A stretch of DNA of 62,648 nt, filler included, from Asterionella formosa (Eukaryota): NCBI GenBank assembly GCA_002256025.1. It is 13 parts of 13 records of this genome, joined end to end, with 100 filler letters (N's around TTAATTAATTAA, not from the genome) between each part and the next. Parts side by side here need not be neighbours in the genome. Positions count along the whole stretch, not along the records: positions 57,938 to 62,648 come from NKIB01013402.1; 12 more parts are not named here. The stretch is one strand, 5' to 3'. Numbering within the stretch: position 1 is the first letter of the stretch; each line of letters begins with the position of its first letter. Below the pieces are notes generated by a model. That model was not told the DNA's origin. It made no database searches and worked only from the letters and a program-made list of their open reading frames with translations. Both the position numbers and the translations under genes were made by a program. Shown one piece after another: positions 1-62,648 of this stretch.

Positions 1-139
1 GTAAGCTTAGCCTGTTCACTTTCATAGTATGCATTTATCATACATATAACGAAATATGTATCATGAACAGAAAAATTCTGTGCCAGTTATTGCATGATAC
101 CCCTGATCTTATAAGTGCGATATTATTTATTTGCAGACG
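1..139 (-). repeat. Family B element terminus (...TTTATTTGCAGACG)
   Basis: Positions 70-139 align with 30095-30163; 1-70 is the reverse complement of about 44459-44530; it cuts the Gypsy RT at the terminus. Confidence 0.8.
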
Positions 140-2310
140 AAGCCAATAACCAAGCCAATCTGTTTCTTTAACTGCCCATTCGGATTTAAGTGGATTGACT
201 GTAAATTCATTTGCCTGTAGACGGTGTATAACAGTTTCAATTGTTTTCATAGGTGACAAATAATCCTGAGAAAATCTGCCAATGTCATCAAAAAATATTT
301 TGACATCCGGTAAATCTTTTAAAATACTTTCCATGATTTCTTGAAAAAGGCCTGGTACTTGCGAAGCTCCCATTGGTAGACGTTTGTACCGAAAATTTCC
401 ACATGGTGTAACTTCTGAATGTTTGTGAGGTACCAGAAAGGTTTTACAGCGTACTGGTTTTGTACCATCCTTCATTTCCAATTGATTTTTTCCTACAACT
501 TTCTTTAATTTTCCATAAATACGAGTTTCTAATCCTTGAAAGGTCGTTCTCAATTGCATTTTTTAACTTTTGTTTAGATTTTTGTTGGACAATCACGTTA
601 TTCACAGGAATTTGCTCATTTTTAGCCTCCTTAATCTCTCTCAAATACATCTTCTCTACTAGTTCCTCATCAAAATGATAATTATTGATGTAAAAACTCG
701 GTTTCTACCTTTTTTCATTTAATCTCGGCGTCCTTCCATTTTCATTGTTTTATCGGAATAGCAAATATCAGTTTTTAACTCTTGCAACCAATCTCTTCCA
801 ATAATTGCATCATAGCACTCATTAGAATTATCAAAAACGAAAATTTTACCTTTTTCTTTATTTCAGAGATTGCGTAAACTCTGGAAAAATATTTTTTTGA
901 AGTTTTACTTAACGGTTTGTCCCTGTTTTGCCACTCAATGTCGTAGCCCACAAATTTGCACTGCTCCAATAGTCAAAGTTATGTTTTCACTAATGATCGT
1001 GTACTTCCTGGATCAAATAATATCATTAGAGATTTCTTCATTTCTTTTTCTTGAATTGGCTTGTATTTGCATAATTGTGCATGGTACATTTTCATTATTG
1101 TTTTCAGCTTCTTGGTCGATTTCATTGTTATGCATTGAAAAAATTTCATTTGCAAAATTTTCATTTACATCAAAATGTTCACATATAAAAATCTCATCAC
1201 ACATATGGTGATCTTTACCTATGAATACTCTTGTTTTTTCGTGTCATTCCTGATTCCCACATCTGCCAGATAATTATCATTATTGATTCTGCTGTAATGA
1301 TCCCCGTCGTTGTTATTATTGGAGATTGTATTTGAGCGATTTCATGGACTTCCTCTGCAGCCACCATTGTTGTTTTCATTGAAGTCACCACTCCTCAAGC
1401 CGTTTCCTTGAACCAGGCTGAAATTATCTTCATTTTTATAATTATTATTGCCGTTCCTTTGCCTGTAATTATCCCCATAAGGATCGATAAATTGTTCAGG
1501 TACCTTTTGTTACAAAGATTAGTATCATTAGTTTTTTTTCTCTACTTTGCTTACCAGTACAGCTACCTTTGAAGTTCTTCGCTCTCTCCAAAGCTCACAA
1601 ACGGTTGAAATAAATCGTCATTTAAGTTTGACTCATTCCTGAAACTTGCAAATTGCTTCTTGTAAAACTTGTCTTCCGCTCTTCCGGCATCATAATATAA
1701 ACAATAGTTTTCTTTCCTCCTCTGTAATGGCAATTGGTCTTGTTTCCCCTCTCTCTGTAGTACTAGGTAAATCTTTAGCATAGTACAAGCAACAAATCTG
1801 CACACATCCAAACAACTACATCACCAACATTGATCTAGGCTTAGTAGTGGAATGTGAGTAATCCAAAAAAGTGAGATGCGCTGCTGTTTCATCCACAAGT
1901 GATGCAACAAAGGACCGGAAAGTATCACGAAAAGTATTCTCTGTTCTGTTAACTCCACCAGCACTTTCTCAGAAATCAAATCCCAAGCTGAGCGAGACTG
2001 CCCACGCGTATCATGATAAAATTCAAACCACTCTGCTCCATCAAGTGTTAACCTCCTTGCTACCTCCATTAACTAATGAAAGCAGTATAGTACTACCTGT
2101 TCCACATTCAACAGATCATGTGTGGGAACTTTTCATTTTTTTCTTTGTCCCATTCTTGTCATATGTCATTACCAATTCAACTTTTGGGAACGCATCTGCC
2201 TGTAATGCTGTTACCAAAAGCATTGGTGAACGTCTCTCCAACTTAATCCTCTTCTCATAGACCTTCCCAATTATGGTATACAAAAACAAGAATGTCAAAC
2301 AACTGTACCT
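140..2310 (-). mobile_element. Degenerate Ty3/Gypsy LTR retrotransposon (gag-protease-RT), RT truncated at about 140
   Basis: RT motifs YKRLPMG..PGLFQEIM..IFFDDI..FTVNPLKSEWAVKETDWLGYWL (140-460); protease-like ILFDPGSTRSL (about 990-1030); many frameshifts. Confidence 0.85.
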
Positions 2311-3234
2311 TATGATTTATTTTTCTGATCAGAATGCGCAGCCCTAGCTAAGGTAATACAGTCTTCAAATATTTGTTAAACAGAAATGATGAGAATATAG
2401 AACTAGTTTGGAAACCCAGAGGTGAACCTCAATTCGAGAAGCCAGAAAATCGTCAACAAGAAGTCCAAATTAGAAGCCTTTAGCCTCAAGTTCCAAACTC
2501 CTAATCTACTAATTAATCAAGTCAGTCGCAATAGTCAATAGACTCTTTCAAGGTGCAACCAGACTTTTGGTCACTGCCTCTCATGAAGTGTAAGCTCCGA
2601 AAATTCTCCAGCAAATAGCCCTTCCTATTCAAAAATTATTCCGAACCTAATGTTGTACATTTCGATTTACTTTTTTGGCGCGTTTTTTGTGGAATCGCGC
2701 CCCGATTGGAATGCTTGCTCTGAATTTATTTTTATATACATATATATATACATACCGGCATGCCTTTAGAGCATGCTGATGAGTGAATCGCCTTCATGTA
2801 CCAGCAGAAGCAGAAGGAGGTACCAGGTACCAGGTAGCAATAACAAATGAGTGGTAGACTAGACTAATACCGGTACCAGTACAGCAAAGCAATATTTATT
2901 TCATATATACTATTTTTTATCTATATTTTGCCAATACATTTCCCTAGTAGGTAGTTTTCTTGTGCTTTGACTCAACCGAATCGAGTCATTGCGCTAAATA
3001 TATAAAATTATGGATTTCACCACACACAAGTCAGTTGTCTACCAGCCATTACAATATCTCACACTCTTAGCAATGATATGATGTATGATTGAGCATATCC
3101 GAAACAGGGGATAGTGAATTACTAATATATAAGAAGAAAACAGCAATCGCCATGGTCATTGTGATAGCACTTGATTTATCATATGTAATGAAATTTAAAC
3201 AGTTTCCGGGTTTTCGGTCGACAAAAAAACCCAC

Positions 3235-3386
3235 CTGATTTCGTGACATGTGTGTGTTCTAAAGTCTATACAACTGTCTGCTAACAGTGCCTGCTGATTT
3301 CGTGATATGTGTGTGTTCTATAGTCTATACTACCCTGGTACTGTCTGCTAACAGTGCCTGGTACCGGTAGTCCTTTATCCTCAACA
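3235..3386 (-). repeat. Fragment of the Copia LTR 5' end, with a partial tandem duplication
   Basis: Matches 5519-5559 (ctgtctgctaacagt...tttatcctcaaca); about 59-nt unit duplicated at 3235-3360. Confidence 0.75.
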
Positions 3387-3388
3387 AA

Positions 3389-4200
3389 TGCTGAAGGTAA
3401 TAAATACACGACCGAGGGTGGAGACTGCCTGCGAGTATTCTTGTGTTCGAGGCTTGGGAGGCCCTCGCAGGTCAACCTTCTCGCAGCGCTGGCGAGTACA
3501 CAAGATTACGAGTTGGTAGACTCCTCCCGAGTAGGGTATTACCTAGGCAATTCACAAACTAGCTATCAGCATGCTTTTCGCCACTACATTGCCCTTTCTG
3601 TTAACATTGAAAACCTATTTTATATAGTATGTATGTTGGATGCAAACCAGCCAAAATTGCCCATCATATAAAACATATTTTGTAGATTTCATCTGTACAG
3701 TTTTTGGATTACTCAATCCTGCAATTGCCTATCATATAAAACATATTTTGTACATTTCATATGCTCCGTTTTTCGACTGCCAAACTACCTTTAATATTTT
3801 CAAAAGCCCCTAGATTTTATTGCCGAAATCGACTGCCATTTATTTAGGGGAATTTGATTACTGATATCTATAGCCCCTCAATTGACTGCCGTTTACTTAA
3901 GGAAAATCGACTGCCGAAATTGGACGAGAGTAGGAGGAGCTACATGAAGGCACGAAATGATGGTTTTCTTTAAAGTGTCGACGGTAATTCCACTGTTTAC
4001 ATCCCTGCTATCTTCCAGCATGCTCCGATGTATACAAAATCTGGTCATTGATGTCTCAAGTACTGACTCTTCATCAAATGGATCTGGCTGGTTGTTGGAT
4101 AATTCGATTTCTTATGGGATTCATATCGTTGCATCGTGCTTGCTTCGTCACAGTGGCGCCAAAATTTTGGTTCCCCTTTCTGTTGATTTCCGATAGCCTT
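3389..4200 (+). repeat. Family A interspersed repeat, divergent copy
   Basis: Starts TGCTGAAGGTAATA; 3540-3680 and 4040-4140 are homologous to 22350-22500 and 22790-22900. Confidence 0.7.
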
Positions 4201-4452
4201 TCCGGTCAACTCCTTCGCTATATTTGATATACAGTGATAAATAAATTAATGATTGTTCAAAAGCGACATCAATCAGTCATTGAGTATCAAAACTCAAAAC
4301 GTTATGATAGGTCAAAGTTAGGCTTCCATCTCGCCATTGAACAGGTATTTTCGTCAGATACTATGATCAGCCGTTAAATTTTAACAAAATTATTTTAGTA
4401 TGTTTTCTACGTGTTCTACACTTTCTCAAATCAGATCTCGGCAGCAAGTTTT

Positions 4453-4599
4453 CAAAAACATCCCTGAACACGTGAACTGGCGGGAGGAGTTCGAATCCTC
4501 CCATGATGCCCCCCAGGCACCCCACATCGATGGGACAGGCGGGCAAAGCGGCCGGATAGGTTTTCTCCTGGCGCCTTGGAACAGCCAAAAAAAAAAAAA
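4453..4599 (+). mobile_element. 5'-truncated poly(A) retroposon (SINE-like family S1)
   Basis: Ends TCTCCTGGCGCCTTGGAACAGCC followed by an A13 tail; homologous to 16714-16885 (reverse complement); hairpin GGGAGGA-GTTCGAA-TCCTCCC at 4482-4502. Confidence 0.8.
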
Positions 4600-4744
4600 T
4601 AGTGCTCACATGTTGGCTTTTTTCCGCTGCCCTACAATAGCATTGTTTCATTGCTTTCTAATCACAATATTACTTTTGTTACTTCTGCATAATCTTCTAC
4701 AATGACAAACGAAAAGTCGTCAATCTCAATGAGCTATCGCAAAC

Positions 4745-4844
4745 NNNNNNNNNNNNNNNNNNNNNNNNNNNNNNNNNNNNNNNNNNNNTTAATTAATTAA
4801 NNNNNNNNNNNNNNNNNNNNNNNNNNNNNNNNNNNNNNNNNNNN
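4745..4844. other. Artificial contig linker (44N-TTAATTAATTAA-44N). Identical linkers at 9583-9682, 14421-14520, 19256-19355, 24088-24187, 28917-29016, 33746-33845, 38573-38672, 43398-43497, 48212-48311, 53026-53125, 57838-57937
   Basis: Twelve identical 100-nt spacers with stop codons in all six frames; the contigs between them fall in length from 4744 to 4711 nt. Confidence 0.99.
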
Positions 4845-6811
4845 ACTGTAATTATCATGTAAATAAGAAATGTTATCCAGGTGATGACTGAAATGAGACA
4901 TATTCAATGTCTTGTCATGTATATAATAATAGCATCACTATTGTGCCAGCATTCTGCTGGTTTTGTAGGCACAAAGCCAGTAGCTGACCAACATGAGGGT
5001 TCATGACAACTACAGCAAATTTTCTGGCCAGATTCATAAAAGTTGGCAGGTATGTGTTGAGATGTTCCAGATCTCCTTGATAGTACTTACACGACTAGTG
5101 TCCAGTACTACTAGTTCTCCACTAGCTAGTTTTCGACAACACTTTAATCTACTTTCAGATTAACCTCTTTCAATGTTGTGATTACTTCAGATTACTTTTT
5201 CTATCAATCTTACCAAATTCTATCAATCCTGCCAAATTACTTGGTCTTACCAAATTGATCTTGTTTCATGAATCTTACTTTCTTGGATTTGTTCTTCACC
5301 TCAATCCACTCTTTCTCATTGGTCGATTTAATACGATTTGCAATTCCAATTGTCTCAGTCTGATCATTTAATCTTGCATGTTGGACTTGCTCTGTAGGAA
5401 TTGCTATTCCATTTACGAATCCCGCATATATTTTCCTGAACTGACCTTCTTGTTCCATGGAATTCCTCACGATGACTGTCGGTCATGCAGACTGTGCAGT
5501 CATGCATTGCAGTGCTAGATATACTACTGTCTGCTTACAGTAGTCGTTTATCCTCAACATCCTCCCTCCAACATTCAAGATTCCCATTTTTTATCCTTGC
5601 TGCGTGCTTTGTGTGCAACTTCTCTGGACAGTTCTTGCTTAGTATGTCAGCTGAGTTCTCTTCCGATCGTACAAAATGTATCATCAAATATCCTTGATCT
5701 TCAAGTTCTCGGATGAAATGTGCCCTGACATCAATTTTTTTTGTCCGTGCACCCACATGTTGGTTCTTTACCAAATAGATAGCTCCTAAAATGTCTTCGT
5801 ATACACGTCCAACAATTTCTCTTCTTTTGGATATTGCATTACTTCTTCAAGTAGCATGGAAATGAACTTGTTCTCACATGCTCCTTTTGCCAAACTGGTA
5901 TACTCCGCTTCTGTGCTTGACAATGTAACTATATGTTGTGTCTTTGACTCCCAGTTCACCAATGTACCACAGATTGTATGTAGACCAGACAAAACGCTCT
6001 TCCTGTTATCAATATTCTTTGCATAGTCTGAGTCCACAAATGATATAGGCCTCAGCTCCTTTGGGATCCGATATGTCAACCCATCATAGTACTATCTTGT
6101 TTTAATGTGTCCAAACAGTCTTTCAAGTGCTTTCCAGTGCTCCTCGTCTGGGTTTGACAGATGTTGTGCCAACTCTCGTGCAGGGTTTGCCAAATCTGGT
6201 GCCAACTTTGTCATCAAATACATTAATTTTCCAACCATAGAACGATATTCCGTCATTTTTACTGGTTCTCCTTGATTCTTACTGAGAAACTTGTTTGGAT
6301 ATCCTGGTGTCTCTGTCTCCTTAACATTCTTCCCAATTATATTTTCGAATGATTCAACAATTTCATCCTCCAACTTTGTCATACTACCCACAATGTAGAT
6401 TTCACCATTTTTATCAGTTTTCCATTTATACCATACGCCAAGATGCTTCTTCAATCTTCCAAAATCCGAAATATTAAACCTCTTCTGTATTTCCAACTTG
6501 AACTTTTCAATTTTTGTCTTTCTTCCAATCAATAAAACGTCATCAACATGTACCACAGCCATCAGAATGACTTCATCCACTTTACTCACCCAGTAATATA
6601 AACATGGATCCACCAAGCTCTGAGTCATCATCATTTCCTTTCTTAAGTATTTGCACAGTGACTTCATAAAAAGTATTGGGACATCGACTCCACCATACAT
6701 GGCTCTTGTCAGTTTGATGCAAAACTCCTTCTTTTCTTCTTCTGTGATAAATCCAAGTTCCACCATCATGCCTTCTGGCCATTCTGCATACACTGGCCTA
6801 TCTGATTCAAG
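4845..6811 (-). mobile_element. Ty1/Copia element: RT-RNase H, PPT and 3' LTR
   Basis: VYAEWPEG, AMYG, VHVDD, FVDSDYA, LSSTEAEY, RTKKIDVRAHFIRE, ENSADILSKN; PPT GGAGGGAGGA (5560-5569) next to LTR start TGTTGAGG (5559); frameshifts. Confidence 0.93.
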
Positions 6812-6815
6812 TTAA

Positions 6816-8947
6816 GGGTATCGTACGCTAAGTGGCACAGGATTTTCGTATGTATGATAATTTTTGGATCAAAAATATGATCAAGGTGTCTTGTAACTAT
6901 GATGATTTATTAATATTTTACCGACCTTGAAGTATAATGATAATACGAACATTATCATCACACAATGTATATAAACTGATCAACAGCATTTCCCATCAAT
7001 ATCATAAACCTTCTCATATTATTTTCACTTCTTGTTATCGCCTGATGTAAATTATAACTACAACGTATCCTAAAACCAGCTCAACTCTATGCTATCATGT
7101 GAATTGTTTCATCGTAAATCTATCATAAACAAAATCATAATTCTAATCACAAGCATTGTTCAAAATAGATTGAAATGGATCATAATTTAACTATCAAATT
7201 AAGCAATGCTATCTATTAATCTACATGCCAGCAAGCCAACGTTTCTCTCTCTACTCGGCTTAATGTCTATTGTTCCTGTCTCGCCCTTTTCTTCCTCTTT
7301 TCTGAATCTAGTAACTTGTCAGTAAATTCTTGAGTAATTAAGTTTCGGGTATCCAATGTTGTCGAATAAAACTTACTGGTTCATTTTTGTCAGCTTAACT
7401 TTGAGAGAGGTTAAACATTTTGTCAGTTTTGTTCCAACAGAAGTGAATAGGTCCAACGAGCGACAAGAGCACTTACGCAATTTGGTTTTGTTTTACATTG
7501 GTGCTCCCCATCAAGCGAAACGAGCTGTTGAATCAACTGAGAAAAAAGGAAATGTGCGTTTAGTTAACAATTTGTTGTTTTCCTGCCTCCCAACGATTTT
7601 CATCCAAGGAGTACCACATTGATGGCTTCATTACCTTAAACATTCTCCATCCTTCGAAGGCGCAATGTGTCGAAGCAACAATGTTTTTCGTTATGTATTG
7701 CATCAACTTTCTTTTCTTGTCATGTGCTTTACTATGACGTATCTTTTCATGAAGCAGCAGGCATTGTTTGTTAACATGACAGAACGATTTCAAAAATATA
7801 TATGCCATGAATATAATAATAAAATTTGTATATATATATATATTAAGTGTTATACATTTATAAAATTCAAAGGCGCTCTCGATATGGAACATCTGATATT
7901 GTTGAGATGATCATACTCGCATATACATAACTCGAAAATACTCAATGCACTGGAACAAAGAAGCAAGTTCCAAAATGAGTTAACAGAGAAAAAGCGAATA
8001 GGCGATTATCCAAAGCAACCCAATCGGTGATTGGGAAACGTTGGGGGTAATACCCCATCGTTGATGGGCACACCACCAGCTACTACTAGTACAAAGGATC
8101 CCGTAATTGATGCTGACAGCGATGATGACGTTTCTACTTCAGTTATTGATGCAAGAAAATTGGCTCCTGTCGATGATACCATTAATAACTCCCGGATGCA
8201 GATGGACAACATGGTACCATATCATAAATTTTCTAATTGCACGGACCAACAAGTACATGAAAAACTGAGGGAATAACATTTTGCACTTGCCAAAGGATAT
8301 TATCAATTGGTCAATGAACTCAATCACTACAAAGGTCGTAATTCGGTTCAAAACTCGTCCATAATCAAGACTCTTTAATTTCAGCAGCCTTATCAGAACG
8401 TCGTTCTCGCTTAGCTAAAATTGAACCGATCCATCAATTGTCACAAAGGTTGTGAGTTTTATTTTCAAGACCAAGAAGTTTTGCTGTGAACATGTAAGTT
8501 TGATGTTATAGTTCGTGAATTGCAGGTACTGTAAAACAGAATATCAATCAAATGTGCTTTTTTCTGGTCCCAAAAGAGAATCAAACATCCCGCCCTATCT
8601 GGTCCAAGTAGTATGAAAGGCATTTCCAATCACAAATAGGATTGGTTTGCCGAATGTTGCCTAACTCGGCTATACACAGTGAAACCGGAGTTAGGCAAAG
8701 AAGTGGAGAGTGACCCAGAGCTTGCCGATTTCATATGGAAGCAATGGTTCTGATGCACTAATTCCAATGAATCAGGCCATTGAACGTACCATCAAGGCAC
8801 GTTTAGATTACATCAAATCAACATTTGATGGCATGTGCATAAAAAATTTGAGAGAATGTCAGAATGTATTGAATAATTAATTTAAAGGAATCTTAGGTAA
8901 GTTCTTGCAGGGAGATGCTCCGAAAGCATGATGTTTTGAGTTGGTGA
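6816..8947 (+). repeat. Family B element segment inserted in the Copia
   Basis: 6816-7162 is a near-identical reverse complement of 29803-30126; 7960-8220 is homologous (reverse complement) to 47395-47660. Confidence 0.75.
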
Positions 8948-9582
8948 TTATATTCTTATCGTGGCTTTCCGAAATGTCTTAGGTTCTCCAGGATCTGACA
9001 CTAGTGTTGCATTGAATGCCACTTGATCCGTCTTACTGCGTGTTCTTATTCCAATTTTACCACCTTCAATCATGATTGGCACTTCAATTCCCAGCCGTTT
9101 CATTTCATTTTTCAACCTTGTCGAATTGTGTTGTGGTCTCTCAGCTTGCTCACCAGCTTCCACAGTAATATCATCTGCTCCATACCTTTCCATTTCTGGA
9201 GCATTTGTTCTTGTATAAATTTCTGGCAAGTCATCAACATCACTGTCGTCTGTCTGTGTCGAATTCGACTCATCACTCCTTTCTTCATCATCCTCTTCAT
9301 TTTCTTGCTCAATTCTTAAGTCTTTTTCTTCTAAAGTTTTCTTTTCCTCCTCATACATCCTCCTCCCTGCTCCAGACAATGGAAAATCCAGGTTTGATGT
9401 GGATTCTGCCAATTCATCCTCATATGTTGGGATTATATGGATAGGAGGACTGTCCTCATCAGGTTCTTCAATCACTTCTGGAGTTTCTGGCTCCTCCAAA
9501 ATCAACTCAGGGTCATAAATTTCACTCATAGTCAATCTGATATCGTTGGTAGCATTTGTTATGTCTGCCCAAGCATGAATAT
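8948..9582 (-). mobile_element. Copia integrase-RT linker, probably the same element as 4845-6811
   Basis: Acidic linker ending SDPGEPKTFRKA, the conserved motif before Copia RT; the RT N-terminus is missing and replaced by 6816-8947. Confidence 0.8.
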
Positions 9583-9682
9583 NNNNNNNNNNNNNNNNNN
9601 NNNNNNNNNNNNNNNNNNNNNNNNNNTTAATTAATTAANNNNNNNNNNNNNNNNNNNNNNNNNNNNNNNNNNNNNNNNNNNN

Positions 9683-9897
9683 GCGAAAAAGGCTTGTCAA
9701 TAGAGGATATCACGACAGAACTTCGCATGAGCAAGGGAGGACGTAGAGAGTTTGTTATTGACGCGGACTGCACGACCATTCATCACTTGGAAAAGGGTTC
9801 ATTGAATGAAATGATTAGCGACTTTTCAGACTTGAAGAACTCCATGGGACTCGACATAATGGACATTCGAGTACACAAAGTTTCGCCGCCACGGTAA
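9683..9897 (+). CDS. 3' end of a gene, possibly an ACT-like domain
   Basis: Open frame from near the contig edge (SIEDITTELRM..EFVIDAD..DIRVHKV*); resemblance to ACT domains is weak and judged by eye. Confidence 0.35.
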
Positions 9898-10559
9898 AGT
9901 AACATCTTGTAATGCACGATCAGTTTTAAATTCAATTGATATGGGTGCAAGTGTCTGCATTTATAGTGTTCAAATCGCTTTAAGACGTAAAGTCATGATG
10001 AGTCTGATAGCTATTCTTTTTACAAACCTCGTTAATTTTTAAAGAGCATTAACGACAAGGAGGGTGGTTATTGGAACCCGGGCCAGGCATCCCGATGTAA
10101 TTACTGGAGCAGTTGCAAGAGATCCTATTTAGAATCCCAGGTAAAAGTACTAGAAATAGTGGTTGACTCAGAAGAATGGCCTCAGACCTCAACGACGTTA
10201 GGGTGATCTACATGGCATTCAGGACTAGTACCAGTACCGGGTACTCCGAGCACCAGAGTACCCGATACGTCAACATCACTCAGGGGTGACTGTTTGGTTC
10301 AGCTGCAGCAAACCAATGTTGGAACTTGTTACGCAAAAATTAACCCCCAACAAGCAGGGGTAACACTTGAACGCATCAGCTAAATTTCTCAATCTCCGGG
10401 GCTCATGCTACCACATGGGACCGCACACCATCAACCATCATGATTGCACAAAAAATAAATGAGGGTGAGCAGGAAGGGAATACTAATCCTCCTCCTCCTC
10501 CTCCAAAGTCCCTCACGCAAAACATACAGGTACTCGGGGAAACCCTTTGACGTTTCATC

Positions 10560-11188
10560 ATGATCACGATGGCCAACGCCACTACTACAACCAACGCAAA
10601 GGACAATGGTGATGACAGGGAGATCGACGGCATTGTCTTTATCGATTACCACGACGAATCGCAGCTGGAATCTGTCATGTCTTTGGTTGGAAGGGACCTT
10701 TCCGAACCATATTCGAGTAGGTTAAGGTTGTCGTGTCATTTACCTGCCTGCTGAGATTGTTGCATTCTGACTTTTGTGTGTTCCTCGCAGTATTTACATA
10801 CCGATATTTCTTAAATAGATATCCACACCTGTGTATTTTGGCTTGTACGAAGGACAACCTAGAAGAACCCATTGGTTGTGTGGTTGGGAAGATGGACATG
10901 GAGCAAATCGTGGACAGCCAAGGCGAACGTGAGCTCCAGACGGGGTATATTGGCATGCTGGCCGTTCAATCCTCTCATAGAAGGCTGGGAATAGGTAGAT
11001 TGTTGGTCAAAAAGATCTTGAAGCGCATGAAAGACAGCGAATGCACGTCGGTGACGTTGGAGACGGAAGTATCAAATAAGGCAGCTCAGCGACTGTATCA
11101 AGATACTTTTGGATTTATTCGTGAAGAATTGCTTGTCAGATACTATCTCAACTGGGGAGATGCATATCGATTGCGACTATGGTTCTAG
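10560..11188 (+). CDS. NAA30: N-alpha-acetyltransferase 30 (NatC catalytic subunit); exons about 10560-10716 and 10791-11188
   Basis: Splicing the GTAGGT...CGCAG intron (10717-10790, branch TTCTGAC) restores DLSEPYSIFTYRYFL; also GYIGMLAV, RRLGIG, LETEVSN, RYYLNWGDAYRLRLW. Start codon uncertain. Confidence 0.93.
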
Positions 11189-11599
11189 TCTTTCCCAATA
11201 GCGCCAAGCATTTTATGACTGACACTTACCATGGACTGCTTACACTTTCGGAATAAGGGACCAGCAAGAATTAAGAACATGGATATTGTCGAATGTCTCT
11301 AATTTTGGGTGGACAACGCTGACAATTGTGCTGATACAGAAGTATCAAATGCTCAAACGTAGGGTAGTTCTTCATCTACTCAAGTAGCATTAAGCTGTCC
11401 AAAATGTTTTTCATGACAAACTTTGACACAAAAATGATCATGAATGATCTCAATTAAAGCTGAATTTTACAAATACTTGCCACATTTTATTTGTTTCAGC
11501 CACTTGTGCAATTCTCATGAAATGCATTTTCCATTTGCGCCATCCATATCATCAATCCACATCTACATATGTACCCTGGAAGAATTATATGATGTACAG

Positions 11600-12260
11600 T
11601 GGTGTGTTGTCCACTTTAAGAGGCAAATTTTTGAACAGTATCAAAATCAATGTTAGGGGAAGGATTTTCTTGATCTGTATGGTTTGATTGTTGGTTATTC
11701 AAACAATAGATGAAGAAAAGACTAATCTTACCATCATCCAACCACACTTGTGTGTGATAACATAAAACACTGTATCGAATATCCTTAGCAATCCGAAAAC
11801 TGTAGACTTTGGAAGGGCAAGAGTAGCTGCTAATATACAATAAGTCGTTTGTTTGTGATGTGAGATATCTCTAATTGCTGCAATTATTTCTTCACAATTA
11901 TATTCAAGAGGACAGCCAGCCAAGATCTTGCAGGAAAGCAATAAAATCTTGTTCTATCACCATTTTAATAAATGTTAATTAAACCTTATACTCTTTCTTG
12001 TTCCCACATGCATGGAAACAATTGGAATGTGCAGTTCCAAATATGTTGTTTAGTTGTTTTATCAATTTTGAACTTGCCCACCAAATATTTAACAGTTCCA
12101 AGCGCTAAAACAAGACAACCATAAATTTTGTCTTCCCCATTAGTTCCTCTTTTGGAACAGACCATCATCAAACAAAAGTTGACGCTCTTTTGGTGTTAGA
12201 TCCTTTCTCATATTCTTGTTGAAAAGAGGTGGCGACAAGAGAAGGGGGGTCCTGCATCTC
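11600..12260 (-). mobile_element. Decayed mariner-type transposase N-terminus (plant/oomycete DD39D-like)
   Basis: Frameshifted pieces KDLTPKERQLLF, LALGTVKYLVGKFKIDKTT..HIW and EIIAAIRDI..KQTTY..LAATLALPKSTV resemble the HTH region of such mariners; no TIRs found. Confidence 0.55.
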
Positions 12261-12459
12261 CATTTTGCTTCAGGTGCGCAAAAAAGAAAATCGAAAAAGC
12301 CCAAAAAGGTATTTTTAAATGTAGTTAGCAATTATAACTTTTCTAAATACTTTTTGGCTGAGTATAAAGGCGAGTTTAAGAAAAACTACTACAGTACTAC
12401 AGCGCTAATCACAGAATTTAGTGGTACATAAGCTACAGGGACCTCCGGGTCCCGATAGT

Positions 12460-13110
12460 TAATGAATCCTAAAAACGACCGATTCACCATGATGAAAGGC
12501 GCTCTCCAAGCGGCCAACCAGGCAAAGAAAAAACAACTCATATATGTGGGACAGAACCATTAGATAGTAATGAAATCCGACAGAAAGAGAATGCAGAAAG
12601 ACGAGGAGATGAAAAGGCAAACAAAGATTGACACAGGAGCAGTGAAAACCAGCAATTGCATGAATGTCGATTTGGCGTTTTCCACAAGCACTACACACAG
12701 AATTCACGGCAATGGTATCAACACAACGCAAACAGAAGAAAAACCAGGCACAGACAGTAATAAGAGAAAATAAAAAAAGAAAGTTAACACCTTTTTCACT
12801 ACAGTGAGCGCAATCACAGTGCAAGAAAGAGAAGAATACAACAATGGCGATATACTAAAAATCAACAAGAATAAAGAAGAAGACAAAGAAATGAAGAAGT
12901 CACTGATGAAGAACTTGCGCCAGAACTGGATGTGTTACTCAAAGCAATAATTTTTGTGGTAACGAAGACAATGAAGACAAAGACAAAAAACACGAGAAGT
13001 GCAGTGATAGAGAACTGAACCAAGAACGAAGCTACCACAATTTTTTTAAAATTACTTCCACGCAAGGAAGTGACTACCAACCAAACCGTTCCACCGCCCC
13101 ACCTTATAGC
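12460..13110 (+). repeat. Family C interspersed repeat (other copies 27780-28560 on -, 41565-41750 on +)
   Basis: Shared blocks such as agaactgaaccaagaac..gctaccaca..aaggaagtgactaccaacc and ccagcaattgcatgaatgtcgattt. Confidence 0.8.
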
Positions 13111-13519
13111 ATTTGGTGCTTAATTTGAAAGTAAATAAGCGTTTGGTGCATAAGGCCAGTGCTAACCTTGGACAAAAATTCAATCCGGTTTATTGTTGTT
13201 TTCATGCATAGAACCTTCCGCCAAATATTTATTGGTTTTGATGAACAAAATAAGCCTTCCATCCATTTAATTATCTCACAAGTGATGATGATAGAAGGAT
13301 ACGCTCTTCACAGTCTTCCTCACCCCAAGGGAAGTAATAGTTTCGCACCTTTTCAGCAGACAAGCACTATGATTCGCAAGGTACTACTGCTGCTTGATTG
13401 ATAGCACCGTGGGCCAAGTCAAAGCGGTATCACTGGTCCTCCAACAACCAAAGGACATGCCAGAAGCTCAGAAGTGGTGGGCAACAATTCTGCATCTATG
13501 AATTTTGGTCATTGCTAGT

Positions 13520-13700
13520 CAACATTAAACTCCATCTGCCCATATTATTGGCTGCATGAATGGGAAACTGTTGCAATAGCGTATAAGGAAAATTTTCCAG
13601 ATAAAGTCAGAACTGGCCCTGCATTTCATCGAAAACATGCCGAAGTACATAAAATCAAAAACCCACAGGTGATCTAACATGTCCAGCAGAGGAGGTTGGA
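13520..13700 (+). pseudogene. DUF6818-like remnant (transposon-associated Myb-like protein)
   Basis: EWETVA..YKENFP..RTGPAFHRKH..K.PTGDLTCP matches the recalled EW..V....R...L.RKF...K.PTGDP.CP pattern; frameshifted. Confidence 0.5.
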
Positions 13701-13759
13701 TTTACAGAAATGCTTCTGATGCTTCATCATTCAGGAACAGCCCCTGGCCTATGGATGTT

Positions 13760-14260
13760 GTTGACAGGCAGCGCATTTGCAATTAACCCTGATAATCGCA
13801 AAAGTACAAGTGCATACCTTGGTACCATGGAGTACACTCCTTTATGACTTGGCCATCCAAAGGGCAGCCAGAACATTGTAGCTATGTTAAGCACAGAAGA
13901 TTAATATGTCAGCTTAAGTGAAGGTGTCAAGGATACTAAATTTGTTACAAATCTATTGGATGAGGTTTATTTTGTTGAACTGCCTGCAATTATTGAGGAA
14001 GATAACACTGGAGCGACTTTATTAAGTAAGAACCAACAATTTGGATCAAGGACAAAGCACATTGATGTGATCTAAAATTTTGTACGTGAGAAGACTGAGG
14101 ATGGATATGTTGTTCTTGTGGTCTATGTACTGACAAGTGAAAATCCTAGTGACCTTCTTTCAAAGAACATAACACAGAAGTTACATGAATCTCATGCATA
14201 TGATATTTATAATGAGACAATGGAGTGTTGGAACTGGAACCGGGAGGATCTTGTCAAGAT
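13760..14260 (+). mobile_element. Copia RNase H remnant
   Basis: DNRKSTS..LSTE.*YVSLSE..EDNTGA..SRTKHID..ENPSDLLSKN with in-frame stops; ends in GGGAGG (PPT-like). Confidence 0.88.
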
Positions 14261-14520
14261 TTAGTGTGGCATGCATATTAGTTCAGTCAAACTAATCATT
14301 CTTGAATAATGTTCCAGCCAAAATCCTGTATTAAAATACTGTGAGAATTTGAACAGCATGTGATTGCCAAGAACTATATAAGCAAACCAAGGTAAATATT
14401 TGAAAGGAGAATGTTTTAAGNNNNNNNNNNNNNNNNNNNNNNNNNNNNNNNNNNNNNNNNNNNNTTAATTAATTAANNNNNNNNNNNNNNNNNNNNNNNN
14501 NNNNNNNNNNNNNNNNNNNN

Positions 14521-14959
14521 TAACAGTGGGGTTGCCTCCCGCCAATGATCCAGCCACAGGCATGATGGTAAGTTGTAGGGGATAGTTGGAAGGCCCAATG
14601 ACAAGGACACCGGGAGACCGAAGCGGACGGCGCTCAACCTGCGCAAACCCTATAGAGTTGTATCCCGGTCCTGCCACGAATTGAGGCTTCATCCATTTCT
14701 TGAGATGAGCCAAGGTGTGGTCAATGTCCTTTATGGTCAACAGTACTTCAGTCCAAAGGGCTTCGCATACATCCTTGCCAAGATCTTGGTGCAATGCGTC
14801 TACCCACTCCTTGCGATGATCCTGCAGCATGCTTCTGAGCTGCATCAAATTGTGGCGCCGCCACTCTTCAGTCAAGTTGACTTGCGATTTTTGTGTTGCC
14901 GTCATGGGAGCAATCCAGTGAGCTGCTTCCTTTGAAAGGTTGGGTTTTGGCTTCGACAT
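14521..14959 (-). CDS. Aldehyde dehydrogenase, class 3-like (5' part, cut by contig edge)
   Basis: WRRHNLMQL..ALHQDLGK..E..HLKKWMKP..GVLVIGPSNYPLQL..P.AGSLAGGN; likely ATG at 14959. Confidence 0.88.
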
Positions 14960-15281
14960 GTTGCCGCTGGGTGGAAGAGGAAAAGGTGGCACGAGCGGCT
15001 TTCTTAATATACCCGGTACTGTATATGGCTGAGCAGAACAATTGTGAGTTAAAGCAGCAATGATGAAGGCATCATGAATGACAATCTTATTATTGCATAG
15101 GAACAAGGGAGCTTGCTTGTGCACCTGGTCCTGGTACCCTGGTACCTGTAAATGGTAGCAGGTAGGACACATGTTGCAGTAGTGTACCTGTAACCAGGTA
15201 CCGGGTACGGTATCTGGTAACCTGGTACGAAGGACTCCGTAGTAATTTCCATCGCTCATCTAGACTTACGATGTCCGTATG

Positions 15282-15400
15282 TGTTGAGGATAAACGACTA
15301 CCGGTACCTGGTACTGTTAGCAGACAGTACCGGTAGTATATCTAGTACTGTAATGACTGCACAGTCTGCGCGACCGACAGTCATGGTGAGGAATTCCATA
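15282..15400 (+). repeat. Copia LTR 5' fragment
   Basis: TGTTGAGGATAAACGAC...GAGGAATTCCAT is the reverse complement of 5457-5559 plus two micro-insertions. Confidence 0.85.
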
Positions 15401-15404
15401 CCGG

Positions 15405-16226
15405 GTAGCTTAAACCATGCATGGTTGTTTTTAGTACCACGTACGTATGTAGACTAGATGAATTCCAGTACCGGTAGAATATCCGTTAAGCATCATCACA
15501 TGCATGACCGGAGCAAAAACTTGCCGCCAACATCAGATGTATTGCTATCATCGCTCGTCCAAAGAAATTTGGACGATGCAAGTACATGAATCCCTCGAGA
15601 AGACAAGCAATCCAACAATCAACCGCATCCGATTAACAACAAACCGCCAATGGCGTCATCAATGAACTCATTTCGCTTCAGATTGGGCATGATGGACAAT
15701 GATCGGCATGGTGAAAGGTGAATTTCCGGAGTCAGTTTTCACGCGACAAACAAAAACGAGGTGACTACTGGATTTATTTTCATCAAATCTGTAGAGAATA
15801 TAAAATGGTTTCCATAGGTAGACGCCTTGCCAATTTCTGCAATCCCAAGGTTGGAAAACCGAGGGGCAATTGGCGTAAATTGTCTTGCCGAAATGCTATC
15901 ATTTGAAAAATACAAGACATATTTTAATGATGGGCAATATTGGACCTTTGGCAAGATTGCATGTGAAGCTAGGAAATATAAAAAATATGGATATGACAAG
16001 CTAAAAATGATATTTACGCTCAATGAGTGGGCAGTAGGTAAGCGAATGGCGCAATGATAGCTAGTCTGTGAATTGCCTCAACAATACCCTTCTCGATGGC
16101 TACTTGCTTTCTCGTATACATGTGCACTTGGCTGGGATGGCACTCGTAAGGTGACCTTCTTGCAGCGCTGGAACATATGTATACTCGCAGGCAAGAGACC
16201 ACCTTGGGCATGTCTTGCCTTCATCA
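15405..16226 (-). repeat. Family A interspersed repeat
   Basis: Colinear with 43535-44411 and 58300-59083; ends GCCTTCATCA. Confidence 0.9.
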
Positions 16227-16713
16227 ATCAAATCTAAGCTACTAATAAATAACTTGTTTCACATATTTTGCTTTAATTAACCATGTTATTGTTTAGTCGT
16301 CTTTGTAGTTGTTGTTTAGCTGCTGCGAAGCAAAGTGTCAAGTCTGCTGATAGCATTGTCGCCTTGAACTGTGAATATATAAATTTCATTAAAAAATGCG
16401 CTATCAGCTATTTCAATTTTCGTTGTCAATATACGAGGTATTACAACTGTTCTTTTACGATTGTATTTTATATATTGTGCTTAATATATATGTAGCCTAT
16501 AGCAAAGCGTTGTTCTCATTTTTAATGGAGATATTTGTTAATTTCTTCATTGTCAAGGCTGAGACGACTTGATGCACCATGCACACTCCAGTGGCTCACG
16601 ACGACTACACAGTTACTCCGTTGTGCTTTCCCAGTAAATATATTAGCTATTTATAGAAAAGACTAGAATAATCTAAGCTAAATAAATACCGGTATATACA
16701 AGCGCTTAAGAGT

Positions 16714-17041
16714 TTTTTGCTGTTCCAAGGCGCCAGGAGAAAACCTATCCGGCCGCTTTGCCCGCCTGCCCCATCGATGTGGGGTGCTTGGGGGGGGGNN
16801 NNNNNNNNCCCCGCCCCCCGGGCCGCATCATGGAAGGATTCAAACTCCTCACAGCAGTACATGTAATCAGGAATGGCTTTTAAGCACCCCGTCATCCATT
16901 TATGTCCCAGTGTCCGGTGAGGCACCCCGCCCCTCCACCTGGACGAGGTAGTGTGAGACTTTCACTCACTAAAAACCTGTGTGCAGCCCCAGTCTTGACC
17001 AGTACGCAGTCTGTTCTACCCGTCGGGGCGTTGGCCCATGG
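16714..17041 (-). mobile_element. Poly(A) retroposon S1, about 330 nt, with a 16-bp TSD
   Basis: TSD acaagcgcttaagagt (16698-16713) / acaagcgcttacgagt (17042-17057); 3' end CCTTGGAACAGC followed by A's; internal 10-N gap. Confidence 0.88.
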
Positions 17042-17076
17042 ACAAGCGCTTACGAGTGCTTCCTCGGGTACTGCTA

Positions 17077-17941
17077 CCAGTACTAAAGAACGGCAGTGAC
17101 CCACTGAGTTCTCCTATTCGTTTTGATTAGTTCGACTAAACCTATTCCATGCCTTGCGAGAATCAAACTTCCAGGTCTTGTTAACGAAAAGAGTCAGCAG
17201 GTTGTGTCTGTCGATATTCTCATTGAAGGTCGAGATACTGAGATACAAACCCTTTTATGTGGACAAAATTTGCTGGTAATGGGTCACACCTGCCGTACTT
17301 AAATTTTTATCTATAATTGTATGTAATTTTATATACAATTACGATCTTGGATTACTCAGTTTGGTTTTCGCAAAATGATTTTTAAGAATTTTCGTATCCA
17401 GATGAATGTGATTACCGGTATATCACAATCACACACAAATGCATTCAGCCACATTAAATGCTTGAAACCATCAACACATACCGGTATGTACAGGTACCTG
17501 GTACACATTTTCTTTCCATTGTATGGGGGCTAATGGTATGTGGGTCGACCTTGGCATGCCCGTTTATGCATGCTCAAGTTATTTAAGCAATATCAGGGGA
17601 CAGGGATAGGTTTATGACAAGAATCATCCACCGAATAAATCGCATGCGATAAGTTTGTATATGGTTGCGTATATCATAAAACAATGAAACCTGAAAACAT
17701 GGGTAATCCGTGTTCTGGCAATATTTTCGTCGATTGCACTTTTCAACCAATACTTGAGGAGAAACAAACTGCTATAAACTTATATCTAATTGCATAGCCT
17801 TAAAGCGTACATGGTCAGGATTTGGGTCGAAGTTTTAAAATTAACATATTGGCATTTGGTGGGGTCAAACCGTGTTTTTCTCCTGTTCAGTGGGACACAG
17901 CGATTCCATTTTTTTAGTGGGTCACAGCAGTTTTTAACTGG
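17077..17941. mobile_element. 865-bp MITE with CCAG...CTGG termini and TA TSD (Tc1/mariner-type)
   Basis: TA|CCAGTACTAAAGAACGGCAGTGACCCACT ... AGTGGGTCACAGCAGTTTTTAACTGG|TA; homologous to 36977-37840. Confidence 0.85.
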
Positions 17942-19355
17942 TACCGGTACCCTGAGTAGCATGAGGTCAGCCACTGGCTTGCATACAGTGGTATTGTAAA
18001 AAAGTCATATCGGGTACCACTACTATATACTTCATTGTCCTTATGATGACGCTACCATATAAACATTTCAAATCCTAATTGATATAGAACCGTTCATTAT
18101 TGGTTATTTTCACCACTTTAGCCGGAAAAGGAGAACGATTTTGAGTTTGGAGAGTATAAAGCAACCTAAGCAAGACTTGCTTACTTTTGCTTAGGACTTT
18201 GCCTACTTTTGCTTCGGGCCAAACCTCTATCGCCCTAGTCATTGTCATTTTCTTTTTTCAGCCATTTGCCTCGTTTTCACGTTTCCGTGTTTAGACGAAA
18301 TTTTTTATTTATGTCACTAACAAGTCGTGATACTGTCGACTCAAAGAGAGAGTTGATGATGTTCTCTATTTAGTCGTTTGAGCGCCTGTCCTTCGTCACG
18401 CTGTCCACATTCAGCAAAATGACTGCAACTTGCAGGCACATACCGGTATGTGTACCGAGCTCTCGCCTGCCTTTCTGTACGCAAGCAATGATATTACTAC
18501 CGGTATTCTCATCGGAAAAAGACGTCATGTGCATGTCATAACAGGGTACCTGGTACCTGATACTTGTGAACTATTATATTTAGACATTTGAATTGTTACC
18601 AGTATACCTACAATAGGCTCATCGATTCTATACTTTTCAGTTGGATACTTCACTTTGAATTGAAATCCTTCTTTCGAATATGGAAAAATATGATAATCTT
18701 CCTATCATACCTTTGTTCAAGGATTACAATCCTCAAACCATCAAGTCTAGTCTACCAGGTACAGAGTACCAACATAAGGGAAAATCTACATTTATTACTT
18801 TAGTAGATATAGTGGGTCCTGACAACACAAAATTTGGAAAGACTAGGCCATGACCACACAGAAAAGAGTGAACTATGAGCTCGTCATGAGAATGCATGAT
18901 GACAATCTCTTATTACTAGGCACAATAGACTACGCCATAAAGGTACTGGTTGATTCTGAACCAACTGACTAATAAGAATTCAATTTGTCTGCCCTTACTT
19001 TAGCATAACTTGATAGGCTATATAGAAGCTTAGCAACTGTAATTCCCGGAATCTTTTACTTTTCCTCTTCTTAATCTTCCTCGGAATGTTTTACTCCCCG
19101 GAAACGATCCATCTGTATTTGCAAAGGAACAATTGTTTGAATCTGAGCCCTCCATGTAGACTGGACAAGCTCATAAATTTGGCAATCAAAAATGTTTTTA
19201 TTGTAAAAGGACTTCCACTCGGACGATTCATGATCAGCATATCGTTCTTCAGGACNNNNNNNNNNNNNNNNNNNNNNNNNNNNNNNNNNNNNNNNNNNNT
19301 TAATTAATTAANNNNNNNNNNNNNNNNNNNNNNNNNNNNNNNNNNNNNNNNNNNN

Positions 19356-20985
19356 ACATGAAACCGTTAAAAGTAATCTTTTTTACGTGAAGAGTGGCAT
19401 TAATGCATGTGAAGTACCACATAATTAACACTCATACGTAGACGAAATTTCGAAAAGTGGCGTATTTCGCGGCTTAGATGTAAGAAACATACATTATGAT
19501 TTATTTATTTATTTTCTGTGATGTATCGATAACACTTGCGTACATATTTATCGTATTTTATTGTCATTGTATTATTTTAACATGATTATATTTTGATCAA
19601 AATTATTTCACAAACTTTTAAGAAATCATCATAGTTCTATGATCAAGATATCATAGTTATGTGATATACTTTATTCAATATTACGTATCATACTTTGGTG
19701 ATGTATGCATCGATGTAAACCTATCGTGATATCACATTATCATTATCAATCATGATGAGATGATTGGGAACTGTAGTATTCTGCATTGTACTACGGAGTA
19801 TGATATTATAACATGCACTTTAGTAGCTAAGTCACTCCTGTAATGTAAACAAGTCAACAGTGCACATACACACACGCTTATCAGGTTTGAGGCAACGGAT
19901 AGTGGATCCAACGAACGAATGACGATACCACAGCTACCAATTTTTCCAGCGGCAAACCGCAATGATGAAGGGAACTTGTCCCTCTATTGATGAGGATGAC
20001 ACGGACACCGACTTTTCCAGGAGCAAACAACAATGAAGAGAATCACTTGTCGCTCTATTGATGGTAACAAAGATGCGGAAAAGTTCAACAGTGAATACAA
20101 GAACAACATACCAATGAAAACAAGTCGGCAGTGTGTGTACACACACGCCAAGCCAGTTTGAGGCAATGGACAGTTCCAACAAGCAAATGACAATACTGAT
20201 ATCAAATGATATTTCCTACGAGCAAACAACAATGAAGAGAGCCACCTGCTTTCGCTTTCTTGATGGTATCAAAGATGCGGACAAGCTCAATAGTAAATAC
20301 AAGTACAGCATGCCAGATGCAGAAACGAGCGACATGGAACAGAAATTGTAATCACAATCATTCTATAACTATAGCTATGTGGACAGTAGTCTGTTACATT
20401 TTCGTATCTCCTTGTTCTATGATGCTGAATCTCAATAGTAGATGTAGTATCATGTGAGAATTTAAAATTTCAACGAGAACAAGTAGAATGTATTTGTTTA
20501 CGGGTTGATTGGCGAGATTGTAATGCTGGTGGTCGATGAAACGGATTTACTATGTGCGCTGTGTGCGGAACAATTCTGAGGAGATCGATTTCTTCTCTGT
20601 AAACTCTCAATTGAATGATTATGAACAAAGGTTCACTGCACATGACGATTACTCAAAGATATAATGATCACATGACCAACAAATTGAAGACGTTATCGCA
20701 AACATTCATTCCACTTGTCATCGCTAGAATTTCGTTGTTGTTGCAAAAATCAGAGTGATGACAGATGGAAATGACGAGCCAAATTACATTACTTCAGCTG
20801 GTACATTATCCTACCAAGAATTTCGAATACAGGAATCTAATAGAAACAATATATATAAAAATTAATACTATATAAATTTCAAGTGCATTTATCAAAATTA
20901 TTAGATGATATAACGAAAAATTATGATCAGATGATCACAATCCTATGATGCATCATGGAAATATGATAATTTTTATTTGCAGACG
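19356..20985 (-). repeat. Family B element, terminal 1.6 kb
   Basis: Ends TTTTATTTGCAGACG; 20730-20985 is homologous to 54794-55075 (reverse complement); internal direct repeats at 19800-20350. The extent toward 19356 is inferred. Confidence 0.7.
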
Positions 20986-21860
20986 TTATGAAGGCTGATC
21001 TTCCACAATGGGGCGAAGTTTGGTTTAGCAACAAGGCAACTACTACCATCCTCAGTTATGCCGAAATGGCCAACAGGTACAGGATCATCCCTTTTTCTGC
21101 TTAAAAGGAAGATGCATTTACTGGTGTTCATTTGCCCAACAAACCTGTTTGTTTTGAAATAGTCAGAATGAAACTACAAATATTCAAGCCTCCTAAATCT
21201 ATGAAGGCTAAAAATGCCCTAATGTTAAATACTGTTTATGAAACCAAAAGACGAGGTAATGGCTCATGGTATTTGCTTAAGCACAGCCGTTGCCTTTGAT
21301 CTGAGGTTGTGAGGTTTTGTTGGGTTCGACTCCCACACTCCTTACCGTCCCGCACGGTCTTGCCTGGTGTGCAAGAAATAGTGGGTTACCCCCCTAGTAC
21401 AAGCAGCTTGTGCCGCCTTCCTACGCGGTCGGAGTTCCCCTAACGCTGTGGCTAAGATGATCATATTTCGTGAAGGGTGGTTGGGGACGCACCTACCATG
21501 CTAACAAAACTAGGGAAGTACAGGTCTTGTCGGCAGGCAGCAAAATGAATACTTGCCTTCTTGAAAAAGGAGTAGGAATGGGCTACTATAAAACAGATTA
21601 TCATTTTGTCATGAAAACAAAACTTTCTACTACACTCAATTTCAATTTGAGAGGAAGAGCCAAGCAAGCTCGTGATCTAAGTCACGCTTTGGGCATGCCA
21701 TTGATTACTAATGATTTCAAGTTAAAAATTCATATGAATACTATTAATAACAATCATATGCCTACCGATGATATCAAGATAGCCAAAAAAATTTCGGACC
21801 TTTTTTTGGCACTCTAAAAGACAAGACAACTCGTTGCAAACCAGCACTGCCAGTCGTTGA
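20986..21860 (+). mobile_element. Copia protease / pre-integrase remnant interrupted by a SINE
   Basis: KADLPQWGEVWFSNKA.TILSYAEM..RYRI, then after the insert ENKTF...AKQARDLSHALGMP. Confidence 0.75.
21250..21610 (+). mobile_element. tRNA-derived SINE (family S2)
   Basis: A-box-like TGGCTCATGG (21260-21269) and B box GGTTCGACTCC (21323-21333); TSD atgaaaccaaaa (21238-21249) / atgaaaacaaaa (21611-21622). Confidence 0.75.
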
Positions 21861-21865
21861 TGTCT

Positions 21866-21965
21866 ATAGTCAGCAAATTTAAATAATTGTCCGCAAATTT
21901 AAGTAATTGTCAGCAATTTTAATTCATAGTCAGCAAATTTTAGTCATTGTCAGCAAATTCTAAAT
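21866..21965 (+). repeat. 20-nt tandem repeat, 5 copies
   Basis: Unit approximately ATWGTCAGCAAATTTWARTM, head-to-tail with no spacers. Confidence 0.85.
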
Positions 21966-22226
21966 GTAGAAAGGTAGGATTCTTATGTCGATTCCAAACA
22001 GTGAGCTAATATGAGTTGTGTTCAGAGACTGATTCTACCAATCATCAATGGTCGATAAGAGTAATTCTTTCCTGAATTACTTAAGGAATATTATTTTAAT
22101 CGAAAGATGGCCTATCTTGTCTGGTAGGCATGAGATGATCAATTGGGAGTGCGCTGAAACTGAAAGTTGCACTAGAACGTGTGCTACCAGATGTTCCTGC
22201 TCCTTGCAGGCTGCTGTGAGGATGCA

Positions 22227-23415
22227 TACCAAAGGCAATACACGCCCGAGGTGGTCTCATGCCTGCGAGTATACATGTCTTTGAGGCTGGGTGGCGCGAG
22301 TAGGTTGACCATACGAGTGGCGCCCCAAGAAGGCATGTAGCCACCGAGAAGGGTATTGCTGAGGCAATTCACAAACTAGCTATCGTCGCACCAGTCGCTT
22401 ACCTACGCCAGCCCACTCATCGAGTGTAAATGTCAATTTTAGCTCGCTATAGCCCATCATATAAAATATGTTTTGTATATTTCCTATCTTCACATCGAAA
22501 TTGGCAATGGGTCCGATATTGCCAATCATTAAAATGTATTTTGTTTATTTCCTGGTATCTTCGCATTTTGGCATTACAATTTGTAGCAATTGCCTTTCTG
22601 TTGTCCAGCCCTGGGATTGCCGAAATCGGCAAGCAAGGGGTCTACTTAAGGAAACCATTTTATATACTCTACAGAATTAAATAATTTATATCTAGAATTC
22701 ACCTCGTTTCTGTTTGTCTCCTGAAAAGTGGACTCCGGCAACTCACCTTTCACCATGCCGATCGTTGTCCATCATTACCGGTTTAAAGCGAAATCAGTTC
22801 AGTGATGACGCCAGTAGCGATTCATTGTCTAACGGATGCGGTTGGTTGTTGGATTGCTTGTCTTCTCGAGGGATTCATGTAGTGGCATCGTCCATATTTC
22901 GTTGGACAAGGGATGATAGCGATACATCTGATGTTGGTGGCAAGTTTTTGCTCCGGTCATGCATGTGATGATGCTTAATGGATAGTCTACCGGTGCCGGC
23001 AGTCATCTAGCCTACATGCGTACGTGGTACTGACAACCACCATGCATGGTTTAAGCTAAACTTTAATGCTTACTTTGAACATGTTATAATATTATCGCTG
23101 TAGACTTGGTATTATCTTTACAAGACCAGAATGTTAAATTGTATCATTCACATATTGATTGATTTTATGTACCAAATGCCCGATTTCGTCCTCACAATTA
23201 TGATTCTCACTCTATCCTGCCTGCCGTTGCTCAATTTGGGCTTGCAACAGGAACTTTCGACTTTCTTATGAGCCCATTTTCTGCTGTGTGTTACGCTTGT
23301 TAGAGCGGATTGGTGAGTACAACAGTGAAACACTGAATGTGATTGTAGATACAAAATTGTCGAAGTTCCGATTTGATTGCTTCCATGGTCCGTTTTGATC
23401 GCTTCCGTTGTCATT
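22227..23415 (+). repeat. Family A interspersed repeat, longest copy
   Basis: Reverse complement of 43498-44411 and 57938-59083. Confidence 0.9.
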
Positions 23416-23933
23416 TGTCATTCCACACTGTCATTTTGTTTCTTTTGTATCTATCGACATAAGAGCCAATGTATTTATCGATGACTACTCTTTGACGACA
23501 TAGTGTTGTTGATGTGTATAGTCGTTTACCATGATGTCAATATTGCCGCCAAGCAATGCTTTTCTTGTAATAATGCACTTTGCTACATTTCTACTATATT
23601 AGGTATGGATGGATGTGGTCCGCCCGAGGTAGAAGTCGTTCTCGTGTGTACATTTTGTACTGACCATTTTTTGGGTGTCGGTTTGACCTAAAATTCAGGG
23701 TGTGAATAAGAAAAACCCGAGTGGCAAGAAGATAGCTGGAGCGGGAATTGCTCGCAAAACATCGTACTGTGCACATCAAAGGAGGCAATCTAACACCGCG
23801 TGTAAAATGATTCGTGGTGGTACCTGGTACCAGATTCCCTGGTACCCTGTTGTCGTCTTGCACCTTGTACCTTGCAATGGACTTGTGTACGTAGCCTTTA
23901 TAGGTACAATGCATGCAGGACAAAGAAATAGTA

Positions 23934-24087
23934 ATGGCCATGACGCTCTTTTCAGCCCTTGTTCGCGGCATCGGTCGTCCTTCCATTGGGCTAGCCAAGC
24001 CTCCTCTTGTTACCAATTTAATCGATAACTTTCAGAGCAGATCTTTTGCATGGACGAAGACCAAACGACGTCGGGAGGAAAAGAAAG
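23934..24087 (+). CDS. 5' end of a gene with a mitochondrial-type presequence (truncated)
   Basis: MAMTLFSALVRGIGRPS...QSRSFA, R/S-rich and acid-poor, runs into the contig edge. Confidence 0.45.
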
Positions 24088-24548
24088 NNNNNNNNNNNNN
24101 NNNNNNNNNNNNNNNNNNNNNNNNNNNNNNNTTAATTAATTAANNNNNNNNNNNNNNNNNNNNNNNNNNNNNNNNNNNNNNNNNNNNTTATGTACCCGAA
24201 TACGACAACGGTTGCGCTTCTCATACTTTTCCGCACCTCTCCACAACCCACCAATTGGATTAAAGCGTTCCTGACACCTGCCTTCGTTTTTGAATCCCTG
24301 TTCACTCACCTCACTGGTCAGCGAACACTGTGTTCTATTTTTGTAAGGCTATTAAATTTGCTATCGTCAGGTGGCCCCTATTTAATTCGGGACACGGAAC
24401 ATGCAACAGGTTGCACAACACGCATCGAACGGTGGAGAATTCTCGATTGCTACGCTCAGGGCCATCAGCATTTCTATTCTTAGCATCAACGCATAAAAAC
24501 AAAAACACAAAATGGTAATACAGCAAAAATTAAACAACAGCATCACTA

Positions 24549-25756
24549 TGCTGGACTCAGAAGAGCAAGAGAGGAGTGCACCAAAAGATAATCCGAGTCA
24601 ATCACACGATTATGCTCTCGAGGTCAATCAGAATACGCAACGAAAACTTGAAGCACTGTACGAGAATTCTGAATTTTTTGCCTTACATCCTGACTTCAAT
24701 ATTCTGCATTCCGATGATATTGAAATCGGAGAAAAACTTGGCGCAGGGGGATTCTGTGAGGTCCACCAAGTCACGGTGCTCAATAATAAATCACTAGCCA
24801 TAAAATACCTGAAACGAGAAGTCTTGGAGAACAAGGAATTGCACGAACGCGGTGCTGCTGACTTGGCGATGGAGGCGTGCTTCTTGGCAAAGCTGGATCA
24901 TAGGAACATTGTCAAGCTTTATGGAATATCCGAACCAGGAGAAGTCAATGCATTCCTTGTTATGGATCTCCTTTATGACAATCTTGACGATCGCATCAAG
25001 CAATGGCGTCAAGGGAAGGGTTTCTCTCAACATGCCCAAAAGCATGGAGGGTTTCCATTTTTTCAAAAAAAGGAAGACCCAAATGTAAAACGGCTATCAG
25101 AACTCAAAGTACGCCTGAAAGAAGCGCTGGCTATTGCGGAAGCGCTTGAGTATCTGCATAGCAAAAAAATTATACATCGAGACATAAAGCCTGACAACGT
25201 TGCTTTTGACGCTGATGGAACTGCGAAGTTGATAGATTTTGGTCTTGCCAAGGAGCTCAAAGATTCAGAGAAAATGGTCAATGGCAAGTATCGTTTGACT
25301 GGTAATACTGGAGTATGGCGATACATGGCTCCAGAAATCGCCAAGGAGTGGGCTTACGACATGTCAGTCGATACGTACTCGTTTGGAATTCTACTGTGGG
25401 AGATCTGTTCTATGGAACGCCCATTTTCGGCATACACTCACCAGGAGCATACAAAGATGGTTGTAAATGGTGAAGATCGTCTTGAGATTGAAACTTGGTG
25501 GCCTATTGAGCTGCAATGGCTCCTAAAGAAGTGCTGGAGTTTCTTTCCAAGTGGTCGACCCACATTTGAAGATATTCGAGAGACTTTGGAGGAGGTCATC
25601 GAAGATAGCCATGCTGACAGTCAAGATCAGCATGTGCATCGTGTTGGATTTGCATCCCTGGGAGGAATTGGCGGTACATGGCGAAAAAGCCAGAATAATG
25701 GCGAATCTCGCTTTCCTGATCCACGACAGGTCCAGTCAACCAGGTCACATCGTTAA
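24549..25756 (+). CDS. Ser/Thr protein kinase (TKL-like), intronless
   Basis: LGAGGFCEV, AIK, HRDIKPDN, DFGLAK, YMAPE, DTYSFG, RPTF; the ORF could start at 24512 or 24549. Confidence 0.95.
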
Positions 25757-26322
25757 CACGTTGATGAGAGATTCAAAGTTTTCGGGAGGTCTCAATCAAC
25801 ATCATTATACGGTCTCCATTTCCTGGCCTCCAAACCCATGAATGCTTTCAGGCTGATGATGGAGGTTTTGATGTTAGTAGATCGTCGTTTCACAAACATA
25901 TGCAACTGCAGCTTCAGCTTTGATGTTTTGAAAGGAGTAAAACCCAGGGCCGATTGGATATTGCATATGCTAGGAATTCATCCCTGGCGGAGCTCCATAA
26001 AGTGTTTAATTCTACACCTTGATTATGCCCTCTATGAACGCTAACTGGCCGTCAGCAGAAATCATTGTCGCCACAATCCCTGCTGTTGTTATTGTCAGAG
26101 TGAACATGAGGCCCTTTCTTGTACATACCGCCTGACTGTATCTATGTTATTTCAAAAAGTCACTGTGTTGTTAAATTAAATGTGTCCATCTGTTGCTCGA
26201 TTATTCTTTGTATAGTGAATTTATATCTATGTTTATACCGGAATACTCATTTCTGTGGATCTTGTTTTATCGAACGTACAATACTATGAGTGAACAAGGA
26301 TGAATACCAGCCAGCCAAGGAC

Positions 26323-27359
26323 CTATATTAATAGCAGTGTAAGCTCAGCACATTGGTAGTCATTTGGGTTTCTTTCAATGTCCAAAATACCATAACCGGC
26401 ATCCAGGAAGCGAAGCAGAATCTCATTGACAGCCTTCCTTCGTTTGCCCTTGACTAGAGCAGGGGAGACAGCATTCGGACTAGCACCCTCTGTATGCATT
26501 TCAAAGTTGATTTGGCGAGGAAGTGAATGGTGTGGAAGTTCCAGGATGCTCTCAAAGATGGTCCATTCTGATCCCTCCAAATCAAACTTCAAATAATCAA
26601 TTTGGTCATGGCCAAGATCGTTCATAACTTGTTGCAAGGGTTTAAAGATGAGGGTTTGATTATGGCTCACCCATGACGTGCCAATCAAAGCACCCTCGGC
26701 CCTGCCGATACAAATTTGATGAAATGTGAAGTCCTGATCCTTGACTGTTGGTTCCTCTCCCGTAATAGTACAATCAAAGGCATGAGTGGTACACAAAATG
26801 GGGCCATGAGTTGCTCAAACTGTGAATCCGGACCAATACCAACAGCATACAAAAGACAATCCTCCTTGCTATTCATCAGAGCTGGGTCCATAATGGTCTT
26901 TTGGATTTCACCATTTCCTTTCATAATAATTGGTGGAGCCAAAGGAACGAAGGGCTCGATATCTGAAAATGGGTCACCACCACAATTGACCCAGTTTATT
27001 TTCTTGTTTGTAGAAACAGTGTCGCACAACAAATCCCTGTCAATGGCAGTAGTCAACTTGTTTCTTGCTGCTTCACGATATGGTCCCATGGCAGGACGCA
27101 ATCCCGCAATAACTTGAGACCATTTGTCCCCAATCGAGGAGGATACCTGCGAATTGTTCTGCTGGTTACTGCTACTCCTTGTAGAAGTCGTCGTGTGCGA
27201 CAGACAGTCCTCAAGCAAGCTGCCGCTGAACGATGCTGAACTATCATAATAGTTGTTCGTGCTGCTGTAAATTGCTCCTACTAGTAGTACGGAAGCAACA
27301 AGAAGGATACAACCAGATGAGCCGATGCGGCGAGGAAATTTATCCTTGATGATCGCCAT
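26323..27359 (-). pseudogene. Type II membrane SAM-dependent methyltransferase (FkbM/Methyltransf_22-like), frameshifted
   Basis: N-terminal TM segment; CLLYAVGIG..SQFE, HAFDCT, IDYLKFDLEGSEW, QINFEMH, CAELTL; an extra GT at about 26791-26794 splits the ORF. Confidence 0.8.
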
Positions 27360-27389
27360 TTCTTTTTGCTGTTCCAAGGCGCCAGGAGA
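27360..27389 (-). mobile_element. 30-nt 3' stub of retroposon S1 with a perfect 16-bp TSD
   Basis: ccttgatgatcgccat (27344-27359 and 27390-27405) flanks the reverse complement of TCTCCTGGCGCCTTGGAACAGCAAAAAGAA. Confidence 0.93.
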
Positions 27390-27779
27390 CCTTGATGATC
27401 GCCATGAGCTTGCCGAACATCACAACACATGTGGTGTATTTTGTATTCTAGAAAAGCAAAGGAAAATATAGAATAGCGAATTCATATATACCACAAAGAG
27501 AACAACATTTGAAAGCAAAAGTGCGTATACACCGGAATGAATATATGTGTACCATGGTACCGTACTCCGAGTACTCACTCCAATAAAGAAGACAGTGTCA
27601 AATGTGGGAAGGAGCGAATCTTCAGTCTTACTTATAGGCCTTATTAGTCCGTAAATCCTGTGTTCCTGTTCTCCCCCATGCTCCCACAACAGTCTCCTCT
27701 TTGTACATCTGGTACTTCCCACCCAGATATTTAACTTGTGCAGAAAAAGAAAACATAATATTTTCATTTATAATAAGAT

Positions 27780-28560
27780 AATCATTTTTAATAGCACATT
27801 TTTAATATTCTATTTCTAGAGTTGCCATCATTGCGGTCCATGCCCCATGTAAGGTGGTGGAGTGCTGGTGGAAAGGTTTGGTTGATGGTAGTCACTTCTT
27901 TGTGTGGAAGTTGCTTAAAAAAATTGTAGTAGCTATGCTCTTGATTCAGTTCTCAATGATTGCACTTCTCATGTCAGCTGGAGAATTGGATGGTGAGTGT
28001 GGATTGGACTAAAGATTTCCATTTTGTCCCCACTTCTGATGGTTCTATTTGAAGTAAACTATCAATAACAATTGGTGATTCCAGGCCTTCTAACTCATTG
28101 TTTTTTCGTCTTTGTCTTCATTGTATTTGCCATCATAAAATTATTGCTTTGAGCAGCAGCACATCCAGCTCTGCCACAATTTCTTCATCAGTGACTTCTT
28201 TATTTATCCATCTTCTTCTTCGTTCTTGTCAACAATGTAAAGCACATCGCCATTCTTGTATTCTCCTTCTTCCACTGAAATAACGCTCATTGGCGTGAAG
28301 AAGGGGTTAAACTTCTTCTTTCTTTTTCTTCTTTCTTTTTTCTTTTCTCTTGTTGTTTTCTTTGCATGGTTCTTCTTCTGTTCTCGTTGTGTTGATACCA
28401 TTGCCATGAATTCCTCAATTGTAATGTTTGCTTCAAACGCTAAATCGACATCCATGCAATCGCCATTTCTCACTGCTCCAGGAGGATTCAGCCAGATTTG
28501 TCTGCTTTTCCAGTTCCTCCTCTTTCTGCTTTCTCTTTCTATTAGATTTCATTATGAGTG
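27780..28560 (-). repeat. Family C interspersed repeat
   Basis: Reverse complement of 12565-13110 and 41565-41750. Confidence 0.8.
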
Positions 28561-29016
28561 AATGGAATTTTTTGTCATGATGAACATAAATCATAGTAGC
28601 ATGATTTGATTGGTTTGCGGAAATCCCAGCATGACAGAACTTTGTAGAACTTACAAGATAATTATATGTGTGTATAGAAACATGTAAATAAAGCTATTTC
28701 ACTCTAGAAATAAGGATAATATGTGTGCAGAAACAGGTAAACAAAGCTACTTCACTCTAGAAATCAGTATGTGACTTGTGCTAAATTTTCTAGCATACAA
28801 GGGCACCAAAATTTGGAAAATCAAATGATCATAGAAACCGATTCAACCAAGAACAATATCACTTCACATCAATATTTGAAGGTTTTAAACAATGGAGAAG
28901 ACAATTGGGATGTTTGNNNNNNNNNNNNNNNNNNNNNNNNNNNNNNNNNNNNNNNNNNNNTTAATTAATTAANNNNNNNNNNNNNNNNNNNNNNNNNNNN
29001 NNNNNNNNNNNNNNNN

Positions 29017-29790
29017 CAGGCAAGAAAAGCATCTCCATCCATCAAATCATCTGTCTTGGCAGAATTCACAATCCCAAATGCAATCCCACTGACACTAAGA
29101 ATCAATAGCTGATATGCCTTGTCATTCAACTCATACTTCTTCTTCTTGTCAACATCAGTAGACACCAAATAGGCATCATCGTCGATTGGCTTCGTGTCTT
29201 TGGCATAAACATGCCTAAAACCTTTTGATTTCGTAAGCTGAAGAGTCTTGATACTCCACTCATGCCAAGCAGTTTCGCTTCCATCAAACTTGATAAAGCG
29301 AACAGTCTCACCTGATTTCTCATCAGCTTTACCATGTCTCTAGACCTGTAGGTTCGTTTTAAAACGTGTTAAATTGTCTAGTTGAAATATCACAGATCTT
29401 ACTTTTAAGATCTCTAAAGCTGAAAACGTATTTTCACTTTACACTTTGCAATATTGTGAGCTTTCTGTTAATAATAGTCTATCTAGGTCTTGTTCTTGCC
29501 TGATTACTTATGTAATCCCGAACAAGACTTCTCACACTTTCCTTGGTCTCGTCGAAAATGATCTTGCTTACTTTGACAATAAGTAAGCATATTCATTTGA
29601 CAATAAGTGAGCAGCACTTATTCTTTTGACAATAAGTGAGCATCTGATTCACTTGTCAATAAGTAACATCTCCAGTCATTTGTCAATAAGTAAACATCTC
29701 CAGTCATTGTCAATAAATGTCGAAATGTTCCGGGTCTTGGTTTCTAATCACTACTAAGAGTATTGCTTCTCTATTCGTCGGATTCCATAT
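29017..29790 (-). mobile_element. Copia 5' region: gag N-terminus and probable 5' LTR
   Basis: NDKAYQLLILSVSGIAFGIVNSAKTDDLMDGDAFLA (Copia gag); direct and inverted TTGACAATAAGT repeats at 29570-29720. Confidence 0.75.
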
Positions 29791-29802
29791 ATTTTATCAA
29801 CA

Positions 29803-30163
29803 TTGAACAATGCTTGTGATTAGAAATATGATCATGTTTAAGATAGATTTACGATTAAAGAATTCACATGATAGCATAAAGTTGAGCTGGTTTTAGGATA
29901 CGTTGTAGTTCAAATTTACATCGGTCGAGAAGGTTTATGATATTGATGGGAAATGTTGTTGATCAGTTTATATACATTGTGTGATGATAATGTTCTTATT
30001 ATCATTATACTTCAAGGTCGGTAAAATATTCATAAATCATCATAGTTACAAGATACCTTGATCATATTTTGGATCCAAAAATTATCATATATACGAAAAT
30101 CCTGTGCCACTTAGCGTATGATACCCTTGATCCTATATGCATGATACTTTTTATTTGCAGACG
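29803..30163 (-). repeat. Family B terminal segment
   Basis: Reverse complement of 6816-7162 plus the terminus TTTTATTTGCAGACG. Confidence 0.85.
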
Positions 30164-32124
30164 CTTGTTTCAAAGGCAGCCGATGCTGGCCAATTATTCA
30201 CAGAACCATTCATTTGATATCGTTTTCTATTGGCTCTTTGTCCTGCCTTTCACGCCTTTATCCAACCCTACCTCTTTCACCAGAAGGACATCACCACCAT
30301 GACCCTGGTGGTCACCCTGACCGCTTCTGCCAAGACATACACGGACACCTCTGAGTTTGACTCCTCCAAGATGGCTCACACAGGTCACCGTACTGCTACT
30401 CCTTCCTCCTCTGATTCCTCAACCTCCCCAACCGCATGTATTGGGACCCCTTACTTCAATACCTCCCAGGCCAGGGTTATGCAGCAATTCAAATGCCCCA
30501 TTGATCGCTGCAATCATCATGACCTTGCTGCATGTAGTCTGGTAGCCTCCCGCTTCTCCATTGTTCCCAAACCTCTCTCCTCCTCTGGTGGTCGCCTTTT
30601 GAAACAGGGCGACAGCAAGAACGCCTTTCGCCATCCTGTTCTACCCCCTGACGAGGTGGTTGTGATTAAACCCCCTCATGGTTGCCCCATTGTTTCCAAG
30701 CGTGGTAACCTACTGGCGCCTCCATAAAACTCCTCTCTATGCTCTCCGTCGGAGCCCTCACCATTGGTTCACCTGTCCCTGGGCTTATCCCAGTGCCCTC
30801 ATGAACCCTGCATTTTCTTTGGTTCTCCTATGCCTAGTTCCCCTCCCCTTTATGTGGGCATATATGTGGACGACTTTACCTACTTCTCTGTTAGTGATGA
30901 GGTTGAGCAGTGCTGGTTTGAGGCCGCTGTGGCGGCTCATCTCCGGGTTGACTTCATGGGTCCCATCTCATGGTTCCTTGGTATCTACTTTATCGCCCCC
31001 ACTGGTCACCTCAGTGCATGTTCATTTATCCCAGGAGGCTTACCTTCGCAATCTCCTTGACCGGTTTGATATGGTGGATTGTCGCCATGCCCTTACCACT
31101 TATCACTCTGTCCTGGTCTATGACCGCATTGTGCCTGATGGAGCTGAACTTTCTCCCAAAGCTCGCGCGGCCAATGTTATACAACACCAGTCACTCATTG
31201 GGGCTCTCAATTGGCTGGCTGTCAGCACACATCCTGATGTCTCTGTTGCCCTCACTCTCCTGACTCAGCACAACTCCTATGCCACCCCCGCTCACCTTTT
31301 AGGTGCCAAGTATGTGTTACGATACCTGGCTGGCTCTGCCGATCATGGCATCGCCTTTACCTCGCAATTTGCTTCCTCATACCTCTCCACCACCTTTGGC
31401 TGGCCCAAGGACACTCCCACTCTCATCACTTACACCGATGCCAACTCGGGCCCCCAAGATGCTTCCAAACCCAACCCCATCGACATCATCTCTCTTGCCA
31501 AGTGTTGCTCCCTTCTTGGTTCCATCAGTACATGTACAGGTGGCCCCATCGCCTGGGATGTCATTTGTGAACCTCACGTGAGCCGCTGTACTTGCAAATC
31601 TGAAATCAAATCTGCGGATGAGGGCACCAAGGTTACCCAAGAATTCATCCGCCATATCCTTAGTGACCTTCACATGCCTGTTGTCACTCTCCCCACCCCT
31701 CTTTGGAATGAAAACAGAGGTGCTGTGGACTGGTCCCAAAACTGTGCTAACAAAAAGATGTGGCATATTAATTTCCGCAACATGGCTGTGCGCGACACTC
31801 ACCGTTTTTCCGAAATCTTTGTCACCCACCTCCCAGAGGATACCAATGTTGCTTGATCTGTTCACCAAAGAACATAAAGATGATGCCCATTTTCTCCACA
31901 TCCGCAATATTATTGTCCCATCATCTCATGGGAATTTTCTCACTTGAGGGGGTTGTTGGTACCATGTACTGGTTACTCCATATATCCTACCAAGATTCCT
32001 GTAAGTGCTTAATTCCCATGAGTACTGGTCCCTCTACAGCTAGTTAAATACTACTTTAGAATCTCAGTTCCTTGTTAATGTAGCTGCCACTGGCAGCTGT
32101 TGCAAGCATTTCTCCCTCTCAACA
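30164..32124 (+). mobile_element. Degenerate Copia RT-RNase H with PPT and a short 3' LTR (31954-32124)
   Basis: LKQGD.KNAF, LYALRRSP.HWF, IYVDDF, LSQEAY, YTDANSGPQDAS; PPT GAGGGGG; LTR TGTTG...CAACA. Confidence 0.9.
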
Positions 32125-32135
32125 CACACAACTAT

Positions 32136-32356
32136 ATTCAAAGTAGTCAATATGGAATCCTACGTTTAGGTAACTTTGGATTAAAAAACCTAAGTGTAAT
32201 GCATTTGGGTAACTTATTGGGATAAGGGCACGGAATCCCCAAAACGTAATGCGTTTGCGTTGGGTTTTTCACTCCTGATTGATAGCATCGTTTTTTAGGG
32301 TTGCCGAAATCAAATCACTGTTTGGTTTGCGTTTTGGCCCGCCGTTAGCAACAGCC
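32136..32356 (-). mobile_element. Partial copy of the Harbinger-type MITE
   Basis: Reverse complement of 53909-54127; ends GTTAGCAACAGCC|TAA. Confidence 0.85.
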
Positions 32357-33470
32357 TAAATATTGATTACACAAATGAATGTTCAGTGTAGCTCGTTCAT
32401 ACATAGAGAAGCGCTACATGGTCAGCTTCAGATGGATCGTTTCAGATTTGTAAACTATCAGAGATTCGTGACAAAACGTGTTATTCTACGCATAGAGGTT
32501 CAAGGCGGTAAAATAGTTTCGATATACATAGGTTAAAAGCAGTTTTTAGGTGGTACTTTGTCCGCCAGAAATGAACTGATGATGAGGCCTGTGTCACTAA
32601 TATATACAAGGCCCTTCAGCTGGATCAGCGATAGGATCGACTCCCTTGTTAAACCTCTGGTGGCGCACTATCCCGCTGTCGTCAATACCTACTGTTCGGT
32701 TAACTACGCAAAGCTCTGAAACAATAATGCTCTCTGTAAAACTGAGTCGCTATTGATACATGACTCAAACAAAAAGTGGATCTGACTTTGCATCATCCCG
32801 TGTTGACTACGTTTGCGTCCACTAGAATGTGATTCATCCTTAATTTTGTGGGAGTATAGACGTTGGACCAGCTCGTTGCAAAGATATTAGCAATAGTGAT
32901 AGGATGATGGTGTGAATCAGAATGTAGTCTATGTGCAGGATTCACAATATTGCCACATCTTGCCTTTCTGGCGAATTCTTTGTCAACCATGATAGCGAGA
33001 GATCATTGTGAACGACAAAACAAAATAAATTAAGGGAAACCATCTGATTCAGCTCAGCTTCTAGTCAAGCATCCAGATTTTAGGGCACTTGGTATCACTT
33101 TCACACTCCTCTCTCAATCCATCATTAGCCTTCTTGCATACCATCAATGACATGGACGACCGGCGCATGGGCTCATTTTCATTTGGGTCGAATAAACTCA
33201 CTGGTACATGCAAAGCCTCACCCCAAAGTCAAATCTCAGTACCTGATGGCCTCATAGAAAAGCTGTTGAAAGCTACCTTTTTCAGGTCAGCTGATGTTCC
33301 TGGTGGTACTTGCTACAAACACATCTGATAGACTGAGTATGACTAATCGACCAAGTAGAAGTGCGACCTTCGCGGCACTCCTAGTATCCAGGCAACAAAA
33401 GCACAATTTATAAGGGGTCTAACTAGATCAGTTGATGCCATTGTCAAAATATACTTCTTCTATGCATCAG

Positions 33471-33745
33471 CTAGAATGATAATGGGTCGATTCTCCTTCC
33501 ATTAATAAACTCATCAGTGTCACCAGTATCATCAAACTTGCCCTGCCAATCATCCCTCCTGTCTTCTCCACGCACAACTTGATTCACCAACTTGATCGCT
33601 TTCTTGAATGCTGTATTCAATACCTTGACAGCGTAGAAATCATATCCGTCTGATTCCATTGACTCCATTAGTCTAAGTGCTTTCAGGGGTTGACGAGTCC
33701 TTTCATATGCCGCAACTGTTGTGGTATAGAGATCAACGTCAGGAG
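33471..33745 (-). CDS. 3' end of a pentatricopeptide-repeat protein
   Basis: PDVDLYTTTVAAYERTRQPLKALRLMESMESDG fits a PPR motif; open from the contig edge. Confidence 0.7.
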
Positions 33746-33845
33746 NNNNNNNNNNNNNNNNNNNNNNNNNNNNNNNNNNNNNNNNNNNNTTAATTAATTA
33801 ANNNNNNNNNNNNNNNNNNNNNNNNNNNNNNNNNNNNNNNNNNNN

Positions 33846-34143
33846 ATTCAGGGGGAGGAGTTTGTCCGTCCTTGACAAACGGCCAGTAGCCATCAGTTCG
33901 GGAGAGGGCATTTCTCTGCGATAGTTCAGATGGTGGATAGAGCAAATCTAATCCATCAATAACGTCAGAGTAGGAAACGCCGGAAATGGATTTGGCATTT
34001 TGAGATTCGATAAGTCCTAGACTGTTTGCTGCAATTGAGAATAGCTTTCTATGATGGTTGGTTTTCGGGGTAAAGCCTGCCACGAAAAGGGCAGCCGATA
34101 AGAAGGAAAGCGCAGGGAGCTTCGCCGACGTTGTGTGCATCAT
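33846..34143 (-). CDS. 5' end of a plastid-targeted protein (bipartite presequence)
   Basis: Signal peptide LSFLSAALFVAG followed by FTP, an ASAFAP-type motif of complex-plastid algae; SRTDGYWPF block; function not assigned. Confidence 0.7.
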
Positions 34144-34582
34144 ATATGTTCATACAGCGTTATGTTGGTCCACCAGTTCTCTGATGATTTAGAAATTGTT
34201 GACAGCAGCAGGCGCCGACGCCATCATTTTGGAAATACGAGATCGGTCAACGCACGGGGTTAAAGAAGGTGTGGCTACATTTTGCTGAATTGGCGTGCGT
34301 GCATCAGTCAACGGTGTTGTTGAATGAGAGGAATCTTTGTGGTTACATAACCCCGGCATCTTAGCAATTTTTTGCATTTATATACATATTCATTTATGAG
34401 TGTAACGACTGTATAAAGGTATCTATGAACAATGTCGACAATAGATATAAATTAAATTCATACCTGAATATATGATGATGATGGACCCCGATGTGAACAC
34501 GATAAGGAATCAATACTACCAGTACCAGGTACCGCGGACGATAGAATATGTTGAAATTGCGTCCCGAAGCCCTTTAAACATA

Positions 34583-35217
34583 CCCGTATACTTCATTGTA
34601 CTGGACCCCCCTGTACATTTTTCTCGAGTTAGAACCAAACACCCAATAATTTTCTTGTCATAGACAAAGTAACGTGCTAAAATTCTTTTTGTCCTCGTAG
34701 GCACTAGTATATAATTATTTACCTACGATTTTGCGATTCGTTTGTACATGCAACACACAAGAGACGACATGTAGTGCCTGTGAGCAGCTGGAGAATCCAT
34801 CGTCATGTTGTCGCAACCTTGACCATGACGAAAATACGAATTATCTCCACGAAAATAGAGAAAGACACTTTGCTAGTTGCAAACTGTATTAAGAACGACA
34901 TGGAAAATACCATCGTAAAAGAAGTAAAGTAATAACACTAATAATGACAACGAAAATTGAGATCGCCGATAACAACATGAAGTCGCGTTTTTCTTGCGAG
35001 GTGAAGAACTCTCTCGTTTTTCACATCACTGAAATAATTGTCATACTACATACATCTTAGAAAAATGTGTGCTATCCTGTAGAACTAAAGAAATTTACTT
35101 AGGTCCATTATAAGGGAAATCTCTTCATTGTCCTGAGCCCCCCTACCGGTAAGTAAAATCAGTCAAATTCAGTCACGGCAGTGTACATTGGAGGGTCCAG
35201 GACAATAAAGTAAACGG
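34583..35217. mobile_element. 635-bp MITE with CC(C)G...CGG termini and TA TSD (pogo/Tc1-type)
   Basis: Left TA|CCCGTATACTTCATTGTACTGGACCCCCC-TGTACA versus right reverse complement TA|CCGTTTACTTTATTGTCCTGGACCCTCCAATGTACA. Confidence 0.8.
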
Positions 35218-36044
35218 TAGCTTTCTTGTATCCTGTAAGGGCCCTAAGGAGACGTCAGGGACCAAATACCGGTAGGCTGTGGATATGAACAACGATGTTA
35301 CAGTAATCGATTGTAATCGTTCCGACATGAGAAATTGAGGGCAACAATATCTTAAAAGTCATCAGAATCCCAACATAAGAAAGCTTTATGTGTGCGCCTT
35401 ACAAAACCATCCAAATTTGAGAATGCTCAAAGTAGCGGAAATTCATTATGTAACATCATTATACAATGGTAAAAAAACATCCATCGAAATGTCCATCAAA
35501 CAAGGAAGCATTCCAATTAATGTCAAATTTCCTTGAATATTTCCAGGTCGGAACCATGCGGTTTGCGATAATTGCATGAGAGGGCGAGCGTTGATGTTTC
35601 CTGTTCATCCATCATAGGAAACAAACGTCTTAAAGGTCATTGACGGCACCTATCAAAGTTGCTGCGGGTATTTTGATAGCGGTTGTTCCAGCTGTAAACG
35701 TTGATAATAGCATTGTCCACGCCAAAGATGTCCAATATGAGGGAGGCTGCGGGTATTTCGATAGTGGTTGTTGCCAGCTGTAAATGTTGATAATAATATT
35801 GTCCACGCCAAATGTGTCTACGATGAGGGAGGATCCACTGCTTCACTATTATGATTTGTTCACAATTGAGTTTTTGAAAATGCATGATGATGACATCCTT
35901 GGCATGGCCACCTAGTATGATTGTTAGTTTCGTAGCAGATTTTGGAAGGAAAGGAGCATTGACTCTTTCGAATGACTATGTAGTATATATTTTTATAAAT
36001 CCTTAAAGTACTAACATACTTACAATTGGTTTCAAAGTTTCAAC

Positions 36045-36800
36045 TTATCGTCTCGTACTGGTAGCTGAACTCACTGTATTGCATTCTGGACAACTGACCA
36101 ATGTTGCTAATAATTTGACCCGTAGTTGCGCCCGGCATCCTAAGCAACGGACACTATGCTCGTCCGGAGGCATGGTGTTGACCGGAGTTCCTCGACTAGG
36201 AGTACCACAACACAAGTCAGGGACGCGATCCATTCTTTGATGCATGAACCGACTTTTGAATGTTAGTGCTGGTATGGAGGATGGTTCTTCTGGTTTGGGT
36301 GGCGATGCCACCGTCGTTTTTATTAATATGGGTTCTGGGAGGCAAGTTGCTTTCGACGGCAACTTTTTTTGATCATCATTAGATGAGAATTTCTTCTTTT
36401 TTTCATAATCGTGCCTGTCAAATCCAATAATCTCCTTGACACGAGATAAGGCTTGATGCTGTGCCATGATGCGATATTGTTCCAAAATTTCACCATCGTC
36501 AAAGGTGAAGTCGCTATTGTCAGTATTACCGTCATTACCTGTAGAATTGGCAGTGCCAAATAAGTCATCCAACTGATCTGTTTTTTCAGTCTGATTCCAT
36601 GCGTCTTCATACCAACTACTGAGTCTACTTTCTTCATTGTTTTTCATGACTGGAAGTGGCGTACTTTCACTAAGAACATTGTCGTTCGTAGTAGCGTTGG
36701 TTTCGTTCCTATCAGCAACTTTCAATTGATAAAAGGACCGTACAAAACTTGACCTATCTCGAGATGCCTGATGAGCTGCACGACGATCGTTTGTGGACAT
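36045..36800 (-). CDS. Protein with a C-terminal LSD1-type zinc finger
   Basis: 251-aa ORF ending VRCLGCRAQLRVKLLATLVSCPECNTVS. Confidence 0.8.
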   Translation of the reverse strand: MSTNDRRAAHQASRDRSSFVRSFYQLKVADRNETNATTNDNVLSESTPLPVMKNNEESRLSSWYEDAWNQTEKTDQLDDLFGTANSTGNDGNTDNSDFTFDDGEILEQYRIMAQHQALSRVKEIIGFDRHDYEKKKKFSSNDDQKKLPSKATCLPEPILIKTTVASPPKPEEPSSIPALTFKSRFMHQRMDRVPDLCCGTPSRGTPVNTMPPDEHSVRCLGCRAQLRVKLLATLVSCPECNTVSSATSTRR

Positions 36801-36976
36801 GATGGCGAGCTATGAATGGGATAGAAAGGAGCAACAGCAGCACATTAGTGTAATGATTTTTTATTGCATGAGAGCAACAACATGTTATTATACATTCGGT
36901 TATTTATACGATGCATGGACACACTTGTTGCCTTTTTTGTTACATGTTCCACCTATGGTACGGTTGTACGGTACTA

Positions 36977-37840
36977 CCAGTAAAAAACTGCATTGACCCA
37001 CTGTTTTATCCCATTCGTTTGATTAATTCGACTAACACTTAGCTTCCCTCTCTCTGAAATCTGTTCGGAAGTATTGATGGCATAAGGCGTCGGTACATTA
37101 GCATCCTTTTCCTAGTTAAATTGAATATCTGGTTCAGAAGATATTTATATACCTGTACATCTAGACGTAAAATTCAGTCTCAGTGGGTCAATGCAGTATA
37201 TGAAATTTTTCACATACCTGAAAGTAATTTTATATTCGTTGGTGAACACGAATTATCCTGTTTGGTTCAAAGCGAAAAGACATAACATGCATGATGCTCC
37301 ATACATGATACCAGTACATTGTACAGGTACAATTCCTGGTACCTGCTACCAGGTACAATAGATGTACAGTATCAGTTTTGTGCACAGCCATGGGTACATA
37401 TTTATTGGTACCAGGCACCAGGTACTCCGTACCACTTATAATGGTCTGCCTAGATAGATACTGATATTACACGGCTGCACCGGGTTTCATCAATTTTTAT
37501 TTACTGAATTATTGTTGACAAGGTTATGAATAAGACATAAAATGCGAGAAATTTATGTACATCGTTGTACACAACATAAGATGAGAACTCAAAACTTGGG
37601 ATGATCCGTGCTTTTCACTTTTTTTTCTGATCGCCACTTTTGAGCTAAATTAACGAAAGATCGACGTCCAATCGGTTGAGAACTAACAGTATCACTCCAT
37701 CCGGTTTATGCACAAGATACATTCTGGAGCTTAAGAAATAGAAAATGAATGATTTTTCATAACAAAACGTGTTTTTTATACCGTCAGTGGGTCAATGCAG
37801 TTCGTAATTTTTCTCAGTGGGTCAATGCAGTTTTTTCTGG
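36977..37840. mobile_element. 864-bp MITE with CCAG...CTGG termini
   Basis: TA|CCAGTAAAAAACTGCATTGACCCACTG ... CAGTGGGTCAATGCAGTTTTTTCTGG|CA; CAGTGGGTCAATGCAG repeated internally at about 37181 and 37785. Confidence 0.88.
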
Positions 37841-38672
37841 CACCGGTAGTCACCTGGTACCTACACATCAATAGTCCCAACAACATCCTACATAGCATAT
37901 CGACGAAGGCTTCTTTCAATATGGATATGCCGGTACCAGGTATACCACAAGAATTGTAATGGTAAGCAATACTGACGTGGTTGCATCGCTTTCTTCCCGC
38001 ATATTCTTGGCGGTTCTCGCGAATACAATGATCGTGAAGAATTAATTGCAGCGATTAAAAATATTCCATTTCGCAAGCGTACTACGTATCCTAAAAAAGC
38101 ATGTACCCGATGTATTTCAGCTAAGTATAGCGGTACCAGGTACAGACGTGTCACACTTTCTTTGATCATAGGTACCGGTAGATTACCGATATCCTGCAGG
38201 TACCTGGCACATTAGCTACCTGTGTATCGTATATTACTTACTACCGGTATTACCTGTGCGTATTTTTTTCAGTGGTCTATCATTTATGTATAGTAAGTTC
38301 CTGGTACCAGGTACCAGGTACCTGGTAGCTGGTACCAGGTAGTCTACCAGATTTTGATGGTCCTCGATGAGGAGGATGATTATGTACTGGTATGCATCTT
38401 AGCTTCCACCGACGCGCACACACACGCACCAGGGAGCAATCTACTGGTAGTATACGGAGTACGGAGTCTTCCTTTTCTTATTACCGGTTGCGGGAAGGTG
38501 ATCCGAATTGCGAAAGTAAGGTCAGCAAGCAAAGCAAGCAAGGACTTGTTCACCACAATATCATAATAACAANNNNNNNNNNNNNNNNNNNNNNNNNNNN
38601 NNNNNNNNNNNNNNNNTTAATTAATTAANNNNNNNNNNNNNNNNNNNNNNNNNNNNNNNNNNNNNNNNNNNN

Positions 38673-39180
38673 GAATAAATTGTATTTGCTTCCCAATCAG
38701 CCATATCTAGGTGAGGGAGACCACAAAGTATGAGCTCTAGCTCTTGGTGATCGAAAACAGACAGAGCTGGCTCAGGAATGACATCAAAGAACCCAAGAAA
38801 GAGCTCTGTCAATTGAGGACGAACTCGATCCAACATGCGATACTTGAGGTTAGCTTCCAAGTAGTTATAAATGTTTTCATTTGTTACTTCTTTCATAGAA
38901 CCACCAGGAATAAGTTCTACCTCCTTGCGGATACCAAGAGTCTCTTCAGTAGCAGTGAAATCAAGACATGTCATTGAAACATCCTCCATATTAGAGAGCT
39001 TCTTAAGAGACTTGTAATACTCATCATCCTCATGCTCTAAATCTTGAAAGGTAATTGGCAAGCCCATCAGATGTTTGTAGAGATGACGGACCAAATTTCC
39101 TTTCATAAGTTGCCGATCAAAGAGTGCTCAGCCCATGACACGGCCAAGGAATCTATAATAGACAAGGTAATCATCAGGGC
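38673..39180 (-). pseudogene. NEDD4-like HECT E3 ligase fragment
   Basis: YYRFLGRVMG*ALFD, LYKHLMG.PITFQDL, ELIPGG, GFFDVIP, ELELILCG; premature TGA at about 39128-39130; homology stops abruptly at 39180. Confidence 0.88.
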
Positions 39181-39194
39181 CTAACCCTAACCCT

Positions 39195-41527
39195 ATCATG
39201 GAAAGGAGGAGTTAATTATGATGTGAACACCATGAATTTCTGTCCTTCTAGTGGTGCCACCATAAATTGCATTCCCGGATATACATTTTCTGGAATCGTG
39301 AGACCAAAAATGTTTGTGCAGTCCCTCCCTTTTCTTTGGCTGCTCGGTTGACTTCCATTACTTCTGGAGCCATGGGTGAAGCTCCTCTTCCAGCCAGATA
39401 ATCTTTTGAAGCCGTGGGTGAGGCTCCTGGTCGTAACATACAGCAATCATTGCATATGAACAAACCAAGGACACAGTCCTAACAAATAAAATGCAGGCGG
39501 ACAAATCCTCCTGCTTCACCAAATGTGTGATTGAAGGGAATGCAGTCATTATGCACAGGGAAAAAATTTATGTGCCCCATTCTCTTACACAACGCACCTT
39601 GGCATGGTATGATGAATACCTATGTACACTCCAAACTCATTCCGGAGAACAACACTCTCTGAGTGCCTTAACTATGATTGATCCGGCCACTGGCTGGTTC
39701 GAAATCAAAGCAATAACGGACAAAAGTGCAGCTTCCATAATGGACCATTTTGATAACGAATGACTGGCGCGCTATCCACGACCACAAAGCATTATATTCG
39801 ATAATGGTGGGGAATTTAAGAACTTATTTAAGGCTATGTGCGATAACTACGGGCTTAAATCTACACATACCATGAGTTATAACCCGCAGGCCAATTCTGT
39901 CCTCGAACGTGTTCACCAGGTATTGGGCAAAATGTTGTGCACGCAACGCATTGCTGATACTATCTCGGTTGAACAACCCTGGGATAATTTCCTTGCCGCG
40001 GCTGCCTGGGCTATTCGCAGCACGTACAATACGACTCTTGACGCCACTCCCGTTTAACTGGTTTTTGGGCGTGACATGCTCCTCAATATTGCCTTTAAGG
40101 CGAATTGGGAGGCCATCCGCCACAACAAACAGGTCAGCATAAATGCTTCAAACGCCAAGGAAAACAAATCTTGTATTCCCCATACGTATAAGATCAGTGA
40201 CCAAATCACGGTCATCCGTCCAGGACTCCTCCCGAAATTGATGAGCCCCACTGATGGGCCACATACTGTCACACAGGTATATACAAATGGCAATGTCCAA
40301 ATACTCCGTGGCATCGTGTCTCAGCGTCTTAACATTTGCCGTGTCCACCCGTATTTTGCCTCGGCAATTCATGGGGGCAAGTGACCTATGGTACAGTATG
40401 TACCACGCTAGAACTATATAATGTTAACCTTATAGGCTCTTCTATGCAGACCATATACTTGTTTACTCTCACTGTCGAGATTTACACAAGACACACTGTG
40501 TATGTATACCAGGTCAACCCTAATGAAAGGTGTACCCTTTCATATTAAGCACATGACTACCATGGTACCCATATGTAGTACACATACATGTACACGGGAT
40601 TGATCATGATTAGTACGTGATGCTATATACTAGCCCATACCGGTAGTACATATTGCATTATGTACCTGCAGCTATATATGCTACGAGATAACTATTGGTA
40701 TATAGCTATGTACCTCTAGAATAGACGCACGTAAGAATGCTAGGCTAACATGACACCTAGTAATATGGACTCTTGACGCCCAGCTAGTACGTACACCTCT
40801 CATTAAGGCCCTTGTGAGTCCCCTTAACTATGAGCTAATATAGATACACTAATCATTAACCTCATAATTACCCAGAACCTACTTGTTGAATCCTGACAAC
40901 AGTAGGGCATTATAAATTTATACCCCTTGTCAGAAAGAGATAAGTAATAACTGAAATAAAATTTAAAACAAGCGATTACCAATGTCTTCTCCTAGTACTG
41001 TCAATACGACAAAGAATGGAATGATGGAAGCCCTCCTGCTACTACAGTAGAGAGGACCTCCTCCCATTCCATTCAAATCGGATTGTTCGAATAAAGACGT
41101 GACAGCCTGTGACCAGTATGTTTTGGTACACTTGAGCATTGACGCCAGGTCCGAAGCAGCAGGCACGTTTGAGCAGAAGGTGAAAACCTTCGCCAACGGT
41201 ACCGCCAAGGAGTACATTAGGTGGAAATTAGCATTTGCCAATGTCATCAGGCTTAAGCCTCTGGAGAATGGCATGGCAAAAATCATGATGGCTAATGTCC
41301 TGTTAACAGGCGCAGCCAAAGACGCATTTGGTAGTACTCTTGTAATGGCCGCTGTTCCTCATCCCGAGGACTCTCCCGCTGCAGATGAAGCCTTATACAA
41401 TTCTGCAATTGAAGCCCTAAACAACCGGTTCATACCGTTAGATGGGCTTGGAAGCCCTGGCATCACCAATTGTTATGGATACTTCAAATTGAATCACCAG
41501 AGTTGGGGCCAAATGGGAAATCTTTAA
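39195..41527 (+). mobile_element. Ty3/Gypsy remnant ordered integrase - PPT - LTR (40382-40898) - gag
   Basis: LTMIDPATGWFEI, FDNGGEFK, NPQANSVLERVHQ, WAIRSTY, FGRDML; PPT ATGGGGGCAAG; TG...TGACA; gag-like PPPIPF and F.NGT..EYI.W at 40982-41440. Confidence 0.85.
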
Positions 41528-42423
41528 CCCAATCCACACTCACCATCCTATTCCCTGGCTGACACAAGAAGTGCAGTCATAGAGAACTGAACCAAGAACA
41601 AAGCTACCACATTTTTTAACTACTTCCACAAAAGGAAGTGACTACCAACCAACCAAACCTTTCCACCGCCCCACCTTATATGGGCCATGGAGGGCAATGA
41701 CGGCAACTCTAGAAATAGAATAGTGAGAATGCACTATAAAAATGATTGATATATATATGAAGTGCACATGATTGTGCACGTGCTGTGCAGTCATCATCTA
41801 AAAGGAAATCGTGCTCAAATCATGCTACCAATTGGCGCATAAACCCACAACACCATCGGCAAAGGGAGGTAATTCAAACAAATATTGAATAGGATGATGA
41901 GTAAAACATCGATCGATCAGAACCCGGAGAATGTAATTAAACCACGCATGGAATACGCGATTGAATGATACTATGAGAATATCCAATATTCTCACAAACT
42001 ATAATAGGAATTAGTACAGAATAAGATTGTAACACTTGAATGCATGAGCAAACTCCTTGTTCCTTGCCGCTTTTACAACCCTACTGATATTTTCTCCAAA
42101 CTAGGGTTAAGCCTGTATCTTTATTCGCTCATCAACGGTAAAATATAAATCTTTTCCCTCCTCCTTTGCTTCGAAGCACTCAATTAAGGCCTCTGATTTC
42201 TTCATTGCGTATTCGTACGCCGGATTGAAGGTGACGATGAGAGCATATAATTGTTCGCGTATCCATGACAAAGGTCTTTTAATGCTCGGTGGGTGGTAAA
42301 TTATGCAAATTAAGTAAATTATGTACAACTTCTTCTTGTTATTTCACAATCCTCCACTGACAATACCGGTAGTGCTCCCTCCCCACTGCTGTCCTGTCTT
42401 GGAGGCAAAGTCACAACAAGACC

Positions 42424-43397
42424 ATGTCAAGCAACAATAACAATGAGACTGGCGATGGTGGAGAGTTCGAGGATGATCTCAAACAGGATAACCAGCACCT
42501 CGACGTTGGAGGTTCTAATGAAGAGAATCCTCCTGCTTCGTCAACTCTCGAAGAAGGAACAGGAACTCATCTTGAACGTTACATGAAGATAGTCGCGACA
42601 GCGACTGTGGTGATTGGCATAATTGTGTGCATCATTGTTCTTCCCATTACTACAAAGCAAAAGAAGAACCAATCATCCGCTCTGACCAGACCATCACCAC
42701 CAGTTCCTAGGATTCCAACATCGGCACCCTTTAAAAATCCATCAGCTTCGTTAAGTTTGTTTGAATTTTTGGCTGCAAATTCATTTGATGATGGAACTGC
42801 GCTTTTAAATTTTGACTCCTCACAAAGACGGGCGTGGAGATGGCTGGAGCAGTCATCACTATATTATAGTGCCCCAGACTATATTGTGTTGCAATTCTAT
42901 GCTTTGGCAGTGTTTTTTATTGCGACTTATCATACCCTTGAATATACTACATGGTTGAAAGAGAATGGAGAATACGATTTTTGTGTCGAGGTTACTGTAA
43001 ATTGCAATGGTGGGACAGATATCAAAGTTTTGAACATTTCTTCTTCTCTACTTCATGGATCCATTCAACCCGAGATTGGACTCTTGACAAGTCTTTCATA
43101 TCTAGGATTGAGCAAAAACTCTTTCACTGGCACACTTCCCACAGAGATTGGACTCTTGACAAGTCTCACTGATCTATCTTTGTTTATCAATTCTTTCACT
43201 GGCACACTTCCGACTGAGATTGGACACTTGACAAGTCTCACTGAGCTATCTTTGTACAGCAATTCTTTCAATGGCACACTTCCCACAGAGATTGGACTCT
43301 TGACAAGTCTCACTTATCTAGATTTGGACTCCAATTCTTTCACTGGCACACTTCCCACAGAGATAGGAATAAAGAAAAGTATAAATTATCTAGATTT
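42424..43397 (+). CDS. Single-TM leucine-rich repeat protein (3' truncated)
   Basis: TM segment IVATATVVIGIIVCIIVLPI; S.QRRAWRWL and QFYALAVFF; 24-aa repeats NSFTGTLPTEIGLLTSLT.L.L. Confidence 0.92.
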
Positions 43398-43497
43398 NNN
43401 NNNNNNNNNNNNNNNNNNNNNNNNNNNNNNNNNNNNNNNNNTTAATTAATTAANNNNNNNNNNNNNNNNNNNNNNNNNNNNNNNNNNNNNNNNNNNN

Positions 43498-44411
43498 AGA
43501 GATAATATTATAACGTGTTCAAAGTAAGCGTTAAAGCATGCATGGTTGTTTTTAGTACCACGTACGTATGTAGACTAGATGACTGCCGGTACCGGTAGAA
43601 TATCCGTTAAGCATCATTACATACCGGTACATGACCGGAGCAAAAACTTGCCACCAACATCAGATGTATCGATATCATCTTTCGTCCGACGAAATATGGA
43701 CGATGCGACTACATGAATACCTCGAGAAGACAAGCAATCCAACAATCAACCGCATCCGTTAGGCAAAGAATCGCTACTGGCGTCATCGCGGAACTGATTT
43801 CGCTTCAAACCGGTCATGATGGACGACGATTGGCATGGCGAAAGGTGAATTGCCGGAGTCCACTTTTCAGGAGACGAACAAAAACGAGGTGAATTCTAGA
43901 TATAGATTATCAGAACCTGAATAGTATATAAAATGGTTTCCTTAAGTAGACCCCTTGCCGATTTCGGCAATCCCAGGGCTGGAAAACCGAGGGGCAATTG
44001 GTGTCTGTTGTCTTGCCAAAATGCGAACATATGAAATATACAAAATATATTTTAATGATGGGCAATATCGGACCTTTGGCAATTTTCGAGGTGAAGATAG
44101 GAAATATACAAAAAATATTTTATTTGATGGGCAATAGTAGGCTAAAATTGACATTTATGCTTAATTTGTGGGCAGTAGGTAAGCGAATGACGCGACGATA
44201 GCTAGAGCGGGAATTGCCTCAACAATACCCTTCTCGGCGGCTACTTGCCTTCTCGTATACATGTGTACTCGGGTGGGATGGCACTCGTAGGGTGACCTTC
44301 TCGCAGCGCCGGGGGCGCTTTTCGTACGGTCAACCTACTCGCGCCACCCAGCCTCGAACACATGTATACTCGCAGGCAAGAGACCACCTCGGGCGTGTAT
44401 TGCCTTCAGCA
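43498..44411 (-). repeat. Family A interspersed repeat
   Basis: Ends ACCACCTCGGGCGTGTATTGCCTTCAGCA, identical to the end at 59083. Confidence 0.92.
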
Positions 44412-44458
44412 GATACCGGTAGCAGGAATTCTACCAAGGTACTCCCTCAGTCCATTCA

Positions 44459-47400
44459 TTTCTGCGCATGATGCATTTTTCGTTACATGTATGATAAAAG
44501 CATACTTTGAAAGTGAACAGGCTAAGCTTACTCATACTAATAATCAAAACACCATATAATAATCAAAACATTATCCTATGATATACATTCTTTTACCATC
44601 TATCTATACTTATATGATGGTAACTCTAATCGAAATAGCAGTTGAAAATAGGTTGAAATGGATCGTTACTCTAATCGAAATAGCTGTAGAAAATAGGTTG
44701 AAATGGATTGTAATTTTACTGTTACATCACAAAATCATTTTTATGTTTCTAGATTTTGTGAAGTTAAACAGTCAATGTTCCCCATTTCTATTGTCTCAAT
44801 ACTATTGATCAAGATGCATGCCTCCCTCACCCATTGCCCTTCAATGCTTGTGAGGATACATGCCTCCCCTGCCTCCCTTCAATGCTCTTGATGCATGCTT
44901 CCCGCTTCCCTTCAATGCTCTTGAAGATGCATGCCCCCCTCCCACTTCCCTTAAACTCTCTTGAGGATGCATGCCTCCCTTCAAAGCTCTTGATTCATGC
45001 CTCCCGCCTCCCTTCCTCTCTGATTCTGAAACTCGTCTGACTACTTGCTGCAAAAACTATTTCCTTTTGATCCAATTCTGAATTTGCATGCGCTATTCCG
45101 TTCCTGTTTTATCCATTTCGATTTCCTAATTATACTAACAATGAGAAGGAATTACTCACTTGTTAGCCATGTTTTGTTTATTCCTCAATACTGCTGTGGT
45201 CCCTTTTTATCATGCTTCACTTACCAGAAATCGATGAACTTTTCGCATGATTCAGTAAAATAATGTGTCAGTTGATGATCACATAATTACACATCAATAA
45301 ACCGTTCCACCAATGCCATTTATAACTTACAACAAAACTGTTTGATTAAAATTATCCTGAAAGATTAAAAACAACCATGTGTCAGTGATGTTCTAAAAGT
45401 GTGTCTATATATAAAAAACCGTTAGCCCTAACAGTTTTGCTGTAATACCAACTGCCCCAAAAATTCTCACTATGACGTACCATTTTTTGATTGATCATAC
45501 AAAACAACTGATTGATTGATTAATATTGTTGCATTACTTTAAGTTTGCTTAGTATAGATCACATGCATATTATGTAATATGTAATCGATTGCATTTGTAA
45601 CATTAATAACGAAGCACATTCAGTATACACTCATCATATATATATATATATATATCAATGAGTTTCAAATCAATAGATCATATACTATGCTTATGATCAA
45701 TACAGCGTTCGGAAGCATGTACTGGTAGAGCATTCAAATTGGAATGGCAACAAGGAACTCACCGTTGTTGCACAGAATTCGTTCAAATAGCATCGTTGGG
45801 TACAAGGTTTACATACACATAAGGTGATCTGTGTAAAGTCATAACCTTCGCTAAAACAATAATTGATCAAAGAGCAACAGCTATTGATCAATCAAACAAC
45901 GTATCAATATATCAAAGCATTTGGTTAGCAGATTATATTTGATAACTAATATATATGCCTTCTATCTATGCGTAACCTGACGTGTGTAAGAAATTAATCT
46001 GACAAACAAATTTGATTGACCACACCGACACGGTCATTGATATATCAAAATTATCATCAACATAACAAAACATTTGATCAATATATCAACAATTTGGATT
46101 AACCGATTAGATTTGGTAACTAATATATACGAGTTCTTGTATACGCATAACCTAACATGTGTATGCTAGTAACCTAACATACAAATTTGATTGATCATAC
46201 AGATACAGCCATTGATATATCAAAATTATCATCAAAATATCAAAATATTTGAATAATCAATCAGTTTTTCAACGTATGCTGAGTAAAACGTTAGATCTAC
46301 TGGAAAATCTATTCACAAACGTGGTTCATTGATCCAACAAGAGCATTTACAATTTTTTGTCGACATTGGTGGTGTCCCGCTGAATGCGAAATGTGCTTTT
46401 GAATTGCTAGGGAAGGAGGCAATCATTTAGTCTTTGCGAACCCAACAATTGATCACCTTGGCATGTGCTCTTGACATACCATAGCTAGATTCCATTCACT
46501 CTTCCATTTTCAATCCTTGCTTCTAAGCCGCAAGGCTTATCATCATGGTGTGCGTTGAAGCGTTGTTCTTTCAAGATCATGTGTTACCGGTATGCATAAC
46601 AAGGAACCTCTAAACATGATTTCAAATGTGTAGGCTATGTTTACATTTATAAAAATTTGAAAACGTATAAATTTATACACATAATGCGTATACTATCAAA
46701 AATTAAGCTGATACATAATTCAAATATATACAAAGCATGAGGATATCATTGTTTTCCACGACCTGATGTACTGTTTTTGATTTTTTCCGCATCAATTCTT
46801 GTACCTTCAAGTAACTGATTTAATTAACCCATCAATTAGCGGGAGTCATACAACAATTTTCATATTGTACAATTCATGAAATTTTTTTACTGGTAGATGA
46901 ATCGCTCGAATCAATCTTTATGAATTACAGATCATACCTCCTGGTTAGAAATGATTGCCAATAAATAAGATCACAGATAACAATTTTTAGCTTTTTTGAT
47001 CTTACTTTGAACATGAATATATCTTACTACTAAAAAATTACTGATCATACTTTGGTTAGATATGATTGCTAATAAATAAGATCATAGATAACAAGTTGTA
47101 GCTTTTTTGATCTTACTTTTAACATGAATAAAGCATACTACTAAAAAATTACAGATCATACTTTGGTTAGATATGATTGCCATTAAATAAGATCTCAGGT
47201 AAAATTTCTTTGGCTCGTTTGATCTTACTTTTCGCCTAAGTACGAGGTGATGATAGATACCAATGTCACCTTGTTTGTACGAGAATGTTTTATTTCGTTC
47301 CCTCCATCACCAATAGATACCGATGTTGTCACCTTGTCTGTACAAGAACGTGTTCCAGCCTTAGTACGAGGTGACAAAAGATACCTATGTCACCTTGTTT

Positions 47401-48211
47401 GTTTGTCGTCCATCTGCATCCGGGAGTTGTTATTAATGGCATTATCGACAGGAGCCAATATTTTTTAGCAGCAAATGAAGAAGAACAAACGTCATCATCG
47501 ATTTCAGTATCAATGAGGGAATCATGTGTAGCTAATGGTGTTCCAGTGGATGATGGGGTAGTTCCCCCACTAACTCCTCCCTATCACCAATTGGGTTCCT
47601 TTGAATAATTGCTGATTCGCGTTTTTGCGAACTCATTTTGGTGATTGCTTCCTTCCTCCATACCGGCAGTATTTGCCACATGTCGCTTGTTTCCATGAAC
47701 GTCTTTATGGATTTTTGAAGACATTGTACTGCTAGATAACTGTTGTCATTTTCAAAAGTTCGATGATCTTAAAATCAGGTGTTGCTACAATGAAATGAAT
47801 CATCAGCTGCTGAGTATAGTAATTTATGCTGTTTAGATACGACGATGCCATAAGACCAACAGTGCTATTCGCATTATCATATACAAAATAAGAACCAAGG
47901 TTGAGTAAAAGCATATCTTACTTCGATTCTACGATCACACAATCCTGAAACTTTGATAATTTACTGTCCCTCTGCAGTAGCAACAGTCCTGAACATATGG
48001 TGTTCTGTTGCTTGCTTACTACTCCGACAACACTCAGTAAATCACTTCCTACCTGCTAAGACTGGTAAGCTGCATACCGGTAGTATATATGATAAAATGT
48101 TATGATCATATGATGCACACACGAAGAACTCCCGCCAAGTAAGGGGCTTAAATAATCAGCTACCAAAATCCTTGCATATAAATAATGATACACATGGGTT
48201 GTGACTTACAC
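44459..48211 (+). repeat. Family B element body with many internal tandem duplications
   Basis: Start matches 1-70 (reverse complement); 46300-46880 matches 57050-57790 (reverse complement); tandem units at 44620-44715, 44810-45020, 45900-46250, 46925-47230. Confidence 0.75.
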
Positions 48212-48954
48212 NNNNNNNNNNNNNNNNNNNNNNNNNNNNNNNNNNNNNNNNNNNNTTAATTAATTAANNNNNNNNNNNNNNNNNNNNNNNNNNNNNNNNN
48301 NNNNNNNNNNNCTGGTCATTTTTACTACTAGTTTATGTAGTCCCATGGGTTACTGGTGGTGAGACAGACAACAAGCAGGAATAAGGCCCTCTGGGGCGCA
48401 AGAAGTGCAACTTCATAAACTTCACTATTGTTAATTTCTTTAACACTAGCTAGCATACTATAGACATATAAAATTACTAAATTCCAAAAATGAAATCTGC
48501 CAATCCTATGCTATTTTTGTTATTTTGCTTAAGAATTCAAATAGCTACAGGAACCTTAATGTTAAATCCTTCCTCTCATGCTAATTGAAAATACTTGCTT
48601 GGTTTCGAAAAATTGGCTGGTTGTCAGCCATGATTCAGTATTTCAATCAAGATAGTTGCGAATTTGAACAAATCAATACATGATTTTTAAATATACAGTC
48701 TTATGAAACCAATGGCATAGCTATAAAAGTCATTTGAATTGCTGAAGAAAATTGTCAGAGTCAAAATATTCCTAGAGAATCATAAAGAACCGCCACAACT
48801 GTCGTTGTCACTCACCAGAGGGTAGCGGAAGGAGAATGGGTAGCAGCAGCAGCAGAGGCCAAGCAAGCATACTAATAGTAAGAGGGAACAGGGAGGAAAG
48901 GAGGACAATGGAGATAGCGAGGGCGCATCAAAGCATGATGCTTAGTAAAATAAT

Positions 48955-51050
48955 CAGCACAACTCAAACTGCCCTTTTTCAGTAATCAAGAAATTGGCCC
49001 TGCCAAAGAACCTGATTGCGGACCGAATAGAAATGCATATCCATAGCTTTGGAATGTTTTTGGTGGATGGTGTCATTAGCAATACCGCTGGCAGTGCTAT
49101 TATCAGTGACAATAGGGGTAGAAGGTTGGGGATGACCAAGTTCAGCAAGGATGTGTGTAATAGCATAAGCCTCTTTGTAATTGTGAAACAAGGCAGACAG
49201 TTTGGCCTTGGAAGCACTGGATAACATCTCCTTGAGAATTTGACAATACATGTAAAGAGCTCCATTAAGAGGAGGTAAAGGATCGGTAGGGCAAGGCAAA
49301 GACATGGGTTTACAGTTGAGAAAATGAATACTGGCAGTTTGGGAGCAACTGCGTGTTTCAGCGAGAAAGGATGCATCGCTTTCACCATGCATGTCACTGG
49401 CAGTATAGCGGAGTGTGGCTTCAGGATTGGTTGAACAATAATTGAGAAGTTGAGTAAAAGCAGTTAATATGGCCATAGTAGGAGTGCCTTGTTGTGTAGC
49501 CAATGTTCCAAGGGTGAGCAACATAGTACATTTAATAGCATGGGCATTATAGTGGAAGGTAGTACCAAGAACTTCCTGCACATGTTTTTTATCATGGAGG
49601 TCAAGGATGGGAATGACATCAGGAACAACAAATTGCTGGCGCGCGCCATAGATTGGTGCATTCCAGGCATGGAAGGGGGATGTTGCAGGCGTGTTGGAGG
49701 GGGGGGGGTGGGAGTGGTCAAACCGTTGTAAGGCAAAAGCTCTGTATCCAGGCATAGTGAGGTGGACAGTGCGGTTTTCGTAATCCCATGCCAGCGTAAG
49801 GCCAATGTAGTGGGAGCTGGTCCAATCAGTAGTGAGGCGGTTATTGGTTTGTAAAGTGGCTGGTGAGAAGATGTTCCACATCACTACTAATGTATGCCAA
49901 AGTCATCGACAATAAGAGTAAACATTAGATCACTGGTTGTATCCTTCCATAAGCAAGGGGAGATTACTAGGCAGGGGAGGAGGTACTGATTATGAGGGAG
50001 CAAAAACTGTACAAGTTGGTCATTGGCAAGTTTACCAGCCTGAGGCAGAAGTACAGCAATTGATGATTTTGGCAGATAAGTTGTAGAGGGTTTGGATGTG
50101 AGAGGGGATCATTCATATAGGGATGTGGACGTATTCATATTTGGTTTGAGTAAGATCACTTTCAAGAAAAATCCGATAAATCCACAGTCATGAAATTTCC
50201 ATTAAGGGTACTGATTGTGCTGTTCAACAAACATTTAGTAAAAGTCAGATCAGCAGTCTTTCTGCTAACATTGCCAGTGTAGATCACTCGATCTCCCCCA
50301 GCAGTACAGTGAATGCATTGTTGGCAAATGGTTTTTTCAGGGCAATCAGCACACACAATGCAAATATAAGTGGCAAGTTTGTGTGGTGGCATGTTGTGCT
50401 TATGAATGAAGAAACAGCAATTATTACCAGTGGGCATGGCTGAATTGGGTCCCATGCTCTGGAATAACTGCCCAATTCTTCTTTTCAAGCCATCAGGATT
50501 GGCTGTGGCCCAAAGGGGGTGCTGCAAGTCAATAACTCATCCTTATAGCCCGCAATTTCACCATTGTTGGGGTTGATAGCGGTGCCATGGAAAAAATCAG
50601 TGACTGGGGGAGTAGCACCACTGGTGGTGAAGGCAGCAAGAAGAGCAAGGTTGGCGAGCAAAGGAAGGGTGCTGGGGGTACCACCATGGTGGGGAATTGT
50701 ATGGTATCGGTGGCACTTGTTGGGACCAGTTGTAGTGTCATATGTGGCAGGAACAAGGGAAGGTGGAAGTGGACTTGGAAGCACAACACATCCCAATACG
50801 AGCAAGGGGGCAGAGAAATGAGAGTGGGGACACTGGCAGTAGGATGCCTACTAGGGGTAGGTTTAGGGTTATGGATTCCGTCGCGTAATTCAGTAGGGTT
50901 AGGGTTAAGGTTAGGGTTACCGACGCTCTTGCCCTTTGGTTTAGGGTTAGGGTTAGGGTTACGTTCCCTCAGTGGTTGGGCATCAACATCAGTATGGACC
51001 AGGCAAGGTGTACACCTTCCTATAGCAAATTTCATGAACAAGAAAGTCCA
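48955..51050 (-). mobile_element. Degenerate Copia pol (RT-RNase H), diatom-like lineage
   Basis: TAGGDR, LLNSTIST, LIVDDFG, YIGLTLAWDYEN, SDASFL, TDNSTASG, SKAMDMHFY; frameshifts. Confidence 0.9.
50852..50961 (+). repeat. Interstitial telomeric (TTAGGG)n blocks
   Basis: Three blocks of 3-4 units (50852-50871 degenerate, 50894-50919, 50938-50961) separated by unique spacers of about 20 nt. Confidence 0.85.
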
Positions 51051-51830
51051 TGACAAGAAAGTTACTACTTAGTAGTAGTTGTACCTGGATCTGTTATACT
51101 TCCAATTTGATTGTTCAGGCAAACCATCCCACTGAATGCTATAGCCAAAAATACCAGCCCAATTGCTTAATGAAATCAGATACCGGTAGACAGCCAGGTC
51201 TGTTGTTTGAATCCACCAAACTTCTTGTCTCAGCAGTTACTACCATTATGGTGGCCAATAATGTATTGCAAGTTTTGCCTTGTTGAGAAGCATTGAACCA
51301 AAAGGTTACCCTAATTGAAAGTATAGGTACATTCATAGCTAGTCCTAGGAGATTATTTATTGATGGTTAAGAAAAATCACATGTCAAAACATATTTGCTA
51401 GTATCTAGATTGTATTTAGATAATTAAATCCATAATGGGATATTAAGTATCTTTTTTGATCAAGAGCATTTTACTGCACTACCCCATGGCTAGGCAAGAT
51501 AGACATAACATCATCTATAATATATATCTAGATGGGGATGATAATCTACATTGTCCACTGAAAGTTGGAAAGAAATATAGAACTAAACATAAAAGGTTGC
51601 AATGAAATCCAAATAAAGAGAAATAAAATGACTCCAAGTAAATGAAGGAGTGCATAAAAATTTGTTGACCACCATATTGTCCAGAATGAGTGCAATGAGA
51701 GTGAAATTGTTGGGCAAGGACAAAGGGAGAGAGATACAAAAAATCAAAATATGAAAAAAACCGCCCCCATCCCCCCTCGAGAGAAAAAAAATGTAAAGAG
51801 CGAGCGAGAATTGTAGTACATGGTTGCTGT

Positions 51831-52866
51831 TTATACTTGAAGCGTAGTACAACCCGTAGTTATACTACGAATGTGTTGTGGTTGAGGCAATGGAAGAGCA
51901 TTATCTTCATTCGCAATGATGGGTGCCGAGTGACAATTTGTCAAAGTCACATATTCCGGGGCATCGTGCACTGCCACTACCTTGGCCACGGACGCTGCTG
52001 CCTTGTCTGCTTGGACCATCATGTCGTCATACTTCTTGGAGGGTCGTTTTTGAAACGTGATGGTTCGAACAATCTTGCGTCGTGCCGACTCCAAAGCAGT
52101 ATCAAACTTTTCCAATCCCAAATTTTCAATTGTACGACGACGTTGGGATTTGGTCTTCATGTTTTCCCGAACAGCACGAGCACACAGATGAGGAGGAGTA
52201 TTCCATTCCTTCACCAACATTTCTTGGCGTTTGTCACGGGGGATCAGCATTTGGATTTGAGAACGGCGAGGAGCTCGAAGGGATTCGAATTTGTCCAATG
52301 GAACAGCCTTGCGTTCTTGGTACTTCCACCCGAGACTAAATACCAGTAGTTAGTTCAGTGTAGTAGTAGTAAGTTCCGTCATGAAGCGATGGGGTGAGTG
52401 AGTATGAGCGGCAAACCAACTAACTTAACTAACTAACTAACTAACTATACCATCCAACTCCAGGACCAACAAGCCCAACAAGCAACGTACCTAATGGGAG
52501 GACCCGACGAACAGGACGGATTGTCGCCCAAGGATCGTTCGTACTCGCGGATTCTGATTTCATCAAAGATGACGTTGCGGGGATCGGTTTCCGCCAGAGT
52601 GGGAAGCGCTTCCACCGAGGAGGCCACGCTACCTCTTGATCGACTGATATCAAAGTTGTGGAGGGATTCATCGAGGCTAGCCACACGCATGCTTGAGCGA
52701 AGCTTCATTATGGTGGGACAAGAGGAGCTGCGCTTGAGAGCAACAACGTAGTTGGCTCGATGACATTGCTGCCCTTCGTGCAAGGAAGCGGATAAGTTCT
52801 TGACATGACTGTTGAGCATTTCTTTTAGGGTGCCTTGGAAAGGGAAAGTGACTCTTGTTGCTATCA
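51831..52866 (-). CDS. Uncharacterised protein with a GDNPS..GPP motif; intron 52336-52490
   Basis: Splicing GTACGT...TTTAG gives VIFDEIRIREYERSLGDNPSCSSGPPISLGWKY...LDKFE..RR, which I recall as an expanded diatom family; start codon uncertain. Confidence 0.8.
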
Positions 52867-53908
52867 TAGAAGTATTGAGCAGTGAACCTTGGAAGATTTT
52901 GGAACTTTTAAGCCCCCTGGTGCACCTGTGGTTATTTTTAATCAAGTGTAGGTATGTACTGCAACGTCAGGGAAAGTACAGGTGGTAGATTTTTCTTGGA
53001 GGAGCCTCAAGAATTCTATAGACATNNNNNNNNNNNNNNNNNNNNNNNNNNNNNNNNNNNNNNNNNNNNTTAATTAATTAANNNNNNNNNNNNNNNNNNN
53101 NNNNNNNNNNNNNNNNNNNNNNNNNAAAATAAAAAGGGCGGGGCAGTATTTGCTCCAGCTTGGCTTTGGGCAGCATTCTTCTTCTAACCTCCGCCTGACA
53201 ACAACAGCACTGCCATTTCACCAGCTATTTCAGTAGCAATATACCTAAGCAAAAAGAAATCATCGTTTAATGTATCTGAGGAAAACAGGAGAGAATATTA
53301 AATTGAGTAAGTGTTGCTTTGCTAGAAATTTCAAGTCTTTCACCACATCGTCAACATCGCCTGCATGCTTGCTTCTTGCCATTAATTTACTTCTATGTCA
53401 ATGTACTATTCACTCCATCGCATTTTCTGCTCACAGCTGAATGATATCAAGATAGAAAAGTAGTTTGTTAGTGCATACAGAGAAAGGCAAAGAAATAAAC
53501 AATACGAACATACCAAGAAAAGCGCTGACAATTAAGGTTTGAAAACGACACCCATTCTTGGTTGAATCGTGAATTTTCTTGCACATGAGACTATAGATTG
53601 GAAAGGAGGTTGAGCTGAGCGAGAGAAGGAGAATCTCAGAAAGAAGAAAAATCACATCAAACTTACCATGAAGAGGCCATCATAGTCATTGTGAGTTTTC
53701 GTTTCAGCATGATTTTACAATTATGTGGTGCAAGATTGACAATAATAACATATTTGTAATAAATTAATATGGGTGCGGTCAATTGTGCTCATTTCATGAT
53801 ACAATGTACCAGATTATCGGTACCTGGTACCCTGGTGGTACCAGGTACTGTAAAATGAACCCACTAAAATCCTGGCATGTTCTGCAGTGTTGTACGAATA
53901 TGCAATAA

Positions 53909-54711
53909 GGCCATTGCTAACGGTGGACCAAAACGCCAACCAAACAGTGTTTTGGTTTCGGCAACCCTTTAAAAACGATGCTATCGGGTGTGAAAAAAAC
54001 AACGCAAACGCATAACATTTAGGGGATTCCGTGCCCATATCCCAATAAGTTACCCAAACGCATTACGTTTAGGTATTTTTCTTCCAAAGTTATCTAAACG
54101 TAGGATTCCATATTGACTACTTTGAATGTAGGCACTAGAAACCCAATTATAATCGTCATAGAATCACTACATATAGGATGCATCATTTATATCATATATT
54201 TATACAAAGATAGCTAAAAATGGTACTCTAGTACAAGGCACCAGGGTACCCACTGGCAAGAACAACAACAATAACAGCAACAACAACAAATCATCGCTGA
54301 TTTCACCACAATCAACATGTCGTCAAATCCTCATTTCACCAACATGGCACACATGTTGTTGTTGTGAACCCGGTAATATGTACTCGGAGTATAGTACATT
54401 GACAACACTATAGTATATATACATACCAGTGTGTAGTTGGATGACAACACAGCAGCATCGCTCAAATTGTGGGAAAAACTAACTAATTCCCAAATAGGAA
54501 TAATAATATTTCATTCATAAAATTAGTCTAATAGAAAAATTACTTTTTTAAATTGATTTTGTCATCCTATGTCACAGTAGATGGGTGATTGACAACATTT
54601 AGGATTTGCCAAAAACCGATAGCATCGTTTTTGCGTCAGTCTGACCAAATCCAAAACCAATCTAAAAGTAAGTTTTTGGGTTTTCGTTTGGGTCAATGGT
54701 TAGCAATGGCC
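53909..54711. mobile_element. 803-bp PIF/Harbinger-type (Tourist-like) MITE
   Basis: Perfect 13-bp TIR GGCCATTGCTAAC / GTTAGCAATGGCC with TAA TSD (53906-53908, 54712-54714). Confidence 0.9.
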
Positions 54712-54793
54712 TAAGGACCTCCAATTTTACCACCACTCTTCAACGGCGCACCACCAGTAATATAAACATAAGGAAAATACGTATGGATGAATT

Positions 54794-57700
54794 TGTCTGC
54801 AAATAAAAGCCATCATATTCCCATGATGCATAATAGGATTATGATCCTCTGATCATAATTTTTCGTTGTATCATCTAATAATATTGATAAATGCCCTCGT
54901 AATTTAAAAAGTAACCCAATTTTGACTATGTCTATTTAACTATTATATGTATTGCTTCTTTTAGATTCCTGTATTTGAATTTCTTGGTAGGATAAAGTCG
55001 TAACAACTAAAGAAATGTGGTTTGGCTAAACATCTTCTCCAGTCCTCACTCTGATTCTTGCAACAACGACAAAGCTGCCATGTCGAGAAAAAAGCACTAC
55101 TTTGTTGATGTTCATGAAAAGCCAGACACTTTGGCCTATCGCCCACCACCAGCCAGTATATACTTCAAAAATGCTGTAAGATGCACAAGTTGAATGCCCA
55201 TTTATGGATTCAAGTTCCATGTTCATGAAAAACCAGACACTTTGGCCTATCGCCCTCAACCAGCCAGTATATACTTCAAAAATGCAAGAAACACAAGCAA
55301 GTTGAATGCCCATTTATGGATTCAAGTTTCAGTAGTGCAACAATGTAAAATATTAGAAACCGGAAGTCACATTTCATCTAATTACGGTTTTCATTAGCTA
55401 TACTAGCTAGAATTGATTGAGAGGAAGCAACGGTAGAATGGCTGCCAAACGGGCGGGGGCAAAAACAGAGAATCCTACTAATTTTTCTCCCCAATGATCC
55501 ATTCCCTTTTTGAATATCACTTGCTACAGAAAATGTAGAACAGCCGCCATGATCTGTTGATTGTTGCTGTATGGTGCCACTGAGGACCAAAACCTCCAGA
55601 AATCTCAATGAGCGAGTTGCTTGTTTCTTGACTTGAATGCCAAAGGGATCAAAAACAGTGGAAAAAGCAAAAAGGGAACTAAAAATTCTCTGCAACATCA
55701 GGGCAATTGTGAAAGAAAAATGAAGTTTCTTGGGAGGAGAAGTAAAGGGATAATTGCTTCTAGTCTTGCGGAAACAAGTAAAAAAAATGACCCAAACAAT
55801 ATTGACACATAGGTACTAGTACTACCTACCGGAAAAAGGAAGCAATGCTTTCGGCATCATCAATCTATACACAAACCTGCGCCAACTGACGTCAATATAG
55901 ATACCTCGACTTCATCAATGAAGAAGTTGATGGGCGGAGCATTTGAGGAAAATCGGGGTTGAGGTTTTCTTGACGCCAACGTGGGCCTGCTTGGCTGAAC
56001 TTGCAGATGAAAGCATTGAGTAACCTGGGCCTGTGAAGCCAAAGGATAAAGAAAAATCTATGACAAGGGTGGTGAGATGATAGTGTTTAGGAGGGGGGAG
56101 CAAAAGTTATCATAGCTGAATGCATTCGAACATTCGTATACATAATAAATGGTGGCATACCAGCATGGCCGCTCTCGGCTGACAGTTGCCAATTCAAAGT
56201 CAATGTACAAATACAACAAGGGTGCACAAAAGATGGTCCCATTTTAATCGACTGGCTGATGCATAGTTTTGAGACTCACCGTTCTGCAATGGGGTGGACT
56301 TTGATCATTGCTTCGTTCGAAGCACAATCAATTCGAATGCTGTCCAGTGAAACAGCCAATGAAAACAATTGTTGCGGCGAAAAAGCGCAGAACAGATCAA
56401 GAGATTTCATAGGAATTAAAATAACAGGGCATATATGCACTGCTCCTTGTGTAGACTATATTTGATCATTTCCATGTTTCATTTACAGGTTCATGGATGA
56501 CTCCTCCCGCCCATTCATTAGATATGCAGCCATGTTGCGATATTTCTACCGGACCCTATAGGATTGGTAGTTTGGTGGTCATCATTTCCGCATTCTATAT
56601 ACCAGTAGGAGTCATGTATGCATGCATGCTGCGATAATTCTTACAGGACAAATAAATTTGGAAGCTTGGGAGTCCAAGTAATCGCTTCCGTATTGTATAC
56701 AGGGGTGGGGGTTGCATGCATGAGCATTTACTCCTGTATAAACTATGATCTTTCATCAATAAATTTTGATTCGTTCATCCTATACCTTTGATCATAACAT
56801 ATTAATCATATAATAAATGGTGTCGTTGATGAGAAAATGAAAGATCAAAATTTATTTTCAGGGATCAGGATTAATTGATCTTAGAAATATGATGAAATGA
56901 CCATAAACACATGAGCATATTCAGTTTTCCGCTGCACTATTGTACTAGTACTCCCATGATAGAAGTAATACCCAGCTAGTATACAGTACTACTGGTAGGC
57001 CATTTGAATTTTTCGAATGTACCGGTATATGGTCAATATGTCCATATTCATAAAAGTATGATTGAGACCATTTGAGATTTTTTGATGACTCCCGTTTATT
57101 AAGGGGCTAAATTAAATCAGCCACTGACTTGTAGGTATAAGCAAGAATTCACACAAAACAAATTGAAAATTTCAACAAGTCATGGAAAACTACTATTTAC
57201 TCATCATGCATTGTATGTATTTGAATTATGTATAATCAAAATTGATGTTAGTATACACAGGATGTGCCATATAATGAGCGTGTTTAAAAAAATGCAAATG
57301 TTCAACTATATCTCCATTTAATCTAACAAATCTTTATATATATGTATTCATGGCTGATACATTTGAATTCTTGTTTTCATGTTCCTTGTCATGCATTCAC
57401 TTTGCTCCTGAAATGAATGATCATCACACATGATGACACGGAAAACGAAAGTGATAATACAACACAATGATACTACTTGCAACTGGCTTAGAAGGAGTGA
57501 CCACGGAGAAGGGCGGATGCAAAAAACTGAAGTGACAATACAACACGATGATACACAATGCGGCTAAGAAGGAGTGAATATGATGGAGAAGGGCGGAATC
57601 AATAATCTGTGCATAGTATCACGGTTTGTCTAGAGCAATTGCCAGGATGATCAATTGTTGGGATTACAAATATGGAATGACTCGTCCCCTTTCAGTGATT

Positions 57701-57837
57701 CAATAGCTCCTTTTCGATTTGGTGGCTGGCCAACCATCAATATGGACAAAAGAAATCGGGAAGTGCTATCATCTTTGGATCAATCCATTTCTGTTAGAAA
57801 AACTGACACATGTTTGCTGCTTCTTTCAGGATAATGG
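54794..57837 (+). repeat. Family B element, terminal 3 kb
   Basis: Starts TGTCTGCAAATAAAA; homology to 20730-20985 and 46300-46880; tandem duplication of about 113 nt at 55105-55330. Confidence 0.75.
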
Positions 57838-57937
57838 NNNNNNNNNNNNNNNNNNNNNNNNNNNNNNNNNNNNNNNNNNNNTTAATTAATTAANNNNNNN
57901 NNNNNNNNNNNNNNNNNNNNNNNNNNNNNNNNNNNNN

Positions 57938-59083
57938 AACGATGGAAGCAATAAAAACGGACCATGGAAGCAGCCAAGAACCAAATCGGAAATTCGACAA
58001 ATAGTATCTACATTCCACATTCAGTGTTTCACTGTTGTTGTACTCACCGATCTGCCTGCTCTAACTACCGGTAGCATAACAAGCAGCAGACGATGTTATC
58101 AAACGAAAGTCGAAAGGTCCCAATTGCAAGCCCGAATTGAGTAACGGCAGGCAGTATAGAGTGAGAAGTATAATTGAGAGGACGAAATCGGGTATACGTA
58201 AAATCAATGAATATGTGAACGATTTGATGCTGGTCTTGTAAAGATAAAACCGAGTCAACAGCATAAATGTTATAACGTGTTCAAAAGTAAGTGCTAAAGT
58301 TTAGCTTAAACCACGCATGGTTGTTTTGAGTACCACGTACATAGGCTAGATGACTAGAATATCCGTTAAGCACATAAATGACTGGAGCAAAAACTTGCCA
58401 CCAACATCAGATATACCAGTACGCAATGCCCAAGATCATCGTTTGTCCAACGTTATAGATGAAGTGACTACCGGTACATGAATCCCATGAGAATACTAGC
58501 AATCCAACAACCAACCGCATCCATTTGGCAACGAATCACTACTGGCATTGTCAATGAACTCATTTTGCTTCAGACTGGGCATGATGGACACTGGCAACGA
58601 GCAAGAACGAGGTGAATACTAGATATCTTTTAAATAAATCTGTTGAGAATATAAAATGGTTTCCTTAAGTACCGGGTAGACCCCTTGCCGATTTCGGCAA
58701 TGCCAGGGCGGGAAAACTGAGGGGCAATTGGCGTAAATTGTCTTCCCGAAATGCTAACATAGGAAATAGACAAAATGTATTTTGATCATGGGCAATATTG
58801 GACCTTCGGCAATTTGATGTGATGGGCAATAGTAAGCTGAAATTGACATTTATGCTTTATTTGCGGGCAGTAGGCAGCGAATGAAGCGACGATAGCTAGT
58901 TTGTGAATTGCCGCAACAATACCCTTCGCGGCCGCTACCGGTACTTGGCTTCTCGTATTACATGTGTACTCGGCTGGGATGTCACTCGTATATAGGGTGA
59001 CCGTCTCGCAGCGCCGGTACCAGGTACCAGGTACCTGGTACTCGCAGGCAAGAAACCACCTCGGGCGTGTATTGCCTTCAGCA
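57938..59083 (-). repeat. Family A interspersed repeat with many micro-insertions
   Basis: Colinear with the reverse complement of 22227-23415. Confidence 0.92.
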
Positions 59084-59225
59084 AGAGAGGTAACCAAATA
59101 TACACAAGAACCTCCCTCTGAGGATTTTGGGGGTCAAATCGTGAAGAGTTCGCCGTCAACCAACCCATTCTCCTACTTCGTTCTTCGTTTGTCGTGTAAA
59201 TACGAGACTTTTTTTGATTTTCAAA

Positions 59226-59963
59226 ATGGTTCCATCACTAATCATGACCTGCAGCAGCAGCAAGGAGCCCGTTGAATTTAAAGGCTTCGCAATTGTCGAT
59301 TCAGTTGAGTTTCAACACAAAGGTTTCATCGATGCCATCAATGCAAGGACTTTGCTTCAGACTACTAGCGAAAATGCCGCTAACAATTTAAAAAGTAGCA
59401 TTGGTAAGGAAACGAACAACACGAACAATGGAGAGGAGACATCGGCCTTTCATGGGCAAACCGGAAATCGTTTGATATCTTGCTACTTGTCAAGGTTGAG
59501 ACCTATGATCACCGAGCCTGTCGGAAATCTCATATGCACAGGTATTTCTCCTGGGCATCGATGTAACGAATCAATCATGGGTGCTAATTGTAAGCAGGAG
59601 ACTTTGCCTACTATTTCTAATTCCCTGGAAGCTGCCGAGGCGCCGCATTTGCCGACCGATATGGGTGCTGTCGATCGGACTTCACCAGTATTAGTGGTGA
59701 GAGAATCACCTGGAAAAGCACGAACAATGCTATCATCGGCTGGAAGGGGAAGATATGCACGCTTCAAAGCTGTTATCGAAGCTGAAAGCCTGGATGTGAG
59801 AGAAGTGATAGAACTGGCGAAAAGTATTGACGAGAACGGATTGCGTCCGATCATAAACGAATGGAGATGGCAGAAACAACAAACGAATAAGCTGCAACTG
59901 CAACCATCAAGTAAAGAAAACTCAAGAAAGAAATTATTGTCGTCATGCCATTGTGGGATTTGA
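59226..59963 (+). CDS. Hypothetical protein, about 245 aa
   Basis: Uninterrupted CpG-retaining ORF; no family recognised. Confidence 0.55.
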   Translation: MVPSLIMTCSSSKEPVEFKGFAIVDSVEFQHKGFIDAINARTLLQTTSENAANNLKSSIGKETNNTNNGEETSAFHGQTGNRLISCYLSRLRPMITEPVGNLICTGISPGHRCNESIMGANCKQETLPTISNSLEAAEAPHLPTDMGAVDRTSPVLVVRESPGKARTMLSSAGRGRYARFKAVIEAESLDVREVIELAKSIDENGLRPIINEWRWQKQQTNKLQLQPSSKENSRKKLLSSCHCGI

Positions 59964-60129
59964 ATCCAAAGAGTTTGAAGCTGGACTAGGTCATCGATAC
60001 CCAAGGTTGAAAGCCAAAACTCTCAGCGATTCGGTAGACTAAAATACATCGATCCATCATGCACCTTTCTATACTTCAACAATCCAGCTTGCATTACTGA
60101 GAAACAATATTTGTGCCTCGAAAAGATGA

Positions 60130-60790
60130 ATAGAACGACAATGACCAATTTAAAATTGACATCAACTGCATTGACAAAAACAAGCCAATATTTAAATTTG
60201 ATTGTATGGACAATCGGCTAAACCTTCCAGGATTCCTGATACGCTGACGATAAATCGTTTTTGATCTTGTTGCCATTCGTCGACACTGATTCTCCGTCGG
60301 CACAACAAATTATGTGAAGAAAGAAATCATGAGACTGGGACACCAGAGGTCTGGTCACTATCTACCTTCATACCGATTTCCATTCCATGGGTTCCTGGAA
60401 TTTCGCTGTCAAAGCCAATTGTATTAGAAATGACCTGAGTTTCCGTCACAGAGGAAACTGAAGGCGGAAATGATAAGGAAGTGCCTCAATTGAAGGGACC
60501 TGCAGAAATGAAGATCTACAACTAACAAGCAATGGTCATGGTGTGCTAAACTATTCTTTGATTGGAGTTCACGAGCCTGACGAAGTCATATGATTTTCAA
60601 ACCAGAGAAAGAATATCTCTCGGGGGCCATTCAACAAGGGGTTTGCAAGACTTGGTAGTCAAAGGGTTATTTTCAAGAGCGCTGTTGTAAGCAGTTCATC
60701 CATGAATGACTCTTCCGCAAAGGTGAATATGATCAGGAACAATTGGTGACAGCTGCGCACTCTCCTCAAGAAAAGGATTAGTTTTCACAA
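60130..60790 (-). pseudogene. Tandem pseudogene copy of the Mpv17/PMP22 gene
   Basis: Colinear with 60850-61500 including the intron; TGG>TAG at about 60218-60220 plus indels. Confidence 0.85.
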
Positions 60791-60816
60791 TCTTCTCTGC
60801 CATAAAAGTTACCAAT

Positions 60817-61555
60817 TCACTTGGTACCAATAACAGAAAGAACCATGTTAAATACGATCTGGACAGCATTGACAAAAACAAGACGATGCTTAGTGGAGAT
60901 GAATCTGAAGTTGACTGTATGGACGATCGGCCAGACCTTCCAGGATTCCTGACACGCCGACAATAAATCGTTTTTGATCTTATTTCCGATCGTGAACACT
61001 GAATCTCCGTTGGCCAAACCCAAATATGTAAAGAAAGCAATCATGAAAATGGGACACCAAAGGATTTGGTCAATAGCAACTTTAATGGCAATGTCCTTTC
61101 CATCGGTTCCTGGAATTTTGCCGTCGAGCCAATCGTAGAAAAAATGACCGGAAGGTCCGTCATAGAGGAAACCAAATGCGGAAAGGACAAGAAAGCGCTT
61201 CACGTTGAAGGGACCAGCAGAAATGAAGATCTTCAAGTAACAAGCAATGATCATGGTGTGTTAAAATTTCTTCGATTGTAGTTCACGAAACGACGAAGCC
61301 ATATAGTTCGCATACCTGAGCGAGAATATCTCCGATTGCCCATCCAACAAGGGATGTGCAAGACTTTGTAGTCAAAGGGTTCTTGTCAAGAGCGCTGTTA
61401 TAAGCAGTCCATCCAGGAACGGCTCTTGCGCAACGATGGGTAGGATCAGGAACACCTGGTGAAATCTCTGCAAATTCCTTACGAAAACGACTGGTATTGA
61501 CAGCTTTTTGAGCCGCATGCGCTTGTTTATATTCGCAGACGGAGCTATCTGACAT
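60817..61555 (-). CDS. Mpv17/PMP22 (SYM1-like) membrane protein; intron 61231-61315
   Basis: YNSALDKNPLTTKSCTS..GDILAQ|IF..GPSGHFFYDWLD..KVAIDQILWCP..WKVWP.VH.VNF; start codon uncertain. Confidence 0.9.
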
Positions 61556-62648
61556 GAGAATGTAAACATCAAAATCCTCGGTGTGCTTACAATGTTTTCC
61601 TTTTGCCCTGTTCTCCTTTCCTGCTTCCCTGAAACCATAAATAATTAGTCCATGTGGAAAGGCTTCGTTGTGATGGAAGGCAAATTATTAATCAAATCAG
61701 AATGTTTCTGGTATTCTCTTACTTGCCTTTCATGTTGTATTTCTAGCTGCTCCGTGCCATCTCTGATCCAAAATAACAAGTGAAACACAAGGCGATGAAG
61801 GATGATAAGTAAATCATTATTCAGAATATAAACGACGGTAATTGTCGGAAAAGTAGCAAAAGCGATTGCAAACATACCCAAAGTACCCAATCTCTGCGTC
61901 GTCGCCCCTTGTTGCCTTCTGATTTGGATGGTGCTCTTTTGTCATAACTTATGGATCTGAAAATGCCAGTCGCAATGCACAACGAGTTAGAAGGAATGAA
62001 TATTGGGGAGGAAATGTATTCCTCATTGATGGAAGCCAAATGAACGAAGAAACACGGATTGAACACTGACATGATTACGCGCTTCTTTATGCTTCTTCCG
62101 AGCGAAGGGTATCTCCTTGAATGATAGTGGTAACAAAATGGGGTTTGGATCGACGAATGCAAACAAGAGAATCAGAAGTAGAACGTCGCTTTCATTGATA
62201 GGGAAGAAAACAAAAATGGAGTAGGTCAAAAATGCGAACAGAATGAACGACGAAATGTATTGGCACAAATGAATTGGAAAGTGTGAAACGGGAGAAGTGT
62301 GGTCACCCTTGATGTGTGCATATTGCTTTCAAGAATTACATTCCCACCCTGCTTGTTGTGACTATACCCTTATCGTCACCTGAAGAAATCGATATTATCA
62401 TATGACATACCGGTATGACGCTTTTTATTTTTCTGTTTATACATACAAAAATAGTGGTACTTGAAAATTAGCATTTGCAAGGACAAAGTTCGTAGTTAAC
62501 GCCAACGTTATGTTTGTTAGAGATTCCCGTAGATCCAAGACTGAATTAAAAATAGTACGGCTGTACCTGATATGCATAAAGCATAGCACCGGTTAAGACC
62601 GGTAAACTATCCTGAAAACTGGTTATTTATTACTCGGAGTACCAGCGC

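Follow-up and report, generated by a model that had tools for sequence, protein, structure and literature searches.

TA-flanked CCAG...CTGG elements and CC..GG insertions at TA in Asterionella formosa: probable excision footprints of a Tc1/mariner-type family

Introduction

MITEs of the Stowaway and Emigrant types are moved in trans by Tc1/mariner or pogo-like transposases; Emigrant of Arabidopsis is described as mobilised by Lemi1 (PMC1636448, accessible part). Reports of Mover, a DD36D member of the pogo superfamily, come from red algae and from Chromista, among them five stramenopile species (PMC7386202, accessible part), and those of maT, a DD37D member of Tc1/mariner, from insects and nematodes (PMC7325037 and PMC7386202, accessible parts). 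The elements compared here with these systems lie in a window of 62,648 nucleotides, which is the whole stretch of Asterionella formosa DNA that was analysed (assembly GCA_002256025.1). Two elements, copies A and B, are bounded by CCAG and CTGG tips, and short insertions of CC..GG cores at TA, here called scars, are found beside and inside them. An initial annotation of the window had proposed that this family and an autonomous partner write the scars and re-use scarred sites. The observation itself is confirmed, and the interpretation is largely right, though not exclusive. The reading preferred here, at a probability of about 0.72, is that the scars around these Tc1/mariner-type 865-nt elements are excision footprints of such elements, left by an ordinary mechanism at an unusual density. 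The literature listings and text passages searched on transposons of diatoms and of Fragilaria crotonensis describe no such scars or family, and the scar word TACCGGTA was found, among the matches listed, in primers or barcodes only.

Sequence data and scope

The window consists of 13 contigs of ~4.7 kb each, arranged from the longest to the shortest and separated by spacers of the form N44-TTAATTAATTAA-N44. These spacers appear as a 115-nt 'repeat' at intervals of 4.8 kb and did not enter the k-mer and TA-core counts. Copy A is located on piece 4 (14521-19255) and copy B on piece 8 (33846-38572); since these are separate contigs, the distance between the two copies in the window is meaningless. 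Coding density in the window is low and the ORFs are eukaryotic, with protein kinase, LRR, HECT, Mpv17/PMP22, GNAT and copia-type reverse transcriptase types. The named relatives of the kinase are without exception from diatoms, though at only 33-40% identity, and point to a diatom as the probable host. Contigs of four runs from four studies (X1, X3, X6 and X15) were aligned to piece 8; the runs with piece 8 are labelled as algae, freshwater or lake metagenomes, and the depths given for them are sums over contigs and not copy numbers. The ancestral state at scars was read from four paralogous copies of another repeat.

Features of the elements

The positions, lengths and CCAG and CTGG tips given for copies A and B in the initial annotation are exact (Table 1). 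Its TA flanks hold for both sides of copy A and for the left side of copy B, but the right flank of copy B is CA. Likewise, TIRs of about 26 bp are present in copy B, where the two arms differ by one indel, but the TIR of copy A is degraded. The inverted repeat of copy B is perfect over 22 nt (36982-37003 and 37815-37836) and reaches the CCAG/CTGG tips with one 1-nt indel (TIR-scan score 23/26); that of copy A is imperfect and falls below the cut-off of the TIR scan, its 17-mer core carrying 2-3 mismatches. Copy B holds the 17-mer CAGTGGGTCAATGCAGT four times (in both TIRs, subterminally on the right and internally on the left), copy A twice with 2-3 mismatches, and six matches were counted in the window against 0.15 expected. 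The doubled site is present in seven of the eight right ends that were aligned, being lost in the metagenome locus L041, and the internal 17-mer is kept in copy A and in locus L031. The subterminal 17-mer is likely to be a second transposase-binding site, as predicted from the sequence. A search of the window with the TIR 15-mer of the initial annotation, allowing three mismatches, gave eight matches against 4.2 expected, with only the two copies beyond chance.

Likeness between copies A and B is confined to the ends (56 nt at 84% and 74 nt at 76% in BLAST); their global identity is 60%, and that of shuffled sequences 52-53%. They represent two subfamilies. The family is short, non-coding and of high copy number, with TIRs and a TSD, as is typical of MITEs; since no empty site was seen, the TA duplication of the 865-nt family is inferred. 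A length of 865 nt lies at the upper edge of, or above, the usual size of MITEs. Three other classes were considered on the flanks. PIF/Harbinger (Tourist) was rejected because the 3-nt flanks, CTA/TAC in copy A and CTA/CAC in copy B, form no TWA direct repeat; piggyBac was rejected because the flanks of copies A and B are not TTAA, and hAT was ruled out on the flanks as well. A separate element at 53909-54711 has TAA flanks.

Table 1. Location of elements, repeats and scars in the window
Feature	Position	Strand	Description
Copy A, non-coding	17077-17941	+	865 nt; TA at 17075-76 and 17942-43; short form of the family
Copy B, non-autonomous	36977-37840	+	864 nt; TA at 36975-76, CA at 37841-42
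Left TIR, copy B	36977-37003	+	27 nt; 17-mer core at 36987-37003, inverted
Right TIR, copy B	37815-37840	+	26 nt; 17-mer core at 37815-37831
Subterminal 17-mer, copy B	37785-37801	+	exact match, 30 nt inward of the right end
Internal 17-mer, copy B	37181-37197	+	~205 nt from the left end; opposite to the left TIR
Scar at right end, copy A	17942-17949	.	TA CCGG TA
Scar at right end, copy B	37841-37848	.	CA CCGG TA
Scars at short-form deletion junction	17479-17503	.	13 nt without counterpart in the long form; junction common to L032
Second TIR family	34583-35217	+	635 nt; CCCGT...ACGG; TA on both sides; nested in another repeat
Scar	43622-43629	.	6-bp insertion at TA; private to 1 of 4 paralogues (columns 199-204)
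Scar TACCGGGTA	58670-58678	.	7-bp insertion at TA; private to 1 of 4 paralogues (columns 541-547)
Scar	58936-58943	.	6-bp insertion at TA; private to 1 of 4 paralogues (columns 854-859)
Tandem scar array	38305-38341	.	CCAGG, CCAGG, CCTGG, one degenerate unit, CCAGG; neighbours share TA
Tandem scar array	59018-59040	.	three units, in place of ~10 nt of the paralogues (columns 968-988)

Copy number and relatives

The 865-nt family is multi-copy in four public runs. In X1, 38-61 contigs cover each listed position inside copy B against one on the unique flanks, and the corresponding numbers of contigs per listed position are 3-16 in X3, 6-22 in X6 and 2-5 in X15. The transition from flank to copy B is covered by contigs of X1, X3 and X6. 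Empty or footprint alleles, which the initial annotation had proposed to look for, did not turn up among the listed joints of the run contigs: none of these spans copy B, and neither an empty site nor a locus with both a MITE and a scar allele was seen. The second TA-flanked family in the window has TIRs of 26-28 nt and is the more abundant in X1, where 93-125 contigs cover each position and the summed depth is 1.3-1.57 million, ~5-10 times the 50,000-286,000 of copy B; the summed depth on unique DNA is ~650-1500. Joints skipping 643-649 nt occur in 34 X1 contigs (21+11+2) and represent other copies of the host repeat without the second element; as they lie a few letters off a clean empty site, they were not used as proof of a TSD.

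A TIR-pattern scan of metagenomes yielded 44 loci, of which six truly belong to the family, with 84-88% identity to copy A. The other 38 are chance matches and were dropped; nine of these lie in one conserved bacterial coding sequence (L036 and L007 were checked). In L031 and L041, positions 1-401 of copy A are followed by ~1.6 kb and then by positions 425/482-865, which gives a long form of 2.4 kb; L031 has both ends, with TA on each side. The deletion junction of the short form is found in L032 as well as in copy A, and further deletion forms are present in L039, L009 and L015. TA follows five of the eight right ends aligned; copy A, L031 and the second family have it at either end.

Long form and transposase

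The insert of the long form carries an ORF of ~540 codons on the opposite strand, which in both L031 and L041 is interrupted by one in-frame TGA and one frame change. In tblastn, the ORF of L041 corresponds to residues 35-317 (E 3e-18) and 678-901 (E 3e-44) of P0152, a protein of 906 aa. Residues 318-677 are missing, so the catalytic core is deleted in the long form. The initial annotation had expected copies with a DDE/D ORF and an autonomous partner with these TIRs. A long form with matching ends was found, and its full-length relatives are DDD proteins, but its core is deleted; no intact copy with these TIRs was retrieved. The link between TIRs and transposase is drawn from internally deleted copies with a TGA and a frame change. 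The complete element is estimated at ~3.5 kb.

The last 265 codons of the ORF retrieved 544 relatives at E<=0.001, some of them 850-916 aa long. P0005 is the closest relative with a core and retrieved in turn 350 relatives at E<=1e-5; three named hypothetical proteins of F. crotonensis are among the 120 of these matches that were listed. Three aspartates, D447 (DExGxNT), D596 (DGHxSR) and D634 (WQxxD), are invariant in all 44 aligned proteins. With 37 residues between D596 and D634 the triad is DD37D, and its third residue is D, as in pogo, in 44 of 44. The AlphaFold model of P0152 has a pLDDT of 77. The best ten PDB matches in Foldseek are Mos1, SETMAR/Metnase and Sleeping Beauty (best E 5.9e-3, probability 0.99), and the top 11 structural re-alignments are again to Mos1, SETMAR or Sleeping Beauty, with Z of 10.8-11.8; for entries of the catalytic domain the alignment spans 194-198 of the ~200 residues. 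The next matches are retroviral integrases, with Z<=7.9. The full-length relatives of the ORF hence have the RNase-H-like DDE/D core of the ITm group, and the window copies are without an ORF.

No curated Pfam transposase model recognises these proteins. The transposase models DDE_1, DDE_3 and Transposase_1 matched none of the 44 members at E<=10, and Pfam transposase models matched none of 12 long relatives and none of eight pieces of the long-form ORF. HTH_Tnp_Tc5 gave a weak match in one of the 44 members (E 0.025), and a profile search of PDB sequences with the family gave no match. In a protein atlas the nearest neighbours are unnamed diatom clusters, with scores of 0.94-0.95; at 0.85-0.87 follow clusters with DDE_1, HTH_psq and HTH_Tnp_Tc5, and all Pfam-bearing neighbours carry DDE_1 at these scores, a likeness in a language model that serves as a lead only. 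Fold, DDD triad and TA flanks together are the reason why the family is filed in the ITm (IS630-Tc1-mariner) group. The absence of a matching transposase from the window, noted earlier, was borne out by Pfam searches of ten window ORFs and of 81 of the 108 ORFs of at least 90 aa, which gave no transposase, and by tblastn with ten family proteins, which gave none either (best E 0.2); the 27 ORFs left out comprise three already scanned, shadow ORFs and those touching a spacer. Viral contigs and genome contigs scanned for transposase loci gave no confirmed relative.

Scars

Among the 8-mers of the window TACCGGTA ranks first, with 28 occurrences against 0.26 expected from 100 shuffles; TACCWGGTA (20 against 0.30) and TACCSGGTA (5 against 0.09) are also in excess. 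In an unbiased list of TA-core-TA words, TA microsatellites aside, the top cores are CCGG (91-fold enriched), CCWGG (66-fold) and CCSGG (38-fold), followed by CCAG/CTGG (12-fold, 17 occurrences). The three cores that the initial annotation had named as commonest (CC+GG, CCA+GG and CC+TGG) do match the terminal bases of the elements, but CCAGG and CCTGG are one motif on two strands. The insertions are directed to TA and are 6-7 bp long, and their cores are the terminal bases of TA-flanked TIR elements. As noted earlier, a scar stands directly after the right end of copy A (TACCGGTA) and of copy B (CACCGGTA), and scars occur inside both elements (17413, 17479 and 17495 in copy A; 37347 in copy B).

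At a TA, the scars add a further TA together with a CC..GG core. Besides the private insertions listed in Table 1, the four paralogues hold one complex array and a 12-bp double unit shared by three of them. In X1, 54 contigs lack 5 nt at the scar at 35145 and 14 contigs lack 6 nt at that at 35267, a comparison of copies of a repeat and not of alleles, and the two gaps coincide exactly with the two scars. The form of an excision footprint (TA, terminal bases, TA) is seen, in genome sequence only, as private insertions at TA that are 38-91 fold enriched. Scars are clustered: gaps of <=100 nt separate consecutive scars in 22 of 52 cases, and in six pairs, against 0.66 expected, both scars use one common TA. 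The array at 38305-38341 has units in both orientations and a summed depth of 250,192 in X1. Scars abut the ends of the family in 3-4 of eight right flanks and one of three left flanks, namely in copy A, copy B, L032, L039 (with a CCAG core) and the left flank of L031.

Origin of the scars

Excision footprints could also have been left mostly by other, commoner TA families with CC..GG tips, such as that at 34583-35217, with the 865-nt family as a minor contributor. The greater summed depth of the second family and its larger number of contigs per position in X1 speak for this, as do its CCCG...CGG tips, which yield CCGG and alone fit the CCSGG cores, so that most CCGG scars could be its work. 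The 20 CCWGG scars, however, need an A or T as third base; copies A and B supply it with their CCAG/CTGG tips, the second family does not. The ends of the 865-nt family are themselves abutted by scars, and 28 of the 53 scars lie on the two contigs that carry this family, though one of these also holds the second family. A predominant role of such other families is on this evidence unlikely. The proposal that the 865-nt family is the source of the scars thus stands as far as CCWGG and CCGG fit its tips, but it is not the sole candidate; since the tips of the second family fit CCGG and CCSGG, the scars are most readily assigned to a group of CC..GG-tipped families.

The GGTACC-type motifs might instead be no product of excision: they could be favoured targets that existed beforehand, or a short palindrome multiplied through slippage or another repair process. 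Elements would then gather beside them, and their resemblance to the element tips would follow from the choice of target. CC follows the flanking dinucleotide in seven of the eight right flanks, as a target preference would have it, and slippage could enlarge arrays of 7-nt units. Yet in the paralogues the whole 6-7 bp, including the second TA, appears at a plain TA without adjoining GG or CC. Slippage does not give arrays that hold both CCAGG and CCTGG, and the enriched cores all begin with CC and finish with GG or G, like the element tips, which also counts against target choice; this explanation is highly improbable. An artefact of assembly, adapters or chimeric binning would be conceivable for a window that is an artificial concatenation of short contigs from a metagenome-derived assembly, but contigs of four runs from four studies span the element together with its junctions and the scar array, relatives were found in six independent metagenome contigs, and the spacers are distinct and were outside the k-mer and core counts, which makes an artefactual origin scarcely credible.

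Proposed mechanism

For the reading of the scars as excision footprints of CC..GG-tipped elements, the following course of events would be consistent with what is described for Tc1/Tc3, Mos1, Sleeping Beauty and in PMC4561436 (accessible part). The ancestor would have been an element of ~3.5 kb encoding a transposase of ~900 aa in which helix-turn-helix domains at the N terminus are followed by a DD37D RNase-H-like core and a C-terminal region that is helical and conserved. A first internal deletion would have produced the 2.4-kb form without the catalytic core, and a second one the 865-nt form without the whole ORF. Transposase supplied in trans would bind the 17-mer in each TIR and the subterminal repeats, cut the element out with a stagger of 2-3 nt (on the non-transferred strand, inside each end) and insert it at a TA. 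The stagger of 2-3 nt is taken by analogy from Tc1/Tc3 and Mos1. End-joining at the emptied site would keep both TAs and 2-3 terminal bases of each end, so that CC+GG, or three bases of one end and two of the other, would give TA-CCGG-TA and TA-CC(A/T)GG-TA; sister families with CCC...GG ends would give TA-CCSGG-TA. As CCA and TGG overhangs cannot base-pair, the CCWGG core would need an unpaired overlap of 1 nt or trimming. Cleavage at a single end was discarded as the origin of the scars next to elements, since its complementary overhangs would presumably re-ligate and restore the site. Later insertions would prefer TAs in or beside scars and element ends and thereby build tandem arrays of 6-7 bp units. 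The scars at element ends and the arrays of mixed orientation suggest that such TAs were used repeatedly; of the re-use of scarred sites proposed in the initial annotation, the clustering of scars and their position against element ends were observed, and re-use itself is probable. The flanks do not fit this course in full: CC follows the flanking dinucleotide in seven of the eight right flanks, but GG precedes it in only one of the three left flanks, an asymmetry for which a symmetric target preference gives no explanation.

One ordinary process would account for both the commonest 8-mer and a whole class of 6-7 bp indels. Hundreds of 'hypothetical proteins' of diatoms and metagenomes are likely to function as transposases. 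It is a tentative proposal, and may well not hold in full, that the ~900-aa DD37D proteins form a deep, unclassified and Pfam-invisible ITm clade in diatoms, that their elements have been active enough to make footprints a major source of small indels in this genome, and that scars and element ends are preferred sites of re-insertion. If so, the clade would be abundant in diatoms and distinguished by an added conserved C-terminal domain, and the family would itself create tandem arrays of 6-7 bp units, from which past transposition could be read; re-used scars would provide a countable record of excision and a testable target preference. The cut-and-paste system is possibly so recent that it could be used as a genetic tool in diatoms.

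Comparison with known systems

The family resembles Stowaway and Emigrant MITEs in its TA flanks, TIRs and subterminal repeats, in being without an ORF and in many copies, and in its derivation from a longer, transposase-bearing element. It differs from them in that the partner transposase is ~900 aa long and has no Pfam match, and its TIR, beginning CCAGT, is unrelated to the Stowaway consensus. The scars are like mariner-type footprints in that both TAs are kept with few terminal element bases between them; unlike these, they were read from the genome and not after excision, and they occur at unusual density and in tandem arrays. With pogo and Mover the family shares the DDD triad, a similar spacing and stramenopile hosts, whereas its spacing is 37 and not 36, its protein is far longer and DDE_1 matches none of the 44 members, Mover being compared by description. 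maT, likewise compared by description only, has the same D-D spacing of 37 and a TA target; maT transposases are short. Nearly the whole catalytic domain aligns with Mos1, SETMAR and Sleeping Beauty (PDB 4MDA, 3K9J, 2F7T and 5CR4), and the match to full-length Mos1 extends over the second HTH (model residues 278-713). In contrast to these proteins, the family has only 8-11% identity with them, insertions in the core (a span of 371-713 against ~200 residues) and an extra conserved C-terminal region of ~200 aa. The mechanism is the known one of Stowaway and Emigrant MITEs and of mariner footprints; the family stands out by a transposase clade missed by Pfam and an unusual load of footprints.

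Flanks of the CCAG...CTGG family

The dinucleotide CC follows the flanking TA or CA in 7/8 right flanks of members of the TA-flanked CCAG...CTGG family, compared at window positions 17942 and 37841 and in six metagenome contigs with relatives of the family (L031, L032, L039, L009, L015 and L041), whereas GG precedes TA in only one of three left flanks. The difference between the two sides is not accounted for by a target preference that is symmetric. The scars, short insertions at TA read as excision footprints, had as their ancestral-state control a four-copy repeat with 76-91% likeness between pairwise segments.

Long-form remnant

In P0152, the 906-aa full-length relative of the long-form ORF, the catalytic core is followed by a conserved C-terminal region at residues ~715-906, some 200 aa long and largely helical, which is modelled with high confidence; Pfam returned no match for this region. 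It is retained in the deleted long form, where the related ORF lies at L041 1579-2376. The transposase remnant is broken by an in-frame TGA at L041 1235-1237, and an identical TGA stands at the matching place in L031, the other long-form copy, so this TGA was inherited from the common non-autonomous ancestor of the two copies.

Composition of the window and other repeats

Spacers made up of TTAATTAATTAA with 44 N on either side occur at 4745-4844 and then every ~4.8 kb (13 pieces). The window is therefore a concatenation of short, length-sorted contigs, and distances between pieces and synteny carry no meaning. A 10-N gap is also present at 16799-16808. The same contigs hold retrotransposon remains in addition (see table).

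Other features of the window
Feature	Length	Position	Remarks
Reverse-transcriptase fragment		38-559	RVT_1
Reverse-transcriptase fragment		6092-6811	RVT_2, copia-type
Tandem repeat	20 nt	21866-21965	overlapping 40-nt copies, four listed, 20-nt spacing
Tandem repeat	72 nt	43072-43431	within LRR-coding ORF
Four-copy repeat	~0.8-0.9 kb	15380-16300, 43500-44480, 58250-59150, 22330-23160 (reverse)	
Third TIR element	~803 nt	53909-54711	GGCCATTGCTAAC... tips, TAA both sides

The DNA around the second TIR family (34478-34582 and 35220-35425) is highly repeated in the sequencing runs, with a summed depth of 188,000-270,000 in X1, one of four runs whose contigs cover piece 8; the 635-nt element is thus nested inside another repeat. 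The third TIR element is unrelated to the other two TIR families of the window, and looks like a Tourist-type (PIF/Harbinger) MITE.

Follow-up and report, generated by a model that had tools for sequence, protein, structure and literature searches.

Short palindromic insertions of the TA-CC...GG-TA type at high density in non-coding DNA of the diatom Asterionella formosa

In a draft assembly of the diatom Asterionella formosa, copies of the same repeat differ by tiny palindromic stretches that stand behind a TA, which raises the question of how such units came into this DNA. The first-pass annotation had read them as insertions that duplicate a TA and had attributed them either to excision scars of elements with CC...GG ends or to a dedicated micro-insertion mechanism. 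We analysed the same stretch of DNA (the window), which comprises 62,648 nt and is made up of 13 contigs of ~4.7 kb each in descending order of size, with N44-TTAATTAATTAA-N44 linkers between them (4745-4844 and 11 further sites, approximately every 4.8 kb). Since these contigs are joined artificially, the "sister copies" of a repeat sit on unlinked contigs and are not genomic neighbours. The GC content of the whole window is 40% and 61,582 of its bases are not N.

Host genes recognised by Pfam in the window are those for a kinase, an LRR protein, HECT, GNAT, Mpv17, an aldehyde dehydrogenase and a methyltransferase, and reverse-transcriptase fragments are found in addition. The kinase ORF (24512-25756) is intronless and has named relatives in the diatoms Fistulifera, Cylindrotheca, Odontella and Mediolabrus, while another match is 98% identical. 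The reverse-transcriptase fragments (RVT_1, RVT_2/copia type) are located at 41-562, 6095-6811 and 30728-31057, and a telomere-like (TTAGGG)3 tract lies inside the middle of a contig (50941-50958).

The units are palindromic inserts of 6-7 nt, TA-CCGG-TA and close variants of it, and occur about once per kb in non-coding DNA. In the 61,582 non-N bases TACCGGTA is present 28 times where 0.4-1.4 copies are expected, TACCAGGTA 13 times, TACCTGGTA 7 times, TACCGGGTA 4 times, TACCCGGTA once and TACCNNGGTA 6 times, and TACCNNNGGTA 0 times, which gives a total of 59 units. Sorted by the bases between CC and GG, 28 units have no central base (N0), 25 have one (N1, TACCNGGTA; A in 13, T in 7, G in 4 and C in 1), 6 have two (N2) and 0 have three (N3). 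The number of independent insertion events is somewhat below 59, as the unit at 15469 equals the one at 43590 by paralogy, and those at 3331 and 3362 equal those at 15328 and 15299.

These numbers are far above what the composition of the DNA predicts. An earlier count by eye of 28 TACCGGTA against roughly one expected was reproduced by our recount: 100 first-order Markov simulations gave a mean of 0.37 and a maximum of 2, and 100 third-order simulations a mean of 1.21 and a maximum of 4. The same is true for TACCWGGTA, which was observed 20 times versus means of 0.21 (first-order) and 0.96 (third-order), and the k-mer enrichment of TACCN0-2GGTA that had been proposed as a check is thereby borne out with 59 units. 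Among 8-mers with at least 8 occurrences TACCGGTA is the most over-represented one. Moreover, TA stands on both sides at 28 of the 103 CCGG sites, where the next commonest flank pair reaches n=4, and at 20 of the 116 CCWGG sites.

The enrichment is specific for the symmetric form. Other CG-containing TA palindromes used as controls, TACGCGTA, TAGGCCTA and TAGCGCTA, occur 0 times each in the window. One-sided forms are not enriched either, as TACCATA was found 5 times (4.3-8.4 expected), TATGGTA 4 times (4.3-6.7), TACCTA 13 times (10-12) and TAGGTA 16 times (10-11), and the asymmetric cores TACCGTA (1) and TACGGTA (2) show no enrichment in the window. Two one-base variants are in excess, TACCAGTA with 11 and TACTGGTA with 6 copies versus ~2 expected each, which is 3-5 times the third-order expectation, while all further one-base variants keep to their expectation. 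Deamination of CpG would leave just this pattern, which suggests that the units carry cytosine methylation. The excess of CpG-decayed forms also implies that units have been resident long enough for decay.

Filled and empty sites could be compared in two repeat families, A and B. The window holds four copies of family A, 69-84% identical by BLAST, which were aligned by MAFFT and pairwise: c58k (57938..59084, + strand), whose 5' side is cut by the contig start and which has diverged furthest among them, c43k (43498..44411, + strand), also cut by a contig start, c23k (22232..23406, - strand) and the 5'-truncated c15k (15406..16227, + strand). A scan of metagenomes with a conserved family A 20-mer returned 7 loci, namely 3 long copies (L003, L006 and L007), one 83-nt piece and 3 unrelated GC-rich contigs. 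The three long copies come from other projects and are 95-97% identical to c43k (97.1% for L003), which indicates that this subfamily of the repeat is young and widespread in freshwater samples.

At eight sites in the two families a unit is inserted cleanly at a pre-existing TA (58066, 58469, 58670, 58936, 43622, 43584, 15328 and 15299-15313). For each of them at least one other copy has a single TA, and all inserts consist of CC-N0-2-GG and one TA; the units are thus insertions that duplicate the TA. The copy c58k carries four private single units and one private array. The TACCGGTA unit at 58066..58073 adds 6 nt compared with c23k (AAC-AA-GC) and L007 (AAC-TA-GC). The TACCGGTA unit at 58469..58476 corresponds to an empty TA of the gacTAcatg type in the 5 other covering copies; MAFFT spreads it into mismatches, whereas the pairwise alignment shows a clean 6-nt gap. 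A 7-nt insertion, the TACCGGGTA unit at 58670..58678, is likewise matched by an empty TA (ttaagTAgacc) in 5 other covering copies, and where c58k has TACCGGTA at 58936..58943 the other copies are empty (ggcTActtg). The private array at 59018..59040, TACCAGG-TACCAGG-TACCTGG-TA, consists of three 7-nt units that share their TAs; as a ninth site it lies in a variable stretch and the contrast is not clean. Units are given here without strand.

In c43k two sites vary in a more complex manner. The double unit TGCCGG-TACCGG-TA at 43584..43597 differs in unit number between copies, with 0 units in c58k, 2 in c43k, c23k, c15k and L007 (the latter with one additional A) and 3 in L003 and L006. The TACCGGTA unit at 43622..43629 marks a three-state site, which is an empty TA/TG in L007, c23k, c15k and c58k, TA-CG-TA in L003 and L006 and TA-CCGG-TA in c43k. 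A search for three-state sites had been suggested with empty TA, full element and footprint in mind; three states do exist here, namely empty, CG and CCGG, and the full-element state was found at none of the compared sites.

Family B gives the same picture. Its copy on contig 4 carries TACCGG-TACCTGG-TA (15299-15313) and TACCGGTA (15328-15335) within 15299..15335, neither of which is present in the copy at 5457-5559. In the copy at 3326-3389 these same sites are occupied by units with other centres (CCCTGG; CCTGG), written as TACCCTGGTA and TGCCTGG-TACCGG-TA at 3331..3369. The centres at the shared sites differ as CCGG versus CCCTGG and as CCAGG versus CCTGG.

A comparison of filled and empty sites does not by itself give the direction of the change, and the units could be ancestral and have been lost from some copies by deletion through TA microhomology. 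The TA direct repeat would favour such a precise loss, and the units private to c58k have no polarity because this is the most diverged copy. However, the unit at 43622 is filled only within one 95-97% subfamily, of which L007 nevertheless has the empty site, as do all older lineages, so that by parsimony it was most probably gained by insertion. In addition, a third unit was gained at 43584 in L003 and L006, and the same core of 4-6 nt is found at unrelated loci including single-copy DNA, which means that it was inserted at each of them. We therefore consider loss of ancestral units very improbable, and the polarity at 43622 is that of insertion.

The units also figure among the indels between repeat copies. 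Over 860 nt, c43k and L003 are 97.1% identical, and the two indels that separate them are both in units. Among all pairwise alignments gaps of 6 nt (18), 7 nt (7) and 12 nt (7) prevail over those of 5 nt (5) and 8 nt (2), with the reservation that these counts are not independent, and roughly one in two distinct indel events of 6-7 and 12-13 nt between repeat copies is a unit. The first-pass annotation had named two findings that would speak against its reading, an indel spectrum lacking an excess of units and ancestral units lost by deletion; the data point the other way in both respects. The presence/absence indels it had listed between family A copies reappear in the MAFFT and pairwise alignments, its view of the units as insertions that duplicate TA agrees with the single TA at the empty side of all eight clean contrasts, and its coordinates are all exact, including 58066, 58469, 58936, 58670, 59018-59040, 43584-43597 and 43622.

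As the assembly is a draft of low contiguity with contigs of ~4.7 kb and artificial linkers, one might suspect remnants of linkers or adapters from the library. However, contigs from runs of other studies match the window with 0 differences (X5 record 14 at 18350-18730 and X1 record 2 at 14976-15362) and cover nine units, and the metagenome contigs L003 and L006 from other projects bear units in family A. The units are therefore no assembly artefacts but real sequence. Likewise, an artefact would hardly account for the CpG-decayed forms in excess or for the lack of units in Pfam-supported coding sequence (see below), and its probability is close to nil. For the stretch 57938-62648, half or more of the sampled words were found in 7 runs, which are labelled as algae or freshwater or are unlabelled. 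On contig 4, no unit polymorphism was detected in four runs among the 12 of 28 indels listed.

The units are unevenly distributed and cluster. Five contigs carry 17, 12, 8, 6 and 5 of them and each remaining contig 0-3, and successive unit starts are at most 10 nt apart in 6 of 58 cases and at most 100 nt apart in 26 of 58. Coding sequence is avoided, as 0 of the 59 units fall into Pfam-supported ORFs (6,111 nt) where 5.85 are expected (P = 0.003). Single-copy DNA also bears units (15010-15305 and 18498-18753), with units upstream of the aldehyde dehydrogenase gene. At the base that follows the TA of a unit, A is found in 3 of 74 isolated half-flanks versus 25% at generic TAs, and G is raised. 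Two junctions at which a repeat is truncated each bear a unit exactly at the junction; one is the TACCGGGTA unit at 15399..15407, where a family B copy meets the 5'-truncated c15k, and the other is the unit at 3331. Of 81 HSP boundaries, 7 are close to a unit versus 1.74 expected; we give this no weight, as it is partly circular since unit indels themselves split HSPs. As side observations, the retrotransposon-bearing contigs 2 and 7 have zero units, and two units ~1 kb apart (17479-17486 and 18441-18448) share the extended palindrome ACA-TACCGGTA-TGT with inverted symmetry. The empty site of this pair would be CATATG, which resembles the Tc1 target consensus CAYATATRTG.

Neighbouring units form arrays that mix unit lengths and centres, with 6 and 7 nt at 15299, 7 and 8 nt at 53821 and the centres A, A and T at 59018. 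The longest array, TACCAGG-TACCAGG-TACCTGG-TAGCTGG-TACCAGG-TA, lies at 38305..38341. Such tandem arrays might be taken as a sign that the units were seeded rarely, by whatever mechanism, and then multiplied by slippage of 6-7 nt and by co-amplification within high-copy repeats. The centre of contig 4 (15311-18470) is indeed a very high-copy repeat block with several families, family A and family B included, and in four runs it exceeds the single-copy flanks 100- to 1000-fold in summed word depth; its units thus multiply with the repeat, and the units shared by paralogy (15469 and 43590; 3331, 3362 and 15328, 15299) are further cases of copying. Slippage and repeat copying surely contribute. 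They are not the origin of the units, as slippage would have to duplicate an adjacent unit whereas single units were found at naive TAs without CC or GG, and the eight clean de novo sites lie beyond its reach. Furthermore, the mixed lengths and centres within arrays are not a product of copying, and units are present in the single-copy flanks 15010-15305 and 18498-18753. Slippage may still enlarge arrays, but as the main explanation secondary amplification appears rather improbable to us.

What remains to be explained is the source of the core. At 4 of the 6 clean single-unit sites no other copy of the core is present within 60 nt; in the lack of a local template CC/GG must come from outside the locus. 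For the same reason, and because the core recurs at unrelated loci, locally templated insertion by polymerase theta was rejected. A selected transcription-factor site was ruled out as origin since the clean indels sit in decaying repeats, and restriction-site fill-in and hairpin P-nucleotides were ruled out because the empty sites hold only TA. The core itself is constant and symmetric (CC...GG), as the tips of inverted repeats would be.

Our preferred explanation, which we hold tentatively and at slightly less than an even chance, is that the units were left as scars at the donor sites of a cut-and-paste element of the IS630/Tc1/mariner type that targets TA and has CC(W)...(W)GG tips. Integration of this element would duplicate the target TA, and each flank would keep TA and two or three bases of the tip after staggered excision cuts, so that joining of the flanks would yield TA-CC-GG-TA, TA-CC(A/T)GG-TA or TA-CCNNGG-TA. 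If both overhangs are kept CCWWGG would result, if one base is lost or overlapped CCWGG, and if both are lost CCGG; such trimming of CC(W) tips matches the 6 : 25 : 28 split of N2, N1 and N0 units and the A/T-rich centres. Repeated visits to TAs beside CC or GG would build mixed arrays, and joining the ends of two separate TA breaks would place units at truncation junctions. Where an ancestral site was occupied, separate excisions from it could give different centres, as at 43622 (empty, CG or CCGG) and in family B, local hopping would give clustering by contig, and CpG decay would later erode the scars. In this scheme a parent element with its transposase, the stagger size and the re-targeting are inferred.

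The search for such a parent in the window was negative. Pairs of TA-CC and GG-TA within contigs revealed no credible TIR beyond the unit arrays in the 61.6 kb, the sequence that follows TACC shows no recurrent extension in the window, and no indel of at least 13 nt bounded by TACC...GGTA occurs among the alignments of repeat copies. Elements with TA-flanked TIRs of any tip were not convincingly detected in the 61.6-kb window, an absence that holds for the window alone. Similarly, 0 of 70 ORFs of at least 100 aa encodes a DDE transposase, in a window that we estimate at <0.1% of a typical diatom genome. A scan of 596 Gb of genome contigs for TACCWGGTACCWGGTACC gave 103 loci, all of them prokaryotic, where by a rough estimate ~70 chance matches are expected, and is uninformative on the diatom; two of these loci, L085 and L086, show dense bacterial ORFs. 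The scan brought up GGTACCN heptamers that form arrays between genes, partly interspersed with 8-mers, on MAG contigs of Bacteroidota (L046:3001-3030, L086:512-545 and 2987-3020, L092:275-320), which surfaced only because the scan pattern demanded them. In the open literature on diatoms, mariner, footprints and palindromic indels we found no description of such units, and the bare motif led to cloning primers; subscription journals lay outside the coverage.

With regard to known transposons, the footprints of this superfamily are TA-CA-TG-TA for Tc1, TAC(A/T)GTA for Sleeping Beauty and 4 nt plus TA for Minos, and the terminal repeat of Mos1 starts with CCAGGT. Like the units, the footprints of IS630/Tc1/mariner elements (Sleeping Beauty, mariner, Stowaway/Osmar) consist of a duplicated TA around a few constant bases that would be the tips. 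The analogy to Tc1 drawn in the first-pass annotation is apt in this respect, that is in form only. According to the passages on excision in PMC7827188, the first nick of Tc1/mariner transposases lies three nt inside the element and leaves 3' overhangs on the flanks, so that the footprint after NHEJ consists of these overhangs beside the duplicated TA, and PMC4561436 likewise describes donor flanks that keep 3' overhangs after staggered cutting within the element and are sealed by NHEJ. For mariner elements in rice PMC4423477 gives ratios of insertions to excisions of 59:21 and 81:31, and among natural excisions in rice a perfect TSD pair in 8 of 94, with averages of 18 bp of flank deleted and 13 bp of filler added. 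As far as this account goes, natural excisions in rice are mostly messy and rarer than insertions (PMC4423477), whereas the diatom units are tidy and come with 0 elements in the window.

The diatom units further differ from Tc1/mariner footprints in that the window contains no parent or transposase, in their density of ~1/kb, in their near-perfect symmetry and in their mixed arrays and hot spots. Their behaviour is not that of ordinary footprints, since ~59 tidy symmetric scars stand against 0 elements in the window, scars are stacked on scars, and mixed arrays of 6, 7 and 8 nt would arise only if the same short stretch were struck again and again. Of the two origins that had been offered at the outset, scars of CC...GG-ended elements gain from an anatomy that fits Tc1/mariner repair, and lose by the lack of an element or transposase in the window, the atypical uniformity and the self-clustering.

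The other origin would be a micro-insertion that needs no element, in which a TA-specific nuclease (e.g., a domesticated transposase of the Tc1/mariner type) or a transient episome breaks TA; we rate it as a serious but unlikely alternative. The enzyme would then add the CC on each 3' side, or a non-resident molecule would provide the template for it, and units would beget units. In its full form, to which we give about one chance in four, TA (not TAA or TTA) would be broken and resealed with a fixed CC per side, leaving a palindrome of 8-10 bp about once per kb of non-coding DNA, with a preference for its own products, which would dominate the indels of young repeats and mark rearrangement junctions. 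Several of the observations described above would be accommodated well by such a process: the 61.6 kb without parent elements or transposases versus ~59 units, the extremely uniform and symmetric product that is unlike natural excision sites in rice, the hot spots (a number of units at 43584 that varies between 0, 2 and 3, the location of both c43k/L003 indels in units, 6 of 58 starts at most 10 nt apart) and the units at the two truncation junctions, 15399 and 3331. However, no candidate enzyme was identified in the window, and 61.6 kb of short, repeat-broken contigs are a poor sample for a low-copy element. Non-templated addition of C should moreover give asymmetric cores, and TACCGTA (1) and TACGGTA (2) are unenriched. 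We know of no TA-specific element-free micro-insertion mechanism, and a known class of transposons produces exactly this anatomy of scars.

Short inserts that lack an enzyme of their own are found in yeast mitochondria. As described in the parts of PMC4478555 on GC42 clusters, these resemble the units in being short, non-coding, palindromic and GC-rich in AT-richer DNA and in having no enzyme of their own, and also in the duplicated dinucleotide target (AG), the sporadic presence and absence and the merger of units. They differ in that GC42 clusters are 42 nt long, form a hairpin and are mitochondrial, whereas the diatom units have 4-6 nt plus TA, are nuclear and are too short to fold or to carry recognition sequences. 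Among short palindromic inserts that have no enzyme and duplicate a dinucleotide target, GC42 comes closest to the units. A different parallel is offered by the internal eliminated sequences of Paramecium, which are delimited by TA and removed by a domesticated transposase, precisely and with a single TA left, in a separate somatic nucleus. This TA-bounded elimination may serve as a model for a host enzyme that clears all copies of an element; the diatom data give no sign of programmed elimination, and to our knowledge diatoms have no nuclear dualism of the ciliate type.

If the units are scars, they would reflect an extraordinary cut-and-paste traffic, with ~1 scar per kb and no element in view. 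Excision of DNA transposons would then be among the main causes of small indels, of palindromes and of rearrangement junctions in the regulatory DNA of this organism, and the past activity of transposons in algae could be measured by a simple motif. Should there be no parent element, the units would represent a categorically new mutational process, recognisable by its defined sequence signature and open to direct tests in a culturable organism. Either way, the units create palindromes of the KpnI/AgeI type and CpGs near genes, and can confound population genetics based on indels in this group.
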